From a virus: a stretch of DNA of 64,000 nucleotides. Below the pieces are notes generated by a model. It searched no databases. It was given only the letters and a program-made list of their open reading frames with translations, and was not told the DNA's origin. Location of the stretch: the IMG/VR virus record IMGVR_UViG_3300031419_000012. One strand, 5' to 3'. Of the stretch, positions 1 through 64,000 are shown piece after piece; within the stretch, counting starts at the first letter, position 1, and every line of letters starts with the position of its first letter. The position numbers and the translations under genes are program-made.

Positions 1-374
1 GCTTCACGCTTGATGCGCTTAATGGCGCGCTGTACGTCTACGTCCAGCAGCAGCTGCGGCAGGCCGCACTGCTTGCACAGCATGTTCATCATGGCGTAGT
101 GCTTTTCGATGGTGCTCGATGCGAGCCCGCTTTCCGACATAGAAAGAAAGTAAATGCGGGCCAGCTCCGGATCGATTGGCAGATACGTCAGGCCGCGCGC
201 GTTACACCACTTCGCCCAGCGGCGGATCACCGAAAGCAGGTCGCGGAAAGTGTTCTCTGAATACGCGCCTTTATCGGCAATAAAGCGGCGCAGGTTATTA
301 GCAACGTCCTGTGGCGTTAATGTGGTTAATTCCGCCGGAATAACGCTGCTTTTAATTTCCGCTAAATGTTTCAT
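1..374 (-). CDS. cre: Cre/Dre-family tyrosine recombinase, N-terminal part (runs off window edge)
   Basis: Manual translation from ATG 374 (RBS GAGGG): MKHLAEIKSSVIPAELTTLTPQDVANNLRRFIADKGAYSENTFRDLLSVIRRWAKWCNARGLTYLPIDPELARIYF...GLASSTIEKHYAMMNML. This aligns with recalled Cre (AFSEHTWKMLLSVCRSWAAWC...GLAVKTIQQHLGQLNML). Position next to c1 as in P1. Confidence 0.9.
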   Translation of the reverse strand, partial: MKHLAEIKSSVIPAELTTLTPQDVANNLRRFIADKGAYSENTFRDLLSVIRRWAKWCNARGLTYLPIDPELARIYFLSMSESGLASSTIEKHYAMMNMLCKQCGLPQLLLDVDVQRAIKRIKRE

Positions 375-575
375 CTATATATTTCCCTCAAAAACAGCAT
401 GACGTCGCTACGCAAAATCTATCAAAACAGCAGGGGGGTCGCACGCCAGATTTCACGTAGCGACGCCTGGCGATGGCGCGCTGCCGAAAAGCACATAATC
501 TGTACAATCAGATAAAATTTGTACAATCAGATCATCTGATCATCGAACTACTGATCAAGCATACATGAAAGCTAT

Positions 576-609
576 CAAACTTTATATAATAGTAATTATT
601 TAAAGTTCC
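576..609. other. lox/rox-like recombination site
   Basis: CAAACTTTATATA-ATAGTAAT-TATTTAAAGTTCC. Inner arms AACTTTATATAAT/ATTATTTAAAGTT around a 4-bp core. The right arm matches the recalled D6 rox arm; the site lies ~200 bp upstream of cre. Confidence 0.85.
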
Positions 610-992
610 AGTTATCGGCAAAAATCGCGCAATGTCTGGTCTGAGGGTAAACTAAATCGAAAGATTTTAGAAAAGACAGTGTTTTTCTACGTGATCGGTT
701 GCATGCCTTCATATATGATCATTTGGCATTCAATTTTGATTGCAGCTGGTAACTGTTACTGATTGTAACCTTTGGGTGATACATCGCGTTCGATGTAGCG
801 GTTCCGGCATAAACCCCGAGCTTATTAAATGACGTGTACAGCAGATATATCCGACAGTTAAAGATTACGGACTATTCTTATTATTGCAATTCTAAGGATT
901 TGCAATTTTACATACCTTTCTTTTCTGTCTATATTCGCGCTCATTAAGTCCAGAGAGACTGTTGGCTCATTACATTTTTTGGAATAACGATT

Positions 993-2072
993 ATGCCTAA
1001 CTTCAGCGACCTAGAATTTGAAAAGCGCTATAAACATTTTCTGCAGGTGCAGCAGGACTGGCTGACTCTCATTACGGACAACAAATTCTTTTCTGATACT
1101 AACGCCGTTGGTGAAGAATGCCGTCCGGCTGGCCTTCTTACTGACTCAGCACAGTTTCAGCATGCTCAGCACCTGCTGGCTGAATGGCAGAGTTTTGCCG
1201 AACTGGCAGAAGAAAAGCGTAAAGAGCGCAGTATCGCCATAACCACGAACCTTTATCTGCCGGTTCCTGTACTGCTGATTAACCCTGCATACGTTCAGAT
1301 TGACCGCTTCCGCGCCACGGCGACCGCTAACCATAAGCGTGAAGATATCCTGATGCGCTATGAAAAGCAGATCAGCAAACTCAAGAAGATTACCCACGCG
1401 TTTGGCGCAATCATGACGCTGGAAGATGAACGTAAATACTTTGAGGCCGCGCCGGTTGCTACTGTGTATCGCGCCCGTACCAGCACCTATACAGATATTC
1501 AGGTGAGCGTGCGTCATACTACAGATCAGCATGAGGTTGATAAGTTCCGCTACGGCGCACACGGTATGCTTATCATCGGTGACGATCTGGCGCTGGGGCG
1601 CAACGTCAAACTCAACGTGAGCGTGACGAACACCAAAAGCTCCCTGTATGACTTTATTCAGCCTGTCCCGTGCTCCGTTCTGCCGTCAGCACAGGTCTAT
1701 ACCCTTGATGATGTTGAACTGGGTAAGAAGATGGTTTCACAGCGTGCATCGGTTGCTTACGCCGTTAAACAGCGTCGCTACCAGTTTGATAAGCGCGCTA
1801 AGGAAAAGATGGCGCGGGCGAAAGACCCTGTTGAGGCGCGTGCTATCAGTCTGGAAATTGAAGCCGGACGCGAAGTGCTGGAACTGATGGACGCTCACGA
1901 TTATGAACTGCTCGACAGGAAATTAGCCGCCGGGGATGAATCACAGCTTACCATGCTGCAGATCCGCGAACGTTACGGCAATGAATCCGACCGTACCGGG
2001 AAAAATATCCGCAACATGCCGGATTTCCTCGCCAAACTGATTGCCAAAGAAGAGAAAAAGGGCAGTAAGTAA
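993..2072 (+). CDS. c1: C1-like primary repressor
   Basis: Segments NLYLPVPVLL and KSSLYDFIQPVPCSVLPSAQVYTLDDVELGKK resemble recalled P1 C1 (ILYPVPNIL; KFSLYDSIEPIICDRWPQAKIYRLADIENVKK). Convergent with pacB as in P1. Confidence 0.8.
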   Translation: MPNFSDLEFEKRYKHFLQVQQDWLTLITDNKFFSDTNAVGEECRPAGLLTDSAQFQHAQHLLAEWQSFAELAEEKRKERSIAITTNLYLPVPVLLINPAYVQIDRFRATATANHKREDILMRYEKQISKLKKITHAFGAIMTLEDERKYFEAAPVATVYRARTSTYTDIQVSVRHTTDQHEVDKFRYGAHGMLIIGDDLALGRNVKLNVSVTNTKSSLYDFIQPVPCSVLPSAQVYTLDDVELGKKMVSQRASVAYAVKQRRYQFDKRAKEKMARAKDPVEARAISLEIEAGREVLELMDAHDYELLDRKLAAGDESQLTMLQIRERYGNESDRTGKNIRNMPDFLAKLIAKEEKKGSK

Positions 2073-2088
2073 GCGATACCGGTTAACG

Positions 2089-2114
2089 AAAAGGGCGCAA
2101 AAGCGCCCTTTTTT
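2089..2114. terminator. Bidirectional intrinsic terminator between c1 and pacB
   Basis: AAAAGGGCGC-AAAA-GCGCCCTTTT hairpin with A/T tracts on both sides between convergent genes. Confidence 0.8.
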
Positions 2115-2130
2115 ATTGCCTGGCTGGTGG

Positions 2131-3642
2131 TCACGCCAGCAGCGCGTCCAGCTCCTCCAGCTCTTTGAGTTTGCTCTCCGCAAAGTCTGCCATGCCCTCG
2201 TCAATCTCTGCCTCTGCCGGACGGTAGCTAATCAGGAAGATGAAGCAATACGTGTCCCAGCGGTCAGGCGATTTGATGTTGAGTTTCTGGCGCATCTGAG
2301 ACTTCGGCACCATCATGATCCGCCCCATTTCATCCATGTAATACGGTATCTTCGATCCCTGCTCAGCAGTATGCTGAGAGGCGTCTATGCGCATTCTGCC
2401 GGACCGGACAGCATCAGCGGCCATGATATTCGCCCAGGCGCGCTGGTTTTTGAAGCGTTCGCGTACCTTCTTACTGAATGGCGGTTGCCCCCAGCGGATA
2501 TTGACTGCATTCACACCCCGGCGCTCCAGCTGCTTGAGCGTGGCAGAGCCCACGCCATCACCATCGACGGCAATCGTGATCCCCGGATAGCGCTCCTGCG
2601 TACACTCGTTAGCGATGAAGTCACCGAAGGATATCGGGTCCATCGTGCCAGGCATTTCCACCAGCTTAAACGACACCACGCGCCGCGCATCGCCATGCCC
2701 GGACACCCTGCAGATGTTGAGTATCGACTTATCGCGCCCGTTACCGACGTCAGCGGTAGCCACCCAGCCCCAGCCTTTCTCCAGGTACACTTTGCGCCGC
2801 GCTGCGCGATCGCACTCGTCACGCCCCAGCAGGTAGCCGCTGATGTTGCGCGGGAAGCGCCCCAGCACCTTCACCATGTATTCCAGCGAGTCGCGCCCGC
2901 CGTACTCCAGCAGCTTTTCCCTGATGAATTTCAGGGTAACGTGCGGCGCTTCCTCTGAGTTGAGCACAATGGCATTCCAGATCCCGTCCGGGTTATCCGG
3001 GTTGCGCGCTAACGAATGGTGCGAGTCATAGAAATAGCCGCTTGGACGCGTGGGCTGCGACATCATCAGCATGCGATTATCGGTCTCTGTCAGTGCTCCA
3101 CGCATGATAGCGATCGCTTTATCAGAGATACCCGACGCTTCATCCAGAATCAGCAGGATATGTGCGGCGTGCTCACCCGCCAGCGCTTCCTCGTTACCTA
3201 GGCGGAACCCCTTACAGAGCACTTCCCATATCCCTTTACGCGACTTCTCATAAAACATGGTGTCCGTCAGGGTGAAGTAGTTCTGCAGCCAGGGATGGCG
3301 TTTAACGGCGTTAGCCCAGTAGGTTTTGACGTACTTGAATACGCCGGTTTTAACCTGCCCGATTTTGTTGGCCACAATGATTACGCGCGCGTCCGGGAAC
3401 ATAATCATGTAGATCAGCAGCATCATGGCCGTCAGGGATGATTTACCGGTACCGTGGCCGGACGTTACCGTAGTCTGGCTTCCGGTCTCCTGTACGGAGT
3501 TAAGTATCTCTTCCTGCTGCCAGGTAGGCAGCATGCCAAACAGCTCAACTACGGCGGTCGCCCAGTCATAGCGGTAGCGGATTACCATGTCACGCCAGCG
3601 CGGGTCCGTGGTGACGCTCCTGATACGTTTTTTGCCGCTCAT
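2131..3642 (-). CDS. pacB: Terminase large subunit
   Basis: Walker A SGHGTGKS, Walker B LILDEASG, nuclease motifs TADVGNGRD and KSPDRWD; 503 aa. Confidence 0.95.
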   Translation of the reverse strand: MSGKKRIRSVTTDPRWRDMVIRYRYDWATAVVELFGMLPTWQQEEILNSVQETGSQTTVTSGHGTGKSSLTAMMLLIYMIMFPDARVIIVANKIGQVKTGVFKYVKTYWANAVKRHPWLQNYFTLTDTMFYEKSRKGIWEVLCKGFRLGNEEALAGEHAAHILLILDEASGISDKAIAIMRGALTETDNRMLMMSQPTRPSGYFYDSHHSLARNPDNPDGIWNAIVLNSEEAPHVTLKFIREKLLEYGGRDSLEYMVKVLGRFPRNISGYLLGRDECDRAARRKVYLEKGWGWVATADVGNGRDKSILNICRVSGHGDARRVVSFKLVEMPGTMDPISFGDFIANECTQERYPGITIAVDGDGVGSATLKQLERRGVNAVNIRWGQPPFSKKVRERFKNQRAWANIMAADAVRSGRMRIDASQHTAEQGSKIPYYMDEMGRIMMVPKSQMRQKLNIKSPDRWDTYCFIFLISYRPAEAEIDEGMADFAESKLKELEELDALLA

Positions 3643-4952
3643 TCTTCGCCGTCCCTGTCCGTCATAACGGATAGCGGGTCGGTCATAACGGATTCATCGC
3701 CGGACATAACGGATATCTCCGGCGGGATATCGTCATCGTACAGGTCAGCCGTAGCCGCATAGTCAAAGTTGCCGCCCAGATTGGCCTCGCCTGCGGTTTC
3801 GCCGGCGCGCAGCTCTCCGTCCGCCTGGACGTCACCAAAGCCCCCCTTATCCACCAGCGCGGCAACCTCAGCGCGACGCGTCTCAACAAATGCGGCGCTG
3901 GTGGCCTGTTGCTGGCGGTACTCCCGCGCCTCCTTATCCAGCTGCGCATCGCTGACCTGACCGCTTTCATCTACCGGTGGCTCAGCGTTCTTCAGCTCGT
4001 TTTCGAGGCGTCTGGACAGTGACTCAGGCAGTTTGATGCCGTGGCGCTCGATGTACTCTGCCGTCTGCAGCAGATCCCAGTCCTCCTCCTCACGCAGCTG
4101 GTAGGCGCGGCTGATAACCTCGCCGGCGTTATGCGTCAGCGCATGCTTTTCATTGTCGCGCCGGTTCTTATCGGTACTGCCGGCGATCGCTGCCACCCGC
4201 GAGGCGTGGTCATTAACCAGATAGCCAACCTCGATCATCAGCTTGGTCATCTTCAGTATGGGGTGCGGTCCTCCGCCGTCGTCGTCATCGCCCTTCTTTT
4301 TGCCATTGGCCATGTTGTCGGCTTCGAGCTCGAACAGCTCTACCGCGCGCGCCGTGGTGCGCTTCAGCAAGTCCATATGCGCCAGCGAGTCAAACAGCAC
4401 CGTCATGGCGCTGGCTTCCAGCCCCTCGCCCAGCACCTCTAACGCCGCCTCATAATCCTGCGGACGCGGGTAGCCGCGCCGGTTTGCTACCAGCCTGGTC
4501 TCATGGCCTTCGTCAAAAGGTTTACCCTCGCCGCGGGGCTTTGGAGTGTGCTTCGGGCGCCCGTCACTTTGATCACCGCCATTTATGATCTTTTTGGCAT
4601 GTGAAGCATTGGGTTTTTTCTTCCCGCCATGCTGAGGCGCTGCGTCAGCGCGTGGTTCCAGCACCCCCTCCAAAGCCGCGCTGTGCCTGAGTTTGCGCCC
4701 GTTGCGGCGTATGGTGAGGTCGTCTTTTCTGGCGTGATCATTTTGATGATCAGAAGCGTGATCACCCGAATGATCATGATTGTGATCACCACTTTGATCA
4801 CTCATCGCGGCCAGCGCTTTGCCGTTCAGCTCCCGGCGCGCGGTGTTGAATGGCAGGCCATAGAACTCACAGTACTCTTTAACGGTTATCCCGTTCTCGG
4901 CCTTCTGCTCTATGAAAGCCCTTCTGTGGTCATCCCAGTTAACTTTGGACAT
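3639..4952 (-). CDS. pacA: Terminase small subunit
   Basis: N-terminal HTH (ITVKEYCEFYGLPFNTARR), directly upstream of and overlapping pacB; contains the TGATCA repeat cluster as in P1 pacA. Confidence 0.85.
   Translation of the reverse strand: MSKVNWDDHRRAFIEQKAENGITVKEYCEFYGLPFNTARRELNGKALAAMSDQSGDHNHDHSGDHASDHQNDHARKDDLTIRRNGRKLRHSAALEGVLEPRADAAPQHGGKKKPNASHAKKIINGGDQSDGRPKHTPKPRGEGKPFDEGHETRLVANRRGYPRPQDYEAALEVLGEGLEASAMTVLFDSLAHMDLLKRTTARAVELFELEADNMANGKKKGDDDDGGGPHPILKMTKLMIEVGYLVNDHASRVAAIAGSTDKNRRDNEKHALTHNAGEVISRAYQLREEEDWDLLQTAEYIERHGIKLPESLSRRLENELKNAEPPVDESGQVSDAQLDKEAREYRQQQATSAAFVETRRAEVAALVDKGGFGDVQADGELRAGETAGEANLGGNFDYAATADLYDDDIPPEISVMSGDESVMTDPLSVMTDRDGEE
4735..4800. repeat. 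Putative pac (packaging initiation) site: six TGATCA hexamers with exact 12-bp period
   Basis: TGATCA at 4735, 4747, 4759, 4771, 4783, 4795; further copies at 4570, 5011 and 5023. P1 pac consists of Dam-methylated TGATCA/G hexamers inside pacA. Confidence 0.8.
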
Positions 4953-4985
4953 GGTTTATCGTTTGAATGAGGCCAATAAACCGGG

Positions 4986-5006
4986 ATGGTAAGCAGTCTG
5001 TAATTT
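4986..5006 (-). promoter_or_regulatory. Late (Lpa-type) promoter of pacAB
   Basis: AAATTACAGAC-tgct-TACCAT; the same architecture occurs at six other late operons. Confidence 0.7.
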
Positions 5007-5052
5007 GCAGTGATCACAATAATGATCACTATGTCAGCAAACAGTTTTAGTT

Positions 5053-5114
5053 GTGCCTTTTTCTGAGCACATCCGTGCTTTTTTGAGTGTACAAGCGTGC
5101 TCTCTGTGGTAAAT
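5053..5114. promoter_or_regulatory. Candidate parC centromere/operator repeats
   Basis: GTGC at 5053, 5075 and 5097 (22-bp period). First two units are GTGC-N10-GCAC and GTGC-N10-GTAC, directly upstream of parM. Confidence 0.45.
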
Positions 5115-5158
5115 TCAATCCCGGACTTTCGACGCGAAATCAACCATTGGACAAATAA

Positions 5159-6286
5159 ATGACTAAGAAAAAAGCAGTTTTAGTAGCAGTGGATGCAGGC
5201 TCCGGTAACATTGCTCTGTCGTTCCTTGATGAAGCAACCGGGAAGATTAAAACCTCTGTGACTCCGGCGCTTGTGCATGAAGGCCACCAGCAGACGCTCG
5301 CTACTGAGTCGCAATCTTCATGGCATACAACTGACGCGCACGGCAAAGAGCGCACGTATACCGTTATGAATGCAGGCTATGACCTGTATGACACCTGTGA
5401 TCCTGATTATCAGGTTTCAGCTGCTCACCGTGTGCTGGTCAATGATGCGCTGGTTCGTGCTGGTCTCGGTGGCCGTGACATTATCCTCGGTGAAACGCTG
5501 CCGGTAAGTCAGTTCTACAGCGGGACAGGCACTATCAACGAAGCACGCATTAAGCAGAAAGCTGACAGCCTTAAAACGCGCGTTGAGAACGTTAACGACA
5601 GCATCAAAGCTGCAAATATCATTCACGTTGAAATCTATCCAGAGGCTGTCCCTGCCATCCTCACGGCGCAAACTGACCTGCCAGAGCTGGCAGACGCAGA
5701 AAAGACGCTGGTTATCGATTTAGGCCGCTTTACCTGTGATATCGCGCTGGTTGACTCCGACCTGATGCCTATCCGCAGAAGTGGCTTTGAGCACGGCGTG
5801 CAGACCATGATTAAGCGCGTGCACACCCTGCTGATTGAATTTGAAAAGACGCTGGATAAGTCGTTTAACGCTTCAGACCTGAGCCTGGACAGCGTTGATG
5901 CAATTATCCGTCAGGGTTATATCGGTTCTCGTCTGGAAAGAGCGAAAGACAAACGTATTAACGTTCTGCCGGTTATCGATCAGGCTGCAGCAGAACTGGC
6001 AGAAACCATCATGAAGGATGTGCGTGCGCTGCACCGTAATACCCATGATATCGATGTTGTGCTGGTTGTAGGTGGCGGTGCTAACTACATTGCAGGCAAA
6101 CTGCCAGGCCTCACAGATCACACTGCTGACTGGCATGATGTGGTTGTTGTGCCTGATAACCCTGAAATGGCAATCGTGCGTGGCGTTCACATGGCGCTGA
6201 CGGCTGCTGAAGAAGAGATCCGCGATGAAATCAGTGAAGCCGCTACCGTGAGCGATATTCGCAGCAGGACTGGCGATAAGGCGTAA
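5159..6286 (+). CDS. parM: ParM/StbA-family actin-like partition ATPase
   Basis: Actin-fold motifs VAVDAGSG, YPEAVPA, VIDLGRFTCD, LVVGGGA. Confidence 0.85.
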   Translation: MTKKKAVLVAVDAGSGNIALSFLDEATGKIKTSVTPALVHEGHQQTLATESQSSWHTTDAHGKERTYTVMNAGYDLYDTCDPDYQVSAAHRVLVNDALVRAGLGGRDIILGETLPVSQFYSGTGTINEARIKQKADSLKTRVENVNDSIKAANIIHVEIYPEAVPAILTAQTDLPELADAEKTLVIDLGRFTCDIALVDSDLMPIRRSGFEHGVQTMIKRVHTLLIEFEKTLDKSFNASDLSLDSVDAIIRQGYIGSRLERAKDKRINVLPVIDQAAAELAETIMKDVRALHRNTHDIDVVLVVGGGANYIAGKLPGLTDHTADWHDVVVVPDNPEMAIVRGVHMALTAAEEEIRDEISEAATVSDIRSRTGDKA

Positions 6287-6288
6287 CT

Positions 6289-6831
6289 ATGGGAAAAATA
6301 CTGCGAATTGCGAGCCTGGAAGAAAGCGGCATTTTAAACAGCCATTTCCAGAAGGAATATGACAAGCTGCCGTCTAATGCTACCCGACGCGCGTGTTTGC
6401 ATTCGGTAGTGCGTACAGGTCACGCTGCCGAACTCATGGGGCTTGCACCGATGATCGCCATGCTTGAGGCGAACTTAGGCCAGCGGTTCCTGAAAATGTC
6501 CAAAGAGGAGCGTCTGCAGCGTCTGCTGGCGCTTATCAGCGCGGTTACGGGTGAGAGTGTGCCAGCTGTATCTGCTGCAGCGGCTCCGGTTGCAGCGCCA
6601 GCCGTAGCAGAACCTGTAACGCCACCAGCTGAGCCAGCCCCGGTTGAGTCAGTACAGGTAGCGCCACCAGCTGAAAAACAGCGTGCTGAGCCAGTACCGC
6701 AAACCAGCGAGCGTCCTGTTGTGGTACGTGACGAAGAGTTGAATATCACAGAGAGGATTGATACCCCTCTGAAACAGGCTCCCCCGGCATTAAGCAAAGC
6801 CCGCAGGCTGCACCGCAGCGGTCAGAAGTAA
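6289..6831 (+). CDS. Putative ParR/StbB-like adaptor
   Basis: Starts 2 bp after the parM stop; folded N-terminal ~90 aa followed by a long Pro/Ala/Glu-rich tail. Function inferred from position. Confidence 0.6.
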   Translation: MGKILRIASLEESGILNSHFQKEYDKLPSNATRRACLHSVVRTGHAAELMGLAPMIAMLEANLGQRFLKMSKEERLQRLLALISAVTGESVPAVSAAAAPVAAPAVAEPVTPPAEPAPVESVQVAPPAEKQRAEPVPQTSERPVVVRDEELNITERIDTPLKQAPPALSKARRLHRSGQK

Positions 6832-6840
6832 GTAAATCAG

Positions 6841-6870
6841 GCACCCCGTTCACATGAGCGGGGTGTTTTC
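6841..6870 (+). terminator. Terminator between the par operon and lpa
   Basis: GCACCCCG...CGGGGTGT hairpin followed by TTTT. Confidence 0.55.
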
Positions 6871-7257
6871 CATTCTCCCCCGCATACACCTGTCCATCAG
6901 TTCCCTTGCCATTATGCATACAGAAAGATGCTCCCGTTCCTTTGACTGGCGGCGGCGTTTCGTTGCGCTGGCCACGATCAGCGAATCGTAGTCAATGTCC
7001 TGACGACCACGCGCTTTGAAAATATAACCATTCACGGCGTCCAGCCTGTATTTACGCGGATAAGCGTCAGGATGTACCTGACACTGCGCGAACGGAGAGC
7101 GGACAAAGGAGCGCAGGATATTAGAGACGATACCGTGGTTTACTTTCAGATGCGGGTATTCCGTTCCCACCAGCCGGGTGACTTCTGCAACCGTCATGTA
7201 GACGCGACGGCGCACTAACAGATCGGCTACCTCAATACTGCTTACCTTTTTGTCCAT
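6850..7257 (-). CDS. lpa: Late promoter activator
   Basis: VSSIEVAD...TVAEV...EYPHLKV...YPRKYRL...MARELM resembles recalled P1 Lpa. Start taken at ATG 7257 (RBS GGAG); located near pacA as in P1. Confidence 0.75.
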   Translation of the reverse strand: MDKKVSSIEVADLLVRRRVYMTVAEVTRLVGTEYPHLKVNHGIVSNILRSFVRSPFAQCQVHPDAYPRKYRLDAVNGYIFKARGRQDIDYDSLIVASATKRRRQSKEREHLSVCIMARELMDRCMRGRMENTPLM

Positions 7258-7609
7258 GTAGCGCTCCGGTTGGATTAAAAACACGCTATTCTAAGGTTTG
7301 TCTAATCCGTGCAAGGCAGAACGTCGTCAATTTTGGATTTTTTGACAGGGCTGGCGTGTTTTCAGGAGCAATCTGACCCGTATTTAAAGATACCTTTACT
7401 GGCTTGTGGTGCAGCATCACGGAATGGCTTTGGCTCTGCCTGGCCTCGCAACAGCAGGGTTAACGCCTTAATTAGTGCCATTGGTTGATATAATAAAGAC
7501 GCCGCTACACGCTGCTTTTGGAAAGTGCGTTTTAGAATTGTGGGCGTTTATGAAGGGTGTAGTACGCCGGATAGCGCTTAATATCCGGCATACAGTGGTC
7601 TGGCGGGTA

Positions 7610-8008
7610 TCAGCGATAGCTTTTCAAGAGGTGGCTGACCGTATTCGACCAGTTAGTTACGGTGTCACGGGCTAAGCGGTGCACAACCTGGCTGTAAATA
7701 TTAACCGGTAACGGTTCCCCGGCTTCATCCTCAAACACTAACCCTTCCGTCGTTCCTGCTTTACTCATATTCACGCTGTAATCAAACTTGCCTGTTGCCC
7801 CATACATGCCTACCTGCTGCTGAGCCTGCCATGTGAAGCGCACGCCACAACCTTTCCTGAGCTCAAACACAACGGTTCCTTCCACCAGCATGGCTGACTG
7901 CTTCTCACCTGTAGGCAATGACTTATTGCGGCACGACACCGATGTGACCTTGCAGTGATCTGCGCGCCAGCCCAGTAATTCCAGTCCTTTGAGCTTTACC
8001 GTTTCCAT
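7610..8008 (-). CDS. Hypothetical phage protein
   Basis: 132 aa ORF translationally coupled to the upstream gene; no recognised motif. Confidence 0.65.
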   Translation of the reverse strand: METVKLKGLELLGWRADHCKVTSVSCRNKSLPTGEKQSAMLVEGTVVFELRKGCGVRFTWQAQQQVGMYGATGKFDYSVNMSKAGTTEGLVFEDEAGEPLPVNIYSQVVHRLARDTVTNWSNTVSHLLKSYR

Positions 8009-8268
8009 TAAATCAGTCTCCAGTCGCTTGCCAGCAGGTCAGCGGTTACGGGTGTCCAGTCAGCCGTAGTCAGCTGCTCGGTATTAGTCAGTACAAACTG
8101 CGGCATACGCGTGACGGATGCCTGCGGATCGTGGTCAAAAAATCGCGCCGGCACGCCGTACATATCGGTGCCGTTCAGTGGGTGGCGTGTGGTGCCTCTG
8201 TTAAGGCGCAGATGCATACTCTCCCCATGCTTTACGCGCCACTTTAGCGCCGTCAGAGAGCCACACAT
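8008..8268 (-). CDS. Small protein with DUF2829/Tad2-like C-terminal motif
   Basis: Ends WTPVTADLLASDWRLI (W-x-P-x3-D-L-L-A-x-D-W). Start uncertain (8268 or 8217). Confidence 0.55.
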   Translation of the reverse strand: MCGSLTALKWRVKHGESMHLRLNRGTTRHPLNGTDMYGVPARFFDHDPQASVTRMPQFVLTNTEQLTTADWTPVTADLLASDWRLI

Positions 8269-8584
8269 GCGCCACGGCCATAGGTGCGCCCTCTTCTCTG
8301 AACCTCAGCATGCCTTCATCAATCAGCTGCTCGCTGCGCAGGATCAAATCGTTGAGTTTGAGCATGGCCAGACAGGTAGCGTGATTAAGCGACTCCCCGC
8401 GGGCGGTCATCGTCAGTGCGCCTTTGCTTACCGTGGCGGACCAGTCTGCAGTCATCTGTGACTGCTCCGTGACGACAAAGCCCAGGTACTCGAGAACGTT
8501 CAGCAGCGCCATGTAGTCGCCGGTATAGTTACCCTTTGCACCGGCAATCATGGCAATCGTCTCGTTTATTTGTTGATCGTTCAT
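8201..8584 (-). CDS. Hypothetical phage protein, possibly phage ABA-sandwich fold
   Basis: 127 aa in operon; WSATVS...ARGESLNHATCLAMLK pattern recalls ABA-sandwich domains (weak). Confidence 0.6.
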   Translation of the reverse strand: MNDQQINETIAMIAGAKGNYTGDYMALLNVLEYLGFVVTEQSQMTADWSATVSKGALTMTARGESLNHATCLAMLKLNDLILRSEQLIDEGMLRFREEGAPMAVAHVWLSDGAKVARKAWGEYASAP

Positions 8585-8589
8585 CGCTA

Positions 8590-8841
8590 TCAGTAACCCC
8601 GCTTTGTTTTGCGCTGGTGGGCGCTCTTTTTACGCTTCCGTATTGCCTGCCGTTTCCGTTCGCGCTGCTGCTGCGCTTCTTCTACGCTGGTGGCCAGCCG
8701 GTGTATTCCTTCCTCAACGGTCAGCTGCGGGCGCTCCGGCAGCTGCAGCGACCTGGCATGCAGCACGGGAACGGTTGGCGGCCGGCGTGCCAGCCAGGTG
8801 AGACTTCCCATTAATGCGCCCATCAGTGCGATCTTTTTCAT
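8590..8841 (-). CDS. Hypothetical protein with hydrophobic N-terminus and basic tail
   Basis: 83 aa, RBS AGAGAGAG, first gene after the RNA array. Confidence 0.55.
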   Translation of the reverse strand: MKKIALMGALMGSLTWLARRPPTVPVLHARSLQLPERPQLTVEEGIHRLATSVEEAQQQRERKRQAIRKRKKSAHQRKTKRGY

Positions 8842-8858
8842 GCTCTCTCTCTGTCGTG

Positions 8859-8949
8859 CAGGCGTGCAGAATCCCCGGCGATTGCCGGTGATTAAAATTC
8901 ACCTGATTAATTCCGGCGCCGGCGGCGCACGGGGATGGTATGACGCCTG
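8859..8949 (-). ncRNA. Cloverleaf-like structure with a Lys(UUU)-like stem-loop
   Basis: Outer stems CAGGCGT/ACGCCTG and ATCCCC/GGGGAT enclose three hairpins, one being GGTGA-ATTTTAA-TCACC (5 bp stem, 7-nt loop). Confidence 0.4.
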
Positions 8950-8981
8950 TCCCGGCGGCTGGCCGGGTGGCTATGTGGATA

Positions 8982-9083
8982 TTGTGCTGACCGGATTTGA
9001 ACCGGCGACCTCACGCTTGTCCCTTTCACCGCCCTCCGGGCTGAATAAAAGAGCGAACGCTGCTGCCACTGAGCTACAACACA
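8982..9083 (-). ncRNA. tRNA-like RNA with long hairpin inserted in the anticodon loop
   Basis: Acceptor TGTGTTG/CAGCACA, D-region TAGCTCAGTGGCAGCAGCG, variable loop AGGTC, T-arm GCCGG-TTCAAAT-CCGGT. The anticodon region is ~30 nt too long and contains CTTTTA; no CCA encoded. Confidence 0.8.
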
Positions 9084-9341
9084 ACGATAAAAGCCCGTCT
9101 GCCGGCGCTCTTACCTGTTGGGCTGTGTCAGCGAGCCACCAGCTGATCGATAAGCCAGCGGTGACCGGCAAACAGTCCGGCATTCAGCAGCAGGTGAAAC
9201 ATTACAAACTGCATCGCTCTGACTGTTTTGGTATACATGCTGGTGTCCATACTGCTTAAATCCTGATTGACTGACTGAATTGCTTAAATCATGCCTGAAT
9301 TTTCATGTCAGCGCTCATGCCTGCAAATCTGCTTTGCGTTA

Positions 9342-9482
9342 GTGGTGGCCGGTGCCATACCCGGCAAGTAACCTCTCAAGCGACTGGTCAACTCGGTTAC
9401 TGGCGGCTTAAACCCCTATGCGGTGCGATTGATGAAGCGGGGGCCAGTCTTGCGATCGCAGCAGCAACTGCGAATGCACCAC
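9342..9482 (-). ncRNA. c4-like RNA (acceptor-like stem plus terminal T-like arm)
   Basis: GTGGTG/CACCAC closing stem with GCCGG-8nt-CCGGC stacked on it, internal hairpins, and a 5' leader CAGTACTCTTTCCGTTGTG of the kind recalled from c4-type elements. Confidence 0.55.
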
Positions 9483-9676
9483 AACGGAAAGAGTACTGAG
9501 CGGCTAATACGCTTTCCTGTTGGGTTGGTAATACTATTTGCGGCGCTTTTTCTTCACGTCTCGGCGACAGGCTTTAATAACCGTTTCAAAGCCATAAATC
9601 ACCACCAGCGTGTAAATGATAGTGAGAGCCGGGTGTTCTGCGGCAAACGCTAAAATCGGCATATCGTGTCCTGTCA

Positions 9677-9825
9677 GTGAGGGAGCTGTCTCTTCCAGCT
9701 GTCAGAACTAATCGCCCAGGCGTTCAACCTTAGATGGCAGCAATTCTCTGCTGGCTGGATGACATTACGTGTAAACCGGATAACCAATCAGACCAAAGGC
9801 ATAAAAGTCCTAGCTCCGCACTCAC
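9677..9825 (-). ncRNA. Structured RNA with acceptor-like stem plus T-like arm
   Basis: GTGAGTG/CCCTCAC (6 of 7 paired) with AGCTG-GAAGAGA-CAGCT adjacent; contains CTTTTA. Confidence 0.4.
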
Positions 9826-9897
9826 ATATCCCAAGTGACCCACTTCCGGCCACCAGCAGGGTGCGCTGGCTCCAATGCAACTGGCCTGTACAGATAC

Positions 9898-9981
9898 TGG
9901 CAGTAACGGCTGGATTTGAACCAGCGACCTTCCGTACTCCTGAGTAAAAGCCGGACGCTCGTGCCACTGAGCTACGTCACC
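9898..9981 (-). tRNA. Atypical tRNA-Lys(UUU)-like RNA with insertion 3' of the anticodon
   Basis: Acceptor GGTGACG/CGTTACT plus GCCA, D-arm GCTC-AGTGGCAC-GAGC, T-arm GCTGG-TTCAAAT-CCAGC. Anticodon region reads TCCGG-CTTTTA-CTCAGGAGT-ACGGA; 84 nt. Confidence 0.8.
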
Positions 9982-10014
9982 ATTAACGGGTTGCTGTGAT
10001 CGGTTTCCGTTAGC

Positions 10015-10151
10015 GCGATTGTTCAATGAGGCGGGAGTTGAACCCGCTTTGCCTTCGCAGCCCATCGCTGACCGCCTGCGTCAATTCGCCGGCAAGGCTT
10101 TCGCCCCGTGGACTCAGATCCACAACTCCTACGGTGTGTTAAAGCAATCAC
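10015..10151 (-). ncRNA. Enlarged tRNA-like RNA with canonical T-arm
   Basis: Closing stem GTGATTG/CAATCGC, T-arm GCGGG-TTCAACT-CCCGC (10031-10047), several internal hairpins. Confidence 0.55.
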
Positions 10152-10342
10152 CACAACGGCTGAGAGCACTGAAAATCTGCCCGGATAACGGCGTCTTTGC
10201 CAGTCGCCGCCAGTGCTCTCACCGTTGTGTGCTGGTCTTTCCCAGCTGCCACGAACTTTTTTAAGGTCTGCCGCTGACCTTGCCCTGCCACCAGCCAAAA
10301 TAGCCGGTAAGCAGCGCGCCGCCTGGTGTTGACGTGTAGTGC

Positions 10343-10446
10343 ATGGGGGGCTGGTGCCTCCAGCTGTCCGATACGGAACCTACGGACGGGTATACCGTAC
10401 AGGAAATATTATTCCGCCCCGCGTGCGCATAGCCGCATTCCCCCAT
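10343..10446 (-). ncRNA. c4-like RNA
   Basis: ATGGGG/CCCCAT closing stem with GCTGG-AGGCA-CCAGC adjacent; begins GGGGAATGCGGCTATGCGCACGCGG, resembling the recalled c4 antisense RNA motif. Confidence 0.6.
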
Positions 10447-10692
10447 TTGTGAGCGTGCTGTCAGAGGCAGTTACACCCGTCGCCAGGCAGCAAGAGGATG
10501 CCAGCACGCTCACAAATGGCGATCCCTTACGAGGATCAGGCGGGAACATATTTAAGCCTCACGGGGCGTTCTATGCGCGGGGTAGTCCATCGACCGCGTT
10601 CACTGCCGTGACAGGAGGGGCTACATGCCGTTCACCCTACTCATAACACGCCCGGAAAATCTGGAGACTACCGGGAGCGGCCCGTTACGAAC

Positions 10693-10756
10693 TGGTGCAG
10701 GTTGGCGGAATTGAACCGCCGACAGTGGAACACTCGACCGACTGAGCTAAACCTGC
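10693..10756 (-). ncRNA. tRNA-like RNA lacking the anticodon arm
   Basis: Perfect acceptor GCAGGTT/AACCTGC plus ACCA, D-arm GCTC-AGTCGGTC-GAGT, T-arm GGCGG-TTCAATT-CCGCC. Only 11 nt lie between D- and T-arm (about 23 expected); 64 nt. Confidence 0.85.
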
Positions 10757-10938
10757 TGAAATTGTGCCGGTGCATAACCCGGCGCGGACACTTAAGCATC
10801 TGGTCAACCTGTCCGCTTGCGTACACAACAGGGAGAAGGAACTAAACCCTGCCAGATTTGCACTGCGTCTGCCTCGCTGCTGAATCCTCTCTCCGATTCA
10901 GCCGTGAGCACACATCATGCACTCACGGGTAAACCTGA

Positions 10939-10962
10939 AAAAAAGCCCGAAAACTATCGGGC
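10939..10962 (-). terminator. Intrinsic terminator in the leader of the RNA array
   Basis: GCCCGA-TAGTTT-TCGGGC followed by a T7 run on the minus strand. Confidence 0.65.
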
Positions 10963-11108
10963 ATAAATGACTACCTACAGCGCAAAACTCACTCGCAAAT
11001 GAGCTTTGCGTTGTAAAAAATTGCGGATTAAACAATAGGTTAATGAGTAACCCGCTAAATACCAATTTGGATACTTTTCAACGATTATGGTCGTTGCCAG
11101 CGGGTAGA

Positions 11109-11169
11109 AATGTACACAATGAGGAGATCTGAATCAATGAAAATCTAAGATATTTCTTAGATTTTCATT
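11109..11169 (-). promoter_or_regulatory. Sigma70 promoter with adjacent perfect palindromic operator
   Basis: TTGATT-17bp-TACATT with extended -10 TG; AATGAAAATCTAAGA-N4-TCTTAGATTTTCATT at 11136-11169 abuts the -35. Confidence 0.7.
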
Positions 11170-11199
11170 TTTAAAAGGTTGCCGGGTAATTGCGTCAGG

Positions 11200-12489
11200 T
11201 TAGCGACGTTTCAGGTTGCCGTTTTTGATAGGTTCAATATCACCGTTGGTTTTTGCCCAGTTGATGCACCAGCTATTAACTGCCATGCGGATCTCTTCTA
11301 CCGTGGCCTCGCTCAGCCCTTTAACCTTTACCAGTTCCGGCGGTAGCTCACCACCCACCGCTGCCACCGTTTCATACCCGGCCTTAATCAGCGCGTTAAG
11401 CGCACGCGCCGGAATAACCAGCTCAGAGACCGGCGCAGCCTTGCCGTCAATTATGCGCTGATGGAGACGCGGGAAGTCCAGCGCCAGGCGGGTCATGATG
11501 CGTTCATGCAGTTCATCGTTGATGGCCGTGTCCCACATAGGGAGTAAATCAGGCAGGATTCGGAATACCGGATTACCCCATACACCCGGCACGACGTCCA
11601 TTGCCAGCATCATTGCGGTGCGGATCTGATAGTGAAAGTTTGCCGTCTCAATGGACACGTCACGCATGCCGTGAAACACGCTAAGACCGAAGTGGTAATT
11701 GTAGATATAGCAGCCCACGTCGCCGCTGCCGTCCGGCAATGGCAGAAGGAATTGCGCCACATCTTCCTGCCCGTCGTGAAACTCCACGCGCTCTTTGAGA
11801 TTGTTATGCAGGGCAGTCAGTTTAATCAGCTCATTAGCCGTCTCACCGCGCAGGCGGCGCTCTTTACCAACCTCTTTATCTGCAATGTTCAGCTTCTGCT
11901 GCAGCTCAAGTTTCAGCGCGCTCTGTTTTTTACGGTCGGCGCGTAGCTGTGAAATGGTTTTATCGCGCTCCTGCAGATCCAGCGCCAGGCGCTCAGGATT
12001 TTTGCGGCGGTACTGTGCAAACTCATTATTCAGAGTGGTCAGCGCCAGCTGTGCAGTAACCAGCGCGCCTGATGCGCGTTCGTGAGCGTTTTCAGCGTTA
12101 ATAGCGCGGCTGTCAGCCTCAGCAGCGTGCATATTGGCCTGCTGAATAGCTTCGTCGGCGGCGTTCTGCGCATCAAGGCGGATCTGCGTTATCTCCAGGC
12201 TCAGCGCTGAATGGCTGTCCAGCTGCTGCTGTACATGCTCCAGTGCGTCTGCCAGCACGTTATAGGTGTCAGCCTCATGATTAAGGCGCTGCCCGATATC
12301 AATCTGCACCTGCTCCAGCGCGGCCAGGCAGTTATCCAGCAGGCGGTTTTCAAGATCGTCAAGTTTCAGGCGCTTGCGGATAGAGGCCAGCTGGCCGTAA
12401 GCCGCTACAAACGTCTGGTGAAGGACTTCATCGTCAACGGGGCATTCAGGGAGTTGCTGCAGCTTCTGGAGAAGATTTTGAGATGACAT
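11200..12489 (-). CDS. Coiled-coil protein with C-terminal RNAP-alpha-CTD-like HhH domain (P1 PmgS-like, tentative)
   Basis: Long heptad-rich N-terminal half; C-terminal ELVIPARALNALIKAGYETVAAV...LVKVKGLSEATVEEI matches the alpha-CTD pattern. Confidence 0.7.
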   Translation of the reverse strand: MSSQNLLQKLQQLPECPVDDEVLHQTFVAAYGQLASIRKRLKLDDLENRLLDNCLAALEQVQIDIGQRLNHEADTYNVLADALEHVQQQLDSHSALSLEITQIRLDAQNAADEAIQQANMHAAEADSRAINAENAHERASGALVTAQLALTTLNNEFAQYRRKNPERLALDLQERDKTISQLRADRKKQSALKLELQQKLNIADKEVGKERRLRGETANELIKLTALHNNLKERVEFHDGQEDVAQFLLPLPDGSGDVGCYIYNYHFGLSVFHGMRDVSIETANFHYQIRTAMMLAMDVVPGVWGNPVFRILPDLLPMWDTAINDELHERIMTRLALDFPRLHQRIIDGKAAPVSELVIPARALNALIKAGYETVAAVGGELPPELVKVKGLSEATVEEIRMAVNSWCINWAKTNGDIEPIKNGNLKRR

Positions 12490-12547
12490 AATAGATTTCA
12501 GATCCGCTATAAATTTGCGGCAGATAATAACCTGAAATTGACCACTG

Positions 12548-12565
12548 TCTAAGATTTTTCTTAGA
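12548..12565. promoter_or_regulatory. Palindromic operator overlapping a promoter
   Basis: TCTAAGA-TTTT-TCTTAGA, same core as 11136-11169, overlapping a TAGACA -35-like hexamer on the minus strand. Confidence 0.65.
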
Positions 12566-12629
12566 TTTTATTTATCAAATAAGAAGGACTGATTCGGTGG
12601 CAAAGCAGAGCGCCCTGCCACCAGCAGGA

Positions 12630-12929
12630 TTACATCAGTTTGAGCGCCACCAGCACGCCAGCTACAGCAGCGGCCATCATCAGCATATGCAGCAGCACGG
12701 ACGGCGTTTTAACCTCTCCGCTTTCATACTCTGCCTGCGACATGCGCCCCAGGTAACTGTGCGAGACCAGAACGGCGTTTTCATCAAAGCCCAGCTGCAG
12801 GCGCACGTTCTGCAGTGTCGGGCGCGTGACCTGACGCGAGACAAGCTGTACCACGCCGGATCGCATCTTACCGTTATCGCCCATATAGCAAATTGAATGG
12901 TAGTGAAGCGGTGTATTGCGCCCCATCAC
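12630..12929 (-). CDS. Hypothetical protein with C-terminal hydrophobic segment
   Basis: 99 aa, coupled to the upstream gene. Confidence 0.6.
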   Translation of the reverse strand: MMGRNTPLHYHSICYMGDNGKMRSGVVQLVSRQVTRPTLQNVRLQLGFDENAVLVSHSYLGRMSQAEYESGEVKTPSVLLHMLMMAAAVAGVLVALKLM

Positions 12930-13444
12930 TGAACGGCCACCCAGTCACTAACGCGCATATCATCGACGCTCAGACAGTGAATTTCTTCACCGCCGTCAGG
13001 GCGAGTAAGCCGCAGCACGTCGTCCCCTTCGTGCTCCTGCTCCAGTGACACCACAAACCCCGCTGGCCACCCCTCGCGGCGCATTAAAAGTTCGGGGTTT
13101 TCTTTCATCTTAAGCAACGCCTCACTGTGACAGCACGCTATGGCACCGATTCCAATTTTCCCCAAACCTTCGATCTGTGCCACCGTCATGCGTGCTCGTC
13201 CTTCTGTAAATGATTTTCGTAAGATATAGCTGATACCTTTAACGCCACCGTAGTAGTTCAGCTGGCGATTGTTCATGCCGCATCGCGCCATGAGTTCATT
13301 TTTCGGTACCCCGAACATGCCTGTTTCCAGTGCCAGTTCGGCAAATACTGCAAGCCCCAGCCCTAAGTTGCTGCGCGTCTTTGCGCGTCGCGCATAGTGC
13401 TCAAACGTGGGGCATCCGGAAAAAAAGTCCGCGTCAAAAAGCAC
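12926..13444 (-). CDS. TetR-like HTH fused to a DUF2829/Tad2-like domain
   Basis: ALETGMFGVPKNELMARCGMNNRQLNYYGGVKG (TetR-like HTH) followed by EALLKMKENPELLMRREGW...LSVDDMRVSDWVAV. Confidence 0.6.
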   Translation of the reverse strand: MLFDADFFSGCPTFEHYARRAKTRSNLGLGLAVFAELALETGMFGVPKNELMARCGMNNRQLNYYGGVKGISYILRKSFTEGRARMTVAQIEGLGKIGIGAIACCHSEALLKMKENPELLMRREGWPAGFVVSLEQEHEGDDVLRLTRPDGGEEIHCLSVDDMRVSDWVAVQ

Positions 13445-14035
13445 TTATTCGCTCCAGAATCCGTCATTTTCGTGCGCGGGCATAACTCCGCCTGCTTCGA
13501 GTGCTGCGTACTGCTCTGTCACCCTGATCGTCTCTTCAGGAGAAAATGATAAAAGCACGTAAAAGCCCTGTGCTTTCAGGCGTCGCATCCACTCTATCTG
13601 CTTCTCAGAGGGCATGCGCTTACCGTGCTTTTGCTCTATCCGCATACCGTGATAAACACCGGACGGAATTTCCAGACACATATCAGGAACGCCACGCTTT
13701 GCCCCTTCTGCCTCAATCGCTGCGGCGGTTTTTTTTAAGCGGAATCCTCCGTTCGGTACAGCATAAAGGTGATCGTAGATAACCCTGTCAGCGCGGTAAA
13801 AATGGTCAAAAATACGAACCTGGTCGTAATGCTCTTTTTTGCCTGCCAGCAGGCCGGGATTTTTAACGAGTGCGGCCAGCGCTTTTGCATGAACCGATAC
13901 GTCTGTCAGTGCGGTTAACCAGGCGGACGCTTTGCCGGATTTACCCGACGCGACACCCTCAGCTTTATCTGCTGGTTTACTGCGTGTTTTAGGTTTTTTC
14001 TTGTAGGAGTGAAACCACTCTTCACTGAAGCGCAT
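13445..14035 (-). CDS. VRR-NUC-family nuclease (P1 PmgM-like)
   Basis: YAVPNGG...AEGAKRGVPDM...HGMRIEQK...Q.EWMRRL motifs; start taken at MRFSEE (14035). Confidence 0.8.
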   Translation of the reverse strand: MRFSEEWFHSYKKKPKTRSKPADKAEGVASGKSGKASAWLTALTDVSVHAKALAALVKNPGLLAGKKEHYDQVRIFDHFYRADRVIYDHLYAVPNGGFRLKKTAAAIEAEGAKRGVPDMCLEIPSGVYHGMRIEQKHGKRMPSEKQIEWMRRLKAQGFYVLLSFSPEETIRVTEQYAALEAGGVMPAHENDGFWSE

Positions 14036-14171
14036 ATCCGGAATTGTCAGCCGATGATTAAGTATTCTAAAAGATGGATTTGCGTCGGGGGGTATTTTTA
14101 ACGCTGAGACGGGAAAAAACAAGCCTGTAATCCGCATCTTTCAAAGATAGTGATTACAGGCCTTTATCAGC

Positions 14172-14336
14172 TTACTGGTGCGCCATCCACATCAGCATGA
14201 GGCAGCAGACGATGCCGATCGTACTGAAACAAAGCGTGAGGAATTTCCCAATCATATTAGTAATGGCGGCGGTGTCGCCGGTATTTTTATTGACTGAGGT
14301 GGTATTAACAAAGTCACGCTGTGCAAAAGTTTTCAT
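14172..14336 (-). CDS. Small membrane protein (54 aa, below the ORF-track cutoff)
   Basis: MKTFAQRDFV...FLTLCFSTIGIVCCLMLMWMAHQ with a purine-rich RBS and a C-terminal hydrophobic helix. Confidence 0.45.
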   Translation of the reverse strand: MKTFAQRDFVNTTSVNKNTGDTAAITNMIGKFLTLCFSTIGIVCCLMLMWMAHQ

Positions 14337-14394
14337 GTTATATTCTCTTCGTTATGTGCAGAGATGACGTCGCCAAACACAGTCTCTGCAGGTA

Positions 14395-14428
14395 AAAAAA
14401 AGCCCGGCCATCTGGTCGGGCTTTTTTC
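14395..14428. terminator. Bidirectional terminator
   Basis: A-run, GCCCGGCC-atct-GGTCGGGC, T-run. Confidence 0.65.
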
Positions 14429-14490
14429 ATGCTCACCGCCTTAGCGGATATGCAAAATCTAAGCTGTTTATAGTTTTCAGTCAACAGATA

Positions 14491-14775
14491 TCAAAAGTTT
14501 TTGTCACTTTTCAGCTGTGGCAAGGCCTCAGCCTCATCTTTAAGGCGTTTCAGCGCGTCGTCCAGGGCTAAAATCCAGCTGGCTTTATCCAGATGGCGTA
14601 TTCTTTCTACCCGGTATTTTGTATACGGATTAAGCACCCATACCCATCTCTTTTCATCCTGCGGATCGCGCAACGTAAACACCCCGCTCGGATGGTAAAA
14701 CTGCAGCTCAGCACCGGCAGCACTGGCGTAAGCCTCTAACTCCTCCAGCTTTAAATATTTGTTTTCTCGTGCCAC
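14491..14775 (-). CDS. Hypothetical protein (P1 PmgL-like, tentative)
   Basis: 94 aa; WVWVLNP...VERI resembles a recalled small P1 protein. Confidence 0.6.
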   Translation of the reverse strand: MARENKYLKLEELEAYASAAGAELQFYHPSGVFTLRDPQDEKRWVWVLNPYTKYRVERIRHLDKASWILALDDALKRLKDEAEALPQLKSDKNF

Positions 14776-14783
14776 GGTGTCTC

Positions 14784-15212
14784 CTAAAATCTTCGTTTCT
14801 CTATGGACTCGTCATAGCTGACGTATAAATACGGCTCTGTATCGTCCGCTGATAACATGACGGGCAGCAGGTGGGTTGCACTGTATACGGCGTCGTTCTC
14901 CGTGCGATCGTCAGCATACAGGTGCGCTGCCACAACCGTCAGGGCTGGCCGGGAAAGCGAGTATATTTCGGCTACGTCGCTTTCGACTACCTGCCCGAAT
15001 TTAGTAATAGCACTTTCCAGCAGCAGTATCTTTAACGCAGGCCACCACGGGCCAAACGCGCGATACGCAAGCCTGGCGCTGCCTGCGCGCTTTACCAGAT
15101 TTTCCAGATAATACGCTACAAACGCCTCTTCGGTGCGCCCGTCCAGGGCAAGCGGCAGCAGGCTTTCAATGTAGGTCTCGGTTGGCTTGATGGTATCAAT
15201 CAGTGTAGTCAT
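14784..15212 (-). CDS. ulx: Ulx antirestriction accessory protein
   Basis: DTIKPTETYIE...YRAFGPWWPALK...RPALTVVAAHLY...YSATHLLPV matches recalled P1 Ulx; follows darB. Confidence 0.85.
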   Translation of the reverse strand: MTTLIDTIKPTETYIESLLPLALDGRTEEAFVAYYLENLVKRAGSARLAYRAFGPWWPALKILLLESAITKFGQVVESDVAEIYSLSRPALTVVAAHLYADDRTENDAVYSATHLLPVMLSADDTEPYLYVSYDESIEKRRF

Positions 15213-15242
15213 GTGTGACGGCCCTTTCGGGCCGCTCCTGTG

Positions 15243-18200
15243 TTATGCGTTTTCGATATCTGCGCGCAGCGCATCGAGATCGTGTGAGGAAGGGATAAGC
15301 CAGGCAGGCTGCGTAAACTCGTTTCCGGCTACCGGATCGGCTTCAAAATTCCAGAACTTCGCGCCGTACTTCTCTTTCATCAGGTCGCGTACCGCTTTGC
15401 GCTTGAGCACCGGCTTATCGCTGGTGTCCGTCAGCACGTAGGCACCGCCGGCCGGAAAGTCGATTTTAAAGGTGCGGTTCTTCCACTTACGCGAGGCCAC
15501 CAGCTCCTGCTCGTTTTTCAGCACCTGGAAGCCGGACGTCTGTTTCTGCGCCTGTTCGGCTCGCACGACGGTTGCCGCCCTGCTGGCCGCAAGGTTTGCA
15601 GAAGCACGGCGCTCCGCCAGTTCTTCAGGGGTGAGTTTGCCGGTCATCAGCGCTTTGTAGTCCGTCCACGTCGGCGCATGATCCCGATATCCGCCCTCTT
15701 CCATCTGCTCTAGGAAGGTATAAAGACCGCCCACCAGCGCCTTGACCGTCCGGGAGGACAGGAAGGTTTCAGCCGTCACCTCTGATTCGCTGAGATCGCC
15801 CAGCGCCACGCTGGCGCGCAGGAACTGTGCCGCAGGCGACTCGGTAACGTTGGCCGCGTTATCAATATCGCTCATCGCTTCGTGGCGCGTTTTATCCAGC
15901 ACCGTGGCAATGGTCGCCTGGATGCTTTCCGGGGTGTACTGGCGGAACTGCTGCAGCGCTGCAGCGGCGTACTGATCAGCCAGCGCCCTGACGGCTTTAA
16001 CCTTGCTTTGCCCCATCCCGTCGCGCAGCTGGTTAAACATCGCCTCGTACTCGTTGCTGTTGGAAAAGCCCGACATGGCATTACGGAACTGACGGATGCT
16101 GATGCTGTTGCTCCAGAAATAACTGTCCTGGCTGGTGCCTAAGAAGTAAGCCTTTGCCTCAGCGTCCGTTGCGCCGGTCACTTTGCGCCCCTGTGCGTCG
16201 CCTGCCTCAAATTCCGCTACCAGCTGGCTGAACACCTTAACGACGTCCTCCATGCCCGCCTGCTCGCCGTAGCCCTGCATTGCCGTGTTGTAGTTACCGC
16301 CAAATACAGCCTTAAATACGGCCTGCACTGAATACAGGTTTCTGGTCAGGCTGTACTGGTATAGCTCGCGCTTCAGCTGCTCGTCGCTGTGATCCGGATA
16401 GAGCCAGTCCTCGGCTTTAATGCTCTCCCGGACGGTGATCCCGGCGTGGATATATTCATGCTTCAGCTCGCCGGCGGCGTCGCGGTACATCCAGGCGTCT
16501 GCCTTCACGTTCATCACGCCGGCGCGAATGGCGGCGTAGAAGTCCGCGCGGCTCAGCGTGTCGGCCAGCGATATCGGCTCAAGACCTCTTGCGGCCTTCT
16601 GCAGTGCTTTAGCCTGGTCGGTTGTGATCTCCACGCGGTCGCCAACCAGCTCCGCCGGCATTTCTGCAAATCCGCCGATATCCGGCCTCGTATAGCAACG
16701 CAGCGGCTTGTGGATCAGCTCAGCCTCTACCGTGCCTTTCTCCGGGAAGAATTTCCGGATCTGGAATACGCCTTTATCGTGCTTATCGTCATCCATCCAG
16801 ATTTCATAGCACGCCCCGATGCGCACCAGCTGCCCGCCGGCCAGCTTCATGTACTGCTCTGGCGCACGCAGCACGTCAGGATCGACTTCCAGCGCGCCGG
16901 ACAGAATGGCACGCTCAACCTCACCGCGTGAGCGCTTAATGGTGCTGGCGGCGCTTTTAGAGCGCGTCAGCGCCTTGCGTGCGCCGTTCAGCTCCTGCTC
17001 CAGCTTCTTCTGCTTCGCCAGGCCTTCTTTAAGTGCCGCACGCGCGTTGCGGCGGTCCTGCCCGCGCCAGTTGTCCGCAGACCGCTTGCCGTCTCTTTCG
17101 AGCTCAATGTTATAAGCCGTTTCGGCGTCTGTGACGTCTGCACGCAGCCCGTCAATGCTGCCGTTGATTTCGTCAAAAGCGGCTGACAGGTCAGTGATAT
17201 TCGCTTCCAGTACCTCTGTCGGCGTGGCAGCGGCAACGCTCGCTTTCAGGTAGATATCCAGCGCGGCGGCGGCTTCGCGCTCGGCCTGCTGGCGCTCCGC
17301 TTCGCGTTTTGCCTTCAGCTGTGCGTCCACGCGCGCGCGGCGTTCTTCCGGGTTTGCGGCCAGCAGCAGGCTCTGCTCCTCTTTGGATTCCACATCGCCA
17401 TTCTTCATGCTGGACACGTCGGACTTCATGACGTCGTTGATCCAGTTTTTCTTGCGCTGCAGCGTCTCCAGGCGGAACTCGTCAAACGAACCCTTGCCGC
17501 AGTAGTAATGCACGCGCATGCTGTCGCGCTCGGAGCCTACGCGGGCGCCGCGCCCGTTGCGCTGGTCAATACTGGCCGGCGTCCAGGGCAGCGTAAGATG
17601 GTGCGTGTCAGCGGTGCCTTTGTGCAGGTTGATCCCCACTTCGGCTTTTTTGTTGCAGATGATGATTGGCGTGCGGCCTTCGTTGTAGTCGGCGGCGATC
17701 CCCTCCATCCCGGCAAGCGAGGCGTCATTCAGCGCGGCCTGATAGTCCTCATAGCGCGCCAGCTCCTGATAGTACTTATCCCACGCGCCCTCCTTAAAGC
17801 TGCCGTCCGCTTTCTCCACCGGCTCCACCGGCTTCTTCACGGGCTTCACCTTCACGCCGGATGCTTTCGCTACCGTTGTGGCGTTGATGATGCCTATCTG
17901 CTGCTCCTGCAGGCCCAGGGCACTTGCGATGATGCGGCGCAGTTTATTGTGCTGCGTCTTTTCATCCATGAAGATGATCTGCTTACCGTCCGACAGGCCA
18001 GCTTTAAGGTTTTCTATCAGCGCGGCGTACTTCGGCGGGACCGGGTGCGAGACGTGCTGCATATCAATGCCGGCGGCAGCGATCGCGTCCAGCACCTGCT
18101 GCTCCAGCGTGTCGCTTACCACCAGCTCCACGACGCCCCCGCGGTTCTTCAGCGTGGTTTTGACAACCTTGCTGGTGCGCGTGTCGGTCAGGCCACTCTC

Positions 18201-21200
18201 TGCGTCCTCCGCCACTTCCTCCTCGTCGCCCGCCAGCAGCACGCCGCCCGCTTCGCCCGGGAGCGCGCGTGCAACCTGCTTCACCTTTTCAAGATCCTCT
18301 TCACGGAAGCGGAACGTGATAGCGGAGCGATACAGATCCGGGTCAATCACCACCTTATCCATGTCGCGGATCACGGAGAAAATGAAGTCATCATCGTTCT
18401 GCACGATGGACACGGTGCCGTCGCCGTTATCCTGCACGCTCTCTTTCTGCCCGATGCGGCTGGCGCGCACGCGCAGCTCCTCATAGAGCGCCTGTTGATC
18501 GCGCGTCATCGGCACGCCCACGGTTTTCTCGTCCAGACCGGGGATTTTCACGCTGTCTTTCACGTCAGCAGCAGATTTAAGCGTCGTCCAGCGGTGGAAG
18601 ATGCCGCGCAGGCCATCAAGGTTTTTAAAGCCCACCAGCCCCTGCTTATCCTCGAGCTCGCCGGAAATTTTCTGCACGGTTACGGTGTCGGTTTCCCCGA
18701 ACACCCGCACAAAGTCATCCGGCGTCAGAATCCCCATCGCCTTCCACTCTTCCAGCGACACAACGTGGGAGAGCATGTTGAATGCGTCGATCGGAGAGTT
18801 AACCAGCGGCGTTGCGGTCAGCATCACCACCCCGCGCCCGTTGTACTTTTTCATCATGTACTGGCTTTTCACGGCCATATCTCGGGCTGTTTTGGAGACG
18901 GACGGATTAGGCAGGTAAGCCAGCTGGCCAGCTTCACGGCCGGCGCTGTGCGAGTTGCGGTAGTTATGGCCTTCGTCTGCGATTACGCTGTCAAAGTGCA
19001 TATCTTCAAAGTAGGGGATCTGGCTCTTTTTCTTAGTGCCGGTATCGGCGGCTTTATCGCGGAGTTTGTTGCGGGACGTGGCGGCGCGGTGCGTGGACTT
19101 CATCAGATCCGTGCGGCCATTCTCAATCTGGTTAAAGACTGCTTGGCTGGAGTTTTCTTCAATCGTCTCCGGGCGCATCGGGATATCGCCAAACTGCTCT
19201 TTGGTCATCACCACGGCGCGGTAGTTGGAGACCGGGATCATGTTCATGCGCTCAAGCACGGTCGCGGCAGCGGACTCTTTTACCACGTTGCGCATGACCG
19301 GCTGGCCATCTTTGTCCAGCTTAGGCTCGTTGTTTTCGTCGCGCTCCGGCGCCTGCATGATCTGGCCATCATCGCCGCGCACTTCGTCCAGGCCAACAAA
19401 CAGGATTTTCTCAAACGCCTCGGCGCTGTAGAAACCGTGGGCTTCGTGATACCAGTTCTGCAGCACGGCTTTAGGCACGACGTACACGGTACGCTTGCTG
19501 CGCCCCACCTCGTAGTTATAGGCCTCCAGCGCCAGCGCGGTTGTGGTTTTACCCAGCCCGGTACCGAATCCCATAATGCCCCGGCCATCTTCCGACAGGC
19601 GGCGCACTTCGGCGTTCTGGTAGCTCAGCGGAATGCGCTTGCCGCTGATCTGCTGCAGCAGCAGGGACGAGGACGAATGCTCAAACGGCACGTAGCCGTT
19701 AAACGCGTCGTTGTAGTCGCTGACAACCGATTCAACGTCCGGATGCGTGCGCAGCCAGTGGTTAAACTGCGCCTCCAGGCCGCTGATGCGCTTCAGATAG
19801 ACGTTAGCGTTCACGCCGCGCGGCTTCACGCCGTTCAGGTAGTTTTCCAGCTGGTTGTAGAAGCCGTCTTTGTAGCTGGCGCGCTTAAATTCAGTCACGC
19901 CACCTTTGCCGGTGACGGAGCGCACCTGATAGCCGGAAAATACGCCGTCCTTCCCCGCGTAGTTGTCCTCTGCGGTCAGGTAGCCGTTTTCGTTTTCCAG
20001 ATCCTGCGTGTACTTGAAGTCGTCAAAGCCCTGGTCAATCAGGAACTCTTTAATCAGCCGGCGATCCAGCCAGCGGGCGTTAAGGTTGACCGTAATATCT
20101 TCAATCGGCGTGTGGTTGCGCTTCTCGTTGATCGTTTCCAGCTGGCGGACGTAGTTAGCCTTAACCGGCCCGTCCGGCGCGTCGTTAATCAGCGCCGCCA
20201 GACGGGACACCTTGCCGCGCACGTTGCCGGTTGTGGCGCGCGCCAGCGGCATAATGTTGCCGTTACCGTCGAGCGCAATCTCCGGGAAGGTCGCCAGGTG
20301 CGCCAGCAGCGCCTCGTCATCTTCCGGCAGCTCGCCTTTAAACGCGGCGCGGAAAGCGGCCAGCGCCACCGGTACCAGATCCACGTCGCTGAAAAGGTGC
20401 GATACCACCTGCTCCGGGCTGGCAAAGTCCACCGCCACCGCCTCGCTGCGGTCAATGGTCCCGCTCAGCAGCGCGGACAAATCCCCCTCGCGGCTGACGT
20501 TGGCCTGAAAACTCAGCCAGCCTTTGGCGCTCGCATCAGAGAGACCGGCCAGCTTCAGGCCTTTCGGCGTGCCGTACTGCCCGACTTCCTCACTCACCAG
20601 GCGCGCGGCGTCAGCAATAATGCCGCTGGCGTCGCCGCCCAGCATCTGCGTATCGAGCGCGTCGTTGATGCGCAGGCCGATGATTGATGCGCGCATCACA
20701 CGCCAGCGATGCCCCGGCTTCTGCTGCATCGCAAAGCGAATGGCCGCGTGAATGCGATCGTCAAACAGCTGCGGGTATTCCACGCTGGCCGCGTACAGGG
20801 CGCGGCTGTCCAGCGAGAGCATGCCGTTAATCGTGCGCGTTTTCGTCTGCAGGTCGCCAAACGTGGCGGCACCGAACCGCTCCGCGTCGATCCCGCTTGA
20901 TGCCGTGGTGGAATCCTTAATAAACCGCGTGCCGTCGTAGGTGTGCCAGACGCCGGCCATCAGCCGCTTATCACCTTCTACCGGTGACTGCCACACGGCA
21001 GCAGGCGTACCCAGCTGATCCCAGTCAATACGGCTGTCAAAGCGGCGCGACAGCGCGGCTTTCATGGCCGCATTGGTCAGCTGGCCATCTTTTTTGACCA
21101 CCAGGATGTTATTGAAGTCAGACCGCTCGGTTTCGCCGTGAACGAAGCGCCGCCCCTCGGTTTCAAACCACTTGCCCCGGATAAACGTTGGCCACAATAC

Positions 21201-22184
21201 GCTTGCCGCCTCAAGTGACTGTTCATCGCTGTCATGCACCAGCTGCGTCAGCGCCTCGGTGTGCTTTCGCAGCACCCACACATCTACTACTGTTGCGGTA
21301 CCGCTCTCGGCAAACGTGCCGGACGGCATGCGGTGTGCGCCCAGGAACTCCGCCACACGGGAGACGCGATCGCGCAGCTTTTTGTTGGCGCCGCCGCCAT
21401 CGGTCATGCCGTTTGGCACCACCAGCACCACCAGCCCGCCGTATTTCACCTTGTCGATAGTGCGCATCACGAAGTAATGCCCGACGTTGGTTTCATCCCG
21501 GTAGGCCGGATCGAGCTCGGCAAAGCCCGTGCGCGAGTCGCCAAACGGCACGTTGCCAACGGCGTGGTCATAGCTGTTGTCCGGTACAGACGCGGCCAGC
21601 TTCTCAAACGCGCCCATGCGCACGTCATCTTCCGGGTGCAGCAGCTGGTTAATGCGCCCTGACGTGTCGGAGATCTCTGCAGACGTCATCATTGCGCCGG
21701 CGGGCTTGGTTTCCTGAAAAACGCCCGTGCCGGCGGACGGCTCCAGCATGTGACCGCCGGTAATGCCGTAGTCCGCAAACAGATCCCATATTCCCTCCGC
21801 CATAAACGGCGGGGTGTAATATTCGTACTGACTGCCGCCGCCGCCCTCCAGACCGCCCTCACCGCTGTACCCGGCCAGAATCCGGCGCTGTTCATCGGTG
21901 AGTTTGTTCCCGTCAAAACCCGCCGGCAGCGAGTTAAGCAGGCTGACCGCATTATCATTAGCGGCGCGGCGTTCGCGCTGCAGGCTCACCCCTTCCCGTT
22001 TTGTCACGCCAAACGCCACAACCGTTCGCTGTTTGTGCAGGCGCATTACCAGGCGGATCAAGTCCTCAACGGACCCTGCTTCCTGGACCGCCCTGTTTTC
22101 TCTTTTTTCCACTGTGTGAATTTTCCCCGGATTGCATAAAGCGGTTATGGTTATATAAATTCTAAGGGTTTGTAAAAAGGACAC
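15243..22184 (-). CDS. darB: DarB antirestriction protein (N6-MTase plus SF2 helicase)
   Basis: LEPSAGTG and GNVPF MTase motifs, GFGTGLGKT, DEGH, LTATP, QRNGRGAR helicase motifs; ~2300 aa. Real start probably GTG 22112. Confidence 0.95.
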   Translation of the reverse strand: MSFLQTLRIYITITALCNPGKIHTVEKRENRAVQEAGSVEDLIRLVMRLHKQRTVVAFGVTKREGVSLQRERRAANDNAVSLLNSLPAGFDGNKLTDEQRRILAGYSGEGGLEGGGGSQYEYYTPPFMAEGIWDLFADYGITGGHMLEPSAGTGVFQETKPAGAMMTSAEISDTSGRINQLLHPEDDVRMGAFEKLAASVPDNSYDHAVGNVPFGDSRTGFAELDPAYRDETNVGHYFVMRTIDKVKYGGLVVLVVPNGMTDGGGANKKLRDRVSRVAEFLGAHRMPSGTFAESGTATVVDVWVLRKHTEALTQLVHDSDEQSLEAASVLWPTFIRGKWFETEGRRFVHGETERSDFNNILVVKKDGQLTNAAMKAALSRRFDSRIDWDQLGTPAAVWQSPVEGDKRLMAGVWHTYDGTRFIKDSTTASSGIDAERFGAATFGDLQTKTRTINGMLSLDSRALYAASVEYPQLFDDRIHAAIRFAMQQKPGHRWRVMRASIIGLRINDALDTQMLGGDASGIIADAARLVSEEVGQYGTPKGLKLAGLSDASAKGWLSFQANVSREGDLSALLSGTIDRSEAVAVDFASPEQVVSHLFSDVDLVPVALAAFRAAFKGELPEDDEALLAHLATFPEIALDGNGNIMPLARATTGNVRGKVSRLAALINDAPDGPVKANYVRQLETINEKRNHTPIEDITVNLNARWLDRRLIKEFLIDQGFDDFKYTQDLENENGYLTAEDNYAGKDGVFSGYQVRSVTGKGGVTEFKRASYKDGFYNQLENYLNGVKPRGVNANVYLKRISGLEAQFNHWLRTHPDVESVVSDYNDAFNGYVPFEHSSSSLLLQQISGKRIPLSYQNAEVRRLSEDGRGIMGFGTGLGKTTTALALEAYNYEVGRSKRTVYVVPKAVLQNWYHEAHGFYSAEAFEKILFVGLDEVRGDDGQIMQAPERDENNEPKLDKDGQPVMRNVVKESAAATVLERMNMIPVSNYRAVVMTKEQFGDIPMRPETIEENSSQAVFNQIENGRTDLMKSTHRAATSRNKLRDKAADTGTKKKSQIPYFEDMHFDSVIADEGHNYRNSHSAGREAGQLAYLPNPSVSKTARDMAVKSQYMMKKYNGRGVVMLTATPLVNSPIDAFNMLSHVVSLEEWKAMGILTPDDFVRVFGETDTVTVQKISGELEDKQGLVGFKNLDGLRGIFHRWTTLKSAADVKDSVKIPGLDEKTVGVPMTRDQQALYEELRVRASRIGQKESVQDNGDGTVSIVQNDDDFIFSVIRDMDKVVIDPDLYRSAITFRFREEDLEKVKQVARALPGEAGGVLLAGDEEEVAEDAESGLTDTRTSKVVKTTLKNRGGVVELVVSDTLEQQVLDAIAAAGIDMQHVSHPVPPKYAALIENLKAGLSDGKQIIFMDEKTQHNKLRRIIASALGLQEQQIGIINATTVAKASGVKVKPVKKPVEPVEKADGSFKEGAWDKYYQELARYEDYQAALNDASLAGMEGIAADYNEGRTPIIICNKKAEVGINLHKGTADTHHLTLPWTPASIDQRNGRGARVGSERDSMRVHYYCGKGSFDEFRLETLQRKKNWINDVMKSDVSSMKNGDVESKEEQSLLLAANPEERRARVDAQLKAKREAERQQAEREAAAALDIYLKASVAAATPTEVLEANITDLSAAFDEINGSIDGLRADVTDAETAYNIELERDGKRSADNWRGQDRRNARAALKEGLAKQKKLEQELNGARKALTRSKSAASTIKRSRGEVERAILSGALEVDPDVLRAPEQYMKLAGGQLVRIGACYEIWMDDDKHDKGVFQIRKFFPEKGTVEAELIHKPLRCYTRPDIGGFAEMPAELVGDRVEITTDQAKALQKAARGLEPISLADTLSRADFYAAIRAGVMNVKADAWMYRDAAGELKHEYIHAGITVRESIKAEDWLYPDHSDEQLKRELYQYSLTRNLYSVQAVFKAVFGGNYNTAMQGYGEQAGMEDVVKVFSQLVAEFEAGDAQGRKVTGATDAEAKAYFLGTSQDSYFWSNSISIRQFRNAMSGFSNSNEYEAMFNQLRDGMGQSKVKAVRALADQYAAAALQQFRQYTPESIQATIATVLDKTRHEAMSDIDNAANVTESPAAQFLRASVALGDLSESEVTAETFLSSRTVKALVGGLYTFLEQMEEGGYRDHAPTWTDYKALMTGKLTPEELAERRASANLAASRAATVVRAEQAQKQTSGFQVLKNEQELVASRKWKNRTFKIDFPAGGAYVLTDTSDKPVLKRKAVRDLMKEKYGAKFWNFEADPVAGNEFTQPAWLIPSSHDLDALRADIENA

Positions 22185-22190
22185 TATACA

Positions 22191-23885
22191 TTGGCTAAAA
22201 GAAACAAGGCGCTTTCTGTACTCGGCGCACTCAGGCAGGCATTCAGAGGCTCAACCGCCGACGCGCCTGATTCACTTGCGTGGACTAACGGACAAAACGT
22301 TGTGGTGTCCCGGTCCGGGCTGGCGGCACTGGCGTATCAGGAAGGTAAGGCAGGTGAAATGACCACGGCCGGCGACAGCCTGTACCTCGGCGCAGAGCTG
22401 CCGCTGGACCGGCTGCAGCGCTACGCCATTCTTGAGGAAATGGCTAACAGTCCGACCTGCTCCGCCGCGCTGAATATCCACATTGGCCACGCGCTCGCGC
22501 CGGACAAAAAGACCGGGCTGGCGTTCTGCATTGCCCCGGTTGACCCGTCGGACAAAGAAGGCGCGGCGCGCGCAAAAGAGCTGCAGGATGATTTGGGGGC
22601 GATGATCAATAAACATTTGCCGTCGCTGGCTATGACTATGGCGATTTTTGGCGTCTCCTACGTGCGTCCTTATGCCCGGACCGGCAGCGGGATCACCAGC
22701 CTGGAAAACAGCTATTACTCGCTGCCCTACTTTGTGCAGGAGTTTTATAAGGGCGATCAGCTGGTGGGCTTCGGCGGGGATTACGTGCTGTCACCCGATA
22801 CGCATACGCGCACGCTTTCCTCGCCGTGGTCTCTGGTACCCATGAAAAACCCGTACTGGACACCCACGCGTAACGTGCAGCCGCTCACATCCGGCAACCG
22901 GGGCTATTCGCTGCTGACTGAGGAGGAGGATAAGGAAATCGCGGAGACGCAGAACTACGGAACCAGCTTCCTCGCGCACGCCTATGAGCCGTTCCTCAAT
23001 CTGACGGGCGCCCTGAATGCGCTGAAAGCCACGCGCTACAACGCCGCCAAAATTGACCGCCTGATTGCGCTAACTACCAACTCACTTGACCCGGTTGTGG
23101 GTGCCAACTACACCCGAACCGTATCGCAGACGCTAAAACGTCACGGCGAGGCGCTGCAGAAAAAGGCGGTGAACGGGAACACCATGCCTACCGTGATGAA
23201 CCATGTGATTCCGGTTATGGGGGATGGTAAAAACGGGATCACGATTGATACGCAGTCGATACCCGCGGACATTACCGGCATCGAGGACGTGATGTTTCAC
23301 CTGCGCCAGCTGTGCGCCGCGCTCGGGATTGATTCAACGATGCTGGGCTGGGCGGATCAGATGGCAGGCGGGCTGGGGGAAGGTGGCTGGATTCAGACGG
23401 CCATTCAGGCGGCGCTGCGGGCGCAGTGGCTCCGCCAGGGCGCGCAGGAGATGATTTACCGGCTTATAGATATTCACCTGGCGTTTAAATATGGCAAGGT
23501 ATATCCGGAGAATGACCGGCCCTACGTCGTACAGTTTAACTCCATGAACACGGCGATTCAGGAAGAAGAAAGCCGTGAAATGGACGCCCGCGCCAACTTT
23601 ATTACGCTCATGGTGCAGGTCATGGACGCGCTGCAGGCCAACAACAAGCTGGCGGAGAATGACACGTTCATGCGCTACCTGTTCAGCGATCAGCTGAAAA
23701 TGGACGGCGGAACGCTGGATAAGATGCTGGCGGAGTTCAGCAAAAGCCGTGACAAGGCCGATGCGCAGGAGGATGACGCCGGCAGCATGATGAACGAGTC
23801 AGCGCCAGAAAGCGACGATCCGGCCAGCTGGACGCATGAGGAGCTGGTGGCGTTTGCCCGCTATGTTGTCAGGCCGGAAAGTTAA
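22191..23885 (+). CDS. prt: Portal protein
   Basis: 564 aa, divergent from darB as in P1; LEEMA.SPT.SAALNIHI motif typical of P1 Prt. Confidence 0.85.
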   Translation: MAKRNKALSVLGALRQAFRGSTADAPDSLAWTNGQNVVVSRSGLAALAYQEGKAGEMTTAGDSLYLGAELPLDRLQRYAILEEMANSPTCSAALNIHIGHALAPDKKTGLAFCIAPVDPSDKEGAARAKELQDDLGAMINKHLPSLAMTMAIFGVSYVRPYARTGSGITSLENSYYSLPYFVQEFYKGDQLVGFGGDYVLSPDTHTRTLSSPWSLVPMKNPYWTPTRNVQPLTSGNRGYSLLTEEEDKEIAETQNYGTSFLAHAYEPFLNLTGALNALKATRYNAAKIDRLIALTTNSLDPVVGANYTRTVSQTLKRHGEALQKKAVNGNTMPTVMNHVIPVMGDGKNGITIDTQSIPADITGIEDVMFHLRQLCAALGIDSTMLGWADQMAGGLGEGGWIQTAIQAALRAQWLRQGAQEMIYRLIDIHLAFKYGKVYPENDRPYVVQFNSMNTAIQEEESREMDARANFITLMVQVMDALQANNKLAENDTFMRYLFSDQLKMDGGTLDKMLAEFSKSRDKADAQEDDAGSMMNESAPESDDPASWTHEELVAFARYVVRPES

Positions 23886-24018
23886 TTTCCGGGAAAACTA
23901 AAAAGGCCGCACACAAATTCACAGGGGGGTGTGCGGCTTGATGAAATCCGTCATCAAAAGCAGATATAAAAACTGAAGGAAAATATATCTGCGCTCCGGG
24001 ATGATTAATGCCCTGCCG

Positions 24019-24327
24019 TTAACTGTTATCCAGATGCTTCACCGGTCTGAATATCTTTTTTTCGGCATGTTTTTTAGGTTTCTTCGGGGTATTAAGTACC
24101 AGGTATTCTTCCTGCCCTTCTTTTTCATCCGGTCTGGTAATACAGAACGGACAAACCTTAACGCCCGAGAAGTGTATTCCGGCTACAGTCAGCGCCTGAT
24201 TCAGCGTGTAGCAGCTGCCGATAAAGGTGCGCTCCTCAATGGACGGCAGCTGCGGGCAGTCTGCGCGGTGCAGGAGCAACCCGGACGGGAAATGGTCACT
24301 GACATAAAACTTCATAGCTTTGTACAT
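24019..24327 (-). CDS. Small Cys/His-containing hypothetical protein
   Basis: HRADC...CPFC pattern suggests a metal-binding site; located in an AT-rich insert. Confidence 0.5.
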   Translation of the reverse strand: MYKAMKFYVSDHFPSGLLLHRADCPQLPSIEERTFIGSCYTLNQALTVAGIHFSGVKVCPFCITRPDEKEGQEEYLVLNTPKKPKKHAEKKIFRPVKHLDNS

Positions 24328-24873
24328 GTTTCATCCTCTTGCTGCGTGCATAAAACTTCCATGTTGAATATGAAACTTTTCAGCGTAAATTTACGCGTAA
24401 AAAGTTTCCGCAAAAGCTACGTGATGTTTATTTAACCTCTTCAACACATTAACTAATTTGCGTTAATAGAAAATAACATCATTAATTTAATTTAATGAAG
24501 AACTTTTTACGGACTAAATTAATGCCCAGCCCTTCAGCAGAGAGGGTTAAAATGTCTCTTTTAGTGGTACACCATCTGTAAGCGTATGATTTTTACCGCC
24601 TCGATTACAATTACAGGTAAAAGGCATCCGGAAGCATTAGGAAAACCCTCGCTGAAAAAAACCAGACGTTTTCTGAGTGCTTTATTTCCCCTCTCGCGCC
24701 ACGGGCTCACTCCCTCAGTATTTCTGACTGAAACGCAGGATTATACGCAGAATATTTGCCGCTTCGCCTTTTTCAGACAACCGTGATAATCCACCGTGGC
24801 AACAATCTGTAAGTAAAGCCGCTGTGTGGTCTGACCATCTGATTAAAAAAACTTCTGACTCCAGCAGTCAGGC

Positions 24874-25125
24874 TCAGAGCGCGATAATCTGCCAGTCAGC
24901 AGAAAGCATATCTTCAGGCGATGGACAGTAGAAATTCAGCGCCCCGGCTTCATTCATGAAAACATGCTGCATATCAGAGTCTGCATCCGGCTCAATGTAA
25001 ACGTGGGAAGCCGTATTGCCCCACTTTGCACGGCGGCAAATGGCGTCACTATTCTGACTGATGGTTAACATGGCATAAGCGAAAGTGTGCGCTGCAGGGG
25101 ATGGCGCGCGAGGGATGTCAGGCAT
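24874..25125 (-). CDS. DUF2829/Tad2-like protein
   Basis: FAYAMLTI...ICRRAKW...YCPSPEDMLSADWQII fits the DUF2829 pattern; RBS GGGAG. Confidence 0.7.
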   Translation of the reverse strand: MPDIPRAPSPAAHTFAYAMLTISQNSDAICRRAKWGNTASHVYIEPDADSDMQHVFMNEAGALNFYCPSPEDMLSADWQIIAL

Positions 25126-25141
25126 GGTGTGCTCCCTGTGC

Positions 25142-25400
25142 TTAAAGAAGCGTCACTACAGGAGGTTCCAATCTCCGGGTGGTGACGTTGACAGGGTTGG
25201 AACTACCGGCGCACAAGAAAACCGGCCTACCCGAAGGTAGCCCCACCAACGCCACCATAGATACGCCCGGAATAATCCGGACGTGGTAGCGCCGAAGGCA
25301 CTATGTGCCAGCTCTCATGCTTTTTCAGGGTTCCAATCCCGACCGCTGTTTTGCAGCGGCGCGCACACTATATCCGCCGCGCTGATAAATTCAATATGTC
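25142..25400 (-). promoter_or_regulatory. c4/P4-CI-type antisense attenuator leader with Ash/Icd-like leader peptide
   Basis: GATTGGAACC twice (25329-25338, 25164-25173) with a complementary GTTCCAACCC between (25194-25203). Encodes MVALVGLPSGRPVFLCAGSSNPVNVTT (25142-25258), an Ash-family-like motif. Confidence 0.65.
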
Positions 25401-25461
25401 TAATGTGAAATTATCCACTGGTCATTAGATCCACGTATGGATCAAGAAAAGTTACCTACGC

Positions 25462-25482
25462 AAATTACAACCTTTCTACCAT
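25462..25482 (+). promoter_or_regulatory. Late promoter of pro
   Basis: AAATTACAACC-tttc-TACCAT. Confidence 0.65.
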
Positions 25483-25551
25483 CAGTCCGCGCAGGCAACC
25501 GCCAGCGCTGCCGCCGCTTTGCGGGGCATCCATTGGAGTTATGAGGACAAT

Positions 25552-26556
25552 ATGAAAGCACTCCGCACGGTAACGGATCGTTTTTCACTCATTGATAAAA
25601 TTCGCCGTTTTACGCCGCAAAACGATCGTAACTACCTGTTGCGCTCGGTCCGCGAAACGTTCAGCAACCCGGAAACGCAGGAACGTATTCAGCTGGGGGA
25701 AATGTTCGGCTACTACGGCCACGGGCGACGCGCCGCCTACTATGCGAAAACCGGACGGCTGAACCTGCCGGAATTTGCCGTTGTCATGGTGGATGGTAAG
25801 CCGGTGACGATCGAAAACGTGCCTTCTAACCGGACGCTTGAAGTGAGCCTGGACGATAACGGCGTAGTCACCCACGTTCAGGAGATTCTGGACACCGATC
25901 CGGGCAACATTGTTGATGGCATGAGCCGTTCACGCGCCGGCGGCTGGTCATGGGCGACCGGCGGCGACGATAACGCCGTGTCAAAAGTCACCAGCTTTCA
26001 CGGGTTCGACTATGTGACCGTTCCCAATTACATCAGCCTGGAGCATCCATCAGCCATGCTGGAATCAGCCAGCGATCGTGAAAGTATGATTTGCGCAGGG
26101 CTGGTGGAAAAAGGGTATTCGGAGAATCAGGCAGCGGACATTTTTCAGCACTTTGAAAGTATGCGCGGCCAGGCGGCAATGTTTGAATCGGGAGACGCGT
26201 CACTGCTGGAATCGGCGCTGCACATTGAGCACGGTAAGCGGCTGGAGCTGGAGGATCGGCTACGCAGCGCCAACCTGATGATTGAGAGCGCCGGCAACGT
26301 GGCAAAGTCCCGTCGTAAAATCATGAAAGAGGCGCTGGCCAACATGCCGCTGTTTTTCAGTAAAGAGCAGACTGCTGCGCTGTGCCGGATGGACACGCCG
26401 GAAGATGCGATGATTGTTGCGTCCATTCTGAAATCTATCGGAGCAAAAGCAACTGCTTCACTGCCTATGGGCGCAGGAAAACAGCATGCTCTGCCGCAAA
26501 AAAAGAGTACGACTGCAGAAGAAGGACCGCTTTTCTGGATTACAACAGGGAAATAA
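25552..26556 (+). CDS. pro: Prohead protease
   Basis: TVTDRF...GEMFGYYGHGRR...RAGGWSWATGG...SFHGFDYVT.PNYISL.HP matches recalled P1 Pro; start ATG 25552 after RBS GAGGA. Confidence 0.9.
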   Translation: MKALRTVTDRFSLIDKIRRFTPQNDRNYLLRSVRETFSNPETQERIQLGEMFGYYGHGRRAAYYAKTGRLNLPEFAVVMVDGKPVTIENVPSNRTLEVSLDDNGVVTHVQEILDTDPGNIVDGMSRSRAGGWSWATGGDDNAVSKVTSFHGFDYVTVPNYISLEHPSAMLESASDRESMICAGLVEKGYSENQAADIFQHFESMRGQAAMFESGDASLLESALHIEHGKRLELEDRLRSANLMIESAGNVAKSRRKIMKEALANMPLFFSKEQTAALCRMDTPEDAMIVASILKSIGAKATASLPMGAGKQHALPQKKSTTAEEGPLFWITTGK

Positions 26557-26813
26557 ATTAGAGAGGAGATACCGCGCCCGGTGAAGGGCGCGGTTATGGT
26601 TTCTCTAAAATTAAGAAAAACCTTAATCTTGATCCTTTAGCGGATCAAGTTTATTATCCGCGCTCTGACCAAGCCGGCAAGCCTGGTCAGAACAAAAAAA
26701 ATCGCCTGCTGGTAACAGCCGATTTTTCTACAACTTTATGTGGTTAGCGCCACAACGGCATTGCGCCGTACAACAAAAAAACGATAAATACTTACAAGGA
26801 GTAAGTAGAGATT

Positions 26814-27695
26814 ATGGTAGCTAAAAACAGCGATCACGGCAACTCTTTTCCCTTGCATCGCTCAGATAATAAGCAAATTCCTGTACGAATTACCGGGTAT
26901 GATTTCACCCACGTTATTGAGCTGTCACCTCTCCCTAAGTCACTCACCCGCGTACTAAAATTCGCGTGTAATCTGGCGTGCTCTACGTCCAGATTCGAGA
27001 TCATCAAATCCCTCAGCACCCTGGCAGAAGAAGCAGGCGTGAGCGTTTCTACCGTACAGCGCGCTTATCGCCTGGCGGTTAAACTCGGCATCCTCACTCA
27101 TGAGGAGCAGCGCTGCAAAAATAACCACAAATGGAGTAAGCCCAGCAAGTACACGTTCACCAGCAAAGCACTGGCTTTTGTACAGGCGAGTCTGGCTGAA
27201 CTGAAAGCGGCTAATCTTCAGCCTGCGGGGCGTCAGAGTCTCGTCCGGAAAATCGTTGCTGACACCTTCTCAAAATTAAATTTCACCCTCGCTACCCCTG
27301 GTCAGAATGAACAGGCTACCCCTGGTCAAAATGACCAACAAGAAGTAAGAGATCTCTCCAGAACAAGAGAAACACAATACAGTGAGTCAGCAATTTCGGA
27401 ATCGAAAGAGATTGCGCCAGAGCCACCAGCACCAGAGAAAAAATTCGGGATTTATCAGGAATCACTGCAAAGCCTGGCAGCAGGATCAGCAGCAGCAGAC
27501 AAAGAGCGCCGCGCAGAGGCATACCAGCGCAACGGCCAGCTGATGCACAAGGTGTACGGCTACATCAAATCCACTTTTAAGCCCAAAGCAGCTGCGGGCC
27601 GGAAACCAGAAAGACGCCGCCAGACGGGTGATTTCGCCGGCGACGGCCTGAAGCATGATAACTACGCGATCCCGGAAGGGTTTAAAGGCGCTTAA
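26814..27695 (+). CDS. repL: Lytic replication initiator
   Basis: wHTH LAEEAGVSVSTVQRA, TPGQN repeat and C-terminal YAIPEGFKG match recalled P1 RepL (TPPCQN; WGIPAGFRG). Confidence 0.85.
   Translation: MVAKNSDHGNSFPLHRSDNKQIPVRITGYDFTHVIELSPLPKSLTRVLKFACNLACSTSRFEIIKSLSTLAEEAGVSVSTVQRAYRLAVKLGILTHEEQRCKNNHKWSKPSKYTFTSKALAFVQASLAELKAANLQPAGRQSLVRKIVADTFSKLNFTLATPGQNEQATPGQNDQQEVRDLSRTRETQYSESAISESKEIAPEPPAPEKKFGIYQESLQSLAAGSAAADKERRAEAYQRNGQLMHKVYGYIKSTFKPKAAAGRKPERRRQTGDFAGDGLKHDNYAIPEGFKGA
27291..27334. repeat. Tandem 20-bp direct repeat inside repL (candidate oriL element)
   Basis: GCTACCCCTGGTCAGAATGA-ACAG-GCTACCCCTGGTCAAAATGA. Confidence 0.6.
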
Positions 27696-28183
27696 TCGGT
27701 AACTGTGCCACCAGCATCACGATAGGCAGTCAGCAGCGTTTCGATAGCGTGCGTTTTCTGACCATATGGCGAGCCGGTGAGCGACGCCCAGATATCGTTG
27801 GTTTTGCCAATAGCCGTGCGGATTCGTCCGGCGTGGACGTCGGCATACGCGCCCTGCTCTTTCAGCAGCTGGTCAAGCAAGCGCTCCTGTGACGCGGGGC
27901 TGAAGTCGGGCAGTTTCAGCTGTTTTTTGTAGACCGGCCAGTAGCGGCAAAGCTGCTGATAGCGCCCTGCTGCAGTCGAGGCCAGACCATGCTTATTGAG
28001 CTTTTTCGGGCTGCGATTTGTGAACGGGTGATCGGTGAAGTCGGTGAAGATTTCGCCCAGCTTGTCGCCCAGCCCGGTCACGATAACGTCATAGCCACGC
28101 ATGCGGGTTAACGGGTGAGTACTGGTGCCTTCTGAGAACGCCAGCATGTCGCCAAAGGCTTTACGGTTTGCGGATTGCTCCAT
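27692..28183 (-). CDS. Lambda R-type endolysin (lytic transglycosylase)
   Basis: RKAFGDMLAFSEGT...GYDVIV...STAAGRYQ...DFSPASQ...WASL.GSPYGQ; start ATG 28183. Confidence 0.92.
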   Translation of the reverse strand: MEQSANRKAFGDMLAFSEGTSTHPLTRMRGYDVIVTGLGDKLGEIFTDFTDHPFTNRSPKKLNKHGLASTAAGRYQQLCRYWPVYKKQLKLPDFSPASQERLLDQLLKEQGAYADVHAGRIRTAIGKTNDIWASLTGSPYGQKTHAIETLLTAYRDAGGTVTD

Positions 28184-28215
28184 TGTGATACCACTCTGTA
28201 ATGACTGAGAGCGGG

Positions 28216-28236
28216 ACTGTATGGAGTTTGTAATTT
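28216..28236 (-). promoter_or_regulatory. Late promoter of the endolysin
   Basis: AAATTACAAAC-tcca-TACAGT. Confidence 0.7.
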
Positions 28237-28305
28237 GCGGTGGGAAGAAAAGCCGCATGATGCGGCCATTGTGTGTTAGCTCATAACGTACATTAAGCAC
28301 CTACA

Positions 28306-28329
28306 GTCCGCTCTGTGCCAGGAGCGGAC
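28306..28329 (-). repeat. Palindromic element at left edge of cargo cassette
   Basis: GTCCGCTCCTGGCACAGAGCGGAC on the minus strand; related copy at 32003. Confidence 0.6.
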
Positions 28330-28379
28330 GTTGTTTTTCAACTATTACCCAGGCCTGCGAACCACCTCATCTTTATCCC

Positions 28380-29267
28380 TTAAATTCTCAATGTATCGAT
28401 AACCGCTCTTAGAGCGGGTGACACATTGCGGTGCGGATAATAGATATATGAACCTTCCAGGCGCTGACTGTAGCATTGCAAAACTCTGATCAGCGCCCCC
28501 TGTTCTATATCATCAGAAACTAATTCCTCCGGAACATAAGCCAGTCCCAGGCCTAGCCGGGCTGCTTTGGCTTCCATATAGCTGTCAGCAAAGGCCCATT
28601 GTCCCTGAGGCTGATGGGTTATCTTTTTACCGTCTTGATTGAGTTCCCATGCATACAGGCTGCCGTCTCCAAACTGGTAAGCGATGCAGGGATGAATAAC
28701 TAAATCGGAGGGAGTTTGCGGAAATCCGTAGCGACGAAAGTGCTCGGGCGTGCCGACAACGGCCATCTCCATATCGGGCGAAATGCGCACAGCGACCATA
28801 CCGCTACCTACTTCCGAGCCCAGACGTATACCGGCATCGAAGCGCTCAGCAATAATATCGACAAACCGGCTTTCGCTGATGAGCTCCAGCCGAATATCTG
28901 GGTAGCGTTGTTTAAACACCGCCAGCTTCGGCAGCAGCACTTTATCAATGGCGTGCTGACTGGCATTAATACGGACCGTACCCGATGGGGTATGGCGATA
29001 ATGGGCCAGCGTGGCAAGCCCCATATCTAAAGCGTCAAATCCAGATTCGACGGTTCGATAGAGCAACTCGCCGGCATGGGTGAGCGATAACTTGCGCGTG
29101 GTACGCACCAGAAGCTGCACGCCCAGTCGTTCTTCCAGCTCGCGCACTGCACGACTAATTCCTGACTGCGCCAGGCCAAGCCTCTGCGCGGCGGCAGTAA
29201 AACTCCCTTCTCGCACGACCTGCATAAACAGATAGAGATCGTTATAGTTTTCCCGTTTCGCCATCAT
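28380..29267 (-). CDS. LysR-family transcriptional regulator
   Basis: N-terminal GSFTAAAQRLGLAQSGISRAVRELEERLGVQLLVRTTR; divergent from the hydrolase. Confidence 0.95.
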   Translation of the reverse strand: MMAKRENYNDLYLFMQVVREGSFTAAAQRLGLAQSGISRAVRELEERLGVQLLVRTTRKLSLTHAGELLYRTVESGFDALDMGLATLAHYRHTPSGTVRINASQHAIDKVLLPKLAVFKQRYPDIRLELISESRFVDIIAERFDAGIRLGSEVGSGMVAVRISPDMEMAVVGTPEHFRRYGFPQTPSDLVIHPCIAYQFGDGSLYAWELNQDGKKITHQPQGQWAFADSYMEAKAARLGLGLAYVPEELVSDDIEQGALIRVLQCYSQRLEGSYIYYPHRNVSPALRAVIDTLRI

Positions 29268-29437
29268 CCTTCCCATGCTGCCGCATCACAATTCAGAACA
29301 ATATGTTATCAATCTTAGCATTTTTCACCCTCTAATCAGTACTATTTCTGCTAACTATAATGTGCGCATTGCAACAAAGCACAGCAGCGTTGTCCGTAGG
29401 AAACCTGTTTCTGGCACGTTTTATGAAGGGGATTTTG

Positions 29438-30574
29438 ATGACTGCTTTCACCCAAAAATTGACAACTGCGATACCCGCCCTGTTGTTATGCGCATCATTA
29501 AGTGGAGTCACAAATATGAGTTACGCTGATACAGCCAATCCGAACGCGCCCGTTTCGCTGGTCGAGAAATGGGATAAAACTTTTGCTGAGAGCACGAAAG
29601 TTGATCACCGTAAGGTGACCTTTCCGAACCGATACGGGATCACCTTAGTCGGGGATCTCTACATCCCGAAGGATCGTGGGGATCGCAAGCTGGCAGCTAT
29701 TGCTGTTAGCGGCCCCTTCGGGGCGGTGAAAGAGCAATCCAGCGGCCTGTATGCGCAGACGCTGGCTGAACAGGGATTTGTCACTCTGGCTTTCGACCCT
29801 TCATACACGGGCGAAAGCGGCGGCTACCCGCGCAACGTCGCATCTCCGGATATCAACACCGAGGATTTCAGCGCGGCGGTTGATTTCTTAGGCCTGCAAA
29901 AAGAGGTGGATCGCAACCGTATCGGGCTGCTCGGTATCTGCGGATGGGGCGGCATGGCCTTAAACGACGCCGCGATGGACACGCGTGTCAAGGCGGTGGC
30001 GACCAGCGTGATGTATGACATGAGCCGTGCGATGGGGCATGGCGTGGGCGATGGCAAAGACCGCTATACCACTGCCGATCGTCGTGCCGTATTGCAGTAT
30101 CTGAACAAGCAGCGCTGGAAGGATGCGGAAAATGGCGCTTTCGCGCCAGGCGGGCATGACATTTATGTTGATGAGAAGGGCAACGTCACCGCTTCCGATC
30201 GTATTCTGCCGGAAACTCTGCCCGCGAATCCTAACCCAGTATTGAAAGAGTTCTTTGATTATTACCGCATGCCGCGTGGTTTCCATGAGCGTTCGGTCAA
30301 CTCAACCGGTGCCTGGAATGCAACCATGCCGCTGTCATTTATGAATATGCCGCTGCTGAGTTACGCCAATGAAGTTACTATCCCTACACTCATCGTGACC
30401 GGCGAAAAAGCCCATTCACGCTATTTTGCTGAAGATGCCTTTAAGGCAATCGGCAGCAAAGAGAAAGAGTTAGTGATTGTCCCTGGGGCAAACCATGTTG
30501 ATCTGTACGACAACGTTGCGGGTAAGATCCCATTTGCCAAATTTGAGCAATTTTTCAAAGCAAACTTAAGGTAA
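29438..30574 (+). CDS. Alpha/beta-fold hydrolase with signal peptide (YcjY/COG1073-like)
   Basis: GICGWGG nucleophile elbow, HVDLYD catalytic His, N-terminal signal-like segment; start ATG 29438. Confidence 0.9.
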   Translation: MTAFTQKLTTAIPALLLCASLSGVTNMSYADTANPNAPVSLVEKWDKTFAESTKVDHRKVTFPNRYGITLVGDLYIPKDRGDRKLAAIAVSGPFGAVKEQSSGLYAQTLAEQGFVTLAFDPSYTGESGGYPRNVASPDINTEDFSAAVDFLGLQKEVDRNRIGLLGICGWGGMALNDAAMDTRVKAVATSVMYDMSRAMGHGVGDGKDRYTTADRRAVLQYLNKQRWKDAENGAFAPGGHDIYVDEKGNVTASDRILPETLPANPNPVLKEFFDYYRMPRGFHERSVNSTGAWNATMPLSFMNMPLLSYANEVTIPTLIVTGEKAHSRYFAEDAFKAIGSKEKELVIVPGANHVDLYDNVAGKIPFAKFEQFFKANLR

Positions 30575-30742
30575 CCCGAAAGGTTTACCAGGCCACCTGT
30601 CATAAACGGGTGGCTTTTACCTGCCTGGTGTGACGCAGAATATGTCACATCGCCCCATATTCTCACCCACCTATTATGTCGTTATTCCCTGAATAACTTC
30701 TGACCCGACTGCGCCTGAATCTGGCTGGTTCGATATTAAGGG

Positions 30743-31945
30743 ATGCTAATAATGTCTACTGTAAGTCTAAAACCATCATACGAAAAAAAGCATGCATACT
30801 GGAGCGGCGTATTTGCCATGACGCTTTGCGTGTTTGTGCTGATCGCTTCTGAGTTTATGCCAGTCAGCCTGCTTACGCTCATTGCCCGCGATTTGCACGT
30901 TACCGAAGGGTTGGCAGGGCAAGGAATTGCCGTCTCTGGCGCACTGGCAGTGCTGACCAGTCTGACTATCTCCCATATTGCCGGAGACCTGAATCGTAAA
31001 TATCTTCTGCTTGGGCTAACGGTCTTAATGGCCATATCAGGGTTAGTTATCACCATGGCGCCTGACTATCCGATTTATATGCTGGGGAGGGCTCTGATTG
31101 GCGTCGTCATCGGAGGGTTCTGGTCAATGTCGGCTGCAACCGCCATTCGGCTCGTGCCACAGCACCAGGTTCCCCGCGCACTGGCAATTTTTAACGGCGG
31201 TAACGCGCTGGCCACCGTTGTGGCTGCGCCGCTTGGTAGTTATCTGGGGACAACGGTCGGTTGGCGTGGGGCCTTTTTATGTCTCGTCCCTCTTGCGATA
31301 GCTGCGTTCTTCTGGCAATGGTTCAGCCTGCCTTCAATGGAAAGCGATAAAACACAAAAACCACAGGGGTCTGTGCTTCGTCTGTTCAGCGTTGCCATCG
31401 TACCAACGGGAATGCTTGCCTGCGGGCTCTTCTTTATGGGACAGTTTGCTTTGTTTACCTACGTGCGCCCCTTTCTGGAGAGCGTCACCAGAGTGGGACC
31501 TTCTAACCTTTCTCTGATTTTGCTTGCAATAGGCATAGCAGGTTTTGTCGGCACAATGATCGTCTCAACATTCCTGAACGCCAAATTTTACAAGACCTTA
31601 ATCATGATCCCGTTGCTTATGGCCGCGATTACTGGTGCGTTACTGCTGGTCGGACACCACATCTGGGCCGTTGCCGTATTATTAAGCCTGTGGGGGCTAC
31701 TTGCGACGGCTGCGCCAACAGGATGGTGGACATGGATAGCACGAGCGTTACCCGAAGATGCAGAGAGGGGTGGTGGCCTCATGGTTGCGGTGATCCAGCT
31801 ATCGATTGCGCTTGGTTCAACGGCTGGAGGTCTGGCATTCGACAGTCTGGGATGGAGAAGTGCATTTGGTTTAAGTGGTTTGTTACTACTGGGGGCGGTA
31901 GTGATGACATATGCAACATCCCGTCAAAATAGGAAGGTACACTAA
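30743..31945 (+). CDS. MFS transporter (NepI/DHA1-like)
   Basis: About 12 hydrophobic helices; ASEFMPVSLL and LGRALIG motifs. Confidence 0.93.
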   Translation: MLIMSTVSLKPSYEKKHAYWSGVFAMTLCVFVLIASEFMPVSLLTLIARDLHVTEGLAGQGIAVSGALAVLTSLTISHIAGDLNRKYLLLGLTVLMAISGLVITMAPDYPIYMLGRALIGVVIGGFWSMSAATAIRLVPQHQVPRALAIFNGGNALATVVAAPLGSYLGTTVGWRGAFLCLVPLAIAAFFWQWFSLPSMESDKTQKPQGSVLRLFSVAIVPTGMLACGLFFMGQFALFTYVRPFLESVTRVGPSNLSLILLAIGIAGFVGTMIVSTFLNAKFYKTLIMIPLLMAAITGALLLVGHHIWAVAVLLSLWGLLATAAPTGWWTWIARALPEDAERGGGLMVAVIQLSIALGSTAGGLAFDSLGWRSAFGLSGLLLLGAVVMTYATSRQNRKVH

Positions 31946-32002
31946 CGCAATTCTTTTATATCTGGTGTGCGCTCTTTAAGGACATACGACAGAGGGGCGA
32001 AT

Positions 32003-32026
32003 GTCCGCTCCTCGCTCAAAGCAGAC
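32003..32026 (+). repeat. Palindromic element at right edge of cargo cassette
   Basis: GTCCGCTCCTCGCTCAAAGCAGAC, inverted relative to the 28306 copy. Confidence 0.6.
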
Positions 32027-32128
32027 GGTTAGATTTAATGATGTGCAGCCAGTGAAAACCGTCAGCTCAAGTCTGAGCTGACATATTATGAGCCAGCTGA
32101 ATTAGTTCGTTGCAGGCGTGCAGACAGA

Positions 32129-33478
32129 CTAAAACATGGCAAAGTTTAACCCCTTACCTTCGCCAAATTCCTCCTCAATTTCTCCTGATACCGCCGCCAG
32201 CACGTCATTAAGCGTCAGCTCACCGCCGCCGAACATATCCCCCAGCGCCTGCTGCTGGTGGAACAGTTCGTCGTTGATCTTCTGCGCCATCTTTTTAAAC
32301 GCTGCGCCGATCCGCTTCGCGCTGCGGTTGTTGGCCACGATAAACAGCGCCAAGGCTTCGGCCTCTTTGCTGGCCTCTTCAAAAAGCCCCTGCTGCGCCA
32401 GCACTTCCTGTATCGCCTGCCCGCTGTCCTTCGCCTGGCGCACCAGCTTAATAGCCTCCTGCAGCGCGGCTATCGCCTGCTGATCCAGCCCGTTCACCGA
32501 CTGCACGCCGTCCACCAGCCCGGTAACCGCCTGGCGGTGAACGTCTCCGGAGAGGGTCTGCATCTGTGCAAACTCACTGGCCGCGGTATTAAGCGCCGTC
32601 AGGATGTTGCGCATATCCGAATCGGGTTCCTCAGATACCAGCTTTACCAGCCGTTCATCCTTATAGGCGCGGGCAAAGATCGCATTCTGGATGCGGTCAA
32701 TCAGCTGCTTTGTCGGGCGCCCGTCGTCGGTCAGCAGGCCTGCCGTTGCGGTGTCGCCTATCTCTTTCATGAATGCCCGGATAAAGCCATCATTTGAGCG
32801 CGCCAGCAGGTTGCCGTCGTCGGACGGATTGAAGATGGCCATCAGGCGTTCGTCGAGCATTTCCGCATCCACAAACGCCTTTTCGCTCGCCGCCATTTCC
32901 TGCAGATCTGAGAGGTTGGAGTCCTTCGCAAACTGCGCCCGGTCAACGTCCGTCAGGCGCTCACGCACCAGCACGGGCATATCCATCTGCGCGATATCTG
33001 ACGCCTTCAGGCCGTAGTCTTTCGCGTGCTCAATCAGGTACTGCCGGTATTCATCGGCCTGCCCCTGCTCATACGCGCGCGTGATCCCCATTGAGCGCCC
33101 GTTGCCTGACTCCACCACGTTATCCGCGCCCACGATGGGCGCGCCGTTGCTGCTCATGCCGGAGTCGGTCAGCTTCGCCGGCCGCAGGTTGCCCGCAATT
33201 TTTGAAACCTGCACTTTACTGGTCATGCGCGTGCGGTCGCGCGGCTGCAGCTCTGCCGGGAACGCCGGATTAATGGTTCCGTCGAGGTTGTTTGAGATAA
33301 TCAGGTCGCGGGCATCCACCACCTTAAACGCAGTTTTCACTTCCTGACCTTTGCCTGTCACGACATAGGACGATCGCCCGGTTTGGGTCTCTATTTTGCG
33401 CAGTGAACCAACGAGCCCAATCAGGGCAAAAATGCTGCCGGCGTCGCCCAGCAGGCTCTTTAATTTCTCGTTAAGCAT
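32129..33478 (-). CDS. ddrB: DdrB N-terminal (ParB-like) part, truncated relative to P1 DdrB
   Basis: ELQPRDRTR...GAPIVG.DN.VESGNGR...DSNLSDLQEMAASEKAFVDA matches the recalled P1 DdrB N-terminal half; stops at AMF-TAG-SV. Confidence 0.85.
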   Translation of the reverse strand: MLNEKLKSLLGDAGSIFALIGLVGSLRKIETQTGRSSYVVTGKGQEVKTAFKVVDARDLIISNNLDGTINPAFPAELQPRDRTRMTSKVQVSKIAGNLRPAKLTDSGMSSNGAPIVGADNVVESGNGRSMGITRAYEQGQADEYRQYLIEHAKDYGLKASDIAQMDMPVLVRERLTDVDRAQFAKDSNLSDLQEMAASEKAFVDAEMLDERLMAIFNPSDDGNLLARSNDGFIRAFMKEIGDTATAGLLTDDGRPTKQLIDRIQNAIFARAYKDERLVKLVSEEPDSDMRNILTALNTAASEFAQMQTLSGDVHRQAVTGLVDGVQSVNGLDQQAIAALQEAIKLVRQAKDSGQAIQEVLAQQGLFEEASKEAEALALFIVANNRSAKRIGAAFKKMAQKINDELFHQQQALGDMFGGGELTLNDVLAAVSGEIEEEFGEGKGLNFAMF

Positions 33479-33493
33479 TGTGATCCCGGTAAT

Positions 33494-33517
33494 AAAAAAC
33501 CCCGCTGAAACGGGGTT
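33494..33517 (-). terminator. Terminator between ddrA and ddrB
   Basis: AACCCCG-tttcag-CGGGGTT followed by T run on the minus strand. Confidence 0.6.
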
Positions 33518-33522
33518 GCTGA

Positions 33523-33942
33523 TTAAGCTGCGAGGCCGCTGGCGGCTATCCAGCTGGCGGTTTGCTCTTTCGCGTCGTCCAGCGCCAGATAAACGCCGAT
33601 GTAGTCACCGACTTTGCGCAGCGTCTCCACAAAATCCAGCTGTGTCTGTTGCGTGAATTTTCCGGCCAGAAAGTCTTTAACCACTTCCGGGACGGGCTGA
33701 TCCTCTTTAACAGGGTCCGGCTGTGGCTCCGGTTCCGGCGCCGGGGCGGGCGCTGGCTTCGGTACCGGATCGGGAGCGCTGGTGGCTGGTGCCGGCGCTG
33801 CGCCATAACCCAGCTGCAGCATGATTGCTTCCATCTGGTCATTAAGATCCAGAAGGTCCAGCCCCTTTACCGTCGGGGCTTTGATAATCAGTTCGTCCAG
33901 CTGGTCGGCTAAATCCAGCTTTTCAAGGGCGGTTAACGTCAT
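33523..33942 (-). CDS. ddrA: DdrA-like protein
   Basis: MTLTALEKLDLADQLDELI N-terminus, Pro-rich linker, position between darA and ddrB. Confidence 0.7.
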   Translation of the reverse strand: MTLTALEKLDLADQLDELIIKAPTVKGLDLLDLNDQMEAIMLQLGYGAAPAPATSAPDPVPKPAPAPAPEPEPQPDPVKEDQPVPEVVKDFLAGKFTQQTQLDFVETLRKVGDYIGVYLALDDAKEQTASWIAASGLAA

Positions 33943-36152
33943 GCTGCTACCCCTTTACGCTGCACGGCCACCAGCAGATCGCTCAGGTGCTGCACCGCGC
34001 CGTTCACCAGCGCTTCGTTTTCATCAAACACGCCTGCAGCCGTCAGCGCGGCAATCGCCTCGCGCACCTGATTGCGGCCGGCGCGGATCACGTCCATGTC
34101 GTCGGTATCAAGTGAGGTCAGCCCCTGCAGGTAGTCGATCGCCTTCTGCGCTTCAGAGTCTGCTTCCGGCACGGGCTCCGGTTCCGGCTGTGGTGCTGGC
34201 TCAGGCTCTGGCTGTGGTTCTGGTGCCGGTTCCGGGGTGTTCAGTTCCTCCACCAGCGGAATACGCTTGCCGGTGATCATCGCGGTTTGTGCTGCCTTCA
34301 GATATTCAGGACTCTGATTAGCTTCCACGTAGTCCGCCGCCTGCTTCAGCTGCTCACTGCCATAGCCCAGCGTCTCAGCCCAGGCGTTTACCAGGTCAGA
34401 TGCCCAGCCCACCAGGTCGCCTAGGCGTTTAGCAGCAATCCAGAACGGGTCTGTAGTTTCACGATCGTCAGTCACGTCGGTCTCTTCTTCTTCACCTGCT
34501 GCCAGCTGCTGCAGCATGGTTTTGATAGCGCCCGTGAAATAGGCCTCATCTTCACCTTCCGGATATGCCACGCCGGTCAGCTGCTTACGGGCCACCATGC
34601 GCACCTGTTTGGCGTAGGTGTCCGGATCTTCTTCTGACATTTCCAGATACTGCGCGGCGTAATCGCTCATTTTCTCCGCCACGATTGCGGCCAGCGCATC
34701 GAGATCCGCATGCGTCGGGATCAGCTTCAGCTCAAAGTCAGCAATCTCTTTGTCAGTCAGCGGACGGTCATAGGAAATGATGCCGTTACGGGCAACGCCG
34801 CTGTACGGCTCGCCTGCTGCTGGCTGATCCGCCACGGCGGCAAAGTTCGGCGGTACCGCCCCGATACCTGCAGGACGGTTAACCAGCGCATAGCGCCAGA
34901 CGGTTGCCGGCGTAACGGGTTCCGGCTGTGGCTCAGGGGCTGGTGCTGGCTCAGGTTCCGGCTGTGGCTCTGGTACTGTCTCTGGTTCCGGCTGTGGCGC
35001 GGGTTCCGGCGCCGGGGCTGGCTCAGCAGCAACGCGGTACTTTTCCGCCGCGCCGGTGCGGTAGGCTTTCAGCATCTTTGTTGCCGTTTTACCCATCCCC
35101 GCACCCTGGCTGGATTTAGAGGGCATTTCATACGTGGTGCCGTCGGCTTCGGTGATGATCACTTTGCCTTCCAGTTCGCCGTTCTGGTCATCGACGTGAT
35201 AACGAACCGTCGCGCCGTTGCTCAGCGTGGCCTGCCCGTCCATGTGCAGGCGCGCTTTAACCTGAATAGTGCGATCGCTGAAGGTGTCCGTGTTTTCCGG
35301 CTCGCTGGCTTTTGCCTGCTGCAGCGCGGCCAGCTGGCCGGTAAGGTCGGCATTCAGCTGTTTCTGGCTGGCGAGTTTGCAGCGCAGCGTCTGCTCATTG
35401 CCCTGCATCTGCTGCGCGCGTGCGGTCTGTGTGTCCACCTGCTCCAGCAGCGCTGACTGCTGCTCCGCCAGCTGATCGGTCTCAGCCTGCGTGGTTTCCA
35501 CTTCCGCGCGCAGCTTCGCCTGTGCGTCCTTCTGCTTCGTGAATTTGCCGCTGTTCTTCTCGATCAGGTTGGAAAGCGCCTGCGTCACCTGCTGCAGCGA
35601 TACGTCACGCCCGCCAATCGGCGCAACGATGTGCGTCACGTCGCGCTTGTTGATCAGGAACTGGAAGGCTACCAGCGTGTCCTGGTTACGGATCTTGCCG
35701 TTGTCAGCGGTCGGTGAGTGGAACACCAGCGACACGGTTTGCCCGTCGGATAACGGGATAAGCGCGCTCAGAACCGGAATGCTGGCCACGCGGCGCACTT
35801 TGCCGATCACCGCGCCGCCCACGGTTTTTTGCCCGGTCGTGTCTGCGCCGGCATCGTCGGTCCCGGCAGTAATGTCGGTGCCGTTCAGGCCACGGTTCAG
35901 CGCCTTCACAAATGCGCGCATGGTCTGCGCCAGGCGCATACGCTCCGTGCTGATCGCCTCAAACATCGCGCCCGGTAACACGCTTTCTTCACCCAGGTAG
36001 GCGTGATCGATATCGTCGATAGTGGCGCTTTCCAGCATCATATCCGCGCTGCTGCCGGTCATCAGGCCGTCGTACACCGCCTGCGCCAGCTCTGCGCCCT
36101 GCGTGCGGCGCTGGAAGTCCAGCACCATACGATTTTTAAGGATCTCACTCAT
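33939..36152 (-). CDS. darA: DarA antirestriction/head protein
   Basis: PLSDGQTVSLVFHSPTA...VAFQFLINKRDVTHIVAP matches recalled P1 DarA; coiled coil and PEP repeats. Confidence 0.9.
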   Translation of the reverse strand: MSEILKNRMVLDFQRRTQGAELAQAVYDGLMTGSSADMMLESATIDDIDHAYLGEESVLPGAMFEAISTERMRLAQTMRAFVKALNRGLNGTDITAGTDDAGADTTGQKTVGGAVIGKVRRVASIPVLSALIPLSDGQTVSLVFHSPTADNGKIRNQDTLVAFQFLINKRDVTHIVAPIGGRDVSLQQVTQALSNLIEKNSGKFTKQKDAQAKLRAEVETTQAETDQLAEQQSALLEQVDTQTARAQQMQGNEQTLRCKLASQKQLNADLTGQLAALQQAKASEPENTDTFSDRTIQVKARLHMDGQATLSNGATVRYHVDDQNGELEGKVIITEADGTTYEMPSKSSQGAGMGKTATKMLKAYRTGAAEKYRVAAEPAPAPEPAPQPEPETVPEPQPEPEPAPAPEPQPEPVTPATVWRYALVNRPAGIGAVPPNFAAVADQPAAGEPYSGVARNGIISYDRPLTDKEIADFELKLIPTHADLDALAAIVAEKMSDYAAQYLEMSEEDPDTYAKQVRMVARKQLTGVAYPEGEDEAYFTGAIKTMLQQLAAGEEEETDVTDDRETTDPFWIAAKRLGDLVGWASDLVNAWAETLGYGSEQLKQAADYVEANQSPEYLKAAQTAMITGKRIPLVEELNTPEPAPEPQPEPEPAPQPEPEPVPEADSEAQKAIDYLQGLTSLDTDDMDVIRAGRNQVREAIAALTAAGVFDENEALVNGAVQHLSDLLVAVQRKGVAA

Positions 36153-36769
36153 TACGCTGCCTCCTCCAGTTGGGCGATCTGCTCTTTAAGCTGGCGCGTC
36201 AGTGCCTGCTCCTGATTAAGCTCCGTCTGCAGGCTGTCCGCACTTTTCTGCGCGTCGTCCGCGCTGCGCGTCAGCTGCTCCACCTTCGCTTTGGTTTCCG
36301 CGATGCCTGACTTATAGGCGTCACGCTGCTGGCGCACTTCGGCCAGCAGCTGCACTGAGGATTTCACGCCGCGCTTAGGCTGCGCAGTGTCATCGCTGGT
36401 GGCAGCAGCGCGCGCCATCTTGCGCGCCAGGGCTTTCTGAAAAGCCGTTGAGCCTTTGCTGAATAGCGTGGCCAGCTGGCGCCCGAGCTCAGGGATCGTG
36501 GTGACGTGGGTAAACGGCACGTTTTTCCCGTTCAGCTTCAGGCCGGAAATGTCGCCGCTGTCGTTGACCTGCACGGTCATAACCTGCTCGTCCATGCCAG
36601 TGAGGCTGAAAGTTTTGGTAGGTACGCCGTCTTTCCTGCGCGCGGTGCCGGCGGCGGTGACTTTGGCAATCTCATAGCCGCCGGTGCCGATCGCCTTCTT
36701 CAGCTTCGCCAGGCCCTTATCGTTCAGTTCGTCAAAATTCAGCAGCACGTAGCCTTTAGGATTCGACAC
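36152..36769 (-). CDS. hdf: Hdf (DarA N-terminal homologue)
   Basis: NFDELNDKGL...QVNDSGDISGLKLNGK matches recalled P1 Hdf. Confidence 0.85.
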   Translation of the reverse strand: MSNPKGYVLLNFDELNDKGLAKLKKAIGTGGYEIAKVTAAGTARRKDGVPTKTFSLTGMDEQVMTVQVNDSGDISGLKLNGKNVPFTHVTTIPELGRQLATLFSKGSTAFQKALARKMARAAATSDDTAQPKRGVKSSVQLLAEVRQQRDAYKSGIAETKAKVEQLTRSADDAQKSADSLQTELNQEQALTRQLKEQIAQLEEAA

Positions 36770-37211
36770 TGAATACCCCCTGCTCTGACTTGCTCAGCTG
36801 GTACTTCCTGGAAATGGTGTCCTGCAGCGGGAAGATCCGGTAAAGCGGGTTCAGGCGGCTGTTTCCGTGCGTCACGCGCACGGTAAGCAGCCATTCACCC
36901 GGCTCAAGATAACGCGTGTCAATCAGCAGAAATTCCTCGCTCACGCCTTTTGGCGAGAGGTCGAGCGTGCGCTGCTTGCCGGAAATAACCACCGTCGGAT
37001 CATTGCTGTCGCGCAGCCAGTACTCAATTTTTGCGCCCGCCAGCTTGCCGGCGCAGGCGATGTTAAGCCGGGCCGGGAACGCCAGCGCGTTATCGCGCAC
37101 CACGGCGGTACCGCACCCCAGCAATTCCACCTTTTTACGGGCAAATACGCAGCGATCCGCCACCATTGCTGCAGCCATCGCCGTAATAAACAGGTTCTGA
37201 TAATCAATCAT
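36756..37211 (-). CDS. lydB: Antiholin
   Basis: VTHGNSRLNPLYRIFP matches recalled P1 LydB; follows lydA. Confidence 0.8.
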   Translation of the reverse strand: MIDYQNLFITAMAAAMVADRCVFARKKVELLGCGTAVVRDNALAFPARLNIACAGKLAGAKIEYWLRDSNDPTVVISGKQRTLDLSPKGVSEEFLLIDTRYLEPGEWLLTVRVTHGNSRLNPLYRIFPLQDTISRKYQLSKSEQGVFSVES

Positions 37212-37525
37212 TGGCCGGAGCCTCCTTTTGACCCAAGCACGCCGTTTATTGCCGCAATGAGTCGTTCTTTGAATACAGTTGAAAGTTCACGCCAGTTGTT
37301 GCTCGCCACCAGCACGGCGAGGTAAATCACGATTTCGTCCAGTCCCTGCTGCCGCGCAAAAAAGTAGGCCGTGAGGCCGGTAATCAGCGCCAGCACCAGC
37401 TCAGTGACAAAGTTGAATACGTTCGGTTTGATCCGGTATTCGCGCACTCCCAGCAGGAAAACGCCTGTGCCACTCAGCAGGGAAAGAAGAAGCGAAACCG
37501 CGAGCATTTTTTCTACATCGGTCAC
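37208..37525 (-). CDS. lydA: Holin
   Basis: 105 aa with hydrophobic helices, LLLSLLSGTGVFL...ASNN similar to recalled P1 LydA. Confidence 0.85.
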   Translation of the reverse strand: MTDVEKMLAVSLLLSLLSGTGVFLLGVREYRIKPNVFNFVTELVLALITGLTAYFFARQQGLDEIVIYLAVLVASNNWRELSTVFKERLIAAINGVLGSKGGSGQ

Positions 37526-37561
37526 ATACCCCCCTTTGATACCTGGTTATCAGGTGGCGAG

Positions 37562-37582
37562 AGGGTAAGCAGTCTGTAATTT
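37562..37582 (-). promoter_or_regulatory. Late promoter of the lydA-dar operon
   Basis: AAATTACAGAC-tgct-TACCCT. Confidence 0.7.
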
Positions 37583-37594
37583 AGAGGGGTAAAG

Positions 37595-37622
37595 AAAAAC
37601 AGCGCCCGGTGGCGCTGTTTTT
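37595..37622. terminator. Terminator after the tail fibre operon
   Basis: AAAAACAGCGCC-cggt-GGCGCTGTTTTT. Confidence 0.75.
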
Positions 37623-37631
37623 TTGAGGAGG

Positions 37632-38246
37632 TTAGCTGGTGGGCGGCACTTCCGGCCAGGCGGCACTGTCAACCGGTCCCGGCTCTATGCCTTTAAGCTC
37701 ACGGATATAACTCAGCCAGCGAACAAGCAGCGCCTTTTCATCGTCGGGCAGAATGCCCAGCGACAGCTCTGCCTGCCATTCGGTAATGACCGCACGAGCC
37801 TCTTTTATCAGGCGATCACGCTGCTTATTAAAACGCTCAATAGCTTCATCCTGAAGCAGCGTGCGCAGGGATATCGCGCCTTCTTTATAAGCCCACTCTC
37901 CGTTAGGCTGAATATCATCAGGAACCAGGCTTTCATCAACTTCTACGACGGAATATCCTTCTGGCCACATTCTGGAAGCATCTTTATCCAACGCCCAAAT
38001 GCGGCCATCGGCACACAACATAAGCTTAACGGTATGCTCAGAAAAATGCTTTTGAGCTTCATACCAGCAAACGTTATTTGCATCTCGGGCAAAGACAACG
38101 TTATGAGAAAGCAGCACACTCATATGCTCAAAGTGAGCCTTTTCTTGATCAGTTGCGTCTTCACCAACAGCAGGGATATCGGGTGTATAACTGGTAAAAT
38201 CAGAATAAATCATCTTATTTCTCATACTGAGGCCGCCGTATACCAA
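37632..38246 (-). CDS. Tail fibre assembly chaperone (Tfa/gpU-like)
   Basis: C-terminal WQAELSLGIL...WLSYIREL...WPEVP signature. Confidence 0.9.
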   Translation of the reverse strand: MVYGGLSMRNKMIYSDFTSYTPDIPAVGEDATDQEKAHFEHMSVLLSHNVVFARDANNVCWYEAQKHFSEHTVKLMLCADGRIWALDKDASRMWPEGYSVVEVDESLVPDDIQPNGEWAYKEGAISLRTLLQDEAIERFNKQRDRLIKEARAVITEWQAELSLGILPDDEKALLVRWLSYIRELKGIEPGPVDSAAWPEVPPTS

Positions 38247-41200
38247 CCACCTTTAATGCAATATTGAAGCGGGCGCGCATAAATGGAGTCGATATATTCA
38301 TCTTTATTCCCGTTTGTAGCGGCGGTTAATACATATCCACCAGTATCATTCCACGCCGGCCCTTTCCAGGCCGTCGAAGCACGCGCAGTTCCAAGCCGAA
38401 CAGAGGTAACCATGCGAGCCATAATCCAGTCATAAAGCCAGGTATTGCCCCATTTTGTGCCATACAGGTTTCCGTCAGGCGGGACGCGTGCAGCACCAAT
38501 ATATAATCCATTAGAGCCTCCTACAGTAACAGCACCATCATGTAGGGTTACCGAGCAGTTACCGATGTAATTAGTAAAGGCGACGTTATTGGAGTTAGCC
38601 GAACCCTGCCCCAAATACCAGTGATTTGTGCCGTCGTACTTCTCCCCCTTTATCCAGTAACCCTGATCAGCAGTCGCGGGCTTGAGCATTATGCTCTCGC
38701 CATTTCTCGTGTGAGTTGTATGGCCGGTAACAGTTAGTTCTTCACGCATAAGAACTCTGTGGCCAAATGTAGTTTCACCTGTAGCAATGTTAATAGCCAT
38801 CGGCCTTAATTGATTCCAGGTACCTTTCTGATCGCCTTGATCTGTGAATAAGAGATAAAAAGTTGTGCCATCGTTACGGAAAAAAGAACCATAGTTGCCG
38901 TAGACAATTCGGTAATTATTTGGGGTCGTACCAATAACCTCCAGACTCGTTTCAGCACGCGGCCCATCAGCATTGCTAAAGCTGAAGTACTTAGAATTGT
39001 TGAGATAGAGGTCGATGGTTCCATCACCAGAGCCAACAAATCCGCTGTCAGCATCACCAATATTTATCGACGATGCTGAATCAGCAAATACCCCCGTACC
39101 AGTCTTGCCAAGACTGATGCTGTTGCTTTTCAGATTGCCTCTGACTTCCATTGCTAACGAACTGTCAGGCAGGCTATAGCCGGTGCCACCAACGATTGTC
39201 TGTCCCATCAGGAGGTTTGGCGCAGTACCCTGCATGCAAAGGTTCCAGCGGGTTACGCCGTCGCGCGCATTCAGGCGTCCGTCAAAGGCGACAGCCGAAA
39301 GGATATTCGTGCTGGCTTTATCGTATGCACGAAACGACGAAAAATTGCTGATCTGTGTAGTGCTGTTGACGGTACCGGAGTTCGCCCAGAACTCTACCGC
39401 ATCACTCATCGTTTGCGCCGTTACCCCGTCGCCAAACGTTACTTCAGCGCCAAAGCCTATGGCGCGTGTCGTTGCGTCTGAGCCGATATTGGCATAAGCC
39501 ATCGCCACCAGCTGCGTGGTACCCGTCAGATTGCCGTTGCCGGCGGCACCGCTACCCAGCGTCAGCAAACGTGCAGCGGACGCGCCAGCCCCCAGGCCAA
39601 TTGACAGTTGGCCTTTAGAGCCAAAGGCTGCGCAATACTTGTTCCAGGTCTTACCGTTATCCCGGTTATCCGCCTCCAGCAGCAGATTAGTGCTGTAGGT
39701 TCTCCAGCGGTATGACGGATTGTTTGCAGTACGATCGACGAGCGCCAGCGCCGGCGAAAAGCTGTTAACGGTAATGCCCTGACTGCCGTCGCTGTTGCTG
39801 CCGTTCACCACCAGCGCCGCATTAGTAAGATCGCCAATGGCAGTTGAGCCTTTCGCCAGCACGGTCACGGGTCCGGTAAAGTCAGCGCCGGCCGCAACAG
39901 TCAGGCTACCGGCGACTGAAGCCCCGCCGCGAAACTTCATTGTCGAGACGTTGGTATCGCCCGTGCCGTCGGCTGAGAGGCTGATCCATGTATTCGGGAT
40001 CGAATTTCCCCAGGTTACGGTATCGGTGCTATCAACTGACTGGCCAAGATACCAGTGCAGCGTATTATCCTGCTTACGCCCGCGCAGGTAATATGCCTTG
40101 TCTTTGGTTGCAGGCTTCAGCTGCAGCGCGATTTCATTAGCCGTAAACAGGCCTGCGCCATCTGACCGGAGACCACCGCCGCCGAGCACTGAAAGCCCGC
40201 CGGACCCCTGCAGCGTGGCGGTACCGTCGCCGCTGTTGAGAGCAAAGCGCGCTGTGGTCGCGCCGGAACGCGCGCGCGCATCGAGCGCAAGCTGTCCGCC
40301 ACCGTGCGTCATGTTCGTGATAGTGATACTGCCGAGCACCCTGCCGCCCCAGGTATCGGTCGTCGTGGACGCCAGACGCCCGAAGATGTTCATCACGTCG
40401 GTATCATACGCCGTCGGCGTATCTTCAGGCTGATCGGTGCGCACAAACGTCATGACAGGTGTTGACGGCTCAGAGCGGATCACACCGATACGGAATCCGG
40501 CCTGAATCTGTGAATTAACCTCCAGATTCTTCGCCAGCCTCACCTTTGCCGTATTGATATCGGTCAGGCTGTTCAGGCTGGTAATGTCGTTGTTCCAGCC
40601 CGCCCTTGCGGCGCCCAGGTTCAGCAGATCGGTCAGCGTCATGCTGGCCGAGTCCATCTGTTTACGCCAGCCGTTTGCATCAGCGCCGCTTGTCAGGCCA
40701 TGCCACGCCCAGGAGCCGTTACCGCCGCCTGCGGTGCGGATATACACCGTGCCGTTTTGCGCGGCCAGCAGCTGCACCAGCGACGCGCCGGTATCATACT
40801 GTCGGCGGACGTTGATAAGCTGCCCGCTCAGCGCCAGTGGCGCTTTACCAAGTTCAGCCGGACCGTCCGTAAAGCTGCCGCTCAGCGTCCAGAAGGCATT
40901 CTTTCCGGTTACCATCACGTCAGCCAGCGACGTGATTTTGCTGTCCAGCACGGCAGACGTTCCGCCCAGGCCAAACGCCCCTACCGCCATCAGCGCGCCG
41001 GCCGTCATATCGATCGGGGATTTCTGGACGTTCGCCAGCGCAGCGTCTCCAAGCCCAAGATGTTTGCGGGCTTCCGGTACGTCCTGAAGATCTCCCAGGT
41101 TCTCAGCGGCTTTCAGCTGCTTGTCATTGGTTACCTGGTCGAGCTCAATGTTCTGACGAAAAAGCGCTTTATCCTCAATATCCGACCCGTTGTTAGCGCT

Positions 41201-41827
41201 GACCATGTTCTTATCGATCATGCCCTTCAGGATTTTCAGCCCCTTCAGGTTAGCTGCGATCAGCTCGTCATCGCTGGTGAGTATGGAATCCAGCGTGATA
41301 CCTACCTGCCGGTTGATGCGGTAGTTTGTAACGATCATCGCCTGCGTCACCTGCGTGGTGCCGGTTGGCACGAGAACGCGGCAAAGCTCCAGCTGGTTTG
41401 GTGCCAGTGCAACCGACAGATCCTGCGCAAAGACGCGCGCGGCCTTAACGGCGGACTCGCGCTTAACCTGCTCTGTCACCACGCCGACTTTGTAGTTCGC
41501 CTCCAGCACGATGCGCGTGGTCTTGCCCGCCACCACTGGCAGCGTCAGATCGGCCAGGTGCTGCACCGTTATCTGGTGCGCGTTAACGTCGATGGAAGCC
41601 GAGCCCTGCCCGCTGTCAGCGCCTTTTGAGGTGACGACGACGCTCAGCCCGGTACCGGCCACCGGAGAAAAGCCCAGGTAGAAGCCGGGACGCACGATCC
41701 CTTTTAATTTCCGGTTAAGCGCGGAACTGGTGTAAGTCTCCAGGTACTGCATATCCGCCGACAGCGGCGCGGTACCGTATGGAATGCCCGACATAACGCC
41801 TACGTCAGTGATTTCGTTATCAGTCAT
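38222..41827 (-). CDS. Tail fibre protein (P1 gpS-like N-terminus)
   Basis: 1201 aa; N-terminus PLSADMQYLETYTSSALNRK typical of P1 S; fibre repeats (HWYLGQ twice, SINIGDADSG) and P2-H/Mu-S-like C-terminus. Confidence 0.9.
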   Translation of the reverse strand: MTDNEITDVGVMSGIPYGTAPLSADMQYLETYTSSALNRKLKGIVRPGFYLGFSPVAGTGLSVVVTSKGADSGQGSASIDVNAHQITVQHLADLTLPVVAGKTTRIVLEANYKVGVVTEQVKRESAVKAARVFAQDLSVALAPNQLELCRVLVPTGTTQVTQAMIVTNYRINRQVGITLDSILTSDDELIAANLKGLKILKGMIDKNMVSANNGSDIEDKALFRQNIELDQVTNDKQLKAAENLGDLQDVPEARKHLGLGDAALANVQKSPIDMTAGALMAVGAFGLGGTSAVLDSKITSLADVMVTGKNAFWTLSGSFTDGPAELGKAPLALSGQLINVRRQYDTGASLVQLLAAQNGTVYIRTAGGGNGSWAWHGLTSGADANGWRKQMDSASMTLTDLLNLGAARAGWNNDITSLNSLTDINTAKVRLAKNLEVNSQIQAGFRIGVIRSEPSTPVMTFVRTDQPEDTPTAYDTDVMNIFGRLASTTTDTWGGRVLGSITITNMTHGGGQLALDARARSGATTARFALNSGDGTATLQGSGGLSVLGGGGLRSDGAGLFTANEIALQLKPATKDKAYYLRGRKQDNTLHWYLGQSVDSTDTVTWGNSIPNTWISLSADGTGDTNVSTMKFRGGASVAGSLTVAAGADFTGPVTVLAKGSTAIGDLTNAALVVNGSNSDGSQGITVNSFSPALALVDRTANNPSYRWRTYSTNLLLEADNRDNGKTWNKYCAAFGSKGQLSIGLGAGASAARLLTLGSGAAGNGNLTGTTQLVAMAYANIGSDATTRAIGFGAEVTFGDGVTAQTMSDAVEFWANSGTVNSTTQISNFSSFRAYDKASTNILSAVAFDGRLNARDGVTRWNLCMQGTAPNLLMGQTIVGGTGYSLPDSSLAMEVRGNLKSNSISLGKTGTGVFADSASSINIGDADSGFVGSGDGTIDLYLNNSKYFSFSNADGPRAETSLEVIGTTPNNYRIVYGNYGSFFRNDGTTFYLLFTDQGDQKGTWNQLRPMAINIATGETTFGHRVLMREELTVTGHTTHTRNGESIMLKPATADQGYWIKGEKYDGTNHWYLGQGSANSNNVAFTNYIGNCSVTLHDGAVTVGGSNGLYIGAARVPPDGNLYGTKWGNTWLYDWIMARMVTSVRLGTARASTAWKGPAWNDTGGYVLTAATNGNKDEYIDSIYARPLQYCIKGGWYTAASV

Positions 41828-41832
41828 GTGCG

Positions 41833-42276
41833 TTACGCCGTTTTCTGTTCAATGGTAACCAGCAGGTTGTAGGCCTTGCCGCGGAATACACTGTCCTGCT
41901 GCAGACAGAGCACGGCAAATGCGTTGCCGTCACCGTCCACCAGCGTGAGGGTATTCAGGTCATAGGACTTATCAGCGGCCAGCGCAGAGTCATTCAGCTG
42001 GATAGAGATAGAGATATCCGCGCCCGTGCTTGTCAGGATCAGCGGGGTTTCCGTGAATTTGCCCGTCAGGTTGGCGTTGCTGAAGGTGGAAGGAATATCC
42101 GCAATGTTCCAGCCGCCGGCCGGGTTGCTGGTAACCAGTGCAGACTTGCCCCAGTAGGCTTTAACCATCAGGAAGCGGTTACCCGTTCCGATGGATGATT
42201 CAGCGCGACGGATGTAGTAGTAGTCCAGCAGCTTCGCCTTAAACAGCTTGCTGCTGACGGAGATTGTATCAGCCAT
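41833..42276 (-). CDS. R: gpR tail fibre/baseplate protein
   Basis: KLLDYYYIRRAESSI matches recalled P1 gpR. Confidence 0.85.
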   Translation of the reverse strand: MADTISVSSKLFKAKLLDYYYIRRAESSIGTGNRFLMVKAYWGKSALVTSNPAGGWNIADIPSTFSNANLTGKFTETPLILTSTGADISISIQLNDSALAADKSYDLNTLTLVDGDGNAFAVLCLQQDSVFRGKAYNLLVTIEQKTA

Positions 42277-42305
42277 AAAAAAGCCTCTCAGAGTTAAGAG
42301 GCCAG

Positions 42306-42326
42306 AGGGTAAGGAGTTTGTAAAAT
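42306..42326 (-). promoter_or_regulatory. Late promoter of the R-fibre operon
   Basis: ATTTTACAAAC-tcct-TACCCT. Confidence 0.6.
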
Positions 42327-42337
42327 CCGCAGGTCAA

Positions 42338-43429
42338 CTATGAGACAAATTGCTCATAAAAAAGGTTTGTGATCGCGCTTGTGCCGCTGTCGTCGGCAGG
42401 CAGCGCCAGAATAAACTCCGGCATGCCGTCGAAGGAAAACGCCACCGTTTCGCTGCTGCCATCGGCGCGGGAAACTGTGATGCCCTGGCTGTCGCCCTTC
42501 TGGACAGCGATGTACTGCACGTCGTCCTCCGTGAACAATCGCGCGCGACTGTCATCGGCGGCGCTGGCAATTACAACCGGCGCCGGAGCGGCGTCCGGCC
42601 TGCTCCGGTAGTCATTCCACCATGCGTCCGCCGCAAACATATCGTAACGCTCGCAACGTTTAACCTCCCGCACCGGCACGGCAGGAACAGCATACTGATG
42701 CTGTGTGGCCATGCGCAGGTTTTTAATCTCCGACTGAAGATCCGCGAAGGACATTTTGGCCTGGTAGTCGATGCCGGCGCTGATAAGCCGAATGCGATCC
42801 CGGTCCGCGGTCATTTCAAACGAGATAAAGAGCGCTACCCCGTCAAACACGATGTGCAGCGGCAGCAGCGGCTCGATAATCTGGTCAAACTGGCTCAGCA
42901 GCTTGTTGACCGCCTCTGTCTGCTCCTGATAGCCGTAACGCTCGTACAACTCGTTGAGCGCCACGGAGATTTGCGCGCGCGACGTCAGGAAAAACTCGCC
43001 GTAATGCTCCTGCGCGACGTCCACGCCCTCTTTTGTGGTAAAGAATGAGCCGTAAGGCGCTTTCTCCTGATCCACCGGCGCATAGAGCGGCTGCCAGGTC
43101 ACGGGCAGGTTATCGAACTCGCGCCAGAACGTTGACGTGATCGGCTTATCGGTCCCCTTAAAATGCACTTCGTCCAGGCGCTGCGCCAGCAGCACCGGCC
43201 TGCTGGTGTCCGTGGTTTCCGCCACGATGAAAAAGCGGCCATATTCGCTCATGCGCAGCGTCAGATCGTCTTTGTTCATCGTGAAATAGCTTTTGCGGTT
43301 GGTTATGCGCTCAAGCGTTGGCTCTACCACCTGCTCAAATACTGACTGCAGGATATTTGCAAAGCCCGACCACAGCTCTGACGTGCTTTTCTCTTTAGTG
43401 AGCCGGTCTTTTACCCAGTTTCTGATCAT
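42338..43429 (-). CDS. 16: Baseplate protein gp16-like
   Basis: LERITNRKS...QRLDEVHFKGT...PLLPLHIVFDG matches recalled P1 gp16. Confidence 0.85.
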   Translation of the reverse strand: MIRNWVKDRLTKEKSTSELWSGFANILQSVFEQVVEPTLERITNRKSYFTMNKDDLTLRMSEYGRFFIVAETTDTSRPVLLAQRLDEVHFKGTDKPITSTFWREFDNLPVTWQPLYAPVDQEKAPYGSFFTTKEGVDVAQEHYGEFFLTSRAQISVALNELYERYGYQEQTEAVNKLLSQFDQIIEPLLPLHIVFDGVALFISFEMTADRDRIRLISAGIDYQAKMSFADLQSEIKNLRMATQHQYAVPAVPVREVKRCERYDMFAADAWWNDYRSRPDAAPAPVVIASAADDSRARLFTEDDVQYIAVQKGDSQGITVSRADGSSETVAFSFDGMPEFILALPADDSGTSAITNLFYEQFVS

Positions 43430-43438
43430 GGCTCAGCC

Positions 43439-44872
43439 TCAGAGATAGTTAATTTCGATGCTGGAGTTAGCAACGTCGAGATAGATAAAGTCATTCAGCT
43501 GGACGGCAGTTTTCAGATTGTTTGTCTGCACGTCATAGGAGATAAACAGACCAAGCTCCTCAATGACGCGCCACAGGTCTTTTACCTGCACCTGCGCAAA
43601 CTGTTTGCCGGCGGCGACATCACTCTGATAGCTGTCGCCAAACGTAGTCGCGTCGCGCCCGAATTGTGCTTCCAGCAGCTTCTGCACCTCATCTTTCGCA
43701 TCAGAGAGAATGACGTTCTTCTTCGCCACGGCGTTGATGCTTACCGTGAAAGGCTCCTCCTGCGTGCGCACGTAGCGGAAGGTTTTATTAAGCTCGTTGG
43801 GTACCGACAGAACGGCGGTCATGATCAGTTCTTCGAGCTCTGCCTGCGTGTAACCTGGTTTATGGCCGCAAAAGAAAATCGTGTTGATGTTGGAAAGCGA
43901 TTTTACGCCGGTTGACTTCTCCTGCTCCTGCTCACCCCAGGCGCTGATCCACGACATACCTGGCACTTTACGATTCAGGAAATATTTATAATCACCGCCC
44001 CACACAACCTGCTCGTCATAAGCAACGTAGTACTGCGCCCGGTTGCGGGTTTCTTCAGTCGTTTCAAAGCCGCTGCCTCCCGTTATTGGCGTGGTTGTCA
44101 CTACCTCAATTTTGCCGCTCAAATCGGCAATATTGCCCGCCGGCGTCAGCTTCTGGCCCTGCGTCAGCGTGGTATCGCCCCGGCTGCACCAGACGTCCAG
44201 ATCGACCTTGCTGCCGGTTGTTGGCATTTTGCCGATTGCACCGTCGCCAAAGCGAACGCCCAGCTGTTCGGACGGTTTATAAACCATCACATAATGCTTA
44301 CTGGAGCCGCGCGACAGGCGAAACAACGGATTATTTGTCCACTGCGTTTTGTCCTCGTTTTCCGTTACAAAAACGTCGAGTGAAACGGCCTCCTCGGTAA
44401 TGTCACGCGGCAACATAACCGTGTAAAACGCCGATTCAGCCTCAATTGTGGTAGACACGTTGACGTACTCCATCTGGCGCACGTCATTCACAGTCACGCT
44501 TTTACCTGCGGGGATATAAATCACGTCGGTTGTGACATAGGGCAGCTGCGCCAGCGACAGTAATTCTGCATAAATCGGCAGCTGAATATCCTGATCCGTT
44601 TTATTGGTGATCTTCACGCTGCCCCAGGACGGCGTGATTAAGTGGCCAATGTAGTTACGATCTTCGGCTGCGGCCAGAATGCTTGAACGCTTCGTTGCCG
44701 TGGATATAAAACCTTCCGTAAGGCCGCGATCAGCGGTGCTCTGCGCGGCGTAGATGATCTGCGCACCAAATACGGCCATCATCTGAATAAACTGGCTGTT
44801 GGTGAATTTTCTCCACCAGCTGTTAGCCTGCAGCAGCCCGTTAAATTTGTCCTGTAATGCCTGAATGTTCAC
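43439..44872 (-). CDS. bplA: Baseplate wedge protein (J-like)
   Basis: 477 aa; FISTAT.RSSILAAAEDR, VRFGDG, GGSGFET motifs. Confidence 0.85.
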   Translation of the reverse strand: MNIQALQDKFNGLLQANSWWRKFTNSQFIQMMAVFGAQIIYAAQSTADRGLTEGFISTATKRSSILAAAEDRNYIGHLITPSWGSVKITNKTDQDIQLPIYAELLSLAQLPYVTTDVIYIPAGKSVTVNDVRQMEYVNVSTTIEAESAFYTVMLPRDITEEAVSLDVFVTENEDKTQWTNNPLFRLSRGSSKHYVMVYKPSEQLGVRFGDGAIGKMPTTGSKVDLDVWCSRGDTTLTQGQKLTPAGNIADLSGKIEVVTTTPITGGSGFETTEETRNRAQYYVAYDEQVVWGGDYKYFLNRKVPGMSWISAWGEQEQEKSTGVKSLSNINTIFFCGHKPGYTQAELEELIMTAVLSVPNELNKTFRYVRTQEEPFTVSINAVAKKNVILSDAKDEVQKLLEAQFGRDATTFGDSYQSDVAAGKQFAQVQVKDLWRVIEELGLFISYDVQTNNLKTAVQLNDFIYLDVANSSIEINYL

Positions 44873-44884
44873 GATATCCCCCGG

Positions 44885-45244
44885 TTAACTTTTGTTCATG
44901 GACACGCTCAGCGTGCCGTTTGATGTGACGAATGTGATTTGCCAGGTATCAACGTTCTCCGGGGCGCAGCGGATAGCACGCAGCCCCAGCCCCGGCAGAT
45001 CGATACGCAGCTTGCGCAGCAGCGCCGCTTCTATGGCGACTTCGGTTAAATGGCCGGTCTCCGATCCGACCGGCTCATGTTTGTAGTCCTGCATGGTGTT
45101 CCCCCAGCCAGGCAGGCCATAGACGCTGCCCTGCGGGGTTCTCAGCCACTCCTCAAGGCGGGCAAGCCACGCCTGAGAATCGCCCTCTTTCAGCACGACG
45201 CCGCCCTGATCCACGCGCATCAGGCAGTCAATTTCGTTTTGCAT
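44885..45244 (-). CDS. pmgA: Baseplate gp25-like protein
   Basis: 119 aa; WLRTPQGSVYGLPGWG; position between sit and bplA. Confidence 0.75.
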   Translation of the reverse strand: MQNEIDCLMRVDQGGVVLKEGDSQAWLARLEEWLRTPQGSVYGLPGWGNTMQDYKHEPVGSETGHLTEVAIEAALLRKLRIDLPGLGLRAIRCAPENVDTWQITFVTSNGTLSVSMNKS

Positions 45245-45247
45245 GCG

Positions 45248-48200
45248 TTAGTCCCTCAGTAGTTCATTGAGCGCCGGATCGCTGATGCTCAGCGACGACG
45301 ACTGGCGCGGCGCCGGCTGCGCGGTGTTAACCACTTTGTCCGGTGCTTCTTCGCCTTTCTTTTTGGTGACGCCCAGCAACGCCTCCAGCTGCGTGCGCAT
45401 GCCTTTCAGCTCTTTGAGCATGTCTGAATCCTGACCGGCGCTGTCGCCCTTCATCATCGGGCGCACGCCGCTGGCGCCTAAGTCGGTGACGTTCGGGATT
45501 TGTGCCGGGTGACTCAGCAGCGGCTGCTGCAGAGCGGCCTGTGGCGCAGTCGCGCTGCCACCACCAAAGAATGACTGGCCGGCGCTGGCCAGCGACTCAA
45601 TGCCGCTATCCAGAAAACCGCCCGCTTTGCTGGTGAGCGGTGACACGGCCCTGAGAATCCCCGGATCTGTTATGCCCGCCTGACCCAGCACGCCGCTTAT
45701 CATGTCGTTGCCGCTGAAGCCGCCCAGCGTCTGACTGAACGTGTCGCCCAGGGCAGGCATGACGGCAGAGCCAACGGCTTTCACGCCGTCCATTGCGCCG
45801 CCCATCATGCGATCAAAAAAGCCGGTATCAGAGGCTGGCTGTCTTGCGGCGGCAGGCTGCGCCGGCGCGCTGTCAGCCTCCATAGCGCGGTTGATAACCT
45901 GTCCGGTAGCTGCATTTACAGCCCTGGCGGACGTGGCAGAGTTCGGACGGGTGCGGGCGCGGCCAAACGATGCGCCTGACGTTGCTGCGGGACGTGAACG
46001 GGTAGCAATCTGCCCCGGTGAAAGCGCCGCCAGCTGCAGGCCAGCCGGAAGCGAATCACCCGCAGGCAGGGATAACCCGCTGGTTGGACGATTGCGGGCC
46101 AGCCCTTCCACGCCCAGAGATTCAGCTGCGCCCTGTAATTTGCCGTCAGCCCACTGATTGAGGTTCTTCACTCCGCCCCAGGCGGACGCCGCTCCCTGCT
46201 TGAGTTTGTCGGTTAAGCCCGTAGCAGACGTGTCTTTGCTCTCAGATTTTGCGGCGGCTGCAGCAACCTGTGAGCCGGTTGGCGCAGCGGGTGCATTTAC
46301 CACTACGGCGGGTGCGGCCTGGACAGGTGCAACAGCGGCATTCGCCGGTGCTGCAGGCGTCGCCGTTCCAGGCATCACTTTTACTTTGTCGCCGGCAGAA
46401 TAAAGCGAATCGGCGGCAACGGGTGCCAGCCCCTGCTTTGTCCGCGCTTCGTTTACCGATTTCAGGGATTCATCGCTGAATTTGCCCCCTACCCACTTGC
46501 CGTTTTCGTTGTGGCCAATGGCATTCATCATGAAGTCATTCGTCACCTGCGGGTTGCCGCCCTCGATGGTGGCGATACCCCGCATCATCTGCGTCATGAC
46601 TTTCGGATCTTTGAGGTCAAGCTGCTGATTACTTTTCACACCCAGCTTTTTAGAAAGTGAATCGACGTAATTCGACGTGTCATTTTCACTCTGCGGGGCA
46701 TACAGCTTGATAATGTCCTCAACGGTATTGAGCTTCTTGTAACCGGCAGCTTTAGAGGTGCCTTCGGAATAGCTGGTAAGCTGGTTGGCCAGCGCCCTGA
46801 AACCTTCCTCCGGCGTGTTGAATTTGGCAAAGCGCGCCTCGCCTTTGGCGTTCTTCGCTTCCAGGCTTGCGCCCTCCTGCCCGACAAAATTCAGGTTACC
46901 AAAATTGTTGTTGCGGAAGGATCGGGTTTTCGCGTTGGCGCCGCCGATGTTGAGATCCGCGCCGATGCTGTTTTTCGCCACGTCGGCATAGTCAGCCGTG
47001 CTTTTACCCTGCGCACCTACGCCATCCTCACCCCATGTGCCGCCCTGCAGCTGTGAGCCCAGCCGGTTGATCGCCGTAACGGTTTTTTCGGTTCCGTCCG
47101 TGATCGCTTTCGTCTGCTCAGCGCTGGTGCCGGTGAGCTTGTCATAGGCGCTGACGGCGCTGGTGGAAAACGAGGTGAACACGTCACCTACCTTGCTCAG
47201 CCCCGAATCCAGCCCCTTAGCCATATCCCCCGTGTTAAACGTCAGCGCCTTAGCTGCGCCATCCATACCCAGCGCGCTTGCGCCCTTCGCCAGCAGCCCG
47301 GCGCCGCCCGACAGCAGCCCGCCCATATTCAGCACGTTGGCAGCGGTGTATTCGCCTTTCTGTCTGCCGCTGACAGCCTGATTCTCTTTCAGGCCAAACG
47401 CCTTTTTCTGGCCTTCGGTATCGTGGAAGCCTTCATAAGCGTCCATACCCGCGCTGATTGCGGTACCCACCAGCGGGATCGCTTTCAGCGCGGTTTTTCC
47501 GGCAACCTTCCCGGCCACTTTAAGGCCACCTTTCTCAGCAGTTTGCTCAGCGGCGGCGGCAGCGGCTTTCTCAGATACGGCAATACCCTCTTTGGCCGCA
47601 ACCTTCCCGGCGGTGTCCGTGGCAGCTTTAGTTCCTTCCTTTGCTGCGGCTTCGCCTGCTGCTTTCGTACCGGCGAGCACGGCTGCGCCGGTCGTTGCTG
47701 CTGCCGCGCCAGCGCCGGCAACGGTTGCCGCTTTTTTGCCGCCTTTCAGGGCTTCCATTGCCTTTGTCAGCAGGCTTTTCTTTTTCGGCTCAGGCCGGGT
47801 TTTTTCCCCATGAGGCTTTTTCTTGCCGTCCGGCAGCAGATCGCCTGCGGTTTCAAGCGCCCCTGCAGCGGCAGTAAGCGCACCACGCTTGCGCCCGCGG
47901 GAGCGTCGTTTACGTCTGCCGGGTATGAGCGAGTCCAGCAGCCCGCCATCTTTGCCACCCGACGCATGCGCGAGCTTTTTGATTTCGTCGCGCACGTCGT
48001 CCAGGCCGCTGATGATACGATCGTCATTGGCGGCGAGTATTTTGGTTTGCTCCTGCGTGACCTGTACGGCCTTTGCCTGCTGCGCGCTCTTATAGCCATC
48101 AGCTGATTTTGGCTTGCCGACGGCCGGCGGCTGCTTCGCTGCTGCGGTAACTGGCGGGTGCGTCACCGGCGGTTCTATTTTCAGCGCGGCGTTGCCTTCG

Positions 48201-48886
48201 GTTTTTCCCTGCATGAAGTTTTTCAGCGAGACGACGTTTTTACCGACTTCGGCGGAAATGTCGTACATGCCTTTACCCATCATCCAGAGCGGCCCCCCTG
48301 CGGCGGTACCGGCAATGTCTGTCCCTGATGACATGGCATCGCTGTTTGTTTCAGTAGCAGATTTCATCATGCTGGTAAGCGATCGATAGAAGCCCTGCTG
48401 CTGCTGCTGTTCGGCGCGACGGGCATTTTTTTCCTGCTGCGCAGCCAATGCATCGCCTGATTCAGTACGCGATTTGAAGCGCCCGCTTGCGTCCCTGCGC
48501 GGGTTTTCTATTGTGATGCTTTCCTGCTTTAGTTGTGACTTATTTTTATTTCCTGCGTGACTTTTTTGAGGTTCTTGTGTGCTTTTTTTTGCCTCTTCTG
48601 TGACTTTTACCTGTTCTTTTTTCGGTTGTGTCTTTTTATCGCTTCTACTGTGCTCTTTTTTAATCACATTAGTGCTTTTTCCAGAGCGCTTATCCGCATC
48701 TTCTGAAGCGCGATTGCGTCCGGTAACAGAGCGTCTGACTGTGAGGCCTGAACCATTGCTGTTGCTGGCTTTATCAGGTTTTGAATCTCCAGTAAGCGCT
48801 TTGCGGATAAGTGTCAGTTGCTTTAATTCAGCTTCGCTGGCGTCCTGAATGGCGTCTATTATCCGAGCCTGACTTTGAAGATTCAT
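45248..48886 (-). CDS. sit: Tape measure protein with internal cell-wall-lytic-like domain
   Basis: 1212 aa Ala/Gly-rich; internal RNNNFGNL...FNTPEEGFRAL...YAPQSENDT domain. Confidence 0.85.
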   Translation of the reverse strand: MNLQSQARIIDAIQDASEAELKQLTLIRKALTGDSKPDKASNSNGSGLTVRRSVTGRNRASEDADKRSGKSTNVIKKEHSRSDKKTQPKKEQVKVTEEAKKSTQEPQKSHAGNKNKSQLKQESITIENPRRDASGRFKSRTESGDALAAQQEKNARRAEQQQQQGFYRSLTSMMKSATETNSDAMSSGTDIAGTAAGGPLWMMGKGMYDISAEVGKNVVSLKNFMQGKTEGNAALKIEPPVTHPPVTAAAKQPPAVGKPKSADGYKSAQQAKAVQVTQEQTKILAANDDRIISGLDDVRDEIKKLAHASGGKDGGLLDSLIPGRRKRRSRGRKRGALTAAAGALETAGDLLPDGKKKPHGEKTRPEPKKKSLLTKAMEALKGGKKAATVAGAGAAAATTGAAVLAGTKAAGEAAAKEGTKAATDTAGKVAAKEGIAVSEKAAAAAAEQTAEKGGLKVAGKVAGKTALKAIPLVGTAISAGMDAYEGFHDTEGQKKAFGLKENQAVSGRQKGEYTAANVLNMGGLLSGGAGLLAKGASALGMDGAAKALTFNTGDMAKGLDSGLSKVGDVFTSFSTSAVSAYDKLTGTSAEQTKAITDGTEKTVTAINRLGSQLQGGTWGEDGVGAQGKSTADYADVAKNSIGADLNIGGANAKTRSFRNNNFGNLNFVGQEGASLEAKNAKGEARFAKFNTPEEGFRALANQLTSYSEGTSKAAGYKKLNTVEDIIKLYAPQSENDTSNYVDSLSKKLGVKSNQQLDLKDPKVMTQMMRGIATIEGGNPQVTNDFMMNAIGHNENGKWVGGKFSDESLKSVNEARTKQGLAPVAADSLYSAGDKVKVMPGTATPAAPANAAVAPVQAAPAVVVNAPAAPTGSQVAAAAAKSESKDTSATGLTDKLKQGAASAWGGVKNLNQWADGKLQGAAESLGVEGLARNRPTSGLSLPAGDSLPAGLQLAALSPGQIATRSRPAATSGASFGRARTRPNSATSARAVNAATGQVINRAMEADSAPAQPAAARQPASDTGFFDRMMGGAMDGVKAVGSAVMPALGDTFSQTLGGFSGNDMISGVLGQAGITDPGILRAVSPLTSKAGGFLDSGIESLASAGQSFFGGGSATAPQAALQQPLLSHPAQIPNVTDLGASGVRPMMKGDSAGQDSDMLKELKGMRTQLEALLGVTKKKGEEAPDKVVNTAQPAPRQSSSLSISDPALNELLRD

Positions 48887-49068
48887 AGTTCAGCCCTGTA
48901 TTGTGTTCTTTTCAGTTGCTCAATAAGCGTGTTGTTCATCTGGATAGCTCGCCACAATGGTAAATTGTCCACATCTCCGATAGGCTGGCGCGCGACCAGC
49001 GTCAGGTTGTCAATGATGGTTAGCCATCCACTGAGTTGAAAATTTCGGAATAAATAATCCAGAGCGAA
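48883..49068 (-). CDS. Start-less +1-frame ORF, probable frameshift extension of the upstream chaperone
   Basis: Open +1 frame after CCC-TTT-CGC (49064-49072): FALDYLFRNFQLSGWLTIIDNLTLVARQPIGDVDNLPLWRAIQMNNTLIEQLKRTQYRAEL. Its TGA overlaps the sit ATG (ATGA). Confidence 0.6.
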   Translation of the reverse strand, partial: FALDYLFRNFQLSGWLTIIDNLTLVARQPIGDVDNLPLWRAIQMNNTLIEQLKRTQYRAEL

Positions 49069-49828
49069 AGGGAATAAACAGTTGAGTGGTATTCATCTGC
49101 ATGCCCTCCTTTTCACATGGTGTTGGCGGAAGCAGCAGACGTACCTGACCCTGCGTAATTTGCATGCGTAACCCGTGACGCAGGTTCCTCTGCATCAGCT
49201 GGATATGTGCCACCAGCGGCGCAAACTCCAGATCGGGGATCATGTTTTCCATAATGTCGAAACGGCGGTTAGCGGCTGCTTCAAAATCCTCCGGATCGTC
49301 ATCGAGCGCGGTACAGAGCGCGAACTCAGCAATGCGCATGCGCACCAGCGCTGCCTCATATTCCGGGGCGTCTGTTTCCGGCAGGCTCACGCGCAGGCGC
49401 TCCAGCATTTCCTGTCCGCGCCCGGTCAGAGGCTTGAGCGTCCAGTCAGTCGGCACGCCGTTGACTGGTACGCTCACACGCTCAAAGGGTTCGATGGTCA
49501 GCAGTTCAACGGTTTCCGCCAGGTCAGACAGGTCAAAGTCATAGGTATGCACCTGGCCACAGTGTTCGCAGGAGTAGTGAAACGCCTCAAGGTTATCGGC
49601 GCGGCTGTTAATCATGATCCACCACAGCGCGGTCCGGCGTTCCTGCGCGGTCCAGTCACGGCTGTCGCTAAGCGTGCCTTCCTGCAGGTGGTTGAGGTAT
49701 TCCGTCACGCGGCGTTCATCACTGATTTCATCAGGCGTGCTGTATTTAAGCGCGTCTTTCATGATCGGCTGGCGAAACTGGATTTCGGTACCGGGGCGCG
49801 AGGCCAGAGGAAGCAGGGGAATATTCAC
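49010..49828 (-). CDS. Tail/baseplate assembly chaperone (P1 PmgB-like)
   Basis: PL.SRP...IQFRQP...WTAQERRTALWWI...CEHCG; directly upstream of the tape measure gene. Confidence 0.75.
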   Translation of the reverse strand: MNIPLLPLASRPGTEIQFRQPIMKDALKYSTPDEISDERRVTEYLNHLQEGTLSDSRDWTAQERRTALWWIMINSRADNLEAFHYSCEHCGQVHTYDFDLSDLAETVELLTIEPFERVSVPVNGVPTDWTLKPLTGRGQEMLERLRVSLPETDAPEYEAALVRMRIAEFALCTALDDDPEDFEAAANRRFDIMENMIPDLEFAPLVAHIQLMQRNLRHGLRMQITQGQVRLLLPPTPCEKEGMQMNTTQLFIPFRSGLFIPKFSTQWMANHH

Positions 49829-49839
49829 GGTTTGACCTT

Positions 49840-50562
49840 TCAGAATTTAATGAGGTTTGATGCGGACGATTGAACCTGGTTTGTAATTCCTCCTGTTAAT
49901 CCTTTTACCAGTCCGTTTACGGCGCCGCCGGCGCTGGTGTACTTCACGAAGGTCACAGGGAAGGTGGCGAACTCGCCCACGGCGTCGCGCGCGCGGGAGA
50001 TTTCGCCAATCGTGGTAATGAACCCCTTCATTTCCTCTTCCTGTGAGGCCTGACCATCCTGCGTCACCCGGTAGATGCGGACATTCAGCAGGTAGGAGGG
50101 TGGAAGGTTAAACGTGCCGTCGCCGTTAGAAATGCGGGCGCGCCGCTCTTTGAACTTCTGCAGGAGCTCGCCGCTCTCGTTATCACGGAGCGTCATGGTC
50201 ACGGAGCCCGCCGTAACGTGCGTGGGCTTCACAAACTCCACGCCGCCGATCAGCTTGCTCTCGGTTTCCACGTTGTTAGCGCTGTAGGTGATATCTTTCA
50301 CGTACATATCCACGCGCGAAAAGCCGTCTATCTCAATGTTCCATTGCCAGCCCTGCGCGTAGCGAATGCGCATTGCCATTTCCAGAATGGCTTTGGCGCT
50401 GGATAGCTCAGGTGGCAGGCCTGCATAAGACGCACCGCCACCGCCGCTCATGTTTGAGGAGGCACGCGCCAGAATGTTCGATATCAGGCTGTTACCGGCC
50501 TGTCTGGCCGTGCTGGAAGCAAAGCCTTTGATGTTCCCGGCCAGCCCGTCAAAAAAGCTCAT
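49840..50562 (-). CDS. tub: Tail tube-fold protein (P1 Tub-like)
   Basis: AQGWQW.IE, YVKDITY, TMTLRD tube-fold pattern; P1 synteny. Confidence 0.7.
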   Translation of the reverse strand: MSFFDGLAGNIKGFASSTARQAGNSLISNILARASSNMSGGGGASYAGLPPELSSAKAILEMAMRIRYAQGWQWNIEIDGFSRVDMYVKDITYSANNVETESKLIGGVEFVKPTHVTAGSVTMTLRDNESGELLQKFKERRARISNGDGTFNLPPSYLLNVRIYRVTQDGQASQEEEMKGFITTIGEISRARDAVGEFATFPVTFVKYTSAGGAVNGLVKGLTGGITNQVQSSASNLIKF

Positions 50563-50571
50563 AACGCCTCC

Positions 50572-51123
50572 TTACCAGGAACTCATTGCAGGGATAATTG
50601 CGCGGTTAGCGGAGATCTGCGCTTCCAGATCGGCTTTGCGCTGGTGCAGCGTGGCTTCATCCGGCAGAAAGGTTGCGTCAAACTTTCCGGCGATGTGCAG
50701 GCGGCGCAGGCGTTCAACGTTGGGAATGGCGATCAGCGCTTCAAGGTAATCTTCGATCAGGCCGGTAATGTCCGGCGGCAGCTGCGCGTTGTCATAGTCG
50801 CAGTCGCGTATATTGCGGAAGTAGAGCAGGGTAAGCGGCCATTTCTCACGGCCCGTCAGTTCAAGCTCAATGGTGGATTCCCACGGATCGGCGTACACCA
50901 GCGCGCCATTGAAGTCGTTCACGTTTACCAGCGAGAGGTAATCAGACGGAAACGGGAGGCTTGCGCCCCCCGTTTTTTCAATGCGTGTGCGGCCTGGTAC
51001 GCCGGCCCGATCCTGATAGACGCCCAGTGCCTGGCGGAGAAGGCTTTGCAAAAGCGGTGCCTCGTCCACCAGCAGCGTCGTGAAGCGCGCTTTTACGGCT
51101 TCAAGCAGTTCGGCCGGCGTCAT
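50572..51123 (-). CDS. pmgC: Head-tail adaptor/neck protein (P1 PmgC-like)
   Basis: MTP.ELLE.VK.RFT.L..DE..LL.SLLRQALG.YQDRAG matches a recalled P1 neck protein. Confidence 0.7.
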   Translation of the reverse strand: MTPAELLEAVKARFTTLLVDEAPLLQSLLRQALGVYQDRAGVPGRTRIEKTGGASLPFPSDYLSLVNVNDFNGALVYADPWESTIELELTGREKWPLTLLYFRNIRDCDYDNAQLPPDITGLIEDYLEALIAIPNVERLRRLHIAGKFDATFLPDEATLHQRKADLEAQISANRAIIPAMSSW

Positions 51124-51125
51124 GA

Positions 51126-51614
51126 TTATTCAGCCCAGTTGTACACTACGCGCAGCGGCAGCTTGACGGCTGCAGTCGTGTCCTCAGAGCCAAAATCAAC
51201 GGCGTCTGAGTAGATTTTGCAGTGCAGGTAGTTGCGCGTCAGGCCAGCGTCAGCGCCGCTGTTTGACTCGGCGGCGGCGGCAAACGTGAGATCCAGATAC
51301 TCTTTGTTGAGCACCATCTTGCGGACGGCTGCAAACACGTCGCCCTTAATGGTTTCAACGCAGGTCATCTGAAACTCACCGGAGTTTTTCAGCACGCCGT
51401 GCTGGTTAAACTTCATGCCGCCAGGTGCGACGTCCTCAACATCCTCGCGCGCCATTTCTGGCAGCTGAGTGGTGCGGATCAGAATGGACAGGTTCGGATA
51501 GCCCTTAACGGTCATCCAGTATTCGGAGCCGATAAGTTTTTCACCGGCGGCAACGTTCTGGTTAAAGCGCTTTTTCAGAAATGCCACATCGGATTTTGTG
51601 TTGGAAAAGCCGGA
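51126..51614 (-). CDS. bplB: Tail tube protein BplB
   Basis: PEMAREDVED..P.GMKFNQHG...CKIYSDAVDF...VYNW matches recalled P1 BplB; start MSGFSN (51614). Confidence 0.85.
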   Translation of the reverse strand, partial: SGFSNTKSDVAFLKKRFNQNVAAGEKLIGSEYWMTVKGYPNLSILIRTTQLPEMAREDVEDVAPGGMKFNQHGVLKNSGEFQMTCVETIKGDVFAAVRKMVLNKEYLDLTFAAAAESNSGADAGLTRNYLHCKIYSDAVDFGSEDTTAAVKLPLRVVYNWAE

Positions 51615-51627
51615 CATAAATTGTTCC

Positions 51628-52218
51628 TCAGATAAACATATATGGAATATCAGACTGGTTCTGGACGCTCTGGCCGGAGCACTGCAGCGTGACGGTGTTG
51701 TGCGTGTAATACCCCTCAGCGGTGCGGGGCGCGTCAAGCTGGTAGCTGACACTTTTGATCACAACGTCCATGATTTTCAGGCGGCGCCCGATATCCAGAA
51801 TGACGGGAAGAGGACGGCGACCGCCGGGAAGGGCGGCATTCAGTTCTGGCGAGGCCATCTGCTGCAGCGACATGATCGCGTCCATCACTTCGATCTTCGC
51901 GTTCACGGTGGCCATCAGGTCTACAACGATGCTGAACTCTGGCGGCTGCTGGCCTTCCCAGATAAGCAGGGAGTTAAACTCCGACTTTGATGTATTCCCG
52001 GTTGCTGCCTGCGTTCCGCTCGCCAGCTTGCCCGCTGCCGTGCTGACCGCGCCGGCAACGCCGCCAAGCGAGTCATTGGAAAAAGGGGATTCCCACATTG
52101 ATTCGAGACTGGCGCTCGATCCTTCCCCGATATAGCCCACAACCATCGCCGTCTGAGACGTGATATAGAGCTTCAGGAAAGGACTCACCCCGTCCGGCAT
52201 GATTGCACCGCAGATCAT
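51628..52218 (-). CDS. pmgG: Tail tube-associated protein PmgG
   Basis: DGVSPFLK...WESPF...WEG..PP...IGRR...LDAPR...NTV.LQ matches recalled P1 PmgG. Confidence 0.8.
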   Translation of the reverse strand: MICGAIMPDGVSPFLKLYITSQTAMVVGYIGEGSSASLESMWESPFSNDSLGGVAGAVSTAAGKLASGTQAATGNTSKSEFNSLLIWEGQQPPEFSIVVDLMATVNAKIEVMDAIMSLQQMASPELNAALPGGRRPLPVILDIGRRLKIMDVVIKSVSYQLDAPRTAEGYYTHNTVTLQCSGQSVQNQSDIPYMFI

Positions 52219-52261
52219 CGCACTATCCTCATTGCCGCCGGCGCTAACCGGCGGCTATCCC

Positions 52262-52966
52262 TTACAGGCCGCGCTTTTTACGCAGCTTCATCGACTTTTT
52301 ACGGTGCGCGTTAGCCATAGAGCTGTGCGCCTTCATGCGGGCTTTTTTGAGCGCCTGCTTCTGCAGCGACGTCATGCGGCGCTTCTTCGGACGTTTGCGG
52401 ATCAGCGTAACCACGCCATCGCGCACGGCTTTGAACGTCGCAGACTCCAGCATGGCCTCGCCGCCTTTGCCGCCGGCAACGGTGTAATCAGCAATAGCTT
52501 CGTCGTCGTCGCTCAGACCGGAAAGCGCCTCGAAAACGCTCTCAGCGGCGCTGTCGTCGTCGTCATCGATCATGCTGGTGATGTCATCCTGATCTGCACC
52601 CAGGGCAACGGCGGCATTGGCCAGCTGGCCCAGTGCGTCGTTAAACTGATCAATCTGGTCATCAGTCAGATCGTCGTCCTCTCCAATGCCATCCAGACCG
52701 GCCAGCACCAGCGCCAGCGCTTCAAAGCTGTCAGCGTCGGCTTCGCCATCGGCAATCCAGCCCGCCAGCAGGGAAGCGGCCACGGAGCGCGCATCCTCGC
52801 CAGCGCGGCGCTCCACGGCTTCAAACATCGCAATGACGCGCGACTCAGCCGCTTGACCGTCGTTAACGCTTTCCGCCATAAAGTCCTGTTTAGCAGGCTC
52901 TGCTGCCGGCGCGGCAAACGCTGCACCCAGCAGGCCGTGAGAAGCGTGGTTAAAAATGTTGTTCAT
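52262..52966 (-). CDS. 21: Prohead core/scaffold-like protein gp21
   Basis: Acidic body with basic C-terminus RKKSMKLRKKRGL; between sheath and pmgG. Confidence 0.75.
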   Translation of the reverse strand: MNNIFNHASHGLLGAAFAAPAAEPAKQDFMAESVNDGQAAESRVIAMFEAVERRAGEDARSVAASLLAGWIADGEADADSFEALALVLAGLDGIGEDDDLTDDQIDQFNDALGQLANAAVALGADQDDITSMIDDDDDSAAESVFEALSGLSDDDEAIADYTVAGGKGGEAMLESATFKAVRDGVVTLIRKRPKKRRMTSLQKQALKKARMKAHSSMANAHRKKSMKLRKKRGL

Positions 52967-52977
52967 AATTTCCTCTG

Positions 52978-54555
52978 TTAGCGGAACAGCGTTGGCTTAC
53001 CGACGATGCGGCGTGAAGAACCGGTAGGGCAGACAGACCAGGTGGCTTCCCACAGGTCGATATCTTTCTGCACAACGGTGATAACGAACGGCTCTGTACC
53101 CTGCGTGGCGTCACGCGGCTTAACCAGCGCCTCAGCTGCAACGAAGCGCTCCAGCAGGTCTTTTAAGCCATTAGTCAGGCCTTCAAAGGTGATGCCGTCC
53201 GGTTCATGCTTGAGCGCTTCGGCCACGTCATAAAAACCGCGCGCGATCGCGTTCATCAGCGAACTGATGTGTTGCAGGCGCAGATAGTTATTTTTGGCGA
53301 AGGTGGTCAGAGAATCGTCAATGTACATATTCCCGTTTTTATCGAGGCTGACCGGGTTAATGCGCGCGCCAACAAAGGCTTCACGGTCAATTTCATCCAG
53401 GTTCGGGATAGGCTTGATGTTCTGACGCGAGATGATCGCGCGCGATACGCCAGCCGGCGCGTAGTGCCAGCCGCCAACGTCAGAGACCAGGGCAACGCCT
53501 TTCGCTTTCGCTACAAACGCGTCGCAGGAGATCCCCCAGCTGACGTTAGTGCCGGTAAACGCGTCGCGTGCGGTGTACGGCCAGTAGTAACGCGCCGCCT
53601 GATGTGAACCGCCGAAACTATGGCTCTGCGCTTCGGCAATAGCAGCGGCTGACAGCTGCGCCCCGTGAATGTCATAAAACATATCGGTACGGGTATCTTC
53701 GGCCAGCTTCACCAGCGCGGCGAGGATAGTCGGGTCGTAGCAGCCCAGCGACAGTACAGCGGTCCAGGTAAACATTGATTTGCGCAGCACGGTCAGCGCT
53801 TTGGTGTAATCCGCTGTTGCGATAGCAGACAGATCGCCGTCGGTACCGCCGCTGAACTGCATATCATCGAAGCCTTCGGTGATCTGCAGCATCTGCGTTT
53901 CAACGTCGTCAGCCACAACAGCACGCAGGCGGGTAGAGCCGTTTTCCAGCGCGGTCGGCAGAAACGCCGGTGATCCCATGTCGCTGGTGGCGTCCGGATT
54001 AAAGGAGATCTGGTGTGACTCCAGCTGCGTTTCACCGCCGGCCGCATCAACCTGCTTCAGCGTCAGGATGTAGAAGCCCGGAGCGGTTTTATCCGCCTCC
54101 ATGCTCAGCGTGCGGTCTGCAGAGGCGTCGCCATCCTCGATGTAAATCATGGCCGCAGCGCCAGCCGCCAGAACCGGGTCGGTTCCCGGCGCGAAGTTGG
54201 TGGCAACAACGCTCAGCTCCTGCATGGTGGTATCAGCAGTCAGGGACAGGGCGGGGATCTTCATTCCCGGCGCCGGCACGCGTACCACATAACCGTCGCC
54301 GCCGTTTACCGCCGTTGCAACGTGGCGCAGAGGTTCAAAGGCTGCGCCGCTGCGCGGGTGGATAGCCGCGCCCAGCACCGACTGAAAGTTATCAGCGGTT
54401 ACGCGCAGCACGGAGCCTATTTTGCCGCGGCGGGAGATAACCAGACCGGCAAAGACGGACGCGCCGCCGGATGCAACGGAAGTCGTTGCGTCAGCATTGA
54501 CCTCCGCCACGCCGACGCCGGCCGCCTGGCCTACTGCAAAAGGGATCTTATTCAT
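52978..54555 (-). CDS. 22: Tail sheath protein
   Basis: 525 aa; RYYWPY, HYAPAG..RA, RINPV sheath motifs. Confidence 0.9.
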   Translation of the reverse strand: MNKIPFAVGQAAGVGVAEVNADATTSVASGGASVFAGLVISRRGKIGSVLRVTADNFQSVLGAAIHPRSGAAFEPLRHVATAVNGGDGYVVRVPAPGMKIPALSLTADTTMQELSVVATNFAPGTDPVLAAGAAAMIYIEDGDASADRTLSMEADKTAPGFYILTLKQVDAAGGETQLESHQISFNPDATSDMGSPAFLPTALENGSTRLRAVVADDVETQMLQITEGFDDMQFSGGTDGDLSAIATADYTKALTVLRKSMFTWTAVLSLGCYDPTILAALVKLAEDTRTDMFYDIHGAQLSAAAIAEAQSHSFGGSHQAARYYWPYTARDAFTGTNVSWGISCDAFVAKAKGVALVSDVGGWHYAPAGVSRAIISRQNIKPIPNLDEIDREAFVGARINPVSLDKNGNMYIDDSLTTFAKNNYLRLQHISSLMNAIARGFYDVAEALKHEPDGITFEGLTNGLKDLLERFVAAEALVKPRDATQGTEPFVITVVQKDIDLWEATWSVCPTGSSRRIVGKPTLFR

Positions 54556-54601
54556 GCGATATATCCAGAAAATGCCCCCTTAACGGGGGCGTTAAAGGGG
54601 A

Positions 54602-56341
54602 TTAGCTGGCGGTGCCGGTGGTCGCAGTTTCAGGCGCGGTTTCGCCCTGAATCTTCTCGCCGGTCAGCATGTTGTATGCGCCAGTTTTCGCGTTGGTCAG
54701 CGTCAGCTTGGCGAAGTAGTTCTCACCATTACGCGGGTGCAGCTCGTTAAGGGAAGAGCCCCAAAGCGTGGTGCGGTTGACCAGTGACGGGTTGGTTTCG
54801 TGGACATACGGAATTGCCGGAACGGCGTCACCCGCGATCAGACCTGCGTCACCGATGGAATCGCCGCGGCCATAGAAAAGAATGTCCTCTTTGCTCAGCG
54901 CTACGCCGTTTGCCACGAACTGATCGCAGATAGCGGTCGGTACTTCGTAGATCGGATAGGTGCCAAACAGCGTGCCGATACGCTGGATGTACGGCGACTG
55001 GACGAAGTTCGGATCGGCCTGGAACACGGTAGCCGGGAGGCTTTTCAGGAAGTTTGCCGCCTCGCCACCCGCAAAGCCGCCACGGATGCCCGCCTTGCGG
55101 GTACGGTTCACCATGTCGGTGCTCAGCTGCGTAACGGCGTGCTTCAGCAGCGTCACCCACGATTCATAGGTCTGGCCTTCCGGCAGCGCCACGTCGAACT
55201 TGCTGCCGTAAACGGTGTGGAATGCCATTGTGCGCAGGCGCATCATGTCCTGCTCATGGCTCAGCCAGTTACGCATAGCGGTGAACTGCGTGGACGACAG
55301 GCTGATGCCAAATTCACGGCTCAGATCGGATGCGGCCATCACGGTGTGCTCGGACGCAATGACAAACTGCGACGGCTTGATGGTGAACTCACGCATTGAC
55401 TGGTTGATGACCGGGATCAGGCCTGGCGCTTTTTCAACGTTGATCTCAACCTGTGCAGCCAGCTCAGTGCCTTTAGCCGGTGCGTCGGTAAAGGTTACGG
55501 CGATGGTGCCTTTGTCATAATCGACTTTACAGGTAGCCTGGAACTGATTGCCCTTAACGTCTTTGTCAGAGAAAAACAGGTTGCCGTCGGTGTCATCGAC
55601 CTTGCTCGGGCGACGGTTAATCAGCAGCTTGGTGCGGCCAGCACGGATCGGCATATCGGCGTTCTCAATCGCCTTAATGCTGAAGTTAAACACTTTCTTG
55701 GTACCGTCCGGCTGCGCAGCGGCAGGGAACAGATACAGGCGCTTCATCTGCGAGTAAACCGCCGCAGACTGCATGTGCATTTCATCGCCCTGCTGGAAGG
55801 TGCCAAAGCTGGTACCGGCCACGTTCAGCAGCTCATAAATCTTCGCTTCGTCGCGCTCGCACGGAACAAAAGTACACGCGTCGCTGGTGGCAGCGCCAAG
55901 CACCGCAGGCAGGATCAGCGCGGCAAACTGTGCCTGACGCATAACGCCGTCAGAGGTGCGCATATCAGCGGCCACTGACTCAAACATCGCTTTGCCGTTG
56001 CCTTCATGCTTCTCAGCTGCTGATTCAATCATCAGGTTTTCAAGCGCGCGGCTGGCGTTCGCCAGCTGGTCAGCTGGTGGATAGCAGCCATTACGCTCTT
56101 TGTATTCGATCATGCTCGACGCCCACGCGGTACCTACCAGACGGCAGAAATCCGGGTTAACGCCTTCAAACATCGGATCACGCCCAGCTGCAGCACCGAT
56201 GCTTACAGACATATCGTGGCGATTAGAAATCATTGAGCCATCTGCGTTGCGCTGTGCATCAACGGTGAAAGCCATAACGCGCGATGCACGCTGCATAACG
56301 TCCTGCTCGCGCTGGCGAGCCGGGGCAATATCTTTACTCAC
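54602..56341 (-). CDS. 23: Major capsid protein
   Basis: 579 aa; AMFESVAADMRTSDGV resembles the recalled P1 gp23 maturation region; followed by a hairpin at ~54574-54590. Confidence 0.9.
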   Translation of the reverse strand: MSKDIAPARQREQDVMQRASRVMAFTVDAQRNADGSMISNRHDMSVSIGAAAGRDPMFEGVNPDFCRLVGTAWASSMIEYKERNGCYPPADQLANASRALENLMIESAAEKHEGNGKAMFESVAADMRTSDGVMRQAQFAALILPAVLGAATSDACTFVPCERDEAKIYELLNVAGTSFGTFQQGDEMHMQSAAVYSQMKRLYLFPAAAQPDGTKKVFNFSIKAIENADMPIRAGRTKLLINRRPSKVDDTDGNLFFSDKDVKGNQFQATCKVDYDKGTIAVTFTDAPAKGTELAAQVEINVEKAPGLIPVINQSMREFTIKPSQFVIASEHTVMAASDLSREFGISLSSTQFTAMRNWLSHEQDMMRLRTMAFHTVYGSKFDVALPEGQTYESWVTLLKHAVTQLSTDMVNRTRKAGIRGGFAGGEAANFLKSLPATVFQADPNFVQSPYIQRIGTLFGTYPIYEVPTAICDQFVANGVALSKEDILFYGRGDSIGDAGLIAGDAVPAIPYVHETNPSLVNRTTLWGSSLNELHPRNGENYFAKLTLTNAKTGAYNMLTGEKIQGETAPETATTGTAS

Positions 56342-56392
56342 AAGTGAACCCTTCTTTAAGGGCGCGGCTGCGAGGGAACTTTTGACGGGGTG

Positions 56393-56413
56393 AATTTAAG
56401 CGGTTTGTAATTT
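56393..56413 (-). promoter_or_regulatory. Late promoter of the capsid-tail operon
   Basis: AAATTACAAAC-cgct-TAAATT. Confidence 0.7.
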
Positions 56414-56510
56414 GTATGGATCGGGATGCAAGAGATTTATTTAAATTCTAAGGAAAATTTTAGTGAAATGGTGTACCTTGCTCGCATGAATTTGACCACT
56501 GGTAAACCTC

Positions 56511-56945
56511 ATGGCTTATAAGCTCTACTTTCAGTACGCCAACGGCTCCAAATCGCACGCGATTGCGACCGGCAGCCGGCGCGACGCCCAGCAGCATCTT
56601 GATTACCTTCTGAGTGAGGCCGAACCCCGCTCACTGGCGCAGCAGATCATCATCATGTACGGCTCAGAAATCATCATGGAAGTCAGCCCAACATTAGGCG
56701 ATGACGAGATCCGCGCACTGCCTCGCTGGCGCAAAGCCGGGAATACGCAGCAGATGCACAACCCGGTAACGGCGTCTATTTACATGCCGAGTGCGGCGCG
56801 TGATTTTCTGTTACGGACAGGCGAGGGCAGTCTGGCGGCAGGCATGCGTAAACTCATGCTTAAAGTAGGCGGGCCGGATATAGCAGCAGCGTATATGGCA
56901 GACACAGCGGGTAATTCTGAAACTGCAGCGCAGCCAGTGAATTGA
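56511..56945 (+). CDS. Hypothetical protein with possible C-terminal ribbon-helix-helix
   Basis: SIYMPSAARDFLLRTGEGSLAAGMRKLM; preceded by a TTCTAAGG operator-like site. Confidence 0.6.
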   Translation: MAYKLYFQYANGSKSHAIATGSRRDAQQHLDYLLSEAEPRSLAQQIIIMYGSEIIMEVSPTLGDDEIRALPRWRKAGNTQQMHNPVTASIYMPSAARDFLLRTGEGSLAAGMRKLMLKVGGPDIAAAYMADTAGNSETAAQPVN

Positions 56946-57046
56946 AAGTCTGAATAAAATAAAATAGCCCCACACTAATAAATCATAAGCCGCTATGTAA
57001 GCGGCTTTTTTTTGCGCACTTTGCTCAGCACAAGGAAAAAAGGTCT

Positions 57047-57628
57047 ATGTTTCCAGGCGATAATGGTAAAAAAACCTTCCGTAAGAACTGCCGTAGCTTT
57101 TTCCTAATGGCGTCAGTAATAATAGCAAGCACAGCAAATCCAACCATTTCAATAGCTGCTCAGAGTAATATACCCGCCAAATCTCTGGAACATTCAAAAA
57201 CAAAAACGTTCACTTGGACAAACCTTGATACGAAAAAAACGGTTGAGATACCTTCAGGCTGGACTGTTACTATGTCACTACATAACAACGAAATATTCAC
57301 AATTTTTCATGAAACTTTAAGTGGGGCAGAGATCACTGTGTATCATGAAAAAACTACAGATGACGTCCATGCCTTTGCTGCGGACATGCTTAAAATTTAT
57401 CCCAAAAGGCATATTGAAATTACTCAGTCTGAATTTTACACGGCTGATGCAGGTACTTTCTGGCTGGCAAGCGGGAAAGTAGAAAGTGAACCAAACAAGC
57501 AATATGAAGTCGCAATTCATAATAAGGATGGACGGATGTGGCTTGTTTCAAGTCTATATCCAGAGTGGATGATGACTAACAGTGAATGGAATAAGGTTTC
57601 ATCAGCTGTAAATGCAAGTACGTTATAA
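57047..57628 (+). CDS. AT-rich exported protein, unknown function
   Basis: Signal-peptide-like N-terminus, low GC, flanked by terminators (~56988 and ~57745). Confidence 0.65.
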   Translation: MFPGDNGKKTFRKNCRSFFLMASVIIASTANPTISIAAQSNIPAKSLEHSKTKTFTWTNLDTKKTVEIPSGWTVTMSLHNNEIFTIFHETLSGAEITVYHEKTTDDVHAFAADMLKIYPKRHIEITQSEFYTADAGTFWLASGKVESEPNKQYEVAIHNKDGRMWLVSSLYPEWMMTNSEWNKVSSAVNASTL

Positions 57629-57761
57629 GAAAGCTAAATTTATAAAAAAATGGGCGCAAATCCAGAATAGGTTGAAGGGTAGCAGCTACTTCTCCATAAC
57701 TAATCACCTTACCGCCTATTATATTCCCATGATTTTAGTAAACAGCCCCGAAGGGCTGCTT

Positions 57762-58064
57762 TTAGCGACTGGCGTTATAGTCTGATATCAGACTATAACG
57801 CCGGTTGCATTCATCGACTGAGGCCAGTATTCCCGCCACGTAAGCGGGTAGCCTGTCGGTGAATCCAGGAATGTTTTCATCCACCTGGCATGGCTGGTAG
57901 CTCAGCGCCTTTTGCGGCGGCAGCTCCACCAGCTTTGTGACCGTCACGACTTCGGGCGTTAACGGCGCGGGCTTTGTCCCGGAGCATGCGAATAACGCTG
58001 GCAGGCAAAGCAGTATGATTAACGCCGGCAAGCAATATCGCCCGGTTAATTTCATCAATTTCAT
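57762..58064 (-). CDS. Outer-membrane lipoprotein spanin (Rz1/Mlp-like)
   Basis: Lipobox LFAC followed by a Pro-rich segment; overlaps the i-spanin 3' end. Start uncertain. Confidence 0.75.
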   Translation of the reverse strand: MKLMKLTGRYCLPALIILLCLPALFACSGTKPAPLTPEVVTVTKLVELPPQKALSYQPCQVDENIPGFTDRLPAYVAGILASVDECNRRYSLISDYNASR

Positions 58065-58401
58065 TCTGACTATCCTCTTTAAGTTTCTGCAGATCCTGCT
58101 CAAGCTGCGCCTGTTTCTGCGCGTAGTCCTGTCGCTCCTTTTCCCGCTTCTCCAGCGCCTGCTGCAGCGTCTGCAGCTGCGCCTGCTGCTCAGAGAGCGA
58201 GGTTTTAAGCGTGCTGTTATTACCGATCAGCGTTTTGTTGTTAGCGGTAAGCGTGCTGTTTGCCGCCTCCAGCTGTGCAACGTGCGCAAAGTGACTGGTG
58301 ACAATCACGTATCCCTTATGGCCTGCGGTCAGCAGTACGACGCAGAACGCCACGGCCACGGCGCGCTTGAGCCAGCCGGTCAGGGTGATTTGACTGAACA
58401 T
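57877..58401 (-). CDS. Inner-membrane spanin (Rz-like)
   Basis: N-terminal TM helix plus coiled coil; overlapping lipoprotein gene. Confidence 0.75.
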   Translation of the reverse strand: MFSQITLTGWLKRAVAVAFCVVLLTAGHKGYVIVTSHFAHVAQLEAANSTLTANNKTLIGNNSTLKTSLSEQQAQLQTLQQALEKREKERQDYAQKQAQLEQDLQKLKEDSQNEIDEINRAILLAGVNHTALPASVIRMLRDKARAVNARSRDGHKAGGAAAAKGAELPAMPGG

Positions 58402-58403
58402 AG

Positions 58404-59153
58404 TTACTCCTCGTTGAGCGCAGCCAGAACGGCTGCGGGCATAATGGCGCTGACGGCCTGACCCATTACCGGATCGCCATGCAGGCCGGACGTAAGCGCG
58501 ATGGCTACCGCATCTGACATGGCTTTTTTTGCCGTGCTGGTGGATGCGTTGACCTGATCCGCCAGGTGAGCGAGTGCTAATGTGCTGGCCGGTACCGGAG
58601 ACAACAGCGCATCAAGCGCGCTGGTGGCATCCTTCAGCGCGGCTATCTCCTCGTCGGTAAGCGCCGGCGCGATTGCACCCGGTGCTGCAGCGCCAGCTTT
58701 GGCGTTAACTGCCCCCATAGCTCCGGAGAGCGCGGAGAGCGATACGGCCTGCAGCAGATCGCCCACTGCGCCCGTAATGGCTTCATCCCCCATTGCGGCC
58801 ACCAGCGCGAACGCCGGCGCCGGAGAGAGACGATTACCCTTTACGTGACACTCCCATCCGGTTTTCAGCTGCAGCAGCTCAGACGGGCTGCTGAAGGGCT
58901 TAACCGCTGCTACGAATCCAGCAGCAGCGCCTGCTGCAGCGTCCAGGCTCGCCGCATAGCCTGACAGCTTACCGGTATAACCGGAGACGTCCGCCGGATA
59001 GGTGACGTCCGGCAACAGCAGCGCCCTGACAGATGCGGCCAGCTGCTCAGCGCGCGCCTGCGCCCCCTCGCATATCACGACCGGCGCTGGCGTAACCATG
59101 CCGGAGGCGGAGAGGGCAGCGAACGCGTTGATCTGTTTGTCGTTGTCGAGCAT
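58404..59153 (-). CDS. Ala-rich virion-associated protein (P1 UpfB-like, tentative)
   Basis: 249 aa; LLQLKTGW...AMGD...ALTDEEIAAL similar to a recalled P1 protein next to the PAAR gene. Confidence 0.65.
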   Translation of the reverse strand: MLDNDKQINAFAALSASGMVTPAPVVICEGAQARAEQLAASVRALLLPDVTYPADVSGYTGKLSGYAASLDAAAGAAAGFVAAVKPFSSPSELLQLKTGWECHVKGNRLSPAPAFALVAAMGDEAITGAVGDLLQAVSLSALSGAMGAVNAKAGAAAPGAIAPALTDEEIAALKDATSALDALLSPVPASTLALAHLADQVNASTSTAKKAMSDAVAIALTSGLHGDPVMGQAVSAIMPAAVLAALNEE

Positions 59154-59437
59154 TACTTAACCTCAAACCCGGCTTCGCCCGTGGCGACCACCGATCCGCA
59201 CGAAACCGGATCGTTGACGCACACAATGCCTTTGCCGTTGATGGTGAACCACGGACGGCCAGTAACCGCCGTGCCGTTGTGAGTACTGCTGCCGTCTGTG
59301 TGATCCGGAAACAGCTTGCCGTCCACCAGCACGGGCTTGCCATTGATGGTGAGCCCCGCGTCAGCCTCAGCAGTCTGACGCGAGGGGAAGCCATCGTGTC
59401 CGGAACAAACGGAATCCAGCGTGCCGGCGGCAGGCAT
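59153..59437 (-). CDS. upfC: PAAR-repeat spike tip protein
   Basis: CSGHDGFP...INGKPV...H...H...INGKGIVCVNDPVSCG with Zn ligands. Confidence 0.9.
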   Translation of the reverse strand: MPAAGTLDSVCSGHDGFPSRQTAEADAGLTINGKPVLVDGKLFPDHTDGSSTHNGTAVTGRPWFTINGKGIVCVNDPVSCGSVVATGEAGFEVK

Positions 59438-59464
59438 CAGCCCGCCCCGGCGCCGGAGCGCGTT

Positions 59465-59662
59465 TTATTCGTCATCAGGTATCAGCTCCAGATCCCCGCG
59501 GGTGTAGTTGAGCGGGCAGATGTAGTAGGGATGTTTCAGCACGTAGCGCTGCCCGTTCTCCAGCCAGTCCACCCGGTCCACTACGCACACTTCACCGTTA
59601 AACAGGTTGCCGCGTATGCGCACGCGGGAGCCTTTACGGATTGGCTTCTCAGCTGCGTCCAT
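59465..59662 (-). CDS. Small KOW/SH3-like protein
   Basis: KGSRVRIRGNLFNGEVCVVDRVD. Confidence 0.55.
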   Translation of the reverse strand: MDAAEKPIRKGSRVRIRGNLFNGEVCVVDRVDWLENGQRYVLKHPYYICPLNYTRGDLELIPDDE

Positions 59663-60240
59663 CAGGATTCCAGCAGCTCGTAAAAGTCATCAGGGATATC
59701 GCTGAACGACATGAACATACCCAGCCAGACGGCGCGGCTTGCGTCGGTGATATAGCGCGACATTTTGACGGTAGACAGCACGTTGCTGACCCATTTGGTC
59801 TGCGTGCGCTGGTCAAGCGGTGACATTTCATCCCACTTATCCGTAGCCATTTCGCGGGCCAGGTTAAGGGCGTACATGGTGGCCCACATTACCGGCATCA
59901 GATCGACGGTTTCCGGCTCGTCCGGCAGCTCTGCCTGCACTTCCAGATAGAACTCATATGCGACCTGGCAGACGTAGGTTGGTGTCAGCATGTAGCGCGA
60001 TTCCGGGCGCATGGCCATCAGGCGCACGCGGGTATCTTCTGCCGTGGCGTTTGCCATGATCTGCTCAATCATGATGTTGCGCGTGGCGCGCTGTGACGGG
60101 GTAAAACGCCAGTAAGGCGTTTCAAGCAGCACGCGGGTTTCAGGAGAGTAGTTATATTCGTACTGGAACTGCGGATCTTCGCGCAGCGCCATGCTCAGGT
60201 TGTGGAAAAGCTCAAATGCGGTGGGCTTACGGTTGCTCAT
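59662..60240 (-). CDS. Hypothetical late protein
   Basis: 192 aa; first gene after the late promoter at 60271-60291. Confidence 0.65.
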   Translation of the reverse strand: MSNRKPTAFELFHNLSMALREDPQFQYEYNYSPETRVLLETPYWRFTPSQRATRNIMIEQIMANATAEDTRVRLMAMRPESRYMLTPTYVCQVAYEFYLEVQAELPDEPETVDLMPVMWATMYALNLAREMATDKWDEMSPLDQRTQTKWVSNVLSTVKMSRYITDASRAVWLGMFMSFSDIPDDFYELLES

Positions 60241-60270
60241 AATTCACTCAGTGGTGTTAAAGGAAGAGGC

Positions 60271-60291
60271 ACCTTAATCAGTTTGTAATTT
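60271..60291 (-). promoter_or_regulatory. Late promoter of the PAAR-spanin operon
   Basis: AAATTACAAAC-tgat-TAAGGT. Confidence 0.65.
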
Positions 60292-60435
60292 GCTGAGAGC
60301 ACCCGGCATTGATGTTTTTGGTTACTTAATATCTAAATTTTATAAAAATAATAATGGAAGTTTTTGACACTTTTCCCGTATAGTCTGGCCTGCGGGCATG
60401 TAGTGCCTGCGCATAAGAAAAATAAGGATCATCAG

Positions 60436-60828
60436 ATGAAAACCATTTTTGGAAAAGTTATCCCGGCAAATGGGTTGCCTATCGACAAAACCGTGCTGGC
60501 GTCGTCCGGCAAATCCGGCGTGCAGCTGCTGGACTGCGGCGAAGAGTTTCAGGGGCGTTATGAGGTGGTTTCTCAGAGCGTGCTGGTGGCCTGCACCGAC
60601 AGCTACGCGAAAGCGAGCGACTTTTACTTTAAAGAGAGCGCACGGGTCAGCGCTGAAAGCCAGGCCAGCTATAACGCTAAGGTCAGAGAGGCAGAGTCAG
60701 CAGGGCTAAGCGGGTATCGCGTGCGGGACTATGCCAATGACCGCATTACCCTCAAAGATGCGCTGGCGCAGCAGAACACACCTCTCGGCATCCCGGCAGA
60801 GTTCCTGCCAGCTCACAATCCAATGTGA
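60436..60828 (+). CDS. Hypothetical protein
   Basis: Start ATG 60436 after AAGGA; followed by terminator AACCCCGC-acaga-GCGGGGTT (~60847-60870). Confidence 0.6.
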   Translation: MKTIFGKVIPANGLPIDKTVLASSGKSGVQLLDCGEEFQGRYEVVSQSVLVACTDSYAKASDFYFKESARVSAESQASYNAKVREAESAGLSGYRVRDYANDRITLKDALAQQNTPLGIPAEFLPAHNPM

Positions 60829-60875
60829 CGCACCGCGAATACAAAGAACCCCGCACAGAGCGGGGTTTTTTCGTT

Positions 60876-63506
60876 TCAGAGCACGGCAATTATGTCGTCT
60901 GCCGTTTTGCGCGTGTCGCCCTTGCATGACACGGATCGGCGTGCGGCCAGCGGCATGATCCTGAAGCCGTTGCGCGTGTACAAATCCACGACCGACGGCG
61001 CGCTGCTATTGGTAATGACTACCTTAGCGCCGCGCTTGCGCGCTGCCACCAGGCACTCCACCAGCCGCGTCTGATGCTCAAACGTAAAGGCGTTGCCGCT
61101 GTAGGCAGTAAAGCCGTTTTCGTCCGGCATCGGCTCATAAGGCGGATCGCAGAAAATCACGTCACCTTCGCCCGCCTGGCCGATCACATCCTCAAACCCG
61201 GCGCAGACAAACGTCATTTCTTTCTGCAGGCCAGCGAAGTGCTGCAATTCATCCAGCGGAAAGTAGTTTGCCCCTGCCTTTTTGTTCCAGCCCACGTTAA
61301 ACAGGCCTTTAAGGTTATACCGGCACAGCCCGTTAAAGCAGGTGCGCATCAGCGCCAGGAACAGTGCCGCATGCCGCACCGCGTGCGCCTGGCGTCCGTT
61401 AAATTCATTGCGCATGGCCACATAGGCTTCGTTAGTGAAACAGCCCTTTTCCAGCTGGTGAGCCGTATTAATCACGGCGTCCGGGTTGCCCTGCAGCTGA
61501 TTGAAGAGGTTAATCAGATCCGGGTTGATATCCCCCAGCAGGTTGCGCTTAAAGCCTGCGTTGATGAATACGGTACCGCTGCCAACAAACGGCTCAATCA
61601 GGCGCTTCCCGGCTGGCATTACCGCCAGTATTTCATCAAGCACGGAGTGTTTGCCGCCCGCCCATTTCAGGAACGATCGCGGATATTTATCCTCTGCAAC
61701 CTTTCGCGCCGGCGCACGCTTTTTCTTTGCCGCGGGTACTTCTCGGACGTAGGCCACGCCGTGACGGTCAGCAGCAGTAAGGCAGGGTGCTATGTCGATC
61801 ATCGGCTCAGTAGCGTTACCGCCGCTGCCCGGAGCGCGGCCTATCCAGTTGCCCGGAATACCGTAAATCGTGCCATCCGTATCGGCGCTATTTTTTGTCG
61901 GTGCTTCCGCCTGCGTGGTTGTGGCCACCAGCATGATCTGATTGGCAATGCGATCGCCAATCCAGCGCATAACCGGTACCGCCATTGAATTGCCAATCGC
62001 TTTATAACGCGGACCATCAGCCGCCAGGCGGTGTGCCTCTTCTTCCGGCATGTCAGGGTGCATCAGGCGCAGGTAAGCCAGTTCGTCAGCAGCAAGCGCG
62101 TTGCGTTTCTTCTCCGGTATCAGTGTCCAGCCATCCGGGAAGCCCTGCAGGCGCTCACATTCTTTGGGCGTCAGGCGCCGGACTTCGCAGCGGGTGACAA
62201 CTGACGGATAACCTTGCCCCGGCTTTCCGCCGCCGGCCGACAGTGCGCCCGTTATCTGTCCGTCGCCGTTGACCAAGCGGACTTCACCACGGGTGTTTTC
62301 AGCAAATGCTGCGTGCTCCTCACAGCGGGCAACACATGGCGCTGCATCACCTTTTCCCGTTTCGCCGGATTCAGCGTTCAGCGTATGGCACAGTTCGCCC
62401 ATATCCCCGCGCCCGTTGCGCGCTATTCGTGTCTGGAAACCATAGGCAATAGTAGGTGTGCCGCGTCCGGTACCATCTTCTGAGGCATCATGCCCTTCAG
62501 CCGTCAGGGTATGGCTTACTTCGCCCGTAGCGCTCTGTACTGCGAATGTCTCAACGTCGAAGTCATTACGCTGGCCTTTAGCCGTCAGGCACGCTGCCAC
62601 ATCCAGTGCGCCGGAACAGTTGCCGCCGCCAAACGCAACAGGAGGGGAATAGCTCCCGTCGCATTCAGCCGATTTCATACCGTTATCGCATTCAGAAATT
62701 AAATGACCGGCTGCGGCGTGTGCGAAGTCAGGGCCACCGACTCCAATGCCACTTGCAGTAAGGGAGGCAATTGCCTGCCCCGTTTTTCGGCTCGGCGGAG
62801 AATCCCGGCGCACGCCGTCGAACTCAAGAAGTATTTCTGCGGGATCAACATCGTTTCGAGCACTTGCGATAACGAAGATACGACGGCGGCGTTGGGCCAC
62901 TCCGAAGTATTGGGCATCAAGGAGCCGCCAGGCGAGTTTGCGCTGTCGTCCATAAACGCAACCAGACTTCGGCCACTTCGGAACATGCTTACCTTCGCTT
63001 TTGTTCCAGCGCCAGCCCGGTCCGCTTTTGCCGTATTCAGGTCTTGGACCAGGCTCAAATGCTTCATCTTCGCCAGCCATTCCGGCAAGGAAGAATCCAA
63101 AGGCATTGTCAGGTGTGCTGAGACTTCCTGGCACGTTTTCCCAAAGGTGGACGGCAGGCTGCTCGCCGTTTTCAATTCGTTTTTCATCAATGGCGTTCGC
63201 TAAATCTACATAAGAAAGGGTGAGCTGACCGCGCGGGTCATCGAGGCTTTTACGGAGCCCGGCGATAGAAAACGCCTGGCAGGGGGTGCCGCCAACCATG
63301 ACGGCTGGCGCCGGTATGGAACCGGCGCGTACGCCGGCCGCGATCTTTGTCATGTCCCCCAGGTTAGGCACATCCGGGTAGTGATGCGCCAGAACGGCGG
63401 CGGGAAACTTTTCAATCTCTGCAAACCAGGCTGCTTTCCATCCCAGCCCGTCCCATGCGACGCTGGCTGCTTCAATGCCCGAACAAACGGAGCCGTAATT
63501 AATCAT
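60876..63506 (-). CDS. dmt: Bifunctional C5-cytosine plus Dam-type adenine DNA methyltransferase
   Basis: C5 motifs SVCSGIE, GGTPCQAFS, WENVPG, QRRRR, YKAIGNS; D12 motifs LKWAGGK, IEPFVGSG, FCDPPY. Start ATG 63506. Confidence 0.93.
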   Translation of the reverse strand: MINYGSVCSGIEAASVAWDGLGWKAAWFAEIEKFPAAVLAHHYPDVPNLGDMTKIAAGVRAGSIPAPAVMVGGTPCQAFSIAGLRKSLDDPRGQLTLSYVDLANAIDEKRIENGEQPAVHLWENVPGSLSTPDNAFGFFLAGMAGEDEAFEPGPRPEYGKSGPGWRWNKSEGKHVPKWPKSGCVYGRQRKLAWRLLDAQYFGVAQRRRRIFVIASARNDVDPAEILLEFDGVRRDSPPSRKTGQAIASLTASGIGVGGPDFAHAAAGHLISECDNGMKSAECDGSYSPPVAFGGGNCSGALDVAACLTAKGQRNDFDVETFAVQSATGEVSHTLTAEGHDASEDGTGRGTPTIAYGFQTRIARNGRGDMGELCHTLNAESGETGKGDAAPCVARCEEHAAFAENTRGEVRLVNGDGQITGALSAGGGKPGQGYPSVVTRCEVRRLTPKECERLQGFPDGWTLIPEKKRNALAADELAYLRLMHPDMPEEEAHRLAADGPRYKAIGNSMAVPVMRWIGDRIANQIMLVATTTQAEAPTKNSADTDGTIYGIPGNWIGRAPGSGGNATEPMIDIAPCLTAADRHGVAYVREVPAAKKKRAPARKVAEDKYPRSFLKWAGGKHSVLDEILAVMPAGKRLIEPFVGSGTVFINAGFKRNLLGDINPDLINLFNQLQGNPDAVINTAHQLEKGCFTNEAYVAMRNEFNGRQAHAVRHAALFLALMRTCFNGLCRYNLKGLFNVGWNKKAGANYFPLDELQHFAGLQKEMTFVCAGFEDVIGQAGEGDVIFCDPPYEPMPDENGFTAYSGNAFTFEHQTRLVECLVAARKRGAKVVITNSSAPSVVDLYTRNGFRIMPLAARRSVSCKGDTRKTADDIIAVL

Positions 63507-64000
63507 GCAAATGCTCCGGCTTCTGCGTATTCGGTAAAGAAATTTGAGTCGATCCACTCACTGATGGATGGCGGAGTAACCTTTTCGATAGCGGCTTTAA
63601 GGATTGAACAGCGCCCTCTAAGAACGAGGCGCTTTACTTCCTGCTCAGAGAGCCCACGGCAGTAGTCAGCTGTCTCAATTGAGGTGGTGATGTCAGGGTA
63701 CTTTTCCCGCGTTTTTGGGATGTTGCATGCCAGATTTGTACTATCAGCCGTATCGAGGGGATAGTTACCCAGGACGCGGCCATCCAGCATTCGCAAGCCG
63801 TGTATTTTGGTCGCAAACTGGCGCTTAACGTAAATAGCTTCAAACGCCTCTTTCATGCGGGCATGCCACTGCATTGTACGGATAACCGCATACTGGCCAG
63901 ACGATCCGAAACAGACGCGTGGCCATTCGCTGCAGAGCTCCACCAAACGATCAATGCTTTCGTGCAGGTGCCATACCGGCGCTGCCTTATCGCGCAGGTG
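63503..64000 (-). CDS. TIM-barrel/TGT-like phage protein, C-terminal part (5' end outside window)
   Basis: APVWHLHES...RVCFGSSG...KIHGLRMLD...TADSTN; stop overlaps the dmt start (ATGA). Confidence 0.6.
   Translation of the reverse strand, partial: HLRDKAAPVWHLHESIDRLVELCSEWPRVCFGSSGQYAVIRTMQWHARMKEAFEAIYVKRQFATKIHGLRMLDGRVLGNYPLDTADSTNLACNIPKTREKYPDITTSIETADYCRGLSEQEVKRLVLRGRCSILKAAIEKVTPPSISEWIDSNFFTEYAEAGAFA

Follow-up and report, generated by a model that had tools for sequence, protein, structure and literature searches.

A Tad2-fold domain joined to a likely TetR-type helix-turn-helix domain in a probable phage gene regulator

What does a phage protein do when it combines the fold of an immune-signal sponge with a DNA-binding domain: regulate genes, sense host alarm molecules, or sequester them? 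The question is raised by a gene at positions 12926-13444 (minus strand) of the IMG/VR record IMGVR_UViG_3300031419_000012, analyzed here as a single stretch of 64,000 nucleotides (the window). The characterized Tad2 proteins in the literature surveyed are passive sponges, whereas this protein has a DNA-binding domain attached to the Tad2 fold. Reported Tad2 fusions are to other sponges (Acb4, Sequestin) (10.1101/2025.07.12.664507), and a 2026 review of sponges leaves a helix-turn-helix (HTH) or transcriptional role for them unmentioned (PMC13712596). No HTH-Tad2 fusion was found in the literature, in which subscription journals were thinly covered. The protein is a combination of two known parts that is set outside Tad2 by its pocket and outside the TetR family by its C-terminal domain, and its role is probably in the regulation of phage genes.

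The 172-amino-acid open reading frame is a genuine gene, translationally coupled and under purifying selection. It is intact, its GTG start comes immediately after the stop codon of a VRR-NUC gene, and its own stop codon overlaps the start of the next gene (Table 1). The sequence is present in contigs from three studies, one or two of which could be the source DNA itself. The full-length fused homologues, found in 23 viral contigs, 6 plasmids, and 4 genomes, make up a small family (9 clusters at 90% identity, 2 at 50%), with both halves and the same slot found in every full-length member examined. The dN/dS ratio lies between 0.05 and 0.21 in the N-terminal domain and between 0.10 and 0.40 in the C-terminal one, and column identity within the family is 79% in the HTH versus 58% in the Tad2 part. 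The closest relatives are Pantoea elements of 87-95 kb (94% for Candidatus Pantoea borealis); fused relatives at greater distance come from Enterobacter and Atlantibacter. The relatives point to a Pantoea-type host for the window. Two sets of candidate relatives were set aside: stand-alone 87-aa forms (P0011 and P0012), whose starts fall close to contig ends and which are probably truncated, and the 98-aa cluster members, which represent the neighboring pmgR-like gene.

Table 1. Positions in the window of the two domains of the fusion protein and of the genes, RNA, and sequence elements discussed in the text.
Feature	Position	Strand	Basis
TetR-type HTH domain (likely class), residues 19-99 of the fusion protein	13148..13390	-	model, fold search, alignment
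Stripped Tad2-fold domain, residues 103-172 of the fusion protein	12929..13138	-	Pfam, profile, VIA, alignment
VRR-NUC protein, P1/D6 pmgM homologue, coupled, upstream	13445..14137	-	
pmgR-like small protein, coupled, downstream	12630..12929	-	
pmgS-like gene	11200..12489	-	
54-aa conserved gene, first of putative operon	14172..14336	-	conservation
Promoter-like site before the 54-aa gene	14484-14456	-	
Terminator-like hairpin before the 54-aa gene	near 14400-14427		
Palindrome TCTAAGA-N4-TCTTAGA, overlapping the -35 box of the pmgS promoter-like site	12545..12568		
Second palindrome copy, perfect, just after pmgS	11141..11164		
C4 antisense RNA (RF01695, 84 bits)	25175..25262	-	
83-aa stand-alone stripped Tad2 paralogue, directly behind C4	24874..25125	-	module profile, E 1.7e-12

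The DNA-binding half is recognized by its fold. An AlphaFold2 model of the full fusion protein, for which 16 sequences were used, has high confidence (pLDDT 85.9, pTM 0.61) and places helices at residues 21-41, 48-55, 59-64, and 67-85, which is the TetR layout. In a wide structure search, TetR-family proteins matching residues 19-99 fill VIA ranks 3-50 (Z 8.6-6.7), and Foldseek matches the N-terminal domain to NalC (probability 0.98, E 0.11). Residues K48, R60, L62, Y64, G66, G67, and K69 of the HTH are invariant, as are the basic and aromatic residues of the recognition helix, and residues 1-101 carry a net charge of +5 to +10 across members. At the sequence level, PF00440 (TetR_N) gave no match in 10 members at E values up to 1, a PDB profile search with the N-terminal domain returned no TetR protein, and, out of 1.84 billion representatives, the N-terminal profile recovered only two clusters, each a fusion. 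The HTH assignment is firm. Its TetR-type class is likely, given the uniformity of the matches, the way the helices are spaced, and the invariance of K48, R60, Y64, and K69, and is graded no higher because Z scores of this size are middling for helical domains and come without a sequence match. Weak matches to the SelB winged helix, MarR, and ArsR were taken as support for some kind of HTH only.

Like members of the TetR family (KstR 5UA2, TtgR 7K1A, NalD 5DAJ, NalC 8KE8), the fusion protein has a three-helix HTH and a long alpha4, with the HTH at the N-terminus and a conserved Gly-x-Lys after the recognition helix. It differs from them in its low identity (7-22%, with no PF00440 match), in two additional short N-terminal helices, and in the Tad2 alpha/beta module that stands in place of the all-helical ligand and dimer domain. 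The initial annotation, which was made from motif patterns, had proposed a TetR-like HTH followed by a Tad2/DUF2829-like domain. The first of these is borne out by the confident model and the VIA and Foldseek matches, as a matter of fold without a sequence match.

The second is likewise recovered, so that domain assignment by AlphaFold model and fold searches returns both domains. All 10 members searched match the Pfam Tad2-like family (PF11195/DUF2829; best E 2.3e-9), with the window protein by itself giving an E value of 0.025, below the cut-off. The top five matches of the PDB profile search are all Tad2, VIA superposes 68 residues of the 103-172 segment on ModTad2 (Z 10.7) and HgmTad2 (Z 10.5) with an rmsd of 2.1-2.2 Å, and Foldseek also ranks Tad2 first for this domain. 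The modeled domain consists of alpha1, a five-strand sheet, and a short C-terminal helix, and the same alpha1 plus five-strand fold is seen in the Tad2 sponges SPO1 gp34.65 (8SME/F/G), ModTad2 (9EIB, 8V3E), and HgmTad2/AcrIIA7 (8KBI-M). In common with these sponges, the fusion protein is phage-encoded and has the equivalents of SPO1 W25, S76, and D79 and a terminal DW motif.

The similarity does not extend to the whole pocket. In SPO1 Tad2, gcADPR is held by W25, N26, W73, and D79 with assistance from T78 and S76 (10.1101/2023.05.01.538930). In HgmTad2, the substitutions W21A/N22A and S90A/T92A/D93A markedly reduce gcADPR binding, and cyclic dinucleotides occupy a separate insertion of 35-41 residues (10.1101/2023.11.15.567273). 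The corresponding residues of 16 fused members were mapped by profile and sequence alignment, not by pocket geometry. The family retains W126, S159, and D162 (SPO1 W25, S76, and D79), whereas N26, W73, and T78 are each absent from all 16. Position 127, equivalent to N26, is occupied by P, E, K, S, Q, or A, the W73 position by H or Y, and the T78 position by variable residues, with one member having Ser as in ModTad2. The alignment test discriminates, because in the canonical Tad2 protein D6 orf114, which matches ModTad2 at E 2e-20, the complete motif is retained, WNG and W73 included.

The beta2-beta3 insertion of the sponges is also absent from the fusion protein, where a hairpin (beta131-138/beta141-147) leaves about 8 residues in its place. 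Both the cyclic dinucleotide site and the SPO1 dimer helix alpha2 are gone, because they lie in the lost insertion; Tad2 sponges are homotetramers (dimers of dimers). Since the insertion and half of the pocket are missing, CBASS sensing by the fusion protein appears unlikely and canonical gcADPR binding doubtful. The Tad2 fold stands, the set of gcADPR-pocket residues is incomplete by alignment, and the sensing of gcADPR or cyclic dinucleotides that had been attributed to this protein is disfavored by the loss of three of the six gcADPR-pocket residues and of the dinucleotide insertion.

Judged by its gene content, the window is a D6/P1-like phage-plasmid. The gene order darB, ulx, pmgM-like VRR-NUC, fusion gene, pmgR-like, pmgS, tRNAs, lpa, partition gene, and terminase (pac) genes is that of D6, and a C4 RNA is present as in D6/P1-like phage-plasmids. 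In P1, the pmg genes are annotated with putative morphogenetic functions. The anti-restriction genes ulx and darB lie 1.3 kb from the fusion gene. A further proposal of the initial annotation, that the protein could control counter-defense genes, found no support: no such cluster was identified, the downstream genes are pmgR- and pmgS-like, and the nearby palindrome is family-wide. Ahead of the 54-aa gene, a conserved leader (14337-14484, minus strand) contains a promoter-like site, a strong terminator-like hairpin, and a second hairpin with a conserved loop, an arrangement that suggests possible attenuation or antitermination of the fusion-gene operon. Neither Rfam nor a search for complementarity identified the leader as a C4 target. 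The tRNA cluster after pmgS (minus strand; 8982-9083, 9898-9981, and near 10707-10749) comprises tRNA-Lys(TTT), a second tRNA (Rfam), and a third tRNA-like repeat.

The Tad2-like module also occurs without the HTH. In the pmgM-pmgR slot, a stand-alone stripped Tad2-like gene is found in D6 (orf11 of MF356679.1, 66 aa), Citrobacter (68 aa), and Leclercia (80 aa). The Leclercia protein shares 60% identity with the C-terminal half of the fusion from Atlantibacter, and the Leclercia and Citrobacter copies have lost W25 too. From these comparisons, what stays constant in the slot is the Tad2-like module, and the HTH is confined to certain lineages; the pmgS, VRR-NUC, and ulx trees favor neither a single HTH gain with loss in Leclercia and Citrobacter nor movement of the HTH.

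A second location is provided by the C4 RNA, which has the module right behind it in the window and in 7-8 other records. The arrangement of C4 followed by the 83-aa module is conserved among elements of Pantoea, Enterobacter, and Leclercia. In P1 and D6, icd-ant occupies this point, whereas the window has the module and no icd or antirepressor. In D6, the slot gene lacks the TetR-type HTH and the same module class is instead joined to a Rha-type protein, forming the C-terminal end of orf82 (a Rha/Roi-like antirepressor) behind C4 and icd; a weak match to a 313-aa Rha cluster (TM 0.37) came from a shape search as well. In the 24 modules of the slot and C4 class, W73 is never present (0/24) and N26 is present once (1/24). 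The tree of these short modules lacks resolution and gives no single clade for the slot and C4 copies. The module class is repeatedly attached to switch genes and is fused to two unrelated regulatory proteins.

TetR regulators bind a palindromic operator, often near their own gene, and two palindrome copies flank pmgS, their arms conserved and their four-base spacer variable, as would suit a TetR operator. Against an expectation of about 8, the window contains 17 copies of the core motif WWWTCTAA, many of them close to gene starts, including those of lpa and darB (positions include 888, 7287, 7539, 11141, 12568, 14063, 14455, 22158, 38998, 56444, and 60329). It is also found at matching sites in D6, Citrobacter, and Leclercia, all of which lack the HTH. 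The palindrome was set aside as the operator of the TetR-type HTH, its core being recurrent in the window and present in HTH-less phages. In P1, C1 operators precede pmgR and lpa, and the palindrome is probably the operator of a C1-type main repressor; so assigned, it is not the target of the HTH, for which no specific operator was found. A 359-aa open reading frame beside the terminase genes (993-2072, plus strand) has no Pfam match and is preceded by two operator-like motif copies, and its position suggests a C1-type repressor.

The preferred reading, held tentatively and at somewhat less than an even chance, is that the fusion protein is a phage-plasmid regulator in which a stripped Tad2 pairing module replaces the TetR ligand and dimer domain, and that it is tied to the lysis-lysogeny circuit. 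The module would pair protomers, probably along helix alpha1 since the SPO1-type alpha2 dimer helix is missing, and the paired protomers would place two HTHs on a phage operator. More speculatively, lifting of antisense control would allow the C4-gated stand-alone paralogue to be made, and this paralogue could enter fusion oligomers via the shared fold and alter DNA binding. The module would then act as a protein-pairing element of a lysis-lysogeny or early-to-late circuit and not as an immune-signal sink. Both folds, the conserved recognition helix, the pocket losses, and the occurrence of the module in switch genes favor a regulator. Weighing against it are the failure to find an operator, the middling Z scores of the TetR call without sequence support, and the absence of the HTH from the slot in D6, Citrobacter, and Leclercia, so that the module works without an HTH there. 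The conserved W126, S159, and D162 would also suit a retained pocket, though they may be structural.

A retained pocket is central to a different explanation, in which the remodeled site binds a host ADPR-type signal (not CBASS dinucleotides) and allosterically alters DNA binding, with the consequence that the phage-plasmid would respond to activation of host immunity by tuning its switch or early genes. TetR proteins carry a ligand domain at the position taken here by the Tad2 module, which itself has a clear fold (Z 10.7), keeps the W25, S76, and D79 equivalents, and recurs in switch genes. Tad2 homologues have diverged to His-ADPR, cUMP/cCMP, and N7-cADPR ligands, and of 84 sponges tested 19 failed to block any known system, which makes other, unknown ligands conceivable (10.1101/2025.08.24.671296). 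Ligand-responsive regulation is nonetheless unlikely given that the phosphate-contacting N26 and also W73 are lost, that HgmTad2 pocket mutants bind gcADPR markedly less (10.1101/2023.11.15.567273), that pocket positions differ among close relatives, unlike a single-ligand site, and that the dinucleotide insertion is down to about 8 residues. It is rather unlikely that a sponge domain has turned sensor such that a host nucleotide alarm in the remodeled pocket switches DNA binding and the prophage adjusts lysis-lysogeny with the C4-gated paralogue.

The two halves could also work independently, the C-terminal half as a sponge for another immune signal and the HTH as an autoregulator of the operon, with no ligand coupling. 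Aca proteins regulate anti-CRISPR operons, and HTH autoregulation would parallel them; the Tad2-like part stands alone in the slot of D6, Citrobacter, and Leclercia, and the anti-restriction genes ulx and darB are close by. Tad2 commonly accepts fusions with activity retained (10.1101/2025.07.12.664507). This division of labor is nevertheless improbable, as it faces the same pocket losses (extending to W25 in the Leclercia and Citrobacter slot copies) and self-repression would be expected to limit the sponge dose. Just as improbable is a non-regulatory accessory role in the pmg operon, where the stripped module would mediate protein interactions during phage development and the HTH-like part would bind DNA non-specifically or engage a partner protein, e.g., the coupled VRR-NUC nuclease. 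Such a role would agree with the fixed position, with the coupling to pmgM-like and pmgR-like genes that are putatively morphogenetic in P1, and with the failure to find a specific operator. However, the full TetR-type domain, its invariant recognition helix, and strong purifying selection argue for specific DNA contact, and the paralogue behind C4 points to regulation.

Reuse of the Tad2 fold for gene regulation, as in the preferred reading, would call for caution in designating every PF11195 match as anti-Thoeris, and some family members are already annotated by an anti-Thoeris name. If ligand sensing is true instead, phages sense host immune messengers, of which no report was found. The protein is small and single-chain, and standard binding assays could separate regulation from sensing.

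Further Tad2-like and sponge genes were noted in the window and its relatives. A 2-nt deletion near 8218 splits a third Tad2-like gene in the window (8008-8584, minus strand), which in relatives is 192 aa long and combines an N-terminal domain with a Tad2 domain in which W25, W73, and D79 are retained. The deletion is a real allele because it is shared by contigs of three studies, while the intact form occurs in one. Past the tRNA cluster, Sequestin (PF21825) is fused to an N-terminal domain in Atlantibacter (L026, 12444-12899) and Leclercia (L032, 9668-10144). The canonical Tad2 protein D6 orf114 (L047, MF356679.1 88126-88566) has a 57-residue N-terminal extension and is annotated as hypothetical. 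Elsewhere in the window, positions 28380-31945 contain three cargo genes of bacterial appearance: a LysR-type regulator (28380-29276, minus strand) and an MFS-like transporter (30743-31945, plus strand), both so assigned by sequence pattern, and a 404-aa gene between them.
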